From a candidate division WWE3 bacterium (GTDB lineage: Bacteria; Patescibacteriota; WWE3; JAPLWK01), in assembly GCA_026396615.1 (NCBI GenBank), contig JAPLWK010000009.1:1-43272 (forward strand): DNA of 43,272 bases, written 5' to 3'. Each line of letters begins with the position of its first letter. The stretch's first letter is position 1. Made by a program: the position numbers and the translations under genes. A model generated the notes under the pieces. The model saw only the letters and a list, made by a program, of their open reading frames with translations. It was not told where the DNA came from and did no database searches. Shown piece by piece: positions 1-43,272 of this stretch.

Positions 1-308
1 ATTGAACCGTCGGTATTAATTACACGAGCCATAGTAAAACCAGTTATAGCCTTAGTAGCATCCGTAGATAAATCACCAGGAGCAATTTTGTAGGCCATTT
101 TGGCGATTGCGGAATCAGCTAACTTGTCGCCTTTTTTTAACATTGGTAAATCTGTTTTAGCGGGAGCTTTTTCGGGCTCAGCGGATACCGTAGTCCTTTG
201 GGTTATTACTGCGCTATTAGTATTCCTATTTTTAATAATGTAGCCACCTTCTACTAGAGCCACAATTAGTAAACCAACGATCGTTAAATTTTTTAAAGAG
301 TTATTCAT
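1..308 (-). CDS. hypothetical membrane-anchored protein, N-terminal part (gene continues beyond window start)
   Basis: ATG at 308 (minus strand) opens a frame with no stop down to position 1: MNNSLKNLTIVGLLIVALVEGGYIIKNRNTN... It has one N-terminal hydrophobic helix. It is absent from the ORF track because it is truncated. Confidence 0.4.
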   Translation of the reverse strand, partial: MNNSLKNLTIVGLLIVALVEGGYIIKNRNTNSAVITQRTTVSAEPEKAPAKTDLPMLKKGDKLADSAIAKMAYKIAPGDLSTDATKAITGFTMARVINTDGS

Positions 309-369
309 AACTATATAGACTACCATCTATACAGTTAAGTGTAAAGTGGAATTATCTTGATGATCTATA

Positions 370-1578
370 TTAGTTATTTAAGAATTTAAATGAGGAAAGG
401 ATGTCAGTTAAGTCCTTAACGATTTTGTCGTTTTTATTTAAAAAACTGAAAGTAACTTTAATAACATGCCCAGGATTAGAAGAAGATTCCAAATAAATAT
501 ATCGACTGCTTCCCCGCGCAACAACGTCAAACATTAATCCTGAGTTACTTCCAAACTTTACAGGAGTTATATCTGTATAACAAGGACAGTTCCCGCTTGG
601 GTTTGGGTCAGGACCCCAAGCACTAAAAGAACGGTCATTCTGAACATATTGCTCTAATGTTTTACCATAGATATATATTGGAGAAAATACGATCAATTCT
701 GGGAAACCGGCGCTCAAAGTAAGACCTTTAAGCACAATATCGGAAGCTTCGGCTAAAGTATAGATTGCGGGATAATTAAAAGTGAAAGCGCTATTTCTAG
801 AATCTTTGTATGTCTTCCAGGTGCTCGTACCAACCGCCGATTCGATCCCTTTAGCAGAATCTATGAAGTTAAATGTAGAAATCATTTGGTTAAATTGAGT
901 TAAGTATTTAGATCTGTCTTTATTTGTAGCTACGCTGTCGTATATCCAAAGTATATAGCTAGCACCGTCTTTTATGGTTTCGTATTTAGTAATAGGTAGT
1001 GGGTCAAATCCTCCCGCATATCTGTAAGATGCCGCTGGTGAGCCCCCTAAAATTGTCCTCTTAACATCTATATTATTAGTATCTCCCAAAATATGTTTTT
1101 GAAAATATTGGTCAAACGGTAAGTTGGAAATTTTATTAGTACTAACTAAAATAACACCAACGACATCATCCACATTATCTAAAGCAGCGCCATTGTTACC
1201 AACCGGTACAATTCTTACTTCATCAATACAACCTTCGCATCCGGAAATGGCAACCATTTTCAAAGAATCTTGTGGGTACTTAATCGAGAAATTTCCTTTT
1301 TGGCTAGTGTAAGTCTTCCAGTCGGCGGTGGGATCGGAGGTTGCGGATGCGGTGGCGGTGGTGGTTTTGGTCGGAGTAACGGCATTGTTAGTGGTGGTTG
1401 GATTTAAAGTTTGAGATTTGCCAAAGTAATAAGCAGAGTAGACTAAGCTACCAACAATGAAAAGACTTATGACCACAATAATAATGCTAATCAAGGTACG
1501 ATGGTTACTCTTAATGGGAGGCTCTGGAATGTTAGGCGCCGTTGTTGGTTGATTTACGGGTGAATTATCAGTTGGCAC
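370..1578 (-). CDS. hypothetical membrane-anchored extracytoplasmic protein
   Basis: 402-aa ORF with a GTG start. It has a Pro/Thr-rich N-terminus, one TM helix (LISIIIVVISLFIVGSLVYSAYYF) and a Thr-rich linker. Two related modules each open with W-K-T-Y...Y-P. No catalytic motif was recognised. Confidence 0.6.
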   Translation of the reverse strand: MPTDNSPVNQPTTAPNIPEPPIKSNHRTLISIIIVVISLFIVGSLVYSAYYFGKSQTLNPTTTNNAVTPTKTTTATASATSDPTADWKTYTSQKGNFSIKYPQDSLKMVAISGCEGCIDEVRIVPVGNNGAALDNVDDVVGVILVSTNKISNLPFDQYFQKHILGDTNNIDVKRTILGGSPAASYRYAGGFDPLPITKYETIKDGASYILWIYDSVATNKDRSKYLTQFNQMISTFNFIDSAKGIESAVGTSTWKTYKDSRNSAFTFNYPAIYTLAEASDIVLKGLTLSAGFPELIVFSPIYIYGKTLEQYVQNDRSFSAWGPDPNPSGNCPCYTDITPVKFGSNSGLMFDVVARGSSRYIYLESSSNPGHVIKVTFSFLNKNDKIVKDLTDILSSFKFLNN

Positions 1579-1584
1579 AGTTTA

Positions 1585-1613
1585 AATATATATATTTGTA
1601 GTGGCGTTGTCAA
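1585..1613 (-). promoter_or_regulatory. sigma70-like promoter, leaderless geometry
   Basis: On the minus strand: TTGACA (1613-1608), 17-nt spacer, TATATT (1590-1585), then 6 nt (TAAACT) and the GTG start at 1578. Confidence 0.45.
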
Positions 1614-1629
1614 CATTTTACCTATCGCC

Positions 1630-1655
1630 GAGGGCGCATCATGATGCGCCCCTAC
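1630..1655. repeat. GC-rich palindromic hairpin element
   Basis: GAGGGCGCATCATGATGCGCCCCTAC, with a perfect 20-nt palindrome at 1632-1651. It lies in the intergenic region between two minus-strand genes. Confidence 0.6.
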
Positions 1656-1727
1656 TTGATCGAGAGAAGGCCTCCCAAAGTTCAACGTGACGAACCTTCG
1701 GTTCTACCAATTTCGCGGCAAAATTGT

Positions 1728-1750
1728 AGGGGCGATTCATAAATCGCCCT
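1728..1750 (-). terminator. GC-rich hairpin, probable intrinsic terminator of the 1786..2385 gene
   Basis: On the minus strand: AGGGCGATT-TATG-AATCGCCCCT followed by ACAATTTTG, 35 nt after the stop codon. Its arms are related to the 1630-1655 and 9623-9646 hairpins. Confidence 0.5.
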
Positions 1751-1785
1751 CAACCGTAACAAGTCTCTACATTGATCATTATCCT

Positions 1786-2385
1786 TTATGGTTTTTGAAG
1801 ATACAATTTAAACCTGCTGTCGTGTGTCATCTGCTCGTTTAGTAAATCACGAATAATTTCGGAACGGCTTTTTTTATATTTGCTAGCAGCCCAATCTAAA
1901 AAATATTTTTGTCTTTTTTTTAAAACAATATTATAACGCCCGTCACCATCTTCAAGTGACGAGTAATTTAAGAACTCAGCAATAATATCTTTATAATTAA
2001 CGAGCGTATATGTTTTGAGAGTTAAGTAAGGAGAATCCAGGGCCTCAATGTATGAATCCGGGAAGGTATTTTCGCGTTTTAAGCGCAACACTAAAACTGG
2101 TTTGTGCTGCTGCAAAGTATATGTTATCTGATGCGACGTACTAAAGTTAGGAACAGTGAATTCAATTACCGAAACATCTGCGGTATCGATTGCATGTAAA
2201 ACATGGCGGTAAACATCTTTAATATCTCGACGAGACTGAGGGTTATCCTCAATCCATTTCCCGCACTCACCGATCCAATCATCTGTTAAAACGTGACCCT
2301 GATCTAGGAGGTACTGCCGAATCTTAAGGTAGTAATCTTTATATACTTTGTAATTTAAGGTGGTGGTGCCAAACCAAATTTTCAT
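1786..2385 (-). CDS. nucleoside 2-deoxyribosyltransferase-like domain fused to a C-terminal ribbon-helix-helix (CopG-like) tail
   Basis: 199-aa ORF. MKIWFG..., ...AIDTADVSVIEF... and ...HKPVLVL... fit the NDT/Rcl-type flavodoxin-like pattern. The C-terminal RYNIVLKKRQKYFLDWAASKYKKSRSEIIRDLLNEQM fits a beta-alpha-alpha RHH pattern. Motif reading only. Confidence 0.45.
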   Translation of the reverse strand: MKIWFGTTTLNYKVYKDYYLKIRQYLLDQGHVLTDDWIGECGKWIEDNPQSRRDIKDVYRHVLHAIDTADVSVIEFTVPNFSTSHQITYTLQQHKPVLVLRLKRENTFPDSYIEALDSPYLTLKTYTLVNYKDIIAEFLNYSSLEDGDGRYNIVLKKRQKYFLDWAASKYKKSRSEIIRDLLNEQMTHDSRFKLYLQKP

Positions 2386-2485
2386 ATGTGTAAATCTTAA
2401 TCTTTATGTGTAATGACTACACACTTAATTAATGGTAATTATATACATGTCGCGATAAATATCAACTTAAAAATAAGGAGTAATT

Positions 2486-2989
2486 ATGGGAATAATCTAT
2501 ACCATTTGTTTTCTATTTCGAGTAAATAACGGGATTAAAGAAATCTGCTTAGGCGAGAAGTTAAAAGGTTTTAGAAAAGGAACCCTAAACGGCTCTGGAG
2601 GTAAACTAAAAGCTGGTGAAACTTACAAAGATTGCGCTATTAGAGAAACTACCGAAGAATTTGGTATTAAAGTTCTAGATATCGAGAAATACGGAGAGGT
2701 CTATTTTTATGATCCTGGTTTAACACACGAATGCCACGTATATGTGGTTAAACAGTGGCATGGTGAACCACACAAAGTGTATAACAGCGATACAGGAGAA
2801 CCAGAGATGGATCCACACTGGTATTCGATTGACGCTATCCCCTATGAAAGGATGGGCACGACCGATAAGTACTGGCTTAAACCACTACTGGCAGGTGGTA
2901 AATTTAAAGCTAGTTTTCGGTATGACGCTAACGATCAAATGTATGATCCTAAATTAGAGGAGTTGCTACCAGAGTATAACTTTGAGTAG
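2486..2989 (+). CDS. NUDIX hydrolase, MTH1/NUDT1-like (oxidised purine nucleotide diphosphatase type)
   Basis: 167-aa ORF with an AAGGAG SD. The Nudix box is GGKLKAGETYKDCAIRETTEEFGI. The C-terminal W..IP...M...DKYWLKPLLAGGKFKASFRY resembles MTH1-type enzymes. Confidence 0.8.
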   Translation: MGIIYTICFLFRVNNGIKEICLGEKLKGFRKGTLNGSGGKLKAGETYKDCAIRETTEEFGIKVLDIEKYGEVYFYDPGLTHECHVYVVKQWHGEPHKVYNSDTGEPEMDPHWYSIDAIPYERMGTTDKYWLKPLLAGGKFKASFRYDANDQMYDPKLEELLPEYNFE

Positions 2990-2994
2990 GATTG

Positions 2995-3033
2995 GCAGGT
3001 TTTGGCAAAATAAATCCAAGACCTGCTTTTTGT
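2995..3033 (+). terminator. intrinsic terminator of the Nudix gene
   Basis: GCAGGTtTTGG-caaaataaat-CCAAgACCTGC followed by TTTTTGTT. Confidence 0.7.
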
Positions 3034-3082
3034 TATGTTGAAAATCAATTGAGGGTAAACACATAGGTCGACCCCTACAATG

Positions 3083-4075
3083 TTACAAGTATTTCGAAAT
3101 GTTTTGATTGTGTTCTTCTATGGTTTTAGCGTAGTGAAAAACGCCTTTAGAATCAGAAAGGTAGTACATAAAGTCGGATTTGGTGGGAAAGGCCACGGCC
3201 GTAAGGGCGCTAAGGCCAGGGTTACAAATAGGACCCGGTGGTAAGCCTTTGTTTACATAGGTATTGTAAGGGGAGTTAATTCTTAAATCCGAGGCCGATA
3301 TTTTACGGGGCCACCAAGTACAGTTGTTCCGCCCTAAACAGGTTTCGGAAGCGGCAGCGTATTGAACAGTGGCATCAACATTTAAAAACCATTCGGCTTT
3401 AAGACGATTAAATAAAATTCCGGCTACCATTTTTTGATCTTCGGAATTACTGGCTTCACGCTCAACTAGTGAAGCTAAGGTAGCGGCTTGCAGTACACTG
3501 ATATTTGACTTGGTATAAGCCTCTTTAATTTCTGGGGCCAGTTTATCGGTGAAAGTGCGATTAAGTAAATCTACCACTGCCGCGGCGTTTACCTGTTGCG
3601 GAGTAAAATAAGTGTCGGGGAAAAGCATGCCTTCAAGGCTAGCGGAAGCCTTTAAGAAATCTCCGTAAGCTGCAGGAGCTTGCAAATGCTCGGCCAAGTA
3701 TGTCGCCATCTCTTCCCGACGCCAGCCCTCCAAGAACGTTAACCGTAAATCCCCAGGCCCGGAAGTTAACACATTTAATATCCCATCGATAGTTAGATTA
3801 TTAGGAATCTTGTAATGACCTACTTGAACAAGATTACCGCGTTTATCAAAATGAGCGTACACCCGAAACAAATTCTCCGAATTTATTAATTTTTTAGTGA
3901 ATAAATCTTTACCAATCTCACTTAAACTTTCGCCGTTTTTAACATCAAAAGCTATCTCACTACCATCACCAAAGTTAGGCCTCTTAATGGCTAAAAAAAC
4001 ATAAGCTATGGAAAAAAGAGTAATAAAAACAAAAATGGTGCCAAAAATTAAGAGTTTACTTTTAGTTGGTTGCAT
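3083..4075 (-). CDS. mltG: endolytic murein transglycosylase MltG (YceG-like)
   Basis: 330-aa ORF with an N-terminal TM anchor. YceG-like pattern: ...LEGWRREEMA..., ...GMLFPDTY..., ...ASLVEREA..., ...NSPYNTY...GLPPGPICNPG. Confidence 0.85.
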   Translation of the reverse strand: MQPTKSKLLIFGTIFVFITLFSIAYVFLAIKRPNFGDGSEIAFDVKNGESLSEIGKDLFTKKLINSENLFRVYAHFDKRGNLVQVGHYKIPNNLTIDGILNVLTSGPGDLRLTFLEGWRREEMATYLAEHLQAPAAYGDFLKASASLEGMLFPDTYFTPQQVNAAAVVDLLNRTFTDKLAPEIKEAYTKSNISVLQAATLASLVEREASNSEDQKMVAGILFNRLKAEWFLNVDATVQYAAASETCLGRNNCTWWPRKISASDLRINSPYNTYVNKGLPPGPICNPGLSALTAVAFPTKSDFMYYLSDSKGVFHYAKTIEEHNQNISKYL

Positions 4076-4080
4076 AAAAT

Positions 4081-4497
4081 TTATACCAAAATCGCGTCTT
4101 CTGATTTTAACAAATAGCGCTCTAAAATAATAGTCGCCGCCATGCTGTCCAAGTGACGACGGGCGTGAGCTGGAGTATCCAAATCAATTGACCGCGCCAA
4201 CGCCTCTTGCGACGAGTAACTTTCCGGAAACAAGCAGATCGGTAGCGACGAACGTCGTTTTAAAAACTGAGCAAACTTTTGCGTTAATGTACTCTGAGGA
4301 TTGATTGCCCCATCCGACGACAAAGGGTAGCCAATAATGATTTTTTCGACGTCACTGCCGACAATTATTTTGATTAATTCGAAAGCCGCACTTTCCCAAT
4401 TCCTGGAATCAATGGATGTGAGTGGTGAAGCAACATCGCCTTCCGCCAACGCCAAGCCCAAAAAACGCATCCCAAAGTCAATCCCGAGTAATCTCAT
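4081..4497 (-). CDS. ruvX: Holliday-junction resolvase-like nuclease RuvX/YqgF
   Basis: 138-aa ORF. MRLLGIDFGMRFLGLALAE... is a YqgF-type N-terminus. The gene is tightly packed with mltG downstream. Confidence 0.8.
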   Translation of the reverse strand: MRLLGIDFGMRFLGLALAEGDVASPLTSIDSRNWESAAFELIKIIVGSDVEKIIIGYPLSSDGAINPQSTLTQKFAQFLKRRSSLPICLFPESYSSQEALARSIDLDTPAHARRHLDSMAATIILERYLLKSEDAILV

Positions 4498-6014
4498 AAT
4501 TTTGAAACAACGACGTTGATGTGACTGGGAACTTTAGGCATCCGTGATCCAAAGTTTAGAATGGCAGGCGTAATGTCAATTTTATAAGAGTCAATATTGG
4601 GTAGCAGTTCCAAATAATGCTTAGCGTAGGCCAAACTTTGACCGGCCAAACTATTTTGAATATCAGCGGTGACATATTTGGGAACGACTGCGGACGTACC
4701 TTTAATAATCATTTGCGGATGAGTAGTCTCTAAAGTATCGGTTATCAAACTCATATCGATCTGTTTTTCTTCCGGCGATAAAGTGTAATTTTGAGGGACA
4801 AGCGCCTGCATTAATGCCTTCCACAGAGTTTTTACATTGTCCTCTTTAAAAGCATAAGTTGTTGACACCGCCGTGGCCGTTAAATTTAGATTATCGGCCT
4901 TTTCCCCGAGTCCCTTGTCAAAATTTTGGCCGACTACGGCGAAATCGGTGCCAATGCTGGGCGATATTAAACCAACCGGAATGGCAGACGTAAACTTCTG
5001 TTTAATAGCTTCAACCAGTTGCGCGGTAACGGTATCTAAAAGCTTTTTTTGATCGACCTCGGCTACCACCGCCACTTTATTTTGCTTACCACCGGAAAAT
5101 CCATTATCGTTTTGAGCGATAAAATTATTTGGGCTTTCATCAGCCACGCTTAATTGCGACCCACCAGCAATGTTGAACTGGTCACCGTAGGACTGAGCCG
5201 TCACTGTCGCCGTCACCTTACCATACTCATAAGTAGTGGTTTCGCCTTGCGGAGTGGCGGAGACGGTAGCCACAGACCGAGCGGGAACGTTAATTTCCTT
5301 GTCTAAATTAAAGGCTAAATTATTATTACTGGTGGTAACTAGAGAAATCAAGGTATTCTTGGGGAAAGTTTTAGCATGATCGGTTTTATTAAGAACCGTA
5401 ATTGTCCCTTTGGCATAGTCGCCCTCGATTTTAGTCCCGGTCGTCGCTGCTCCCGCAGAGGCCGTGGCGTAAATTACAATCTTTTGGGCCGGTAATATTG
5501 CCTGGGCGCTGTCAACAGCGGTTGCCGCCTCCGACAAATTTACGACCAAGCTTTTGGCTAAAGAATCAGTCGAAAACTTAAGAGTCACTGTAGCCCTTGG
5601 TAAATTTGTTAAAAAGACCCCACTAATAATTACCAATAAAATTCCGGCAACAACAATTGCCCCAAAGATAATCCCAAATTTAGCCGGCCGGAATCGTTTA
5701 AAATTAAAAGAACTGATTATCTTTTTAACATCGAATTTAGACTTTAGTAACTCTGGAGCAGCAACCGGTGCCACCACTACCAGCTCTGTCCCGAAAATAC
5801 CGCCTATTAAAGCCTCGGACTGCGGATCGGTTCCTTTAAATTCCAAACTCTTGCCCAAATCCAGAGCTTCCTTAGTTAATAGCTTTAAATTAATAACATT
5901 ATCTAAAATTGGCAGTCCGGATTTAACAACAACTTCGATTGTATTATCAGGATTTGCCCGAATTTTTTTTAATAAAGTTATAAAATTATCGTTTTCAGTG
6001 GCTGCGAATGTCAT
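4494..6014 (-). CDS. hypothetical single-pass membrane protein downstream of the FtsA/PilM-like gene
   Basis: 506-aa ORF overlapping both neighbours by 4 nt. It has a cytoplasmic N-domain, a TM helix (FGIIFGAIVVAGILLVIISGVFL) and a large Thr/Ala/Val-rich outer domain. No motif was recognised. Confidence 0.6.
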   Translation of the reverse strand: MTFAATENDNFITLLKKIRANPDNTIEVVVKSGLPILDNVINLKLLTKEALDLGKSLEFKGTDPQSEALIGGIFGTELVVVAPVAAPELLKSKFDVKKIISSFNFKRFRPAKFGIIFGAIVVAGILLVIISGVFLTNLPRATVTLKFSTDSLAKSLVVNLSEAATAVDSAQAILPAQKIVIYATASAGAATTGTKIEGDYAKGTITVLNKTDHAKTFPKNTLISLVTTSNNNLAFNLDKEINVPARSVATVSATPQGETTTYEYGKVTATVTAQSYGDQFNIAGGSQLSVADESPNNFIAQNDNGFSGGKQNKVAVVAEVDQKKLLDTVTAQLVEAIKQKFTSAIPVGLISPSIGTDFAVVGQNFDKGLGEKADNLNLTATAVSTTYAFKEDNVKTLWKALMQALVPQNYTLSPEEKQIDMSLITDTLETTHPQMIIKGTSAVVPKYVTADIQNSLAGQSLAYAKHYLELLPNIDSYKIDITPAILNFGSRMPKVPSHINVVVSKL

Positions 6015-6541
6015 AAATTAAGTAGACCAATCGCTATTGCGGGAAGATATTCCGGACCTAAAATATTATCACTAGGAAGACCTAAGTCTGGAGGCATTAA
6101 ATTTCTAACCTTTAATTCGCCTTTTATGGGTAAATTATGAGACCAAGCGGGATCGGAAATAAACTTCACAACATCCGGTAGCAAACTGCCACCACCGCTA
6201 ATCAAAATTTCAGATGGTAATAATTTTATCCCTTCGATATCGGAAAGCCCTACTTCCAAACCCTTTAAAAACACCGGAATTAAATCTTTAAGAGACTCCG
6301 AAATTAATGCGAGTTGATCTTCGGGTAGCCGTTTTTCCCCGTAGGAAATTTTCTTTAGTTCCGCTTCGTTAATACTGTTACCGAGGCGTTCGGAAATGAT
6401 TTGACTAAAAAAGCGACCCCCCAGTCCCAAGGTCCGATTGCCTGTAATTCCGCCCCCAAAGATAACCGCAATATCTGTTGTCTCGCCGCCAATGTCCAGT
6501 AAAATCGTGTTTAAAGCCCCGGTATAATTCTTTTTTAGCAC
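6011..6541 (-). CDS. actin-like ATPase of the FtsA/PilM family, C-terminal half (fragment)
   Basis: 176-aa ORF with a GTG start. The phosphate-2/adenosine motifs are LLDIGGETTDIAVIFGG and ILISGGGSLLP. It starts 5 nt after the stop of the N-terminal half, in another frame. Confidence 0.7.
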   Translation of the reverse strand: MLKKNYTGALNTILLDIGGETTDIAVIFGGGITGNRTLGLGGRFFSQIISERLGNSINEAELKKISYGEKRLPEDQLALISESLKDLIPVFLKGLEVGLSDIEGIKLLPSEILISGGGSLLPDVVKFISDPAWSHNLPIKGELKVRNLMPPDLGLPSDNILGPEYLPAIAIGLLNL

Positions 6542-6546
6542 TGCTC

Positions 6547-7143
6547 CTAAAGAATATAAAGAACTTCGAAAATTAGACTGACAGCTTGTATAAAAGAGGT
6601 AGTTACAGCCAATTCTAAAACCTCACCCTTCATACCAACTAAATTGTCGGCATTAAAATTATCGACTTTAGCCATGAATTTATCGGAATGTAGTAACTTT
6701 AACTCAAAATCGCTACCGCAAAGAATGGCGAATTCCTTAGAGGCTTCTATATTGGCCGCTTCTTCAATTTGCCGCCGAGTGCTAGCTAATTCTTTTTCGG
6801 AAATAGAATTTTCTGGACTGGGGCGAGTTAAACGCGCTGAAGTGGTTAAACACTGCACCATTTCGCCACTTAAACTAACGTAAACATTTTTAATAGGATA
6901 TTTAAAAGTTGAAGAAACCTCTTCTAAAGCTTGACGACAGGACTCAAGCACCCCCAGTTCACTAATAATTAAACCACCTCGCACCGCGCCATCCGGCAAA
7001 CTTTGCTTAGCGTATGATTTGACCTGCGGCTTCCCGTCGACATTTTCAAAAGCCATCACTTTCACGAAATCAGTCCCCACATCAAGAACGAGATACGACG
7101 ATAAACTTTGTGATTTAGGCAGAAGTTTAGCAAAAAGATCCAT
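6547..7143 (-). CDS. actin-like ATPase of the FtsA/PilM family, N-terminal half (fragment)
   Basis: 198-aa ORF. The phosphate-1 motif is YLVLDVGTDFVKVMAF. It ends at a TAG at 6547-6549. Confidence 0.7.
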   Translation of the reverse strand: MDLFAKLLPKSQSLSSYLVLDVGTDFVKVMAFENVDGKPQVKSYAKQSLPDGAVRGGLIISELGVLESCRQALEEVSSTFKYPIKNVYVSLSGEMVQCLTTSARLTRPSPENSISEKELASTRRQIEEAANIEASKEFAILCGSDFELKLLHSDKFMAKVDNFNADNLVGMKGEVLELAVTTSFIQAVSLIFEVLYIL

Positions 7144-7163
7144 TACGGTTAAGTATACAATTA

Positions 7164-7517
7164 TTAATTAAAATTTTTCAGAATTGATTCAATGGAAGTT
7201 TTTAGAGTAATAATGTCCTCAGCTGCCACTTTCCACACCTCTTCCCAATCAACATCGTTGTATTCGTGCACTATTCTGTCCCGCATGCCAGCCATTTCTC
7301 GCCACGGAATATCCGGATACTTAATTCTAAATGATTCTTCGACTTTCTTCGCTGCCTCACCGATTATCTCAATGTTGCGAACAATCGCATCTTGATAAAG
7401 TCCTTTACCTTCGATAAAGTCCTCCTTCTTCGGAGCATCCTGAAAATAAAGCTCAATTGCCTTAATTGCTTCCAAAATATCCTTTAAGTAAGGCAAATAA
7501 TTTTTACTTTTTCTCAT
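7164..7517 (-). CDS. hepT: HepT-like HEPN-domain RNase toxin (DUF86)
   Basis: 117-aa ORF with the HEPN R-x4-H motif RDRIVHEY. It overlaps the upstream nucleotidyltransferase gene by 14 nt. Confidence 0.8.
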   Translation of the reverse strand: MRKSKNYLPYLKDILEAIKAIELYFQDAPKKEDFIEGKGLYQDAIVRNIEIIGEAAKKVEESFRIKYPDIPWREMAGMRDRIVHEYNDVDWEEVWKVAAEDIITLKTSIESILKNFN

Positions 7518-7800
7518 ACAAGGTAATTACATCTTGAAGAACGCTGGGGCTAATGTATTTGTTCAAAGATTTTTTAGTTACCAAATCAACCTTTCGATTA
7601 TTAAAGATATTTTCGGAGAGATCATATTCGATACCGACGTGACGAAGTAGGCTGGGAGTTTCCAAAAACTCCACCAGCAGATCAATATCGCTTTTAGAGT
7701 CGGCCTCGCCTCTCGCGAAAGATCCAAAAAGCCCCAAATACGAAATCTGATTCTTCTGACATAGTTTATTTAAATTTTCCTGTTCGTAATGTAATTGCAT
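7504..7800 (-). CDS. mntA: MntA-like minimal nucleotidyltransferase antitoxin
   Basis: 98-aa ORF with the motif GLFGSFARGEADSKSDIDLLV (G-S...D-x-D of pol-beta-fold NTases). Confidence 0.8.
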   Translation of the reverse strand: MQLHYEQENLNKLCQKNQISYLGLFGSFARGEADSKSDIDLLVEFLETPSLLRHVGIEYDLSENIFNNRKVDLVTKKSLNKYISPSVLQDVITLYEKK

Positions 7801-7806
7801 AGTTAA

Positions 7807-7815
7807 ATTATAGCA
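7807..7815 (-). promoter_or_regulatory. extended -10 box, leaderless geometry (mntA-hepT)
   Basis: On the minus strand: TGcTATAAT, then 6 nt (TTAACT), then the ATG at 7800. Confidence 0.5.
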
Positions 7816-7818
7816 ATT

Positions 7819-9588
7819 TTAATCCAGTACAGCTTTGATGCGTCTGACCCCGGCAGAAACCGCTTCTTCTTTAACGATCTTGAAATGACCTAACTCTGAA
7901 ATATTAGTAACATGCGGTCCAGTACAGGCTTCGACTGAGAAATCGCCGATTTGGTAGACTTTAACCTGGTCGCCATATTTAGTCTCAAACAGTAACGTCG
8001 CCCCTAAAGACCGCGCTTCATCTGGGGACATAACACTAAATTTGACCGGTAACGCCTCTTTAATTTTCTGGTTAACGATGTCCTCAACTTTCTGAAGTAC
8101 CAGAGCTTCGACCTTTTGAGGATAAGAAAAGTCAAAACGCAAGCGTTCCGACGTAATATTACTACCCTTTTGGTTGACATCTTTGCCTAAAACTTGACGT
8201 AAAGCTTCGTGCAGAAGGTGAGTGGCGGTGTGATATTTAACTACTTGAACAGATTCGTCAACTAAGCCACTTTTAAACATGCCCGCTGAAGCCGTTCGAG
8301 ATTGCTCCTGATGGGCTTTTAAATCTTTATTAAAGGATTCTTTATCTAAAACTAAACCTTTCTCCTGGTAAATCTCTTCCGTCACCTCAATTGGAAAGCC
8401 ATACGACTGATACAAGTCAAACGGTGAAATTTGACCAATTTTACTTAGGCCTAAATTAAGAGTTTTTCCAAAACGATCGCGTTCCTCAAGCACAACTGCC
8501 AAGATGTTTTCAACAGTGGTGTTTTTAAAATAATCTGTTGAACCGTAAGTTTCAAAAACAGCTGTCACGACGCTATTATAAACATTGTCAGTGAGGATAT
8601 CGGAGGTTTTACCACTCATTTTCTGCATTTTTACCATAGCTCGACGCATTAAACGCCTTAAAAAATATCCTTGTAATTTATTGTCGGGACGCACCCCATC
8701 GGCAATTAAAAAGACCGCCGCCTTTAGATGGTCAGCAATTATTTGGCAATCACTTTTTATGTCACGTCCGTTACTAGCACCACAAGTTGAAGCAGCAACT
8801 GCGGTAATATTTGTAAATAAATCTGACTGAAATACGTCCGGATTATCGTTTACAACCGCAAGCAATCGCTCAAGCCCCCCACCAAAATCAATATTTCTCT
8901 GGATTAAAGGTTCAAAACCTCTCTCCGTTTTTTTGTAGGTCATAAAAACACTATTTCCAAATTCTAAAAAGCGACCACAATCACAATTTGGATGACAGTG
9001 CTCGCCGTATTTTGGATTATGGGGGACGTTTGGAAACTCAAAGAAAATCTCAGAATCAGGTCCTCCGGGTTCCCCTACTGGCATCTGATCGGGAGTTCCC
9101 GAGCGACTCCACCAGTTTTTCTCAACGCCATAAAAATAGATATGATTTTCAGGAATTCCTAAACTTTTCCAAATCGAGGCCGTTTCTTCATCTTTAGGAA
9201 TTAAATCATTTCCTTCAAACACCGAAACGTACAAACGGTCAACTGGAATCTGAAGTTCATTGGTAAGTAACTCGTATAACCAAGTCAACTGCTCTTTCTT
9301 AAAGTAATCTCCAAGTGACCAATTTCCAAGCATTTCAAAAAAAGTGTTGTGGCGGGAATCGCCGACCTCATCAATATCCTGGGTTCTAAAGCATTTTTGA
9401 GAGTCTACTAGACGAGTCCCTAAAGGATGATTGTCACCTAAAAGATAAGGTATCATCGGTTGCATCCCAGCACTGGTAAAAAGTGTGGTCGGATCGTTTT
9501 CGGGAACTAAAGAAGCCGAGGGAATAATTTTATGTCCCCTAGAAACAAAGAAATCGAGATATTTTTGGCGTAATTCGGAGGAGGTCAT
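7819..9588 (-). CDS. alaS: alanine--tRNA ligase, short form lacking the C-Ala domain
   Basis: 589-aa ORF. The AlaRS N-terminus is ...FTSAGMQPMIPYLLG... The editing-domain metal motifs are HTATHLLH and CTGPHV. The ORF stops right after the editing domain. Confidence 0.9.
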   Translation of the reverse strand: MTSSELRQKYLDFFVSRGHKIIPSASLVPENDPTTLFTSAGMQPMIPYLLGDNHPLGTRLVDSQKCFRTQDIDEVGDSRHNTFFEMLGNWSLGDYFKKEQLTWLYELLTNELQIPVDRLYVSVFEGNDLIPKDEETASIWKSLGIPENHIYFYGVEKNWWSRSGTPDQMPVGEPGGPDSEIFFEFPNVPHNPKYGEHCHPNCDCGRFLEFGNSVFMTYKKTERGFEPLIQRNIDFGGGLERLLAVVNDNPDVFQSDLFTNITAVAASTCGASNGRDIKSDCQIIADHLKAAVFLIADGVRPDNKLQGYFLRRLMRRAMVKMQKMSGKTSDILTDNVYNSVVTAVFETYGSTDYFKNTTVENILAVVLEERDRFGKTLNLGLSKIGQISPFDLYQSYGFPIEVTEEIYQEKGLVLDKESFNKDLKAHQEQSRTASAGMFKSGLVDESVQVVKYHTATHLLHEALRQVLGKDVNQKGSNITSERLRFDFSYPQKVEALVLQKVEDIVNQKIKEALPVKFSVMSPDEARSLGATLLFETKYGDQVKVYQIGDFSVEACTGPHVTNISELGHFKIVKEEAVSAGVRRIKAVLD

Positions 9589-9594
9589 GTGGCA

Positions 9595-9600
9595 ATTATA
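9595..9600 (-). promoter_or_regulatory. -10 box, leaderless geometry (alaS)
   Basis: On the minus strand: TATAAT, then 6 nt (TGCCAC), then the ATG at 9588. There is no SD. Confidence 0.45.
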
Positions 9601-9622
9601 TTACAAACCGTATAAAACAGAC

Positions 9623-9646
9623 AGAGACGCATTGTAATGCGTCTCT
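9623..9646 (-). terminator. intrinsic terminator after the YtxH-like gene
   Basis: 10-bp stem AGAGACGCAT / ATGCGTCTCT with a 4-nt loop. On the minus strand it is followed by CTGTTTTATA. Confidence 0.65.
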
Positions 9647-9669
9647 ACAGGTTTATCCGACGTGATTAA

Positions 9670-10017
9670 TTATTGATTAAACAACTTCTTAATCGGCCGC
9701 GTTACTTTCTTAATTTCTTTACGGTGATCATCTACAAAATCTTCGACTTGACCGCGAGCTTCTGTGGCTCGGTCTGACACCTCTTCCGCCATATTGGAGA
9801 GGCTATCTTCAAATTCCTCTACGTAAGGCTCAGCCGCTTCCGCCACTTCCCGAGCCACCTTACGAGCTTTTTTTTGCAAATGACGACCGGAAACTACTAA
9901 GGATTCCCGAGTTTCCTCGCCGCTTGCCGGAGCGAATAAAATCCCCGCCGCCGCCCCCAAGACTGCTCCCAGAAGGACTCCTAACGTAAAACTTTCACCG
10001 GAGTGGTGTTCGCACAT
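9670..10017 (-). CDS. YtxH-like protein
   Basis: 115-aa ORF. It has a Gly/Ala-rich hydrophobic segment (GVLLGAVLGAAAGILFAPASGEETRE) and a charged helical tail. The SD AAGGAGG lies 5 nt upstream. Confidence 0.7.
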   Translation of the reverse strand: MCEHHSGESFTLGVLLGAVLGAAAGILFAPASGEETRESLVVSGRHLQKKARKVAREVAEAAEPYVEEFEDSLSNMAEEVSDRATEARGQVEDFVDDHRKEIKKVTRPIKKLFNQ

Positions 10018-10312
10018 TTCTACCTCCTTTCTCTTCTCTCAAAATAGATGAGACACTACCGCGTTTATCCATTAGATCTTTAATAAAATTAAATGAAGAT
10101 AGCCCGGCCGAAAGGGTCCCCAAAACACCGCTGGTGTTAATGACCGGCACGGAAACGGCCTCGGCCATATTATTAGTGGTATCAAGTAGAACGTTAACCT
10201 TTTTAATAGTTTCCCGAGCTTCTTTAAGAATTAAAGCAATATAAACACCTACTAACATGAGGTTGAGTGAGAGAAGACCGATAATAATGATAAGCAGTGT
10301 ATTAGTATCCAT
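9995..10312 (-). CDS. DUF948-like small membrane protein
   Basis: The ORF-track frame was trimmed to the ATG at 10312 (MDTNTLLIIIIGLLSLNLMLVGVYIALILKEARETIKK...). The track start at 10354 is the TTG inside the predicted -35 box. Confidence 0.6.
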   Translation of the reverse strand: MDTNTLLIIIIGLLSLNLMLVGVYIALILKEARETIKKVNVLLDTTNNMAEAVSVPVINTSGVLGTLSAGLSSFNFIKDLMDKRGSVSSILREEKGGRNVRTPLR

Positions 10313-10325
10313 GGCAGTAATTAAT

Positions 10326-10354
10326 ACTTTAGAGTGAATAAAGGCGACCGTCAA
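10326..10354 (-). promoter_or_regulatory. sigma70-like promoter for the DUF948/YtxH pair
   Basis: On the minus strand: TTGACG (10354-10349), 17 nt, TAAAGT (10331-10326). The ATG lies 13 nt downstream. Confidence 0.45.
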
Positions 10355-10363
10355 CGCCCAAAA

Positions 10364-12565
10364 CTAACCTTCGCTATCGCCTCGACTTAAGACATCGCGG
10401 GGCTTGCTGCCATTGGGGGCACTCACTATTCCAGCTGCCTCCAGTTGATCGAGTAACCTCGCAGCCCGGGCGTAACCAATTTTAAAGCGCCGCTGTAAAA
10501 GTGAGGAAGAAGCTGTGTCATTTTGTTGAACCATAGATTTGGCCTCCGAAAAAAGCTCATCACGATCGTTGCTTGTAGCACTATCGCCACCCATAGAGGT
10601 ATCAACCGACAATTTAGGGTTAATAACCTCTTCTTTGTATTCCGGAGTGACATTCGAATTTCGCAGAAACTCGGTTAAGCCGTTAATTTCGGCATCACTA
10701 ACGTATACTCCCTGAATTCGCTTGGGTTTACTGGCTTCCGGCGGCACATACAACATATCGCCCCGCCCTAGTAGTTTTTCGGCCCCCGGTTGATCAATAA
10801 TCACTCGCGAATCGATTTGAGAGGTGACGTTAAAGGCCACTCGAGTTGGAATATTGGCTTTAATAAGACCGGTTAAAACGTCTACTGATGGTCGCTGAGT
10901 AGCCAGGACCAAATGAATGCCCACCGCTCGGGCCATTTGGGCAAGGCGACAAATGGATTTTTCAATTTCAACCGGCGCCACGTGCATTAAATCAGCGAAT
11001 TCGTCAACGACGATAACAATGTAAGGTAAAGCTTGGAAGCCAGACAGCTCGTTATAGCCACTAATATTTCTAACTTTAGCACTTTCAAAAAGACGGTAGC
11101 GACGCTCCATTTCCGAAACCGCCCATCGCAAGGCTTTTAAAGCGTTATCCGGTTCAGTAATAACCGGGGTGATTAAGTGGGGAATGTCTTCATAGGCTGT
11201 AAACTCCACGCGTTTTGGATCTATTAAAATAAATTTGACCTCGCTGGGAGAAGCCCTAAACAAAATTGAGGAAATAAAAGCATTAATTAAAACCGATTTA
11301 CCGCTACCGGTACTACCGGCGACTAAAATGTGTGGCATACGGGTAATATCCGCCATAATCGCCGTCCCCGCAACATCAAGCCCTAAAGCCACGGTGAGCT
11401 TAGATTTGGAATTTTTCATCACCTCCGAAGTTAAAACATTCCGTAAAGTCACTAGTGATGGGGAGAAGTTCGGGACCTCGATGCCAACCAGTGAACGCCC
11501 AGGAATAGGCGCTTCGACGCGAACCTGACCGTTGGGAGAGGACAGGGCCATCGCCAAATCATTTTGGAGGCTAACCACTTTAGCAATTTTAGTGCCAATT
11601 GGTGATTCCAAAGCGTATTGAGTAACGGCCGGACCGGGATTAACCTCCACCACTTTCGCCCGAATGCCAAAAGAATCAAGCGTGTTTTCGATAATGCCCG
11701 CTCGCAACTTGGGATCGCCGTAATCTCCGGCCTTAATCGGCGCGTCAGAAAGTAAAGTTAAAGGCGGGTACTCCCACACATGGTCCGAAAAAGGCATATT
11801 AGTAACCGTTTCCTCTTTTAGAGTGACTTTCTCTCCCAGTTCTCGCTTTTTAAAAGGCTCCGCGGTCTTGGGAGTTTCCTCCGTTACCGGCTCCCTGGGG
11901 CTATCTATAATTTCAAAATTAGCGCCTTTAATTTTTAGTTCCGAAACCGGCTTTATAATTTCAATATCCGGATCATCGATATCGGCTGCGACCTCTGCTT
12001 CTGTTTTTTTAGCCACCGCCGCCTCTTGAAGGGATTTAAACAACCCAATTATTGCCTTAAATAAAACCATAAACAGAGAAGCTATAGCCCGCAATAACCA
12101 ACTAATAAACTTAAGAGCGTTTTCAATTGAAGCGTTAAAGGAAATAATAAAAGAAATCAGAAAACCGGCCACCGCGATAAAGAGAATACCGAGAGCTGGA
12201 ATAAACCTGGTTAAACTACTATAAAGCGCTCCCGCCAACACCCCGCCTTTTTCAATAGATATGTATGATCCTAATAGCAAAAACGACACCCAAAAAGTTA
12301 GAGCCCCAAATAGCACTCGCAGTTCAATTAGCGGGAGTTTTAGCCGGCGCCACAAAATTAAACCGGTAAAGATAAGTAACACCGGTATAAACCAACTGCC
12401 CCAACCAAAGAGATGTTTTATATAATTACTGGGAGCGGAATTGCTGCCGGAATAAAGGAGCAACCCGGTTAACAGGGCAGCTAAAATGAGAAGGACCGAG
12501 GCAGTAGAAGTAACACTGCCTTTCTTTAATTTAAATTTAATCGCTCGTTTTCGTCCCCTGGCCAC
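10364..12565 (-). CDS. ftsK: DNA translocase FtsK/SpoIIIE
   Basis: 733-aa ORF with a GTG start. It has a polytopic N-terminal membrane domain, the Walker A motif GSTGSGKS and a C-terminal gamma winged helix (LLQRRFKIGYARAARLLDQLEAAGIV). Confidence 0.9.
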   Translation of the reverse strand: MARGRKRAIKFKLKKGSVTSTASVLLILAALLTGLLLYSGSNSAPSNYIKHLFGWGSWFIPVLLIFTGLILWRRLKLPLIELRVLFGALTFWVSFLLLGSYISIEKGGVLAGALYSSLTRFIPALGILFIAVAGFLISFIISFNASIENALKFISWLLRAIASLFMVLFKAIIGLFKSLQEAAVAKKTEAEVAADIDDPDIEIIKPVSELKIKGANFEIIDSPREPVTEETPKTAEPFKKRELGEKVTLKEETVTNMPFSDHVWEYPPLTLLSDAPIKAGDYGDPKLRAGIIENTLDSFGIRAKVVEVNPGPAVTQYALESPIGTKIAKVVSLQNDLAMALSSPNGQVRVEAPIPGRSLVGIEVPNFSPSLVTLRNVLTSEVMKNSKSKLTVALGLDVAGTAIMADITRMPHILVAGSTGSGKSVLINAFISSILFRASPSEVKFILIDPKRVEFTAYEDIPHLITPVITEPDNALKALRWAVSEMERRYRLFESAKVRNISGYNELSGFQALPYIVIVVDEFADLMHVAPVEIEKSICRLAQMARAVGIHLVLATQRPSVDVLTGLIKANIPTRVAFNVTSQIDSRVIIDQPGAEKLLGRGDMLYVPPEASKPKRIQGVYVSDAEINGLTEFLRNSNVTPEYKEEVINPKLSVDTSMGGDSATSNDRDELFSEAKSMVQQNDTASSSLLQRRFKIGYARAARLLDQLEAAGIVSAPNGSKPRDVLSRGDSEG

Positions 12566-12571
12566 CCTTTA

Positions 12572-12580
12572 ATTGTAGCA
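12572..12580 (-). promoter_or_regulatory. extended -10 box, leaderless geometry (ftsK)
   Basis: On the minus strand: TGcTACAAT, then 6 nt (TAAAGG), then the GTG at 12565. Confidence 0.45.
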
Positions 12581-12621
12581 GAAAGATTGGAATTACTTGA
12601 AGACTTGTTTAGAGGAAGAAA

Positions 12622-12888
12622 TTATTTAACCTTGTATCGAATCCGCTTGCGTTTGGCTTTGGGGTTGTTGGCCGGATTTTTGACGCCGCGCTTCCAACCG
12701 AGCCCCTTGGTTAAACGACTTTGACCGCCTTGAAAGAAAGCCGAAATTTTACCGGTACCCTCACGACTATTTTGACCCTTATCACCCCGCCCAGATTTAG
12801 AACCCTTGCCGGAGCCATAGCCTTGACCAAGACGCTTGTTTGGTTTATTCCAGCCTTTTAATTGTGGTAAAGAATGTATGGTAATCAT
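12622..12888 (-). CDS. rplO: 50S ribosomal protein L15, truncated form (88 aa)
   Basis: The N-terminal L15 motifs KRLGQGYGSGKGSKSGRGDKGQ and FQGGQSRL are present. The ORF ends about 60 aa earlier than usual L15. Only 56 nt remain before ftsK, so no missing exon or frame is available. Confidence 0.8.
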   Translation of the reverse strand: MITIHSLPQLKGWNKPNKRLGQGYGSGKGSKSGRGDKGQNSREGTGKISAFFQGGQSRLTKGLGWKRGVKNPANNPKAKRKRIRYKVK

Positions 12889-13352
12889 GTTCTCTTAGCA
12901 ATTGTGGCTGACAATAATTTTAAAGCCTTCACTGTAGCGTAAGCGTTATTAATTTTGTTGTTATTACCAAGCATTTTAGCGGAAACATCGTGCACCCCGC
13001 CCAAATCCAAAATAATCCGTAAAGCGCCACCGGCAATAAGTCCACTGCCCGCGGGAGCCGGCTTTAAAAGAACAGAAGCCCCACCAAACTTCGTAGCTAC
13101 CACTCCGGGAATAGTGTTATTACGCAGCGGAATAGTAAATAACGCCCGCTTCGCTTTGGAAACAGCCTTATGAAGAGCTGTTGCGACCTCGGGAGCTTTG
13201 CCTAAAGCAACACCAACTTGACCTTTGCGATTTCCAATACACACCAAGACCGCATAACCAACTTTATTTCCACCCTTAATTTTTTTACTGGTCCGATTAT
13301 TTTGGATAATCTTTTCTTCGTATTCACTTTTTTCCCGTGGTTGATAAGCCAT
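12885..13352 (-). CDS. rpsE: 30S ribosomal protein S5
   Basis: 155-aa ORF with ...GNRKGQVGVALGKAPEVATALHKA... It overlaps rplO by 4 nt. Confidence 0.95.
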   Translation of the reverse strand: MAYQPREKSEYEEKIIQNNRTSKKIKGGNKVGYAVLVCIGNRKGQVGVALGKAPEVATALHKAVSKAKRALFTIPLRNNTIPGVVATKFGGASVLLKPAPAGSGLIAGGALRIILDLGGVHDVSAKMLGNNNKINNAYATVKALKLLSATIAKRT

Positions 13353-13356
13353 AATT

Positions 13357-13716
13357 TTAAATTATTAAACCTGCCGCGCGAATGCCATCCGCGAGACGTG
13401 CGACCCGACCATGATACAAATAACCGTTACGATCAAAAACACCTGATTTAATTCCCGCCTTAATAGACTTTTCGCCAAAGAGTTTTCCCACTAATTCCGC
13501 CCGCTCTGATTTATTCTTTTTTTGCTCCGCGGCCGTTAAATCAAAATCTGAAGCGTAGGCTAAAGTGGCCGCTTTATCATCGTTGATTGCCTGCACGATC
13601 ATTCGAGTATTAGTGCGACGAACGCTAATTCGAGGACTTTCGGACGAACCCCAAACCTTGGCCCGGACTCGGATCTTGCGTCTTTCTAAATTTGTTCTTT
13701 TAGTTACAGCAGCCAT
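13357..13716 (-). CDS. rplR: 50S ribosomal protein L18
   Basis: 119-aa ORF with ...RISVRRTNTRMIVQAIND...GYLYHGRVARLADGIRAAGL. Confidence 0.95.
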   Translation of the reverse strand: MAAVTKRTNLERRKIRVRAKVWGSSESPRISVRRTNTRMIVQAINDDKAATLAYASDFDLTAAEQKKNKSERAELVGKLFGEKSIKAGIKSGVFDRNGYLYHGRVARLADGIRAAGLII

Positions 13717-13720
13717 AAAA

Positions 13721-14266
13721 TTACTTGCTAGCGCCGGCCTTCCCCGACTTCCCGGCCTTACGACGAATTATCTCACCGGCGTATTTAATTCCTTTACCCT
13801 TGTACGGTTCCGGTTTGCGAATCTTTCGAATCTTGGCGGCCGTTTGGCCCACTAAATTCTTGCTGTTACCGCTTAACGTTATTTTAGTGTTAGCCTCCAC
13901 AACAGCAGTAATGCCCTCGGGAATCTCAAAAAGAACCACGTGTGAATAGCCAGCGGTAACTTCTAAAATTTGACCTTTAACAATCGATTTAAAACCAACC
14001 CCGACCATTTCCAAGGATTTAGTCCAACCGGTTGAGACCCCAATGACGGCGTTATTAATTAGAGCCCGAGTGGTACCCCAAGACGGATACAGTAGCTCTT
14101 TTTCACAAGTGACGTTGACTTTATCGTCCTGTACGTTAACGTGAATTCCTTGGGGAAAAGAGACCATTTGATCCCCTTTAGACCCATGCACCAAAACTTC
14201 ACGGTCCTTAACCGTTACGGCAACACCCATTGGTATTACGACCGGTAATTTTCCAATTCTAGACAT
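13721..14266 (-). CDS. rplF: 50S ribosomal protein L6
   Basis: 181-aa ORF starting MSRIGKLPVVIP..., with conserved spc order. Confidence 0.95.
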   Translation of the reverse strand: MSRIGKLPVVIPMGVAVTVKDREVLVHGSKGDQMVSFPQGIHVNVQDDKVNVTCEKELLYPSWGTTRALINNAVIGVSTGWTKSLEMVGVGFKSIVKGQILEVTAGYSHVVLFEIPEGITAVVEANTKITLSGNSKNLVGQTAAKIRKIRKPEPYKGKGIKYAGEIIRRKAGKSGKAGASK

Positions 14267-14275
14267 AATAAATAA

Positions 14276-14656
14276 TTACCAAACTTCAAATAAAACTTCG
14301 CCGCCAATTTTTAATTTTCGAGCTTCACGATCAGTTAAGATGCCTTTTGGAGTAGACAAAACAGCCACTCCCATGCCTCCCAGCACCGGATTTAAATCTG
14401 CGTAACCTTTGTAAACCCGTAAGCCGGATTTAGAAATCCGTCGAATTCCTGATAATTTACTTGTAGGCATTACATGCAAACTTTTATAGCTAACTTTGCT
14501 TTCTTTAAAAACTCTGACCTCTGAAACATAACCAAGTTTTTCGAGCAACTTGGCAATATGCTCATTAAGCTTTGTTAAAGGTAGTTCTACCGCTTTTTGA
14601 GTGGCGGCGGCGTTTTTAATTCTAATTATAAAATCGGCAACAGTATCATTAACCAT
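14276..14656 (-). CDS. rpsH: 30S ribosomal protein S8
   Basis: 126-aa ORF with ...DTVADFIIRIKNA... and ...GGEVLFEVW. Confidence 0.95.
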   Translation of the reverse strand: MVNDTVADFIIRIKNAAATQKAVELPLTKLNEHIAKLLEKLGYVSEVRVFKESKVSYKSLHVMPTSKLSGIRRISKSGLRVYKGYADLNPVLGGMGVAVLSTPKGILTDREARKLKIGGEVLFEVW

Positions 14657-14657
14657 A

Positions 14658-14837
14658 TTATATTTTAGCTACTCCCGGTATCTCGCCTTTAAGCGCAAGT
14701 TCTCGAAAACAGATCCTACAAATTCCAAAACGGCGAATAAAACCGTGCCTCCGACCACAAAGCGCACAGCGGTTATACTTGCGAGTCGAAAATTTCGGGG
14801 TTTGCTTTTGTTTAATTACCAAACATTTTTTAGCCAT
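14658..14837 (-). CDS. rpsN: 30S ribosomal protein S14, zinc-binding type Z
   Basis: Hand-translated 59-aa ORF, below the track cutoff: [59 protein letters not shown]. It has CxxC...CxxC and sits between rplE and rpsH. Confidence 0.9.
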
Positions 14838-14842
14838 AAATA

Positions 14843-15316
14843 TTAAACCTTGCCTTTTATGAAAGGCATTCCCAATGAGGTTAAGAATGACCTGGCCTCA
14901 TCATCAGTCTTACAATTAGTCCCAATAGTCACTTCCAAACCCTTTATTTTCGTTGCTCTGTTCGGGTCGATCTCCGGAAAAATAGAGTGCTCGGAAATAC
15001 CCAGTGTATAATTACCGGCCCCATCAAAAGATTTAGGAGAAACGCCTCTAAAATCTCGGACTCGTGGTAACACTACTTGAATTAATTTATCCAAAAAAGC
15101 CTTGGCCCTGGGCCCCCGCAAAGTACAAGTTAAACCAATTAATTCTCCCTCTCGTAATTTAAAGTTAGAAATGGCGAGTCTTGATTTACGAGCAAAAGCT
15201 TTTTGGCCGCAAATTAACGCCAATTCGTTAGTTGACTCTTCTACAAAAGCCTTATCGTCTTTTACGCGTCCGATTCCCATATTAACGTTTATCTTCGTTA
15301 TGGAAGCTTTATTCAT
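14843..15316 (-). CDS. rplE: 50S ribosomal protein L5 (short N-terminus)
   Basis: The L5 core is ...INVNMGIG...LPRVRDFRG...[11 protein letters not shown]... The start was set to the ATG at 15316, giving an ATGA overlap with the rplX stop. The track start at 15340 is also possible. Confidence 0.9.
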
Positions 15317-15624
15317 AATACTTCTCCGCATTTTTTGCAAGCCCTCACTTTTTTACCCTCTACAAATTTAAAGCCGATTCGAGATACTTTGTTGCATTTA
15401 GAACAGATAATGGCAACATTACTGGCGTCAATTGGTTTGGCAATCTTAATTCGACCGCCTTCTTTATTCTGTGCGTTTTTCTTAACATGTTGAGTGGCCA
15501 TATTAACACCTTCGATTAATACTTGGCCGGATTTAGGAAACACCACGCCAACGACACCTTCGTGACCACGATCTTTACCGGATAATACTTTTACTTTATC
15601 GTTAATTCTAATTTTCATAGACAA
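15313..15624 (-). CDS. rplX: 50S ribosomal protein L24
   Basis: 103-aa ORF with a KOW motif (KIRINDKVKVLSGKDRGHEGVV) and a C-terminal CSKC...CKKC. Confidence 0.95.
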   Translation of the reverse strand: MSMKIRINDKVKVLSGKDRGHEGVVGVVFPKSGQVLIEGVNMATQHVKKNAQNKEGGRIKIAKPIDASNVAIICSKCNKVSRIGFKFVEGKKVRACKKCGEVL

Positions 15625-15993
15625 TTACCAAACTTCGGGCGCTAAAGAAATAATTTTAGCAAATCCTAAATCACGTAACTCCCGAGCCACCGGCCCAAAA
15701 ATCCGAGTCCCCAAAGGATTACCATCTTTATCAATGACCACCCCAGCGTTATCGTCAAAACGGACATAAGAGCCGTCACTGCGCCGCACTTCTTTCCGAG
15801 TTCGCACAATAACCACTTTTACCATTTCTCGATCTTTAACCGCTCCTGTCGGAACCGCTCCCCGAACGACGCATTTTATCACATCGCCCAAACGAGCGAT
15901 TCTTTTACCGGTGGGACCGGGAAAAGAAATAGTCATTAAGCTATCGGCTCCGCTATTATCAGCTACCACTAAACGAGTGCGGATTTGAATCAT
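15625..15993 (-). CDS. rplN: 50S ribosomal protein L14
   Basis: The track ORF was trimmed to [16 protein letters not shown]..., the canonical L14 N-terminus. It overlaps rpsQ by 4 nt. Confidence 0.95.
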
Positions 15994-16229
15994 TTTAGAA
16001 CCTCCGTCACTATAAAATGCTTCCGATGGCTTAAAGGACGACAAGGATTAATAACCACTTTATTACCGATAACGACCTTAATAGCTTCCGGAAGATGGGC
16101 TAGAACCCTCTTATGAAACTTGATGCGTTTCCCGTATTTTGGGTCCTTTTTAGGAACGCTGTACTCAACGGTCACCGTCTTCAAAAGTTTAAAACTCACA
16201 ATTTTTCCAGTTAAGGCTTTTTTATTCAT
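15990..16229 (-). CDS. rpsQ: 30S ribosomal protein S17
   Basis: 79-aa ORF located between rpmC and rplN. Confidence 0.9.
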
Positions 16230-16231
16230 AA

Positions 16232-16432
16232 TTAATTTTCTAATAATTCTTTTTCGGCAATAATTGTTTTCGCTTGAGCGATTGTCCGCCGTAATTTAGA
16301 CAGCTCACTGGTATTTTTCGATTTATCTAAAATAATATCCATTTTAGTGCGAGCCAGCTTCATTTCCGTCTCCGCGACCATTTTTTTTAATTCGGTAATA
16401 GATTGTTTTCTTACTTCTATGGCTTTAATCAT
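16232..16432 (-). CDS. rpmC: 50S ribosomal protein L29
   Basis: 66-aa helical ORF located between rplP and rpsQ. Confidence 0.9.
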   Translation of the reverse strand: MIKAIEVRKQSITELKKMVAETEMKLARTKMDIILDKSKNTSELSKLRRTIAQAKTIIAEKELLEN

Positions 16433-16857
16433 AAAATCTCACTGGTTACAAAAACCACTTTAGTAGCAATTGGTAATTTATGGCTGGCCCGAGTTAAAGC
16501 TGTTGCCATCGTTTCCCGAGGAAGCCCGCTCATTTCCAGGACCAATTTTCCGGGAGTAATGACGGCCGCGTAGTGATCAACTGCTCCCTTACCACTACCC
16601 ATCCGCACCCCAATGGCTTTTTTAGTAATTGGTTTATCCGGAAAGATTCGGATCCAAAGCCGGCCACCTCTTTTAGTAAAGTGGGTAACCGCTTTACGGG
16701 CCGATTCAATTTGACGGGAAGTTAAGACACCGTAATCAAGCGCCTTTAGGCCCGCCTCACCAAAAGAAATAGTCGTGCCCCGAGAGCCGTAAGTATCGGC
16801 TTTACGATCCATTTGCCGTCGGAATTTTTGACGTTTGGGTAGCATTATACCAGGCAT
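16429..16857 (-). CDS. rplP: 50S ribosomal protein L16
   Basis: 142-aa ORF with ...[11 protein letters not shown]... and ...[12 protein letters not shown]... Confidence 0.95.
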
Positions 16858-16859
16858 AG

Positions 16860-17492
16860 TTAAATTTTAGGCTCCTTATAAATCCAGACTTTAATTCCCA
16901 CTGTTCCAAAATATTTAAGGTTAGCCGTCGCTCCGGAGTAATCAATTGGCGCACGCAGTGTTTGCAAGGGCACTTTACCTTTGAATAAGCTCATTTGACG
17001 AGCAATTTTGGCGCCACCAATCCGACCTTTAGCCACAATTTTAATTCCTTGCGCGCCATGATCCATGGCCCGTTCTGCGGCCATATTTATGACGCGTTTA
17101 GTGGTCATTCGTCGCTCCAGTTGCCGGGCAATATCGGAAGCAACAATAGCGGCCGTGGATTCAGGATTTTTAACCTCTTCCACGGTTAAGGAGATTTTTG
17201 ATTTGCTAATAGCCTCTAAATCTTTTTTAATTAAGTCGGCCCCGCTACCACTCCGGCCAATTACCACTCCGGGCCGAGAGACTCGAACAGTGGCCTTAGC
17301 AATCCCCACACTGCGCTCGATCTCAACACCCGCCAGACCGGCGTTAATTAATTTTTCGGCTAAATATTTGCGTATTTTTTGGTCTTCTAAAAGATTAGCA
17401 ATAAAATCACGGCCTGGAACACCAAACCAACGAGCACTCCAGCTTTTATTAACACCCACTCGAAAGCCAATAGGATTAACTTTTTGACCCAT
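16860..17492 (-). CDS. rpsC: 30S ribosomal protein S3
   Basis: 210-aa ORF starting [13 protein letters not shown]... Confidence 0.95.
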   Translation of the reverse strand: MGQKVNPIGFRVGVNKSWSARWFGVPGRDFIANLLEDQKIRKYLAEKLINAGLAGVEIERSVGIAKATVRVSRPGVVIGRSGSGADLIKKDLEAISKSKISLTVEEVKNPESTAAIVASDIARQLERRMTTKRVINMAAERAMDHGAQGIKIVAKGRIGGAKIARQMSLFKGKVPLQTLRAPIDYSGATANLKYFGTVGIKVWIYKEPKI

Positions 17493-17860
17493 TATTTAGC
17501 CTCCTTTTTGGTTGTTGAAACCTCGGTGACGGACACAGTGATATGAGAAGTTGGCTTGTGAATGGTATTCATTCGACCGCGCGAAGCGGCTTTGGCTCGT
17601 TTCATCGGAGTCCCTTGATCAACCAAAACTTTAGCAATTTTAAGATTTTCCAATTTAACGCCACTATCTTTTGCCGAAGCGACGGCGCTATTTAGAGTCT
17701 TAAGGAGAAGGAAAGCGCCCTTGCGAGGGCTAAAAGTCAGAATCCGTTTGGCTTCAATAACACTTTTACCAAGCATTAAATCCGCCATTAAGCGAACTTT
17801 CTTTTGCCCTGTACGACGATCATTTAATTTTGAGGTAAAAGTGGCATTCATAATTATCAT
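17492..17860 (-). CDS. rplV: 50S ribosomal protein L22
   Basis: 122-aa ORF with an ATGA overlap with the rpsS stop and conserved order. Confidence 0.9.
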
Positions 17861-18183
17861 TTCTTAGCCGGTGTTTTAGGAGCGGCCGTAACTGGTGCCC
17901 CGGCGGTAGTTGGCTTTTCTACACCCTTTTTACTGTGACCTCTAAAAGTTCGGGTTAATGAGAATTCACCTAATTTATGGCCCACCATCGCTTCTGTAAC
18001 GAAGACCGGAACGTGAGTTCGACCATTGTGAACCCCAAAAGTAAGGCTTACCATTTCCGGAGAAATAGAAGAACGACGGCTCCAAGTTTTAATAACCGCC
18101 TTATTACCTTCGTTTTTAGCTTTTATAACTTTGGCCTGTAACTTCTCATCGACGTACGGGCCTTTGGCTGCAGATCTTGACAT
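17857..18183 (-). CDS. rpsS: 30S ribosomal protein S19
   Basis: 108-aa ORF with ...[16 protein letters not shown]... and an Ala/Pro/Lys-rich C-terminal tail. Confidence 0.95.
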
Positions 18184-18185
18184 AA

Positions 18186-19016
18186 TTAATCAATTCTCCG
18201 ATCTTTAATAATAAAACGGCTGGTTTGCTTACGAACTCGAGTTTTCTTGCCTAAAGCCGGCTTACCCCACGGCGTTTTCGGACCAGGCATTCCAATACCA
18301 CTGCGGCCCTCACCACCACCATGCGGGTGAGAATTAGGATGCTGAGCGACACCGCGGACTGTTGGGCGAATGCCTAAATGGCGACTGCGACCGGCTTTAC
18401 CTAAAGTCCGATTCTTGTGATCGGCATTGCCAACTGTTCCAATCGTGGCGCTGCACTTTCCATTAACCTGGCGAACCTCACCACTCGGTAATTTAATGTT
18501 AACCATACCATTATCGGCTGACATTAAAATTGCGGAGGTGCCTGCCCCCCGCACCATAATGCCGCCTTTTCCCGGCACTAACTCAATATTATGAATCAAG
18601 GTACCTAAGGGAATATTTAATAAAGGTAGGAAGTTACCAACGGTGGCCGGAGCCGTGGGACCGTTTTGAACAAACGAGTCAACTTTTAACCCCTGCGGGG
18701 CTATAATATAACGTTTTTCGCCGTCTTTGTAAACAACTAAAGCAATATTTGCGCTGCGGCCGGGATCGTATTCGATCGTAGCCACTCGGGCAGGCACTTC
18801 TAGCTTTTCGCGTTTAAAATCAACCATTCGCAACATCTTCTTGGCGCCTCGTTCTTTGTGACGAGTGCTAACGCGGCCACCAGACCGACCAGGCACTCCG
18901 GTATATGGCATTAACAGTGATTTTTCGCCGCCTTTTTTGACGGTAATTTCATCATCTACGGCTTTAACGTAGAAGCGACGGGATGAAGTGGTGGGTTTAC
19001 TGTATTTAAGTGACAT
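18186..19016 (-). CDS. rplB: 50S ribosomal protein L2
   Basis: 276-aa ORF with ...[29 protein letters not shown]... Confidence 0.95.
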
Positions 19017-19019
19017 ATA

Positions 19020-19325
19020 TTAACTACTCTTCTTATTAATAAAATCCAATTTCTGGCCGGTTTTTAAAGTCACAATCGCTTTTTTTAAAGCCTGAGTCTT
19101 ATATTGAACTCGAGATTTTTGAATGGAACGTTTAATTTTTCGAGAAATTATCAAAGTTTGAATCGAAACCACGTCAACATCTAAAATCTTTTTTAAAGAT
19201 TCTCTAATTTCATTTTTAGTAGCTAATTTATTTACTAAAAAAGTATATTGTGGTGAGCTTGTCGAACCAGCAGCGACAGTTTTTTCGGAAATTAAAGGTT
19301 TTATAATTACTTTAGTTAAATTCAT
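19020..19325 (-). CDS. rplW: 50S ribosomal protein L23
   Basis: 101-aa ORF located between rplD and rplB. Confidence 0.9.
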   Translation of the reverse strand: MNLTKVIIKPLISEKTVAAGSTSSPQYTFLVNKLATKNEIRESLKKILDVDVVSIQTLIISRKIKRSIQKSRVQYKTQALKKAIVTLKTGQKLDFINKKSS

Positions 19326-19326
19326 A

Positions 19327-19947
19327 TTAATTTAAAAACTTCTTGGCGGCAGCCGTACTTAAGATAATCCAAGGTGACGAGATAATATCATAAGCATTAA
19401 AAGATTCTAGGGCTTTCATATTAATATCGGCTAAATTACGAGAACTCTTAGCTAATGTATCTTCTGTTTTCGCCGAAATAACCAGGGTAAAAGGTGATTT
19501 GGCAACGATTTTACCAAAAGTGGTTGATATTTTACGGCTACCAATTTTAGCCGGGAGGCCGGCGATTACCGCTACTTTACTCGAGTTAATCTTATCACTT
19601 AGAGCCATCTTAAAGGCTGCGGTTCGCATTTTATCAGGAATTGTGGCATTGTAATCGTGAGCGACCGGCCCGTGAGCTACCCCACCATGACGCCAAATAG
19701 GCGATCTGGTTGATCCGGCCCGCGCCCGCCCGGTGTGCTTTTGTTTCCACGGTTTCTTGCCACCACCGGAAACGTCACCGCGGGTTTTAGCGTTGGCATT
19801 TCCCTGACGCTGATTAGTTTGATAAACCCGAATTACTTGCGACAATAAATCCTGGTTTACCACTTCCGGTAAAGCAACGCTGACAGTATAATCAGCCATT
19901 TTTTCGCCGTCGATATTAAATTGAGGTACTGTAAGTATGTTTCCCAT
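19327..19947 (-). CDS. rplD: 50S ribosomal protein L4
   Basis: 206-aa ORF with ...GGGKKPWKQKHTGRARAGSTRSPIWRHGGVAHGP... Confidence 0.95.
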   Translation of the reverse strand: MGNILTVPQFNIDGEKMADYTVSVALPEVVNQDLLSQVIRVYQTNQRQGNANAKTRGDVSGGGKKPWKQKHTGRARAGSTRSPIWRHGGVAHGPVAHDYNATIPDKMRTAAFKMALSDKINSSKVAVIAGLPAKIGSRKISTTFGKIVAKSPFTLVISAKTEDTLAKSSRNLADINMKALESFNAYDIISSPWIILSTAAAKKFLN

Positions 19948-19949
19948 AA

Positions 19950-20390
19950 TTAGTTCTTCCCAATCTCCAAGATTACAGGGCCGTTATAAGCCCCCGGCAC
20001 CGGACAAGCCACCAATAAAGTTTTGGCGATTTTATCTTTCTTTAGAATTTCAATGCCGGTTAAAGTTACCCTATCGTTACCCATTCGGCCGGCACGGCGT
20101 TTACCTTTGTAAACGCGACCGGGAGTAGTGGTTTGGCCACTGCTGCCGGGATGGCGTTCGCGATCGCTCTGACCGTGTGTCGCCGGCCCACCGTTAAAAT
20201 GATAGCGTTTAACAACTCCGGCAAAGCCCTTACCTTTAGAAATACCGCTTAAACGAGTAATTTCTGTAACCTCATCTAAAATATCCGGAAAATCAGCTAA
20301 CTTAACGTAAGTGCCGATCCGAACTTTTCCGGTATCCTCAAAAATTTGAGTCATATTAAGTTTTGTGCCGGTTAAAATCAAGATCGCCAT
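19950..20390 (-). CDS. rplC: 50S ribosomal protein L3, short form (146 aa)
   Basis: It has ...MTQIFEDTGKV... at the N-terminus and ...SKGKGFAGVVKRYHFNGGPATHGQSDRERHPGSSG...PGRVYKGKRRAGRMG... About 55-60 residues normally found between these two blocks are absent. Confidence 0.85.
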   Translation of the reverse strand: MAILILTGTKLNMTQIFEDTGKVRIGTYVKLADFPDILDEVTEITRLSGISKGKGFAGVVKRYHFNGGPATHGQSDRERHPGSSGQTTTPGRVYKGKRRAGRMGNDRVTLTGIEILKKDKIAKTLLVACPVPGAYNGPVILEIGKN

Positions 20391-20404
20391 ATTTTAAAAT
20401 TTAA

Positions 20405-20420
20405 TCCGCCATTTGGCGGA
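20405..20420 (-). other. GC hairpin 14 nt upstream of the rplC start, within an unusually long S10-L3 spacer
   Basis: TCCGCC-aaat-GGCGGA followed by TTAAATTTTAAAAT and then ATG. The spacer 20391-20530 is 140 nt and very AT-rich. Confidence 0.35.
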
Positions 20421-20530
20421 CTTAAATCTCCTAAGACGCGCTATTAAGTATCAAGTATAAAGTCTAATTATTAATAATCCCGTTAATTTAGACCTTATAC
20501 TTAATATTAATATCATCTAGTTGATTAAAG

Positions 20531-20842
20531 TCACATCTTCAGTTCAATCCCCACCCCGGCCGGGAGATTCAAATGAGATAACTGATCGATTGTTTGAGCA
20601 GTCGGTTCTAAAATATCAATAAGTCTGCGGTGCGTTCTAATTTCAAAATGGTCACCGCTTCTTTTGTCGATGTGTGGGCCTTTAATAACGGTAAAGTGTT
20701 CCCGATCGGTTGGTAGAGGCACGGGACCAACTACTTTAGCGCCGGTCCGAATCGCCGTATCTACAATCTTTTCCGCACTCTGATCAATGATGCGGTTATC
20801 ATAAGAACTTAATTTTACTCGAATCCGTCCTTTTGTGGCCAT
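20531..20842 (-). CDS. rpsJ: 30S ribosomal protein S10
   Basis: The track ORF was trimmed to [22 protein letters not shown]..., the canonical S10 N-terminus. Confidence 0.95.
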
Positions 20843-20858
20843 AGTCTTTAGTACCAAA

Positions 20859-20879
20859 TCCTCCCGATTATCGGGAGGA
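20859..20879 (-). terminator. hairpin between tuf and rpsJ (partial terminator or attenuator)
   Basis: Perfect 9-bp stem TCCTCCCGA / TCGGGAGGA with a 3-nt loop, followed by TTTGGT on the minus strand. Confidence 0.4.
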
Positions 20880-20901
20880 CAGGTCGATCTAATTCTTTAA
20901 A

Positions 20902-22080
20902 TTAACTAATAATCTTAGTAACTACACCGGAACCGACAGTCTTGCTACCTTCACGAATGGCAAAACGGAGACCATCTTCAACAGCGACCGGAGTAATTAA
21001 CTTCACGTGCATCTTAGCATTATCACCAGGCATTACCATTTCAACTCCGATTGGTAATGTAATTTCTCCGGTAACATCTGTCGTTCTCATGTAAAACTGA
21101 GGACGGTAACCCGAGAAAAACGGTGAATGACGGCCACCCTCATCCTTGGTAAGAATATAAACCTCAGAATCAAATTCTGAAGCCGGTTTAATGGATCCGG
21201 GTTTAGCCAGAACTTGGCCGCGTTCGATACCTTCGCGCTCCACTCCCCGCAGAAGAATTCCAACGTTATCGCCAGCTTGGGCTTCCTGCATTGATTTGTG
21301 GAACATTTCAATTCCGGTAATGACGGTCTTAACGGTGGGACGAATACCCACGATTTCGGCATCATCGTTAAGATCAATCTTGCCTCGCTCAATACGACCG
21401 GTAGCCACAGTACCCCGACCGGCAATCGAGAAGATATCTTCGACCGGCATTAAGAACGGTTTTTCTAAATCCCTGGTCGGCGTTGGAATATAGCTATCGA
21501 CGGCATCTAATAGCTCGGCAATGGCTTTTTGAGCCTCGAGATCTCCCTCCAAAGCCTTTAAAGCGCTACCACGGATGATTGGAGTATTAGCACCATCATA
21601 GCCCTGCTTAGTTAACAGTTCCCTAACTTCCATTTCGACCAAGTCTAAAAGTTCAGCGTCCTTGACCATGTCGGTCTTGTTCATAAAAACAACCATGGAA
21701 GGAACGTTTACCTGACGCGCGAGCAGTATATGCTCTTTGGTTTGTAACATTGGACCATCGGGTGCTGAGACAACGAGAATTGCTCCATCCATTTGAGCGG
21801 CCCCGATAATCATGTTTTTAATGAAATCGGCGTGTCCTGGACAGTCAACGTGGGCGTAATGCCGCTTGTCGGTTTCGTATTCCACGTGAGCGATGTTAAT
21901 AGTAATACCGCGAGCTTTTTCCTCGGGAGCGCTATCAATTTTATCGTAGGCTTTAAACTCAGCCTGACCTTTACCGGACAGGTATTTGGTAATAGCGGCG
22001 GTAAGAGTCGTCTTACCGTGATCAACGTGACCGATGGTGCCTACATTTACGTGAGGCTTATTCCGAACGAATTCGGGCAT
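20902..22080 (-). CDS. tuf: translation elongation factor Tu
   Basis: 392-aa ORF with the [14 protein letters not shown] and NKTD motifs. Confidence 0.97.
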
Positions 22081-22251
22081 AACTTTCCTTTCGATCGTTT
22101 GGAAATTTTAAGGCGCGTCAAAGCCTAAAATCTACAGTCGATCTATCTTAGAGATTTAAAAAAAGCGGCGTAAAATCCAATATTATTCGGTCAAAATTCT
22201 TGATCGAACACTACTGATTTTTAACTAAGCGACGTGATAGGCCGCTCCATT

Positions 22252-24333
22252 CTACCTCTTCTCAACAGTCAATGCAATACTATCCGGAACTTCGGCGTAA
22301 TGACTAGGCTCCAAAGTAAAAGAGGCTCGACCTTGAGTCATGCTCCGCAGCTCAGTAGCATAACCAAACATGGAGGACATTGGCACTTTAGCTTGAATGG
22401 CCTTGGCATTACCACGAGCTTCGGTGCCTTCGATTTGACCGCGACGCGAGGAAATATCACCAATAACGTCTCCCAGAAATTCTTCCGGAGTCACCACGTC
22501 TAAATTCATAATTGGTTCCAAGAGGACCGGATTGGCTTTTTTACAGCCATCACGAAAAGCTTCGATAGCGGCAATTTTGAAAGCCATTTCGGAAGAGTCG
22601 ACTTCGTGAAAAGACCCATCATATAGAGCAACGCCGACATCGACGATCGGGTAACCGGCCATAACTCCGCGATCAAGAGCTTCTTTAACTCCTTTTTGCA
22701 CCGCCGGAATAAATTCTCTGGGAATGGAGCCGCCCACCACTTCATCTTTAAATTCAAAGCCTTCGCCGCGAGCCCGAGGGTATAAACGAATCCAGACGTG
22801 ACCATATTGACCGTGGCCCCCGGATTGCCGAATATACTTACCTTCTTGTTCGGCCTCGGCTCTAATAGTTTCTCGATAGGCCACCATTGGCTTCCCAACA
22901 CTAGCGTCCACTTTAAATTCACGCTTCATGCGATCCACTAAAATTTCTAAATGAAGTTCGCCCATTCCGGAAATAAGGGTTTGACCAGTTTCGGAGTCGG
23001 TGCGAATCTTAAACGTTGGGTCTTCTTCTGCCAGATGATGCAGGGCCATACCCATTTTTTCCTGATCGGCTTTGGTTTTGGGCTCAATGGCCACGGAGAT
23101 GACCGGATCCGGAAATTTAATAGTGTCTAGCACCATGGGATTTTTAGGATCACACAGCGTCTCACCGGTAAAAGTATTTTTTAACCCCACGGCCGCTCCA
23201 ATTTCTCCGGCTCCGAGTTCCTTAATTTCTTCACGATGATTGGCATGCATTAATAAAAGACGAGACAACCGTTCGTCCTCATTTTTATTACTATTATAAA
23301 TGTAAGATCCAGCTTGAACCTTACCACTATAGATTCTAAAATAGGTTAAACGACCGACAAAAGGATCAGTTTGAATCTTAAAGGCTAAGGCCATAAAAGG
23401 GCCATTTTCATCGGCAATTAGAGGAACGGTAGTCCCATCTTCTTTTGTGGCAATAACGGCCGGACGGTCGAGCGGTGACGGTAAATAGTCAAGAACCGCG
23501 TCCAACATTAATTGGACCCCTTTATTTTTAAGAGCGCTACCACAAAGCACCGGCTTTAAAACCGAGCTAATGGTAGCTTTTCGCAGGGCCACTTTGAGTT
23601 CCGGAATGGTAATTTCAGTACCGGCAAAAAACTTGTTAAGTAGTGTGTCGTCAGTTTCAGCAATGGCTTCGACCAGTTGAGCCCGATATTCTTTGGCTTC
23701 GGCTGCAAATTCTTCGGGAATTTCGGCTTCAATGATAGTTTCCCCTAAATCACCCTCAAAGGTGATCGCTTTCATTTTTATTAAATCAATAATGCCCCGA
23801 AAGTTATCCTCCAGGCCCATTGGAATTTGAAGAACCGCCACTTTAGCTCCCAGACGATCAACAATACTGGCGACATCGAATTTAAAATTAGCCCCCATCC
23901 GATCCAATTTATTGATAAAACAAAGTCGAGGTACATTAAAGCCATCGGCTTGACGCCAGACCGTTTCGCTTTGCGGTTCGACACCGGAAACGCCATCGAA
24001 GAGGACAACGCCGCCATCAAGAACGCGTAAAGAACGTTGCACTTCAGCGGTGAAATCGACGTGGCCAGGGGTATCAATGATGTTGATGCGATAATCTTTC
24101 CAAAAACAAGTGGTAGCGGCGGAGGTGATAGTGATGCCCCGTTCGCGCTCCTGATCCATCCAATCCATCTGAGTATCGCCATAGTGTACTTCGCCGATTT
24201 TGTGAGTTTTACCGGTGTAATAAAGAACTCGCTCAGTAGTCGTGGTTTTACCGGCATCAATATGAGCGATAATGCCGATGTTGCGAACGTGATCAAGTGG
24301 GTATTCTTTTGTGTTTTGATTTATCTCGGCCAT
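22252..24333 (-). CDS. fusA: translation elongation factor G
   Basis: 693-aa ORF with the [14 protein letters not shown] and NKLD motifs. Confidence 0.97.
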
Positions 24334-24348
24334 ATGTCAGTACGGGGA

Positions 24349-24378
24349 GTTATAGCAAAAGAGACTAGTGGCTGTCAA
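24349..24378 (-). promoter_or_regulatory. sigma70-like promoter for fusA-tuf
   Basis: On the minus strand: TTGACA (24378-24373), 18 nt, TATAAC (24354-24349). The ATG lies 15 nt downstream and there is no SD. Confidence 0.45.
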
Positions 24379-24395
24379 TGGTTGGGGTGTAAAAA

Positions 24396-24424
24396 TTGTG
24401 TTTAAACTTTGTAAGTGCTATATT
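24396..24424 (+). promoter_or_regulatory. sigma70-like promoter for the orphan plus-strand gene
   Basis: TTGTGT (24396-24401), 17 nt, TATATT (24419-24424). The leader contains the hairpin TTCGAT-gcgaa-ATCGAA and a GGAG SD. Confidence 0.45.
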
Positions 24425-24480
24425 TCCGCCATTCGATGCGAAATCGAAAAACAAAGGAAGATAACGAAGGAGATTAGAAA

Positions 24481-24948
24481 ATGTCAGCGATAGTAGTTAA
24501 CGTGGGAGATCTGTTTTATTTAACAAAAACCTCTCACAAACATCTGGATGGCAGTTATACTCCCGGCATATTGGTACAACTAGGAATAATGTGGTTCCAG
24601 CAAAAAAACAGCAGTAAATCGCAGGAAGTAAAAAGAGCTGTTGATTATATTAAACCTGGGATCGTTGAGGTAGCTAGGTATGAGATCCATTCGGCAGCGG
24701 CGGCTCGTAAACTCAACTGCACGCTTGATCAATTTGTGAAAGCCTGGCCTAGTGTCATTAACCGAATAACTGAAATCGAGTTACCAGGAGTAACTATGAC
24801 GCTAAGATGCAACCCTAAATACCCACATGCCTCTTTTAGTTTTGGATTTCTGGGATTCATGGCTCAATTAGGGTTGAATGAATTGAGAGAATTGTCACAG
24901 CAACTCATTGAAACTTTCAATCTTGATCCAAACGAGACGTGTCTGTAA
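24481..24948 (+). CDS. hypothetical protein inserted between rpsG and fusA on the opposite strand
   Basis: 155-aa ORF with GGAG 8 nt before the ATG, its own promoter-like boxes and a strong hairpin terminator. No domain was recognised. Confidence 0.6.
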   Translation: MSAIVVNVGDLFYLTKTSHKHLDGSYTPGILVQLGIMWFQQKNSSKSQEVKRAVDYIKPGIVEVARYEIHSAAAARKLNCTLDQFVKAWPSVINRITEIELPGVTMTLRCNPKYPHASFSFGFLGFMAQLGLNELRELSQQLIETFNLDPNETCL

Positions 24949-24971
24949 AAAACTAAGTAGGGTTTCGTAGC

Positions 24972-25010
24972 AAGCCTGTTTGAATAAACACCAAACAGGC
25001 TTCTTTATTT
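24972..25010. terminator. hairpin terminator between the convergent orphan gene and rpsG
   Basis: AAGCCTGTTTG (24972-24982), 9-nt loop, CAAACAGGCTT (24992-25002), followed by CTTTATTTT on the plus strand. Confidence 0.75.
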
Positions 25011-25477
25011 TAGAATTTAAAGTGGGCGAAGGCTTTGTTGGCTTCAGCCATCCGGTGGACGTCATCGCGCTTTTTAATGGCAGCACCAGTGTTGTTTAAA
25101 GCATCTTTAATTTCTAAGAAAAACTTTTCCTCAAACGGTTTACCTTTACGGGCCCGAGCGGCAGTGACCATCCAACGCAGAGCTAAAGCCTCACTGCGCT
25201 CATGCTTTAATGGCATAGGCACTTGATAATTAGCTCCACCAACCCGCCGGCTACGCACTTCCATTTTTGGCATCACTAATTTAACAGCCTGCTCAAATTG
25301 CGTGGCCGCTTCCTTTGTGTCTGGCGACAAACGAGCAAGTGCCGCGTAGATTAAGCGTTTGGCAGTGGCTTTTTCCCCACCCCGCATCACGAGTGACAGT
25401 AAACGAGTCACTACCCGCGATTTATAAACGGAGTCGAGTTCTTTAGGTTTTTTGTTAATAATTCCTGAACGTGACAT
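25010..25477 (-). CDS. rpsG: 30S ribosomal protein S7
   Basis: 155-aa ORF with ...EVRSRRVGGANYQVP... and str-operon order. Confidence 0.95.
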   Translation of the reverse strand: MSRSGIINKKPKELDSVYKSRVVTRLLSLVMRGGEKATAKRLIYAALARLSPDTKEAATQFEQAVKLVMPKMEVRSRRVGGANYQVPMPLKHERSEALALRWMVTAARARKGKPFEEKFFLEIKDALNNTGAAIKKRDDVHRMAEANKAFAHFKF

Positions 25478-25481
25478 AATA

Positions 25482-25898
25482 TTATTTAACCTTCGGCCGT
25501 TTGGTGCCGTAATTACTGCGTTCTCGCTTTCGGCCTTCCACTCCCGCTAAATCGTAATGCCCTCGAATAATAGTAAAGCGCACTCCCGGTAGATCTTTGA
25601 CGCGGCCACCGCGCACCAGGACCACTGAGTGTTCCTGCAGATTATGGCCTTCCCCAGGGATATAAGCGGTAACTTCTTTATTGTTAGAGAGACGTACCCT
25701 GGCCACTTTTCGTAAAGCCGAATTTGGCTTTTTAGGGGTCATGGTTTTAACAGCCAAACACACCCCTCTTTTGAACGGGGCCGGAGCCACTTTTAAATGG
25801 CGGGTCCGGGAGTTATAGACCTCTTTTAAGGCCTTAACTTTGGAGCGTTTTTTAATGGTAACTCGGCCCTTGCGGACCAATTGGTTAATTGTTGGCAT
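25482..25898 (-). CDS. rpsL: 30S ribosomal protein S12
   Basis: 138-aa ORF starting [12 protein letters not shown]... and containing ...[16 protein letters not shown]... Confidence 0.95.
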
Positions 25899-28800
25899 AT
25901 TTCTTTTTTAAATTGGCCGTTTGCTCGGTCGGGATTAGACGCCCAATGATAACGTTCTCCTTAAGACCTAGGAGCCTGTCGACTTTACCAGAGGACGCGG
26001 CTTCTGTCAAAACAGTGGTCGTGGTCATGAAGGACGCCGCTGATAAGAAACTAGCGGTTTCTAAAGCCGACTTGGTAATCCCCAGGATTATGATACGACC
26101 CACAGCCGGTTCCCCACCGGAAGCGAGGACTCGATTATTGGTGGCTTCGAAGTCGGAGCGATTGGTAATTTCATCGATCAAAAGATCGGTATCACCAATA
26201 GTTTCGATTTGGACTTTATTAAACATCTGTCTGGCAATTACTTCTACATGCTTGTCATTAAGGAGTACCCCTTGAGAAGCGTAGACTCGTTGAATTTCAT
26301 TAATAATGTAAGTCTCTGTTTGGGCCACCCCCACGACAGAAAGCAATTCCCGTAAATCTAAATGACCGGCTGTTAATGGCGTGCCTGGTAGAACCTGGAC
26401 CCCAGCCTTAACTATGATCTCCGTCGTCTGGGCCACACTGTAGGTGACGTCAAGCTCTTTTTTATCAACCGGATGAACGATTATTTGACGAACTTCGCCA
26501 TCCTCAACCAGTTCCACATTACCGGCAATCTCGCTCATTACGGCTAATTGTTTAGGAATTCGGGCCTCAAAGACCTCATCAATCCGCGGAATGCCTTGAG
26601 TAATATCCTTAACTCCGACTAGTCCTCCGGTATGGAAGGTTCTTAAAGTGAGCTGGGTACCCGGTTCGCCAATAGCTTGAGCGGCAATCACCCCGACAGC
26701 AGAGCCTTCGTGAACTAAATTACCGGTTAACAAATCAGTGCCGTAACATTTCGTGCAAACACCAAAATGAGTCTTGCAAGTTAGCGGTGACCGAACGATC
26801 ACGGAATCGATTTTGGAAGCCGAAATTATCTCCGCTAAATCAACGGTCACTAACGTATTAGCCCGAGCCAGCACCTTGTGGCCCTCGGTAACGTCATTTA
26901 ATAAATAACGACCCACCAGTCGATCCCCAAAAGAGGCGATAAAAGTTTCATCGTCGCGATTGACGGCGCGGCCATCGGTAGTTCCACAATCGTCTTCGCG
27001 AATAATCGCGTCCTGAGCCACATCCACTAAACGACGAGTTAAGTAACCGGCATCAGCGGTTAATAAAGCCTTATCGGTAAGCACTTTACGAGTCCCTCGG
27101 GATGAGGAGAAGTATTCGGTGGTCGATAAACCTTCGACGTAGTTAGATAGGACCGGCATTTCTACGATTTCCCCGGTTGGCGTGGTCACTAAACCAAGCA
27201 TGCCGGAAATTTGCTTTAATTGTGACTTAGTACCCTTAACGCCACCGCTGCCAATCATAGTTTTAGCGACAGAATCAGCTGGTAGATTATCCCAAGCCAG
27301 TTTTTCAATATCATTCGAAACCGACTTCCAAATTTCGATCGCCAAACGAGTCTTTTCCGATGGAGTAATTAAACCGCGGTGATAGTTGCGATCAATTTCA
27401 GAAACTTTTTCAATCGCTGCGTTTAGTAACACCGTTTTCCCGGCCGGAATACTAAAGTCCGAGATAGCCAAGGAATACCCTGAAATAGTGCAGTATTTAA
27501 AGCCTAAACTCTTAAAAACATCGATAACGGCCACTGTCTCTTCTCGACCCAATTTAGCCAAAACTTCTTGAACTAAATTATCCGAGTTCTTACGATCAAA
27601 AGTTTGATTTCTAAATCCTAAAGACACCGGTAAGTTTTGATTAAAAATAATCCGACCGACCGTGGACTCAATAGTTTCGCCATTGATGCGCAGGTTTACT
27701 CGTTGACGAAGAGCGATGACACCACAAGCTTCGGCACTTAGAGCTTCCGTCGGTGTTAGAACGGATTTGTAGACAGGAAGCAATGTATCGGTGCTAGTTA
27801 AGTAATAAATTCCAAAAATCATTTCTCGGCCCGGGCCGTGCATAATTTCACCGGAACTAGGGCGTAGAATATTCAAAGGAGCAAGCATTATATCTTTGGT
27901 TTCGGCGATGGCGGCATCGGAAAGAGGCACGTGAACGGCCATTTGATCACCATCAAAGTCGGCATTAAAGCCCGGGCAAACGCAAGGATGCAATTGAATG
28001 GCGTTACCGGAAACTAATTTCGGATAAAAAGCTTGAATACCCAGACGCCATAAAGTAGGAGCGCGGTTAAGCATTACCGGATAATTAATGGTAATTTCTT
28101 CCAAAATATCCCATACGGCGGCGTCTCTGGTTTCCAAAAACATCTTGGCGCTTTTAATATTTGGAGCCAGTCCTCGCAATAATATTTCACGTAGCACGAA
28201 CGGTTTAAAAAGCTCCAAAGCCATCTCTTTGGGAAGTCCGCACTCGTTGAATTTTAATTCTGGACCGACAACAATGACTGAGCGACCGGAATAATCGACC
28301 CGCTTGCCTAGAAGATTAAGGCGAAACCTGCCCTGCTTGCCTTTTAACATATCTGATAGCGAACGCTCTTCCTTGTTGCCCTTACGAGGGGCGCTACGAC
28401 GTTGTTGACGAGGTGAGTCAAGCAAAGAATCGACTGCTTCTTGTAGCATTCGCTTTTCGTTACGAACGATAATTTCCGGGGCCCCTAAATCTAAAAGTCT
28501 TTTTAGACGATTGTTGCGGTTAATAACGCGACGATACAAATCATTTAAGTCAGACGTAGCAAAGCGACCGCCTTCAAGCTGCACCATAGGCCGCAAATCA
28601 GGCGGAATCACCGGGAGCATGCTCATAATCATCCACGTAGGATTGATCTTTGCGCGGCGCATTCCTTCAACCACCCGTAAGCGCTTAGTTAAGCGGACCA
28701 GTCGCTGCCCGTTGGCCTTTTCAATTTTAGAGCGTAAATCACGAGCAATTTCGGTAAGATCAAGCTTTTCAAGAACCCCAAGAATGGCCTCGGCTCCGGT

Positions 28801-28909
28801 TTTGATGACCGCGAACTGATCGGCAAAATCGGCTAATCTGGCATACTCACTATCACTTAAGGTCGCTAAATAAGTTAAATCCTCTAAACTACCTTCGAGT
28901 TTTTTAAAC

Positions 28910-28911
<2 letters not shown>
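25885..28911 (-). CDS. rpoC: RNA polymerase beta-prime subunit, C-terminal segment (frame continues upstream of the track start, no own start codon)
   Basis: The track ORF starts at an internal GTG (28674). The same frame is open up to 28975, and 28675-28911 encodes conserved beta-prime sequence (...[66 protein letters not shown]...). The catalytic NADFDGD motif lies downstream. Confidence 0.9.
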
Positions 28912-32877
<3,966 letters not shown>

Positions 32878-32979
32878 AAGTTTAGGAACGAAACATGGCG
32901 GTACTACTACTGCCTATCAAATCTAATCGGCTATCTAACTAATTGCGTTAATATTGGAAACCATCACCTAAGTTAGTTA

Positions 32980-33007
32980 CTTTTACCACAAATGAGAATT
33001 TTGTCAA
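32980..33007 (-). promoter_or_regulatory. possible rpoB promoter
   Basis: On the minus strand: TTGACA (33007-33002), 16 nt, TGgTAAAAG (-10 at 32985-32980). The -10 is weak. Confidence 0.25.
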
Positions 33008-33200
33008 CTGTCAGTTTTAGTCTCGTCAAACTAACCAAATAAAAAACCCCGACTTTCATCGAGGTCAGTTAGTCCAGCTAGACCGCCTTTCGATGACCTT
33101 TCCCCTACCGAGAGATTTGTCGCTGGTAACTTGTTATAGCGGTATAATAAAATAGAAACCGTGGGAAACACAAACTCCCCCAATTTCTTGGAGGAGTTAA

Positions 33201-33265
33201 TGTTTAATCTACTTCAAATTAGTAACTTCGGGGAGGACGATTTTGCATCCTCTGCTTGTTACAAT
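33201..33265. repeat. direct repeat copy R1 (orphan copy of the zinc-ribbon gene 3' end)
   Basis: The 46-nt core 33220-33265 differs at one position (33240 A versus 33402 G) from 33382-33427. A further roughly 19 nt upstream (33201-33219) are about 80 percent similar to 33362-33381 with a 1-nt indel. Confidence 0.9.
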
Positions 33266-33321
33266 TTGAGCGCCTCGCGAGAATTGGTAGCGAGGCGAAG
33301 CCGAGCGTTAAAAATTAATAT

Positions 33322-33359
33322 AGAAAAAACAAAGATTCCCCGGTTTTACCCGAGGAATC
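33322..33359 (-). terminator. intrinsic terminator of the zinc-ribbon gene
   Basis: On the minus strand: ATTCCTCGG-gtaaaa-CCGGGGAAT followed by CTTTGTTTTTTC. Confidence 0.75.
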
Positions 33360-33361
33360 AG

Positions 33362-33427
33362 TGTTTAATTCACCTTCAGTTTAGTAACTTCGGGGAGGAC
33401 GGTTTTGCATCCTCTGCTTGTTACAAT
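33362..33427. repeat. direct repeat copy R2 (covers the last 15 codons, the stop and 19 nt downstream of the zinc-ribbon gene)
   Basis: See R1. It contains the hairpin GTAAC...GAGGA-loop-TCCTC...GTTAC. Confidence 0.9.
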
Positions 33428-33575
33428 CCCGACAGTAAATCTTTCCAAAAGTTCCATCCTGCTTTTTAGTAGGTTGGAAAGGAAGTTCAGTTACGGCGGC
33501 ATTGCATTGAGCGCAAGTTAATCCTAAAGAAGACACGTCAAACATTTGACGAGGAGCTCTTTGTTGATAATCCAT
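33381..33575 (-). CDS. small CxxC-x(n)-CxxC zinc-ribbon protein
   Basis: 64-aa ORF with CAQC...ELPFQP...IYCRDC, the pattern of the CxxC_CxxC small-protein family. It has its own strong promoter and terminator. Confidence 0.7.
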   Translation of the reverse strand: MDYQQRAPRQMFDVSSLGLTCAQCNAAVTELPFQPTKKQDGTFGKIYCRDCNKQRMQNRPPRSY

Positions 33576-33659
33576 TAGTATATAGTCACCTTCTTTCGTA
33601 AACGGGTGACTACTTCAAAAAGATTCGCAAGGAATCGTAACGAAATTATCACCTTCTAA
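33576..33659 (-). promoter_or_regulatory. structured 5' leader with SD sequestration hairpin
   Basis: The SD GAAGGTGA (plus-strand coordinates 33586-33593, 10 nt before the ATG) pairs with AGTCACCC (33604-33611). A second GAAGGTGA copy at 33649-33656 could compete for that pairing. Confidence 0.4.
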
Positions 33660-33665
33660 CCATAT

Positions 33666-33693
33666 ATTATAGCAGAAAACCGGCCAAAGTCAA
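33666..33693 (-). promoter_or_regulatory. strong sigma70-like promoter of the zinc-ribbon gene
   Basis: On the minus strand: TTGACT (33693-33688), 16 nt, TGcTATAAT (-10 at 33671-33666). Confidence 0.6.
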
Positions 33694-33702
33694 GGGTTTG
33701 TA

Positions 33703-34200
33703 CTACGAAATTTTTAGGATCCTAAAAGAGGTTTGGGAATTACCAGCCTTTAGGATTGCTTCTGACCCAACTTTTCGACCAAGTAGTGCTTGCCCAAGTG
33801 GTGAATCAAAAGAAATAAGTTTCTTGATCGGGTTGGCCTCCGTGGTGTCAACTACTTTAAAGGTTTCTTGACCGTGCTCGCTTTTCACTGTCACTTTGGA
33901 CCCGATGGCAACAATGTCACTTTCACCACTAGGGACAATTTTGGCGATTGTTAAAAGTGCTGTGATCTCGGCTTTTCGGCCCAGCAAAAAAGCCTGTTCT
34001 TCCTGAGCATTATCCCAAGCGTGGTTTTCCGGTAAATCGCCGAATGACGCTGTTAGCGCCAACTTTTTCGATAAAGCCGGTTGCTTCACTTTAATAATAT
34101 CTTTTAACTCTTTTTGCAGCTTTTTAACACTGTCGGCCGTAAGAATGACAGTTCGCGGTGTTTCCTCCTTAGTAGGTGTTTTAGTGCGAGATGTCGACAT
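33703..34200 (-). CDS. greA: transcription elongation factor GreA
   Basis: 165-aa ORF with coiled-coil and FKBP-like domains. ...FGDLPENHAWDNAQEEQ... and ...ISFDSPLGQALLGRKVG... align to GreA. TATAAT (34214-34209) lies 8 nt before the ATG. Confidence 0.85.
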   Translation of the reverse strand: MSTSRTKTPTKEETPRTVILTADSVKKLQKELKDIIKVKQPALSKKLALTASFGDLPENHAWDNAQEEQAFLLGRKAEITALLTIAKIVPSGESDIVAIGSKVTVKSEHGQETFKVVDTTEANPIKKLISFDSPLGQALLGRKVGSEAILKAGNSQTSFRILKIS

Positions 34201-34291
34201 AAGGCTACATTATATAGTAGTAAGAACGATTCATGAATCACCAGCAACCCAGGTGTTGACAAATAGTTGCTTCAAGAGGATTATATACTTA

Positions 34292-34702
34292 ATGCCAGAA
34301 AAAACTATCAACGCCACACCCATTCCGCCAGTCGCTCCGCAAACTCCACCGGTAGTTAAGCCGGCGGGAGAGACCGAAGACACGCGGACAATTGTCACGA
34401 TTCTACTTTTGATTTTTGTTTATCCGGTCGGGTTTGCGCTAATGTGGTTTTGGGCGAAATGGAAAAAATCGATTAAAGCCCTAGTGACCTGTATAACCTG
34501 TCTACCAATTTTGATCGCTATAATATTTTTCTTCGGCTCAATTTTGTTAGTGGCTATTAATCCTAAGGAAGCCCTCAACCGCGCCAACCAAATGCAACAA
34601 CAGCAACTTCAAAATTCCGAGCAGAACCTGCCGCTCAACAACGGTACGACACTTCCAGAGCCAGTCCTTCCATCAAGCGACACAAACGTACCATCTTACT
34701 AA
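34292..34702 (+). CDS. hypothetical two-TM membrane protein
   Basis: The track ORF was trimmed to the ATG at 34292, giving 136 aa: MPEKTINATPIPP..., two hydrophobic helices and a Gln-rich tail. Upstream are TTGACA (34255-34260), 18 nt, GATTAT, and then 7 nt to the ATG. Confidence 0.55.
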   Translation: MPEKTINATPIPPVAPQTPPVVKPAGETEDTRTIVTILLLIFVYPVGFALMWFWAKWKKSIKALVTCITCLPILIAIIFFFGSILLVAINPKEALNRANQMQQQQLQNSEQNLPLNNGTTLPEPVLPSSDTNVPSY

Positions 34703-34747
34703 CTTTCCGCAATCTTTCTTGTAAACACTAAACTAAAGTTTTGACAA

Positions 34748-34975
34748 CTACTGCGTAGGAGTCTTCTTAAAAAACAGTAGGTAAATAATCGGTAATACCC
34801 CAACGGTGTTCAGTAAAAACAAAGCCACAAACCAGCTTTTTTGATTATTTCGGCCGGCCTGCCACAGGGCCATACCTTTAAGGATCACATCGACTAAAAC
34901 CAAAATTATTAAAACCCAAGAATACTTAAAATAAAAATCAAGAATCGGTGAAGTAGCGGAAAGATTAGAGAGCAT
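34748..34975 (-). CDS. DUF5652-like small membrane protein
   Basis: 75-aa ORF. ...ILKGMALWQAGRNNQKSWFVALFLLNTVGVLPIIYLLFF... matches the pattern of a family common in Patescibacteria. Confidence 0.65.
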   Translation of the reverse strand: MLSNLSATSPILDFYFKYSWVLIILVLVDVILKGMALWQAGRNNQKSWFVALFLLNTVGVLPIIYLLFFKKTPTQ

Positions 34976-34981
34976 ATTTAA

Positions 34982-34987
34982 ATTATA
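34982..34987 (-). promoter_or_regulatory. -10 box, leaderless geometry (DUF5652 gene)
   Basis: On the minus strand: TATAAT, then 6 nt (TTAAAT), then the ATG at 34975. Confidence 0.45.
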
Positions 34988-35005
34988 TACCTAATAAAAA
35001 TGGCT

Positions 35006-35140
35006 GTGCCACGTTAAAGATTGGCGACAGGTTTACTAGTGGCGTAATAATTCTCGCTATGCTCGAATTAAACGCCACACTGTAAAAATCTAGACTCATT
35101 GCAAGCGAAGCTGCAATTCGCCAATATTTTTACGTGGTAC
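35006..35140. other. 135-nt branched inverted-repeat element (candidate structured RNA, complex terminator or MITE-like element)
   Basis: The closing arms GTGCCACGTTAAAGATTGGCGA (35006-35027) and TCGCCAATATTTTTACGTGGTAC (35118-35140) pair over about 20 bp. Inner hairpins are GTGGCGT/ACGCCAC (35039-35045 with 35072-35078) and ATTGCAAGC-gaa-GCTGCAAT (35098-35117). On the minus strand the element is followed by AGCCATTTTTATT. Confidence 0.5.
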
Positions 35141-35238
35141 CGCCTCGTCGAATACGTGAGCAACTACTACCAGACTACAGAAAACTATGCAACATCAAAG
35201 AGTACAAAGCTGTTCGGGAGACCACTGCAGAATTTTGT

Positions 35239-36468
35239 TTAGGCGGCTGAGGTTTCTTTAGCAGCGTGCCATCTGTATGCTCTTCTGAAGCCGTTGCTCT
35301 CGGCTTCGCCTACGGTTTGGCAGTATATCTCCCCCTTTGATTTTTCTATCTTAGTGTTGTCGTATTGCTGATCAAATGGCAAATGGTAAATTTTAGCGCC
35401 GTCAACCTTTGATATATTACATTTAATGCAAGGGTATTCGTTTAACATTTTAAACTTTTCTTTTATCTCTATACCCAGCTCACCACCGAACCGCCTAGCT
35501 AAATCTGATACCTCAGTTGTCGTATAGAAGACGGCGGTCACCTTTTTATTTGGGTTTTGATCTTTGTACTGAAAAACAGTCCCGAAGAATTGGAAAATAT
35601 GTTTTTCGAATATTGTTTTAAATTGCGACCAGTTTTTGCACTGTATTACCACTATTTCTTTTCCTTTAGCACAAATTAAGTCTCGACCTAAGTCTTCATA
35701 ACCCTTAAATATGCCGGTGTATTCGACATCATAGCCGGCCGTCTCGTACAAATATCCAACATACCGCTCATATAATCTACCCAACAACCATTTGGGCTTA
35801 TTGGGGCGCTTCCAAAACCGATCAAGTGCCATTTGATTTCTTTCCGCAGAGGAAAGTTTGTGATATTCGTCTTTTGTGAGGAAGTTTGTAACCGGGTCGG
35901 CGCTTTCTTCCTCACTATAACCAGCCGCTATTTCTTCGTTTTCATCAAATTCCTGCTCTTTGTAATCTAATAAAAATGGGGCTATGTTCTCGTAATACTC
36001 GATAATAGATTGAGTCACTCGTTGTGATGTTTCCGCTTCTCGTCTCCTCTTAGCTTCTAATTTGACGATTTCGGATGAAGAATACGCTGGGTGCGATTTT
36101 CTGGTTAGGTACCCAGAAAGTGCGTCGTCCATCAATTTTTCATAATTTGAAATATTCTTGAAGAGACTGGGAAATCCAGATGCCCGCTCTTTAAGTGATT
36201 GTCTCCACATACTCTCCTTGGCTTCAGAAGTTTCTAGCTTCTGTTTTAGTAAAGCGATGGCGATTTGTGTTTCAGAGCTGACCTTATCTACAAGCTCTTT
36301 ATATGTTCCGTATGCCACGAAAAATAGGAATACTCCTACCGACAATACCCCTAGCCAAAGACTACTAGTAAGTAAAAAATAAATAAATACAGGGATAACT
36401 AAAACCATGGAAGTCAGTCCATAAGAAAGAAGCTTTGCTAGGTATTTACTGGTGAATTGATTAAACAT
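35239..36468 (-). CDS. membrane-anchored Mrr-like (PD-(D/E)xK) restriction-endonuclease-fold protein with a C-terminal sunset-like domain
   Basis: 409-aa ORF with two N-terminal TM helices and a charged coiled-coil region. The nuclease core is ...YEDLGRDLICAKGKEIVVIQCKNW... The C-terminal KIYHLPFDQQYDNTKIEKSKGEIYCQTVGEAESNGFRRAYRW fits the YH-x-P...EA...G(F/Y)R motif seen at the ends of many nucleases. Confidence 0.6.
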   Translation of the reverse strand: MFNQFTSKYLAKLLSYGLTSMVLVIPVFIYFLLTSSLWLGVLSVGVFLFFVAYGTYKELVDKVSSETQIAIALLKQKLETSEAKESMWRQSLKERASGFPSLFKNISNYEKLMDDALSGYLTRKSHPAYSSSEIVKLEAKRRREAETSQRVTQSIIEYYENIAPFLLDYKEQEFDENEEIAAGYSEEESADPVTNFLTKDEYHKLSSAERNQMALDRFWKRPNKPKWLLGRLYERYVGYLYETAGYDVEYTGIFKGYEDLGRDLICAKGKEIVVIQCKNWSQFKTIFEKHIFQFFGTVFQYKDQNPNKKVTAVFYTTTEVSDLARRFGGELGIEIKEKFKMLNEYPCIKCNISKVDGAKIYHLPFDQQYDNTKIEKSKGEIYCQTVGEAESNGFRRAYRWHAAKETSAA

Positions 36469-36602
36469 TTGTAAATTAATTAGACACCTAATATATTACT
36501 ACGTTCGTTAATTAGTATAAAAGAGGAGGGCCACGATATTTTATTAACAATTCAGAGGACCTAACTCAGCACCTTAATTATCGCCGAATAAAGCTATTAC
36601 TA

Positions 36603-36611
36603 TGCTAAAAT
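36603..36611 (+). promoter_or_regulatory. extended -10 box, leaderless geometry (trypco2-like gene)
   Basis: TGcTAAAAT (36603-36611), then 6 nt (AACGGT), then the ATG at 36618. There is no SD. Confidence 0.45.
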
Positions 36612-36617
36612 AACGGT

Positions 36618-36917
36618 ATGAAGCTTGATGATTTTGTCGCCGGAGCCCTTTCCGATATAAATAAGGGATTATCGGATGCGAGTAAGGTGACTGGGAAAAG
36701 TTCTTATATAGAAATCTCTAGTCCGAACAACGGAGTACACTTCGATGTCGCAGTGACAACAGCGAACTCAACAGAGCAGTCCGCTGACGGTAAAATTGGT
36801 ATAGGTGTTATACAAGTTGTAGGTTTGGGAGTAAACGCTACAGTCAAGAATAATGATGCAAGTAGCGTGGTAAGCAGGATCCAGTTCACCGTAGTGGTAC
36901 CCCCAGACAGTAATTAA
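36618..36917 (+). CDS. small trypco2-like (trypsin-co-occurring domain 2-like) protein
   Basis: 99-aa ORF. It has an N-terminal helix (MKLDDFVAGALSDINKGLSDA) followed by beta-rich repeats (...VHFDVAVTT...IGIGVIQVVGLGVNATV...SRIQFTVVV), matching the remembered architecture of trypco2 proteins. Not verified by search. Confidence 0.45.
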   Translation: MKLDDFVAGALSDINKGLSDASKVTGKSSYIEISSPNNGVHFDVAVTTANSTEQSADGKIGIGVIQVVGLGVNATVKNNDASSVVSRIQFTVVVPPDSN

Positions 36918-37019
36918 TAAATAAGTAGAGTATATGGGATCAAATCGTAAATGGAATCATCTCGGTGGCGGTGTTTCCTGCTGCAACTCGACTTTGAGCT
37001 TTTATTCTAAAATCAACTT

Positions 37020-38507
37020 ATGGAAAATTCCTGGAATCGACTAACATTGGGACTATATAATCCGGAATCCCGATTGATGGGTGTTGACTACGGGAAACTT
37101 TACCTTGACCCTCTTCGCGCTAAACAAACTCTTTTTCACGAAGTTACACACTCACTTCTTACCTCAACGACAGATTACGGGTTAGCAATCCTACCAATAC
37201 TAAATCTTTTGCCTAAAATCACTTCTATATCCAGGGAAGACAAGGACAAGATAAAACAATCTCTTATGAGAAATCAGACAAATGCACAAGAGGGTTTGGC
37301 AACGCTAATGGAGCTTTTAATGCTGCGGGGAGAAATAGGTAAGCGGGCCAGCCTAATTTGGGCAAGAGCGAACTTAACGCAGGAGTACTACGACTGGTTC
37401 TCACCAATGTCGTTTGTAATCAGTATGAGCAACCGATATAGAGAAAACTTTACAACAAAGATATCAAGAATAACTTTCCAAAATGGATTTAGAAAAGCCT
37501 GCTATGAGAGAGATCTTTTCGGTAATATTAAGGGGCTACAACATTTTCTTGCAAGCCCGAGTGTTTCTCCGGATATCAGACTACTGAAACTGGTACAAAC
37601 AGTAGCTAAGTCACCAAGCTTATTGAAGAAGAGTGAGATCGACATTTGTGCGGCCGCAGATGTTGAATACTTCCCTGACGCAACAAAAGTAGAGGTAGCC
37701 GAGTTTATAAACTACTTGTATGACCTTGCGGGTATTGACCAAAAAATGACTGAAATTGATGTAAAACAAGTTCCTGAAGGTGCGGCTGCCGTTTTAGAAA
37801 ACACGCAATCTCTTATAGTCGCAAACATGAACATTAGACTTTCCGAAAGTGGTATTACACTACCCGAAAAAAATGACCTCTTGCACTACTGTAGTGAATT
37901 TGAAGTAGTAGTGGTCACATTTTTATCTGATGAACTAGAATTTAAACAAACCCTAGAGCATATTAGTGGAAGGAAGCACGATGTTGGGATTCTAGCAATT
38001 ACTAAAAATGGTGAAAAATATATCTATGCGGACTCATTTGATGCTATATCATCATTATTAGATAAAGAACTTAAAGAAAAAACATTGTTAGTAAAATGGG
38101 GACTTTATCAACCGGGTCTGACTTGCATACCTAATATGGATGGCTGTCGTAAGCCCGATGTAGTTATTTTTAATTCCTTAAACGACCTAATTGGAGCCTT
38201 TAGTGAAGCGGCGAGTAGGGGGGATAAATTCCAATATCTTTACCTGTCATCGTCAGAAGACCATCCTTTTAGAACATTGGTGATAAAAGATATCGAAGGT
38301 GTTCTGTATATGCTTAATGCATGGGGAAATGTTGCGATTGATAACTTTCTGCAGAAATCGAACCAAAATTTCATACGCAGTAGCGTTGATAAATTCTTAC
38401 AAGAACACCGGCATTATAACAACGCATTCGCTTTTTGGATGAACTTACCATGGGACATTGACTGGTATAAAACTATGATGAGCACAGACCATGTTATTTA
38501 TAGGTAG
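37020..38507 (+). CDS. hypothetical HExxH-motif protein (putative zinc metallopeptidase N-domain plus a large uncharacterised C-region)
   Basis: 495-aa ORF. It has LFHEVTHSLL at residues 38-47 and a possible third ligand in ...NAQEGLATLMELL... The remainder has no recognisable motif. There is no SD at 37020, and an upstream ATG at 36934 lies in another frame (see findings). Confidence 0.55.
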   Translation: MENSWNRLTLGLYNPESRLMGVDYGKLYLDPLRAKQTLFHEVTHSLLTSTTDYGLAILPILNLLPKITSISREDKDKIKQSLMRNQTNAQEGLATLMELLMLRGEIGKRASLIWARANLTQEYYDWFSPMSFVISMSNRYRENFTTKISRITFQNGFRKACYERDLFGNIKGLQHFLASPSVSPDIRLLKLVQTVAKSPSLLKKSEIDICAAADVEYFPDATKVEVAEFINYLYDLAGIDQKMTEIDVKQVPEGAAAVLENTQSLIVANMNIRLSESGITLPEKNDLLHYCSEFEVVVVTFLSDELEFKQTLEHISGRKHDVGILAITKNGEKYIYADSFDAISSLLDKELKEKTLLVKWGLYQPGLTCIPNMDGCRKPDVVIFNSLNDLIGAFSEAASRGDKFQYLYLSSSEDHPFRTLVIKDIEGVLYMLNAWGNVAIDNFLQKSNQNFIRSSVDKFLQEHRHYNNAFAFWMNLPWDIDWYKTMMSTDHVIYR

Positions 38508-38512
38508 TAAAA

Positions 38513-38797
38513 TTATCCAACAAATAACCCGCAACCACAGGCGGCCCGGTAAGTATTGTGATCCGGGCAAATAGTGGCGGGGCTGTATCGAGTTGATTCT
38601 CCCCCGGCAACCTTTTTACTGTCATGACGACCGAGCTCTTTTAGGAACCGTAGACCGTCCCGGCTTTTGGCAACCTTAGTTATAGGCATTACGTAGTAGG
38701 AAGGCTTTCCGTGTACGGTCACGGCCATAGGAAGCTTTACGTGGTTAAGGTAGTGATAGGGATTTTTGGCGAAGCTCTCAACGTTTATGCTAAACAC
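38513..38797 (-). CDS. Phd/YefM-like N-domain protein with a Cys-rich tail (orphan antitoxin-like)
   Basis: 94-aa ORF with a GTG start. ...FAKNPYHYLNHVKLPMAVTVHGKPSYYVMP... fits the Phd/YefM pattern. The tail is ...ICPDHNTYRAACGCGLFVG. TATAAT (38809-38804) lies 6 nt before the GTG. Confidence 0.45.
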   Translation of the reverse strand: MFSINVESFAKNPYHYLNHVKLPMAVTVHGKPSYYVMPITKVAKSRDGLRFLKELGRHDSKKVAGGESTRYSPATICPDHNTYRAACGCGLFVG

Positions 38798-39187
38798 GCC
38801 GCAATTATACTACTAATCCTACGAGTGGGAGCTCCATAAAACCAATAGAAAAAGTAGTACAAAAAGGTGTGGCCATTACCCACAATTTCGTCAAAATTGT
38901 TTTAACTTGGAGATTGGGTGGCCAATGATTTGTGAGCGACACGTCGTTAAATAGAGATTATACGACTAGATTATTTATGTAACTACCTCTTATAATGTAT
39001 TGTAACTGTAGGGATTATTCGACATCTGGTGATCTTATTGTAACTTCTAAAATGCTTCATTTAACAAAATACCGTCCTATAACTGGTGGTTTTCCATCCT
39101 TCAGCCCGGGTACCGGGGGTCTTCCAGCTCACCCCACCAATGTGACGGGTATAGGTATGACAAAAGTCTATTTCAGTGAGTTTTGTA

Positions 39188-39505
39188 TTAATTCTTACCT
39201 CTTTTTGTCACAAATCTTGTAAATATTGCCGCCAAAAACCCGATTGCTAAATTGATGTTAGTTAAAAGTAGGTCGCTACTTAAATTTTTGTAATTGAGTA
39301 AAAGGTTTATGTTAAAGTTTTTGTCTGTACTTAAAAGAGGGAAAAAAGTAACTTTAAAGATAGAATTTATACCACGGCTCCAAAGCATGGGGTTCGATTT
39401 ATAAACCCAAACTAACGGATTAATAAAGAAAATCCAGAAAATAAGGAAATAAATAACCGCCTCAAATAATGTAATTTCGAACTTTTTAATTTTAAATAAA
39501 ATCAT
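39188..39505 (-). CDS. hypothetical small membrane protein
   Basis: 105-aa ORF, very AT-rich, with 2-3 hydrophobic helices. It lies 38 nt downstream of the Cys-rich protein gene. Confidence 0.45.
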   Translation of the reverse strand: MILFKIKKFEITLFEAVIYFLIFWIFFINPLVWVYKSNPMLWSRGINSIFKVTFFPLLSTDKNFNINLLLNYKNLSSDLLLTNINLAIGFLAAIFTRFVTKRGKN

Positions 39506-39543
39506 TATTTAACCTTCCTATACAAGTCGCTGCGGCCCGTTGC

Positions 39544-40716
39544 TTACTCGCAATAAAGATTAATGTCGTTATTTATTTCGTCGCCAATACCATTAGTCTT
39601 TGATTCAGCAGCTTTTGTAGGGCCTTCGTAGTTGTAGCCATTACCTGAATTTCTAGCCCCGGGGCAGTATTTATCGCTGTTTGAATCCAAGCCGCAGCAT
39701 TTGTTCGAGCAGGAAGACCAATTGTTTGGGTAGTTAATAGCGGGTATCGGCATACCTTGAGACCTTAATATCACAAAGTCAGCGTTAAACTTATCTAGTG
39801 CCTGTTTGTATGTTTCCCAACACTGACTTTGACAAACCCACTCTCTCGCTGCATTTACATAATCTTGTTCCAAAGAAGTAAATAACCCGGCCTTATTAGC
39901 ACTGCAATTCCTAGTGAAATTTAGCCCGTTAAGGAATAAATTAGTGGTCACTTTCCGCTCGGCATAGGCATTTTGATCATCTGTGCAGATATCAGTGGAT
40001 TTTTCCCACTTCCAGGTGTCACCGATGGGGCAACAAACACTCACCTTGCATTCATTTTGGGGAAGTTGAAAATCGCCGCAATGATCGAATTTACAGGTAA
40101 TTATAGGGTCGCTATTCTCTTGTTGAGCCGGCTTTGTGGTCGTGTCGGTGTTTGGATTAGTTGTATTTGGTGTAAGAGCGGTATCTGTAAAAATCTGATT
40201 AATTGCGTCCTGCTCGCTGGCCGCCGCCTCAAAAGCATTTAGCCCCTCAAGTCCATTCGCTAAATCTTTATCTAGCTGGTTTAGCTCTTCAGCTATGACA
40301 CCGTTTCTGTCTCTTAGAATACCAGCTGTCGTGGCCGGTGTTTTAGGGTCAACTAAGCTGTCGTTGTTCCCCGTTAACTCTAAACGAAGATCCTCAAGAT
40401 GAGTTTGAATGCGGGTGCTAACGTCACCAGACGCCGGTAGTTTTACTTTTAAGGCGTTTATCTTACCCAAAAGTGTTAGAAATTGGGCATGGTCAGCATT
40501 TGAAAGTTTTGGTACCGGTGGCACCGAACTTTCTATACCTGATTTCGATTGACTGAGGTAAGCCAATAATTTGGCGGGTAACCCCGAGCTGTATACAGTG
40601 TAGACAAAAAGAGCACTGCCTAAAGCAGTTATAACCAATACAAATGGTAAAAATAGATTCTGGTTATGAAATGCTGACCGAATACCCGCGAATAACCTCA
40701 TACAGCTAAGAAACAC
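39544..40716 (-). CDS. hypothetical membrane-anchored/secreted protein with a Cys-rich C-terminal domain
   Basis: 390-aa ORF with a GTG start at 40716 (an alternative ATG is at 40698). It has an N-terminal TM/signal anchor, a helical region and a Thr/Asn/Pro linker. The final roughly 185 residues contain 14 Cys, including CC pairs. Confidence 0.55.
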   Translation of the reverse strand: MFLSCMRLFAGIRSAFHNQNLFLPFVLVITALGSALFVYTVYSSGLPAKLLAYLSQSKSGIESSVPPVPKLSNADHAQFLTLLGKINALKVKLPASGDVSTRIQTHLEDLRLELTGNNDSLVDPKTPATTAGILRDRNGVIAEELNQLDKDLANGLEGLNAFEAAASEQDAINQIFTDTALTPNTTNPNTDTTTKPAQQENSDPIITCKFDHCGDFQLPQNECKVSVCCPIGDTWKWEKSTDICTDDQNAYAERKVTTNLFLNGLNFTRNCSANKAGLFTSLEQDYVNAAREWVCQSQCWETYKQALDKFNADFVILRSQGMPIPAINYPNNWSSCSNKCCGLDSNSDKYCPGARNSGNGYNYEGPTKAAESKTNGIGDEINNDINLYCE

Positions 40717-40820
40717 GAAGGGGCTACCCTCGTAACCTCAGCCTGACAGCGTTTGGTCCATAGAGAGTAACCCCTAAATACGGACCAAACGCTTTTTGAG
40801 CGTTTTTTAGCTGTCAGGCT
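40715..40820. other. nested inverted-repeat structure at the junction between minus-strand genes and the plus-strand mobile module
   Basis: There are four pairings. Hairpin ACGAAGGGG-cta-CCCTCGT (40715-40733). Outer stem AGCCTGACAGC (40740-40750) with GCTGTCAGGCT (40810-40820). Inner stem GCGTTTGGTCC (40749-40759) with GGACCAAACGC (40782-40792), followed by TTTTTG. Alternative hairpin AACGCT-tttg-AGCGTT (40788-40803), followed by TTTTTA. Confidence 0.6.
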
Positions 40821-40960
40821 AATAGATTGACCATATTGTAGCTCTTTAAGCGTATAACTCAACAATTTTGCCAACAAATTTACCGAACATCCGCATATCC
40901 TGAAAGCTTCAAAATTATCTAATTTTATTCTCATAACCCTGAAGGTACATTTCATCCAGT

Positions 40961-41125
40961 ATGGTCACATGGCTCAACGAAACACTAAAAGCAGAGATTC
41001 AGAAAGTATTTAAACCCCGCTACGGTCGGGAGTTGACTAATGAGGAGTTAGAAACTATCGCCACTAATTTAGTTAGTTTTATGGAGAGTGTGGCCGGGAT
41101 TAATAAACCAAATTTAAATTCGTAA
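40961..41125 (+). CDS. hypothetical small protein (54 aa)
   Basis: Hand-translated, below the track cutoff: MVTWLNETLKAEIQKVFKPRYGRELTNEELETIATNLVSFMESVAGINKPNLNS. It is the first gene of the plus-strand module. Confidence 0.35.
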   Translation: MVTWLNETLKAEIQKVFKPRYGRELTNEELETIATNLVSFMESVAGINKPNLNS

Positions 41126-41159
41126 AAGGAATCGTTGAATTCCTGAGAAAGTAGTAATT

Positions 41160-41489
41160 ATGGAAGATTTAACAATAATCAAAAGATGTCCTCGCTTTGA
41201 ATTCTGCTCTGCTCCCCGGTGTCCTCTCGATCCGTTAATGCAAACACGGTTCCGCTTCCCAGAAGAACAAAAATGCACGCTCGGAAAATCAATCCGGCTC
41301 AAACTGGGTAACGAGCTTCAAAATAAAGGTCTGTTTCCGAAAGAGTTGGGCGGAATTAAATCCTGGAACTCCCGTACCCCAGAATCTAAAGAATCGACCT
41401 TGAAATATTTGGCCTCTGGAGGCATTCAAAGACGAATAACATCGGTTGTACAAAAACGAAAGGAGGAATCCGATTATGGATACCTTTGA
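41160..41489 (+). CDS. hypothetical protein with an N-terminal Cys motif
   Basis: 109-aa ORF with CPRFEFCSAPRCPLDP...C, four Cys, possibly metal-binding. The C-terminus is basic. Confidence 0.45.
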   Translation: MEDLTIIKRCPRFEFCSAPRCPLDPLMQTRFRFPEEQKCTLGKSIRLKLGNELQNKGLFPKELGGIKSWNSRTPESKESTLKYLASGGIQRRITSVVQKRKEESDYGYL

Positions 41490-41727
41490 GTCTAGAGACC
41501 TGATGTTATCGGCGGCGATTTTATCAGAAGGTCTGCCGCTACTAAGAACTAAAGATTTGGGCTCCCACCTAATATTCGTTTTCGGGATGCCCGCCGCCTG
41601 CAAGAAAATCGAGGAGGCTTGGTGGGCCGGAACGCTAACCATTAATGCCTCGATGTATGCGGAAGCCATTAAAAGACTTAAGAATTTAGTACATTCGAGA
41701 TCAATTCCCGGAAAGGAGGTGAGATAA
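41476..41727 (+). CDS. DUF5659-like protein
   Basis: The track ORF was trimmed to the ATG at 41476, which is preceded by AGGAGG. MDTFESRDLMLSAAILSEGLPLL...LIFVFG...INASMYAEAIKRLKNLV fits the DUF5659 pattern common in phages and CPR elements. Confidence 0.55.
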   Translation: MDTFESRDLMLSAAILSEGLPLLRTKDLGSHLIFVFGMPAACKKIEEAWWAGTLTINASMYAEAIKRLKNLVHSRSIPGKEVR

Positions 41728-41729
41728 CA

Positions 41730-42149
41730 ATGACAGAATCTATGAAGGAGATCTTAGCTGATAGATCTTTAAAACTTAATGGTACTGTTAACAGTACAGA
41801 TAAATCTTTATCTACAGTTAACAGTAAAGATAGATCCATAAATACAGTTAACAGTAATAGTACTGTTGGCCATGAAACTGATTTTTCAAGTAAGTTTGAG
41901 GGTCTTGTTCACGATTTTGGTTGTAAGTCTGATTATATAGCCGATAAATTAGCTACCGATCTCGGTGATATAGAAAGCAGAGCATACTACACAGTATTAG
42001 CTGAAAATTATAAATCCGATTTGCTACTTGAGGCACTTGCCTTAACGCTTGAAGCATATGAGATGGGAATCATAAGAACAAGGAAACCCATATACTTCCT
42101 GGGAATATTGAGACACTGGGATCTAAAAACGAAATTTAGTAGATCCTAA
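41730..42149 (+). CDS. hypothetical protein with a DnaD/replisome-organiser-like C-terminal motif
   Basis: 139-aa ORF. The N-terminus contains 10-aa repeats (TVNS...). The C-terminal ...DLLLEALALTLEAYEMGIIRTRKPIYFLGILRHW... resembles the DnaD/DnaB_2 motif (...Y..IL..W). Confidence 0.4.
   Translation: MTESMKEILADRSLKLNGTVNSTDKSLSTVNSKDRSINTVNSNSTVGHETDFSSKFEGLVHDFGCKSDYIADKLATDLGDIESRAYYTVLAENYKSDLLLEALALTLEAYEMGIIRTRKPIYFLGILRHWDLKTKFSRS
41784..41873. repeat. tandem 30-bp iteron-like repeats (about 2.5-3 copies)
   Basis: The units are 41784-41813, 41814-41843 and 41844-41873, each starting AC(T/A)GTTAACAGTA. Units 1 and 2 match at 23 of 30 positions. Unit 1 lies within the perfect 16-bp palindrome GTACTGTTAACAGTAC (41782-41797). 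Confidence 0.8.
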
Positions 42150-42195
42150 TTGATACCGGTACTCTGGAAGACTAAGATTCGAGTGTGATTAGATA

Positions 42196-42234
42196 GGTGA
42201 GGCATTTTGTGCACCCATTGATGAAAGCCTCACC
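42196..42234. other. 39-bp imperfect palindrome upstream of the recombinase gene
   Basis: GGTGAGGC (42196-42203) ... GCCTCACC (42227-42234) flank a 23-bp centre containing GTGCAC. It lies 33 nt before the recombinase ATG. Confidence 0.4.
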
Positions 42235-42266
42235 AATCTGACCACAACAACCAAAGAATTAAAGTT

Positions 42267-43272
42267 ATGAGTAACTTAAGATATATACGCTACAGCCGAA
42301 AGTCATCAGAACCTAAAGAGAAGCAGGCGTTATCGATTCCTGAACAGAACGCCGAGTGTGAGAAGTATGCCGTCACTAATAATCTAAACATCACCTATCG
42401 TTTAGAGGAAAGTAAGTCGTCATTTAAACCACGAATCCGCCCGGTATTCGATCAAATGCTTAGATTAATTGAAAACGGCGCCGCCGATGCCATCTTAGCT
42501 TGGGCGCCGAATCGTCTTTGTAGAAATCCTGAGGAGGGCGGCCGAATTCTTCAACTTTTACAGGACGGGGTTCTTAAAGAAATTCGAACCACTACTGGCG
42601 AAGCCTACACCCCAGAGTCAGATCATCTTGTGTTACAAATCCATTTTGGAATGGCTAACCAGTACTCACGCAACATCAGCCGAGATGTTCGGCGAAGCTT
42701 AATTCATAAACGGGAGCGGGGTGAATACCCAAGGATGGCGCCGGTTGGTTTTGACACTTTTGGCGAGAAGGGAAGCCGCAACCTTAAACCTAACATTTTA
42801 GAAGCGCCGCTTATTAGAAAGGTTTACGAAATGGCGGCGACCGGTCAAATGTCGTTGCACTACCTGTCTAATTGGTTATTTGATAGTGGCCTACGAACGA
42901 AGAAGGGCAAGCGAATAAGCGTTAGTCATCTTTACAGAATTTTAACGTCACCGATCTATTATGGCTGCTTTTACTCTCTAGGTGAGCTGTACTCTGGATC
43001 TTACGAGCCAATTGTCAGCAAGAATCTTTTTGATCAGGTTCAAGTCGCATTAGGAATTCGTTCCAAACCTCGAATGAATACTTGGAAGTATTGGACTAAC
43101 GGCCTTGTTTATTGCGCCGAATGCGGCTGTGCTATAACCACGACAATAAAAACCAAGCACTACAAGGAGACAGACCGAACCGCCACTTATCTTTATAACC
43201 ACTGCACTCATCGAAAAGGTGGTTGCCACGAGCACCCTATCGGAGCTGACGATTTCCAGCAGTTACTTAAAG
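42267..43272 (+). CDS. large serine recombinase (integrase), N-terminal about 335 aa; gene runs off the window end
   Basis: Hand-translated: MSNLRYIRYSRKSSEPKEKQALSIPEQ... (catalytic-Ser resolvase domain). The recombinase domain is ...ISVSHLYRILTSPIYYGCF... The zinc-ribbon is ...LVYCAECGC...YNHCTHRKGGCH... There is no stop before 43272. Confidence 0.85.
   Translation, partial: MSNLRYIRYSRKSSEPKEKQALSIPEQNAECEKYAVTNNLNITYRLEESKSSFKPRIRPVFDQMLRLIENGAADAILAWAPNRLCRNPEEGGRILQLLQDGVLKEIRTTTGEAYTPESDHLVLQIHFGMANQYSRNISRDVRRSLIHKRERGEYPRMAPVGFDTFGEKGSRNLKPNILEAPLIRKVYEMAATGQMSLHYLSNWLFDSGLRTKKGKRISVSHLYRILTSPIYYGCFYSLGELYSGSYEPIVSKNLFDQVQVALGIRSKPRMNTWKYWTNGLVYCAECGCAITTTIKTKHYKETDRTATYLYNHCTHRKGGCHEHPIGADDFQQLLK

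Follow-up and report, generated by a model that had tools for sequence, protein, structure and literature searches.

Trypco2/Pepco Systems and Zinc Peptidases

Trypco2/Pepco proteins constitute the family PF19631 (Kaur et al., 2020, eLife, PMC7159879; Evans et al., 2025, bioRxiv 10.1101/2025.11.14.688446); Pepco carries an autoinhibitory, charged and proline-rich C-terminal tail of approximately 2 kDa, which is cut by a protease after a conserved isoleucine (bioRxiv 10.1101/2025.11.14.688446). The Pepco assembly is a nonameric or decameric beta-barrel. In canonical Trypco2/Pepco loci, the small gene is found by the gene of a trypsin-like or caspase-like protease, which is usually fused to sensor or NTPase domains.

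Among zinc peptidases, gluzincins are classically recognized by an HExxH motif and a downstream glutamate set in xEGxA; in M1 peptidases the arrangement is HExxH-x18-E, and the third zinc ligand resides in a NEGFA motif. Stand-alone HExxH proteins also occur as accessory genes of prophages, as exemplified by abortive-infection metalloproteases of the Lit (peptidase U49) type.

Organization of the Locus

The window (the whole stretch of 43,272 nucleotides that was analyzed) encodes a small protein and, downstream on the same strand, a larger HExxH protein, in the following setting:

35239..36468, minus strand: membrane-anchored Mrr_cat nuclease of 409 residues with a sunset domain (Pfam Mrr_cat 1.1e-8; NCBIfam sunset 7e-6)
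36606..36611, plus strand: TAAAAT box, -10-like and of leaderless type, starting 12 nt 5' of the ATG of the small gene; no Shine-Dalgarno sequence
36618..36917, plus strand: small protein of 99 residues, a tail-less member of an unannotated family with a probable remote relation to Trypco2/Pepco
36918..37019, plus strand: spacer of 102 bp with stop codons in all frames and no predicted terminator, holding the promoter of the 495-residue gene
37008..37013, plus strand: TAAAAT box, -10-like, starting 12 nt 5' of the ATG of the 495-residue gene; no Shine-Dalgarno sequence
37020..38507, plus strand: open reading frame of the 495-residue protein, with LFHEVTHSLL at residues 38-47
37020..37739, plus strand: N-terminal HExxH domain (residues 1-240), almost all-helical in the AlphaFold model (pLDDT 85)
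37137..37151, plus strand: HExxH motif H40-E41-V-T-H44, invariant in the superfamily members that cover this region (118/118)
37287..37301, plus strand: motif Q90-E91-G-L-A94; its E91, which opens helix 87-106 in the model, could serve as third zinc ligand
37779..38507, plus strand: C-terminal alpha/beta domain (residues 254-495), specific to the 495-residue family, with strands and helices in the model
38513..38797, minus strand: weakly Phd/YefM-like gene of 94 residues, convergent with the 495-residue gene and with its own TATAAT box at -12
39188..40716, minus strand: two accessory genes, for a membrane protein of 105 residues and a cysteine-rich protein of 390 residues with an N-terminal transmembrane or signal segment
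40961..43272, plus strand: element backbone with genes for a 54-residue, a 109-residue, a DUF5659-like (41446-41727) and a 139-residue protein, and a large serine integrase

Both reading frames and the N-terminal LFHEVTHSLL agree with the preliminary description, as do the leaderless promoters it assigned to the pair and its list of neighbours; the Mrr_cat nuclease, the weak Phd-like gene and the serine integrase are all present, and the setting is that of a mobile element. A TAnAAT box starts at -12 before eight of the 51 gene starts checked in the window (within -11 to -14 before 10/51), and it recurs 5' of the 495-residue gene in 7/9 loci, the window included. The small gene and the nuclease gene are divergent; host-like genes (GreA, membrane proteins, the nuclease) lie on one side of the small gene, and the element lies on the other. 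The scores of the Phd-like gene (Pfam E 0.018; phrog_2268 E 0.003) are both below curated thresholds, and for the 105- and 390-residue accessory proteins no family match was found in Pfam, NCBIfam, PADLOC or PHROGs. The integrase (phrog_95, E 3e-55) begins at 42267 and runs off the right end of the window; att-like direct repeats were not found in the window, where this end of the recombinase continues beyond the contig, and no tRNA-like or T-arm remnant was detected in the intergenic spacer. With no element boundary located in the window, the small gene is a putative component of the element.

Putative Zinc-Site Signature and Predicted Structure of the 495-Residue Protein

Throughout the superfamily of the 495-residue protein, the fully conserved HExxH motif is accompanied by E91 in 117, A94 in 115 and Q90 in 106 of the 118 members; E91 is invariant in the 12 closest relatives and in all full-length members (58/58), which gives substance to the downstream glutamate that had been suggested as a possible ligand. 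In the AlphaFold model, H40-E41-x-x-H44 is located within helix 31-50, and E91, 46 residues after the second histidine (H44), on the helix that follows a two-helix insert; the surrounding QEGxATxME motif resembles the NEGFA third-ligand motif of M1 peptidases. Other conserved residues of the N-terminal domain are G11, T51, G54, P184, R187 and Y123, the latter kept at 98%; in the C-terminal domain they are N269, N271, K333, K359, P379, N467, D481 and W482. The HExxH domain alone is common to the wider superfamily (the distant tier P0111-P0160), and the C-terminal domain is family-specific; the family comprises approximately 200 cluster representatives at E<=1e-3, 86 of these at E<=1e-30. Two distant relatives carry the HExxH domain fused to a Trypsin_2 domain.

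On the basis of this signature, the 495-residue protein is probably a new gluzincin-type zinc hydrolase, and its activity would most likely be that of a peptidase. It shares with gluzincins (clan MA(E)) the HExxH motif on one helix, the invariant QEGxA glutamate on a later helix, and the conserved Y123 after these; it differs in its His-to-Glu spacing of 46 residues with two inserted helices, in its lack of a family or fold match to any peptidase, in the near absence of the beta-sheet subdomain (strand 19-22 is the only strand ahead of the active-site helix), and in its own C-terminal alpha/beta domain of approximately 240 residues. Direct scans of the protein gave no match in Pfam, NCBIfam, PADLOC or PHROGs, in line with the earlier remark that the remainder of the protein lacks recognizable motifs; scanning the HExxH domain of each member against Pfam returned no recurring family and no peptidase family; PDB searches with three sequence profiles of the 495-residue and small families returned noise only; and Foldseek of the model against PDB and BFVD found nothing at E<=1e-3 and no structural neighbour. 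The metallopeptidase assignment of the preliminary description is supported in the strictly conserved HExxH...E signature, but no peptidase family or fold match accompanies it. Weak, non-significant glyoxalase/VOC-like Foldseek matches of the C-terminal domain were discarded as evidence (E>=0.016, TM<=0.29). The protein has no hydrophobic segment of transmembrane grade, and its family is absent from the viral contigs that were scanned.

Two other HExxH proteins invite comparison. As in ImmA/IrrE (M78), an HExxH protease-like domain is followed by a putative sensor domain in a protein encoded on integrative elements; in contrast to ImmA/IrrE, the 495-residue protein is about twice as long, has no Pfam M78 match (the best PDB match to IrrE has E ~0.9), and has no adjacent HTH gene in the window, although HTH_3 genes that are not co-transcribed occur within a few kb in 3/9 loci. 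An exclusion role as a stand-alone accessory protein is plausible by analogy to Lit, from which the 495-residue protein differs in showing no sequence match.

The Small Protein and Its Probable Relation to Trypco2/Pepco

The 99-residue protein ends in ...SRIQFTVVVPPDSN, with VVVPPDSN as its C-terminal end. Its AlphaFold monomer (pLDDT 71) consists of helix 3-25 and three strands (40-49, 64-67 and 85-92), and thereby reproduces the layout of an N-terminal helix followed by beta structure that had been read from the sequence. Direct scans against Pfam, NCBIfam, PADLOC and PHROGs gave no match, and Foldseek of the model against PDB found nothing significant and no Pepco-like structure. The protein belongs to a family with 617 matches, none of which carries a Pfam label.

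Several comparisons point toward Trypco2. PF19631 was matched below threshold by 22 of 120 small-family members (best E 0.0026), and no other Pfam model was matched by more than four of the 120. In hhalign comparisons with 10 annotated trypco2 proteins, the alignments were collinear, with P values of 0.007, 0.046 and 0.01 at probabilities of just 1-5%; none of 120 column shuffles reached the first real score (20.2). When a home-made Trypco2 HMM was run on 4693 ORF fragments, its non-self matches were exclusively small-family ORFs, at E ~0.05. The window protein itself and its relative P0014 gave no PF19631 match even at E<=10 (gathering score 24.2 bits), while a positive-control sequence scored 109 bits (E 1e-31) and so showed that the model was among those scanned. 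The favoured interpretation of these alignments is that the small family is a remote relative, or sister family, of Trypco2/Pepco and not a member of PF19631; of the earlier trypco2 assignment, the remote resemblance (22/120 below threshold, P 0.007-0.046) stands, whereas membership does not.

The likeness to Trypco2/Pepco extends to the size of the small protein (approximately 100-120 residues), to its N-terminal helix followed by strands that end in (S/T)xR[IV]x[FL]x[VL]..P, to the charged C-terminal tails of the closest relatives, which recall the cleavable Pepco tail, and to the position of the window gene directly upstream, on the same strand, of a larger gene for a putative protease. In contrast to Trypco2/Pepco, the window protein has neither a PF19631 match nor a tail, and the small family is not located beside trypsin-like or caspase-like proteases; the neighbour in the window is an HExxH protein, and a gamma-proteobacterial branch pairs with a non-protease protein of 171-196 residues. 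The window copy lacks the charged C-terminal tail that its nearest relatives carry; nine residues follow the SRIQF motif, versus 26-36 in the closest relatives. Two other natural members of the family, P0222 and P0249, are also tail-less, and no tail remnant was found when the spacer was read in all frames.

The small family was sampled at seven locus types, the window included. P0014, the closest relative of the window gene, is likewise divergent from a nuclease gene, in this case an SNase gene, and occupies the same junction position beside a different element. In three of four CPR-type contexts, the small-family gene is found at the far end of serine-recombinase elements; at locus L034 it lies between two mobile elements, and at L032 among housekeeping genes with no element nearby. 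The relatives in L030-L034 have no adjacent protease; in the L007 type, a Trypsin_2-RDD gene is found two genes away from the small gene, past an oppositely oriented SNase gene. In the gamma-proteobacterial (Shewanella-type) branch, the gene and that of its 171-196-residue partner form a conserved two-gene cassette. The 196-residue version of this partner was considered as a protease and rejected; it has no catalytic motif and consists of a small beta-domain, a coiled coil and a hydrophobic C-terminus. A second contig with an identical small protein consists of two short fragments of the same arrangement as in the window, and is uninformative. The locus of the window is also present in the source metagenomes SRR20698641 and SRR20698644.

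Mobile Element Context and Genomic Linkage

The 495-residue family was sampled in 10 independent contexts; a serine recombinase or resolvase is located within the flank in seven of these, and three have no recombinase nearby. The smallest element (L012) consists of a 500-residue protein, DUF4352 and a recombinase only. The recombinase and DUF5659 genes of the window cluster with those adjoining 495-residue homologs at other loci, and in relatives a tRNA gene and the 3' end of the recombinase gene share an overlap; the 495-residue gene is missing from related elements of the L007 and L034 types. A literature search on DUF5659 and on Patescibacteria serine-recombinase elements found nothing specific.

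According to profile HMMs, the window and its two fragment contigs are the sole places where the small family and the 495-residue family co-occur. All eight other 495-residue loci lack a small-family gene (0/8), and all six other small-family locus types lack the HExxH domain (0/6). All-against-all BLAST of neighbourhood proteins did not reveal a constant partner of the 495-residue gene; its only recurring neighbours are the serine recombinase (five loci), DUF5659 (four), HTH_3 (three) and DUF4352 (two). PADLOC-DB v2 returned no match for the small protein, the 495-residue protein, the nuclease, the Phd-like gene or the 390-residue protein, and the surroundings of the homologs show no obvious excess of known defence genes. 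The preliminary description had combined the two genes into one candidate conflict system and had named a lack of linkage between their homologs as a refuting outcome; in the loci sampled, the homologs are not linked. The claim of a two-gene system is not supported, as the families are not genomically linked in the other loci; the separate leaderless promoter box of each gene and the absence of a tail in the small protein also speak against it.

Proposed Explanation and Alternatives

Since the two families co-occur only in the window, the 495-residue gene and the small gene are read as independent accessory cargo, brought next to each other by modular shuffling and not by joint function; we assign this reading a probability of roughly 0.6. 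Both genes would be carried by a small serine-recombinase integrative element, at the end away from the recombinase; the host is an uncultured bacterium, probably of Patescibacteria type. The 495-residue protein would act on its own in the cytoplasm as a zinc-dependent hydrolase, with peptidase activity the most likely, in which H40, H44 and E91 could form the metal site and E41 could act as general base, in a gluzincin-type arrangement within the mostly helical N-terminal domain; for the family-specific C-terminal domain, a role in binding or sensing of the substrate or a trigger is presumed. The gene would be transcribed from its own leaderless promoter; its travelling with serine-recombinase elements, together with this promoter, suggests that the gene helps the element in conflicts with its host, with phages or with rival elements. 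The 99-residue protein would belong to a separate, widespread small family with remote ties to the Trypco2/Pepco beta-barrel pores, and may itself form pores. As a caveat, the comparison of loci covers 10 contexts of the 495-residue family and seven locus types of the small family, the gene order, with the small gene immediately 5' of a larger gene in the same orientation, mimics canonical Pepco loci, the Trypsin_2 fusions of two distant relatives place the HExxH domain in protease-based architectures, and the peptidase part of this reading is without a supporting fold or family match.

The resemblance to canonical loci is the starting point for a different view, in which the pair forms a two-gene conflict module with the small protein as latent pore-forming effector and the 495-residue protein as sensor-coupled, activating metalloprotease, that is, a swap of protease class. 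Gene order and strand, the remote relation of the small family to Trypco2, a partner that combines a conserved HExxH...E site with an additional, possibly signal-sensing domain, the trypsin-like fusions of distant HExxH-domain relatives, and the mobile-element setting are consistent with such a module; yet the families do not co-occur in any of the eight plus six other locus types, the two genes have separate promoters, published Trypco2/Pepco cases involve only serine or cysteine proteases, and Pepco activation requires tail removal after a specific residue, whereas the small protein has no tail to cleave. This module appears distinctly improbable; the further step of a functional adjacency, in which a sensor-coupled metalloprotease of new fold has recruited a Pepco-like pore-former family in this lineage, as anti-phage cargo on integrative elements of ultra-small Patescibacteria, is very unlikely; if true, it would be the first case of a zinc protease in control of a Pepco-type effector. 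A more credible fate for the small gene, still doubtful in our estimate, is that of a chromosomal or older-island relic at an integration hot spot, 3' truncated possibly by the insertion, and perhaps decaying or non-functional. Its tail is absent, unlike in all closest relatives, and it sits exactly at the junction between host-like genes and element; the identical junction position of P0014 beside another element and the L032 relative among housekeeping genes fit the same picture. The reading frame, however, is intact and preceded by a canonical promoter box, P0222 and P0249 show that tail-less members occur naturally, the spacer holds no readable remnant of a tail in any frame, and the L034 gene lies between two mobile elements.

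Two further alternatives concern the function of the 495-residue protein, and both are considered unlikely. The protein could serve the life cycle of the element, either as an ImmA/IrrE-like anti-repressor protease that triggers excision by cleaving the repressor of the element or as a recombination directionality factor of the serine integrase; its consistent presence on serine-recombinase elements, among them a minimal one with approximately three genes, the IrrE-like succession of HExxH domain and putative sensor domain, the appearance of IrrE (E ~0.9) as the only metallopeptidase among the PDB profile matches, the HTH_3 regulators within a few kb in 3/9 loci, and the diversity of serine integrase directionality factors would agree with such a role. 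Against it stand the lack of a significant Peptidase_M78 or IrrE match, the lack of an adjacent co-transcribed repressor in the window and most loci, the three contexts without a recombinase nearby, and the complete absence of the gene from the related L007 and L034 elements, so that it is not a core component. Alternatively, the protein may not be a peptidase; the HExxH...E site might catalyze a different hydrolysis, such as that of amides or esters in small molecules or cell-wall fragments, or might bind metal in a purely structural role. Zincins normally bind their substrate with an edge strand, whereas the model has almost no beta structure ahead of the active-site helix (strand 19-22 only), and it does not resemble any zincin peptidase structurally; in addition, the C-terminal domain gives faint matches to the glyoxalase/VOC fold, which is typical of small-molecule metalloenzymes. 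The HExxH motif with its downstream glutamate in an xEGxA context is nevertheless the signature of gluzincin peptidases, Y123 is a candidate transition-state residue, and the trypsin-like fusions in distant relatives suggest a proteolytic context.

Implications

Through the small protein of the window, a large family without annotation comes into view, which is probably a sister family of Trypco2/Pepco and occurs without neighbouring proteases; how Pepco-like proteins are kept under control in such a setting is a question that it raises. With a conserved zinc-site signature, a confidently predicted structure without a neighbour in PDB or BFVD, and a consistent link to small serine-recombinase elements in poorly studied, uncultured bacteria, the 495-residue family is a candidate for a new metallohydrolase fold that is amenable to study, and one that may show what cargo such elements carry.

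Gene layout and promoters of the locus

The left 33 kb of the window is filled by a conserved block of genes for ribosomal proteins, RNA polymerase and elongation factors. To its right, the 99-aa and 495-aa ORFs, the LFHEVTHSLL motif and the neighbours named in the preliminary description are all present; ORF calling placed the two genes 102 bp apart, in the following surroundings:

35239-36468, minus strand: 409-aa protein that combines TM helices at its N-terminus with a sunset domain and an Mrr_cat nuclease domain (E 1e-8)
36618-36917, plus strand: 99-aa ORF, the small protein
37020-38507, plus strand: 495-aa ORF with LFHEVTHSLL near the N-terminus
Neighbour of the 495-aa gene: 94-aa gene with just weak Phd/YefM similarity
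39188-39505, minus strand: 105-aa membrane protein
39544-40716, minus strand: 390-aa Cys-rich protein with a hydrophobic N-terminal segment
42267-43272: large serine integrase, continuing past the right end of the window

The 390-aa and 105-aa genes separate the Phd-like gene from the element backbone, and their products found no match across Pfam, NCBIfam, PADLOC and PHROGs.

The leaderless promotion proposed for the pair was borne out at both genes: a TAAAAT box begins 12 nt before each ATG, and a Shine-Dalgarno sequence is absent. Among the 51 gene starts checked in the window, a TAnAAT box starts at -12 in 8 and within -11 to -14 in 10, including those at 7800, 9588, 12565, 16857, 34975, 36618, 37020 and 38797; this box looks like the normal leaderless promoter of this genome, and since the majority of the boxed genes have no Shine-Dalgarno sequence, leaderless transcription is suggested to be widespread in this organism. 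Terminator prediction returned none in the spacer between the two genes. Across the 495-aa family, a TAnAAT box of its own lies 6-8 nt before the ATG in 7/9 loci, the window counted, and the 495-aa gene would be transcribed on its own.

The 495-aa family

As a single sequence, the 495-aa protein had no match in Pfam, NCBIfam, PADLOC or PHROGs; a word-indexed search yielded 11 homologues (486-500 aa, 30-42% identity). An exhaustive profile search raised this to 201 cluster representatives at a cut-off of E<=1e-3, of which 86 pass E<=1e-30, and also reached more distant proteins of 450-590 aa, which match only over residues 30-200. The catalytic-type site noted earlier proved to be strongly conserved: H40, E41 and H44 are unchanged in all 118 sequences covering the region, and E91, within Q90-E91-G-x-A94, is retained in 117 of them; G11, T51, G54, Y123, P184 and R187 are also conserved. 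Read from these alignments, the HExxH and downstream Glu constitute a predicted gluzincin-style HExxH...E signature. The QEGxATxME of this family resembles NEGFA, the third-ligand motif of M1 peptidases; the family differs from gluzincins and M1 in that 46 residues separate the second His from the Glu.

In a confident AlphaFold2 model (pLDDT 85, pTM 0.81), the N-terminal domain is helical almost throughout and places HExxH within helix 31-50, with E91 opening helix 87-106; the C-terminal domain is alpha/beta, and no segment of the protein reaches TM-helix hydrophobicity. Foldseek searches of the model against PDB and BFVD gave nothing at E<=1e-3, and PDB profile searches and a member-by-member Pfam scan of the N-terminal domain were negative, so that it is the conservation of the motif that argues for a putative new HExxH...E zinc hydrolase with a family-specific C-terminal domain. 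The protein is probably a peptidase; a hydrolase of non-peptidase type, for which the same motif would also serve, is considered unlikely. In two distant relatives a Trypsin_2 domain is fused N-terminally to the HExxH domain, and two others finish with a zinc-binding SEC-C motif; the Trypsin_2-HExxH fusions measure 789-818 aa and the SEC-C-ended proteins 508-520 aa (P0132, P0142, P0082, P0098). The 1133-aa protein P0087 shows 14 separate matches to the 495-aa profile, the best over profile positions 422-488, together with many spurious-looking Pfam matches; its sequence appears highly repetitive and to have taken up part of the C-terminal domain again and again.

Genomic context was compared in ten independent loci (the window, L001, L003, L005, L011, L012, L013, L026, L028 and the P0011 gene table; L012 is the same contig as L027 and was counted once). 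In 7/10 the flank contains a serine recombinase or resolvase, frequently accompanied by a DUF5659 gene, which upholds the mobile-element setting described before. All-against-all BLAST of the neighbourhood proteins recovered only backbone genes as recurrent (recombinase, DUF5659, HTH_3, DUF4352) and found no constant immediate partner of the 495-aa gene; the upstream genes vary (366-aa unknown, divergent resolvase, PPDK_N pair, ABC ATPase, 275-aa unknown, MurJ). In several loci the recombinase gene overlaps, at its 3' end, a tRNA gene on the opposite strand: tRNA-Glu for L012, tRNA-Asp for L028, tRNA-Trp for elements of the L007 type (L029:10429-12068; L007:8922-8995; L012:8389-10120; L028:2548-4100); these are therefore tRNA-targeting integrative elements, with part of the tRNA sequence supplied from within the recombinase ORF. 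The minimal element, L012, consists of a 500-aa homologue, DUF4352 and the recombinase. Upstream of this homologue, an intergenic 27-nt stretch (L012:4201-4227) shares 93% identity with the T-arm and acceptor stem (3' part) of the L029 tRNA-Trp. It is oriented opposite to the tRNA-Glu of the recombinase end and may have been left behind by an earlier integration. In L005 (3990-5955), two PPDK_N genes (PEP-utilising, ATP-grasp type; 375 and 284 aa) directly precede a 489-aa homologue on the same strand, at the distal end of a serine-recombinase/Replic_Relax/Rep element adjoining the host ArgRS gene. One host is labelled Candidatus Microgenomatus; no relative was found on viral contigs, and the visible part of the window's element has no phage structural genes.

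The small protein and Trypco2

The assignment of the small protein to Trypco2 survives as a remote resemblance and fails as membership of PF19631. Neither the small protein nor its closest relative matches PF19631 at E<=10; an invented sequence on the trypco2 pattern scores 1e-31, so the model is present in the library. Ten plasmid proteins annotated as "trypco2 family protein" served for comparison; the gene of each immediately precedes that of a trypsin-like, TPR or NACHT giant. The hhalign alignment to this set is collinear, with scores of 20.2 (P 0.007), 16.2 (P 0.046) and 20.0 (P 0.01) for profiles of 2, 4 and 120 sequences; the top score of 120 column-shuffled controls was 16.1, and the HH probability is just 1-5%. 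A profile search retrieved a large, unannotated family of 617 matches, mostly 112-125 aa, in Shewanella, Vibrio, Nitrosomonas, chlamydiae and CPR bacteria. Scanned one by one against Pfam, 22 of 120 members give sub-threshold matches to PF19631, the best at E 0.0026, and any other family is matched by at most 4; with an HMM built from the ten real Trypco2 members, small-family ORFs were the sole non-self matches among 4693 ORF fragments. From these profile comparisons, the small family is quite likely a remote sister family of Trypco2, though outside PF19631.

Trypco1/2 are now defined as "Pepco", a beta-barrel pore former activated when an adjacent serine/cysteine protease cuts behind a conserved Ile and so frees it of a charged, ~2 kDa tail at the C-terminus (bioRxiv 10.1101/2025.11.14.688446). 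The closest relatives of the small protein (43-52% identity) have charged tails of 26-36 residues, whereas the window protein stops 9 residues past its SRIQF motif and lacks such a tail; in two other natural short members the extension is 5 residues. Its AlphaFold model (pLDDT 71; helix 3-25 and three strands) has no structural neighbour in PDB.

The small gene occurs in varied settings. In L007-type loci it adjoins a serine-recombinase element; an SNase gene is its divergent neighbour, and a Trypsin_2-RDD gene lies two genes off. In L032 it stands alone among housekeeping genes. In L034 (Candidatus Gottesmanbacteria) it occupies the exact junction (L034:1703-8632) of a tyrosine-integrase element and a serine-recombinase/Prim-Pol element, the latter carrying a Prim-Pol/DnaB-type helicase-primase and HTH_17. 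The divergence from a nuclease gene is shared by the window (35239-36468, minus strand) and L007-type loci (L007:1877-2860, minus strand), with unrelated nucleases (TM-anchored Mrr_cat plus sunset; SNase plus Excalibur), and could be coincidence or a recurrent arrangement. In gamma-proteobacteria, the gene is one half of a tight cassette whose other half encodes a non-protease protein of 171-196 aa, with an IS element and integrase remnant alongside (L033:5407-6360, L030:1146-2002, L031:114-1064; Shewanella chromosome and marine metagenomes). The partner lies upstream, with start/stop overlap or a 4 bp gap, and combines a small beta-domain, a coiled coil and a hydrophobic C-terminus without a Pfam match; the Shewanella cassette is flanked by an IS3 transposase and the integrase remnant. 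It may represent an undescribed protease-less Pepco-like module.

Independent cargo or functional pair

In profile HMM searches over all six-frame ORFs of the sampled loci, the two families met nowhere but in the window and in L024 and L025, its two fragment contigs: a small-family gene is missing from all 8 other 495-aa loci, and the HExxH domain from all 6 other small-family locus types (L007 type, L030, L031, L032, L033, L034). The proposed two-gene conflict system thus fails the linkage test set for it in the preliminary description. That the two proteins nevertheless work as a pair at this locus would accord with an arrangement mimicking Pepco-protease loci and with the fusion of HExxH and trypsin-like domains in distant relatives; with the families unlinked elsewhere, separate promoters, and the substrate tail missing from the window's small protein, this appears distinctly improbable. 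The simplest reading is that both genes are independent cargo in the variable distal region of serine-recombinase elements: the recombinase-distal accessory end holds the small gene in 3/4 CPR-type contexts, and the 495-aa gene is found in the same region. Modular shuffling of cargo would have put them side by side.

Because integration by serine recombinases produces no long repeats, and the contig stops short of the recombinase end, the small gene is only presumed to belong to the element; that it is a truncated flank or relic outside it is the less favoured possibility, though a real one. For the 495-aa protein as cargo, the most likely role would be to serve the element in conflict, by exclusion, defence or counter-defence; an ImmA-like or directionality-factor role, in keeping with the accompanying recombinases, is thought unlikely.

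The locus would combine kinds already known, a hydrolase of zincin type and a small protein resembling Pepco, rather than form a new system; both families are uncharacterised and absent from curated libraries.
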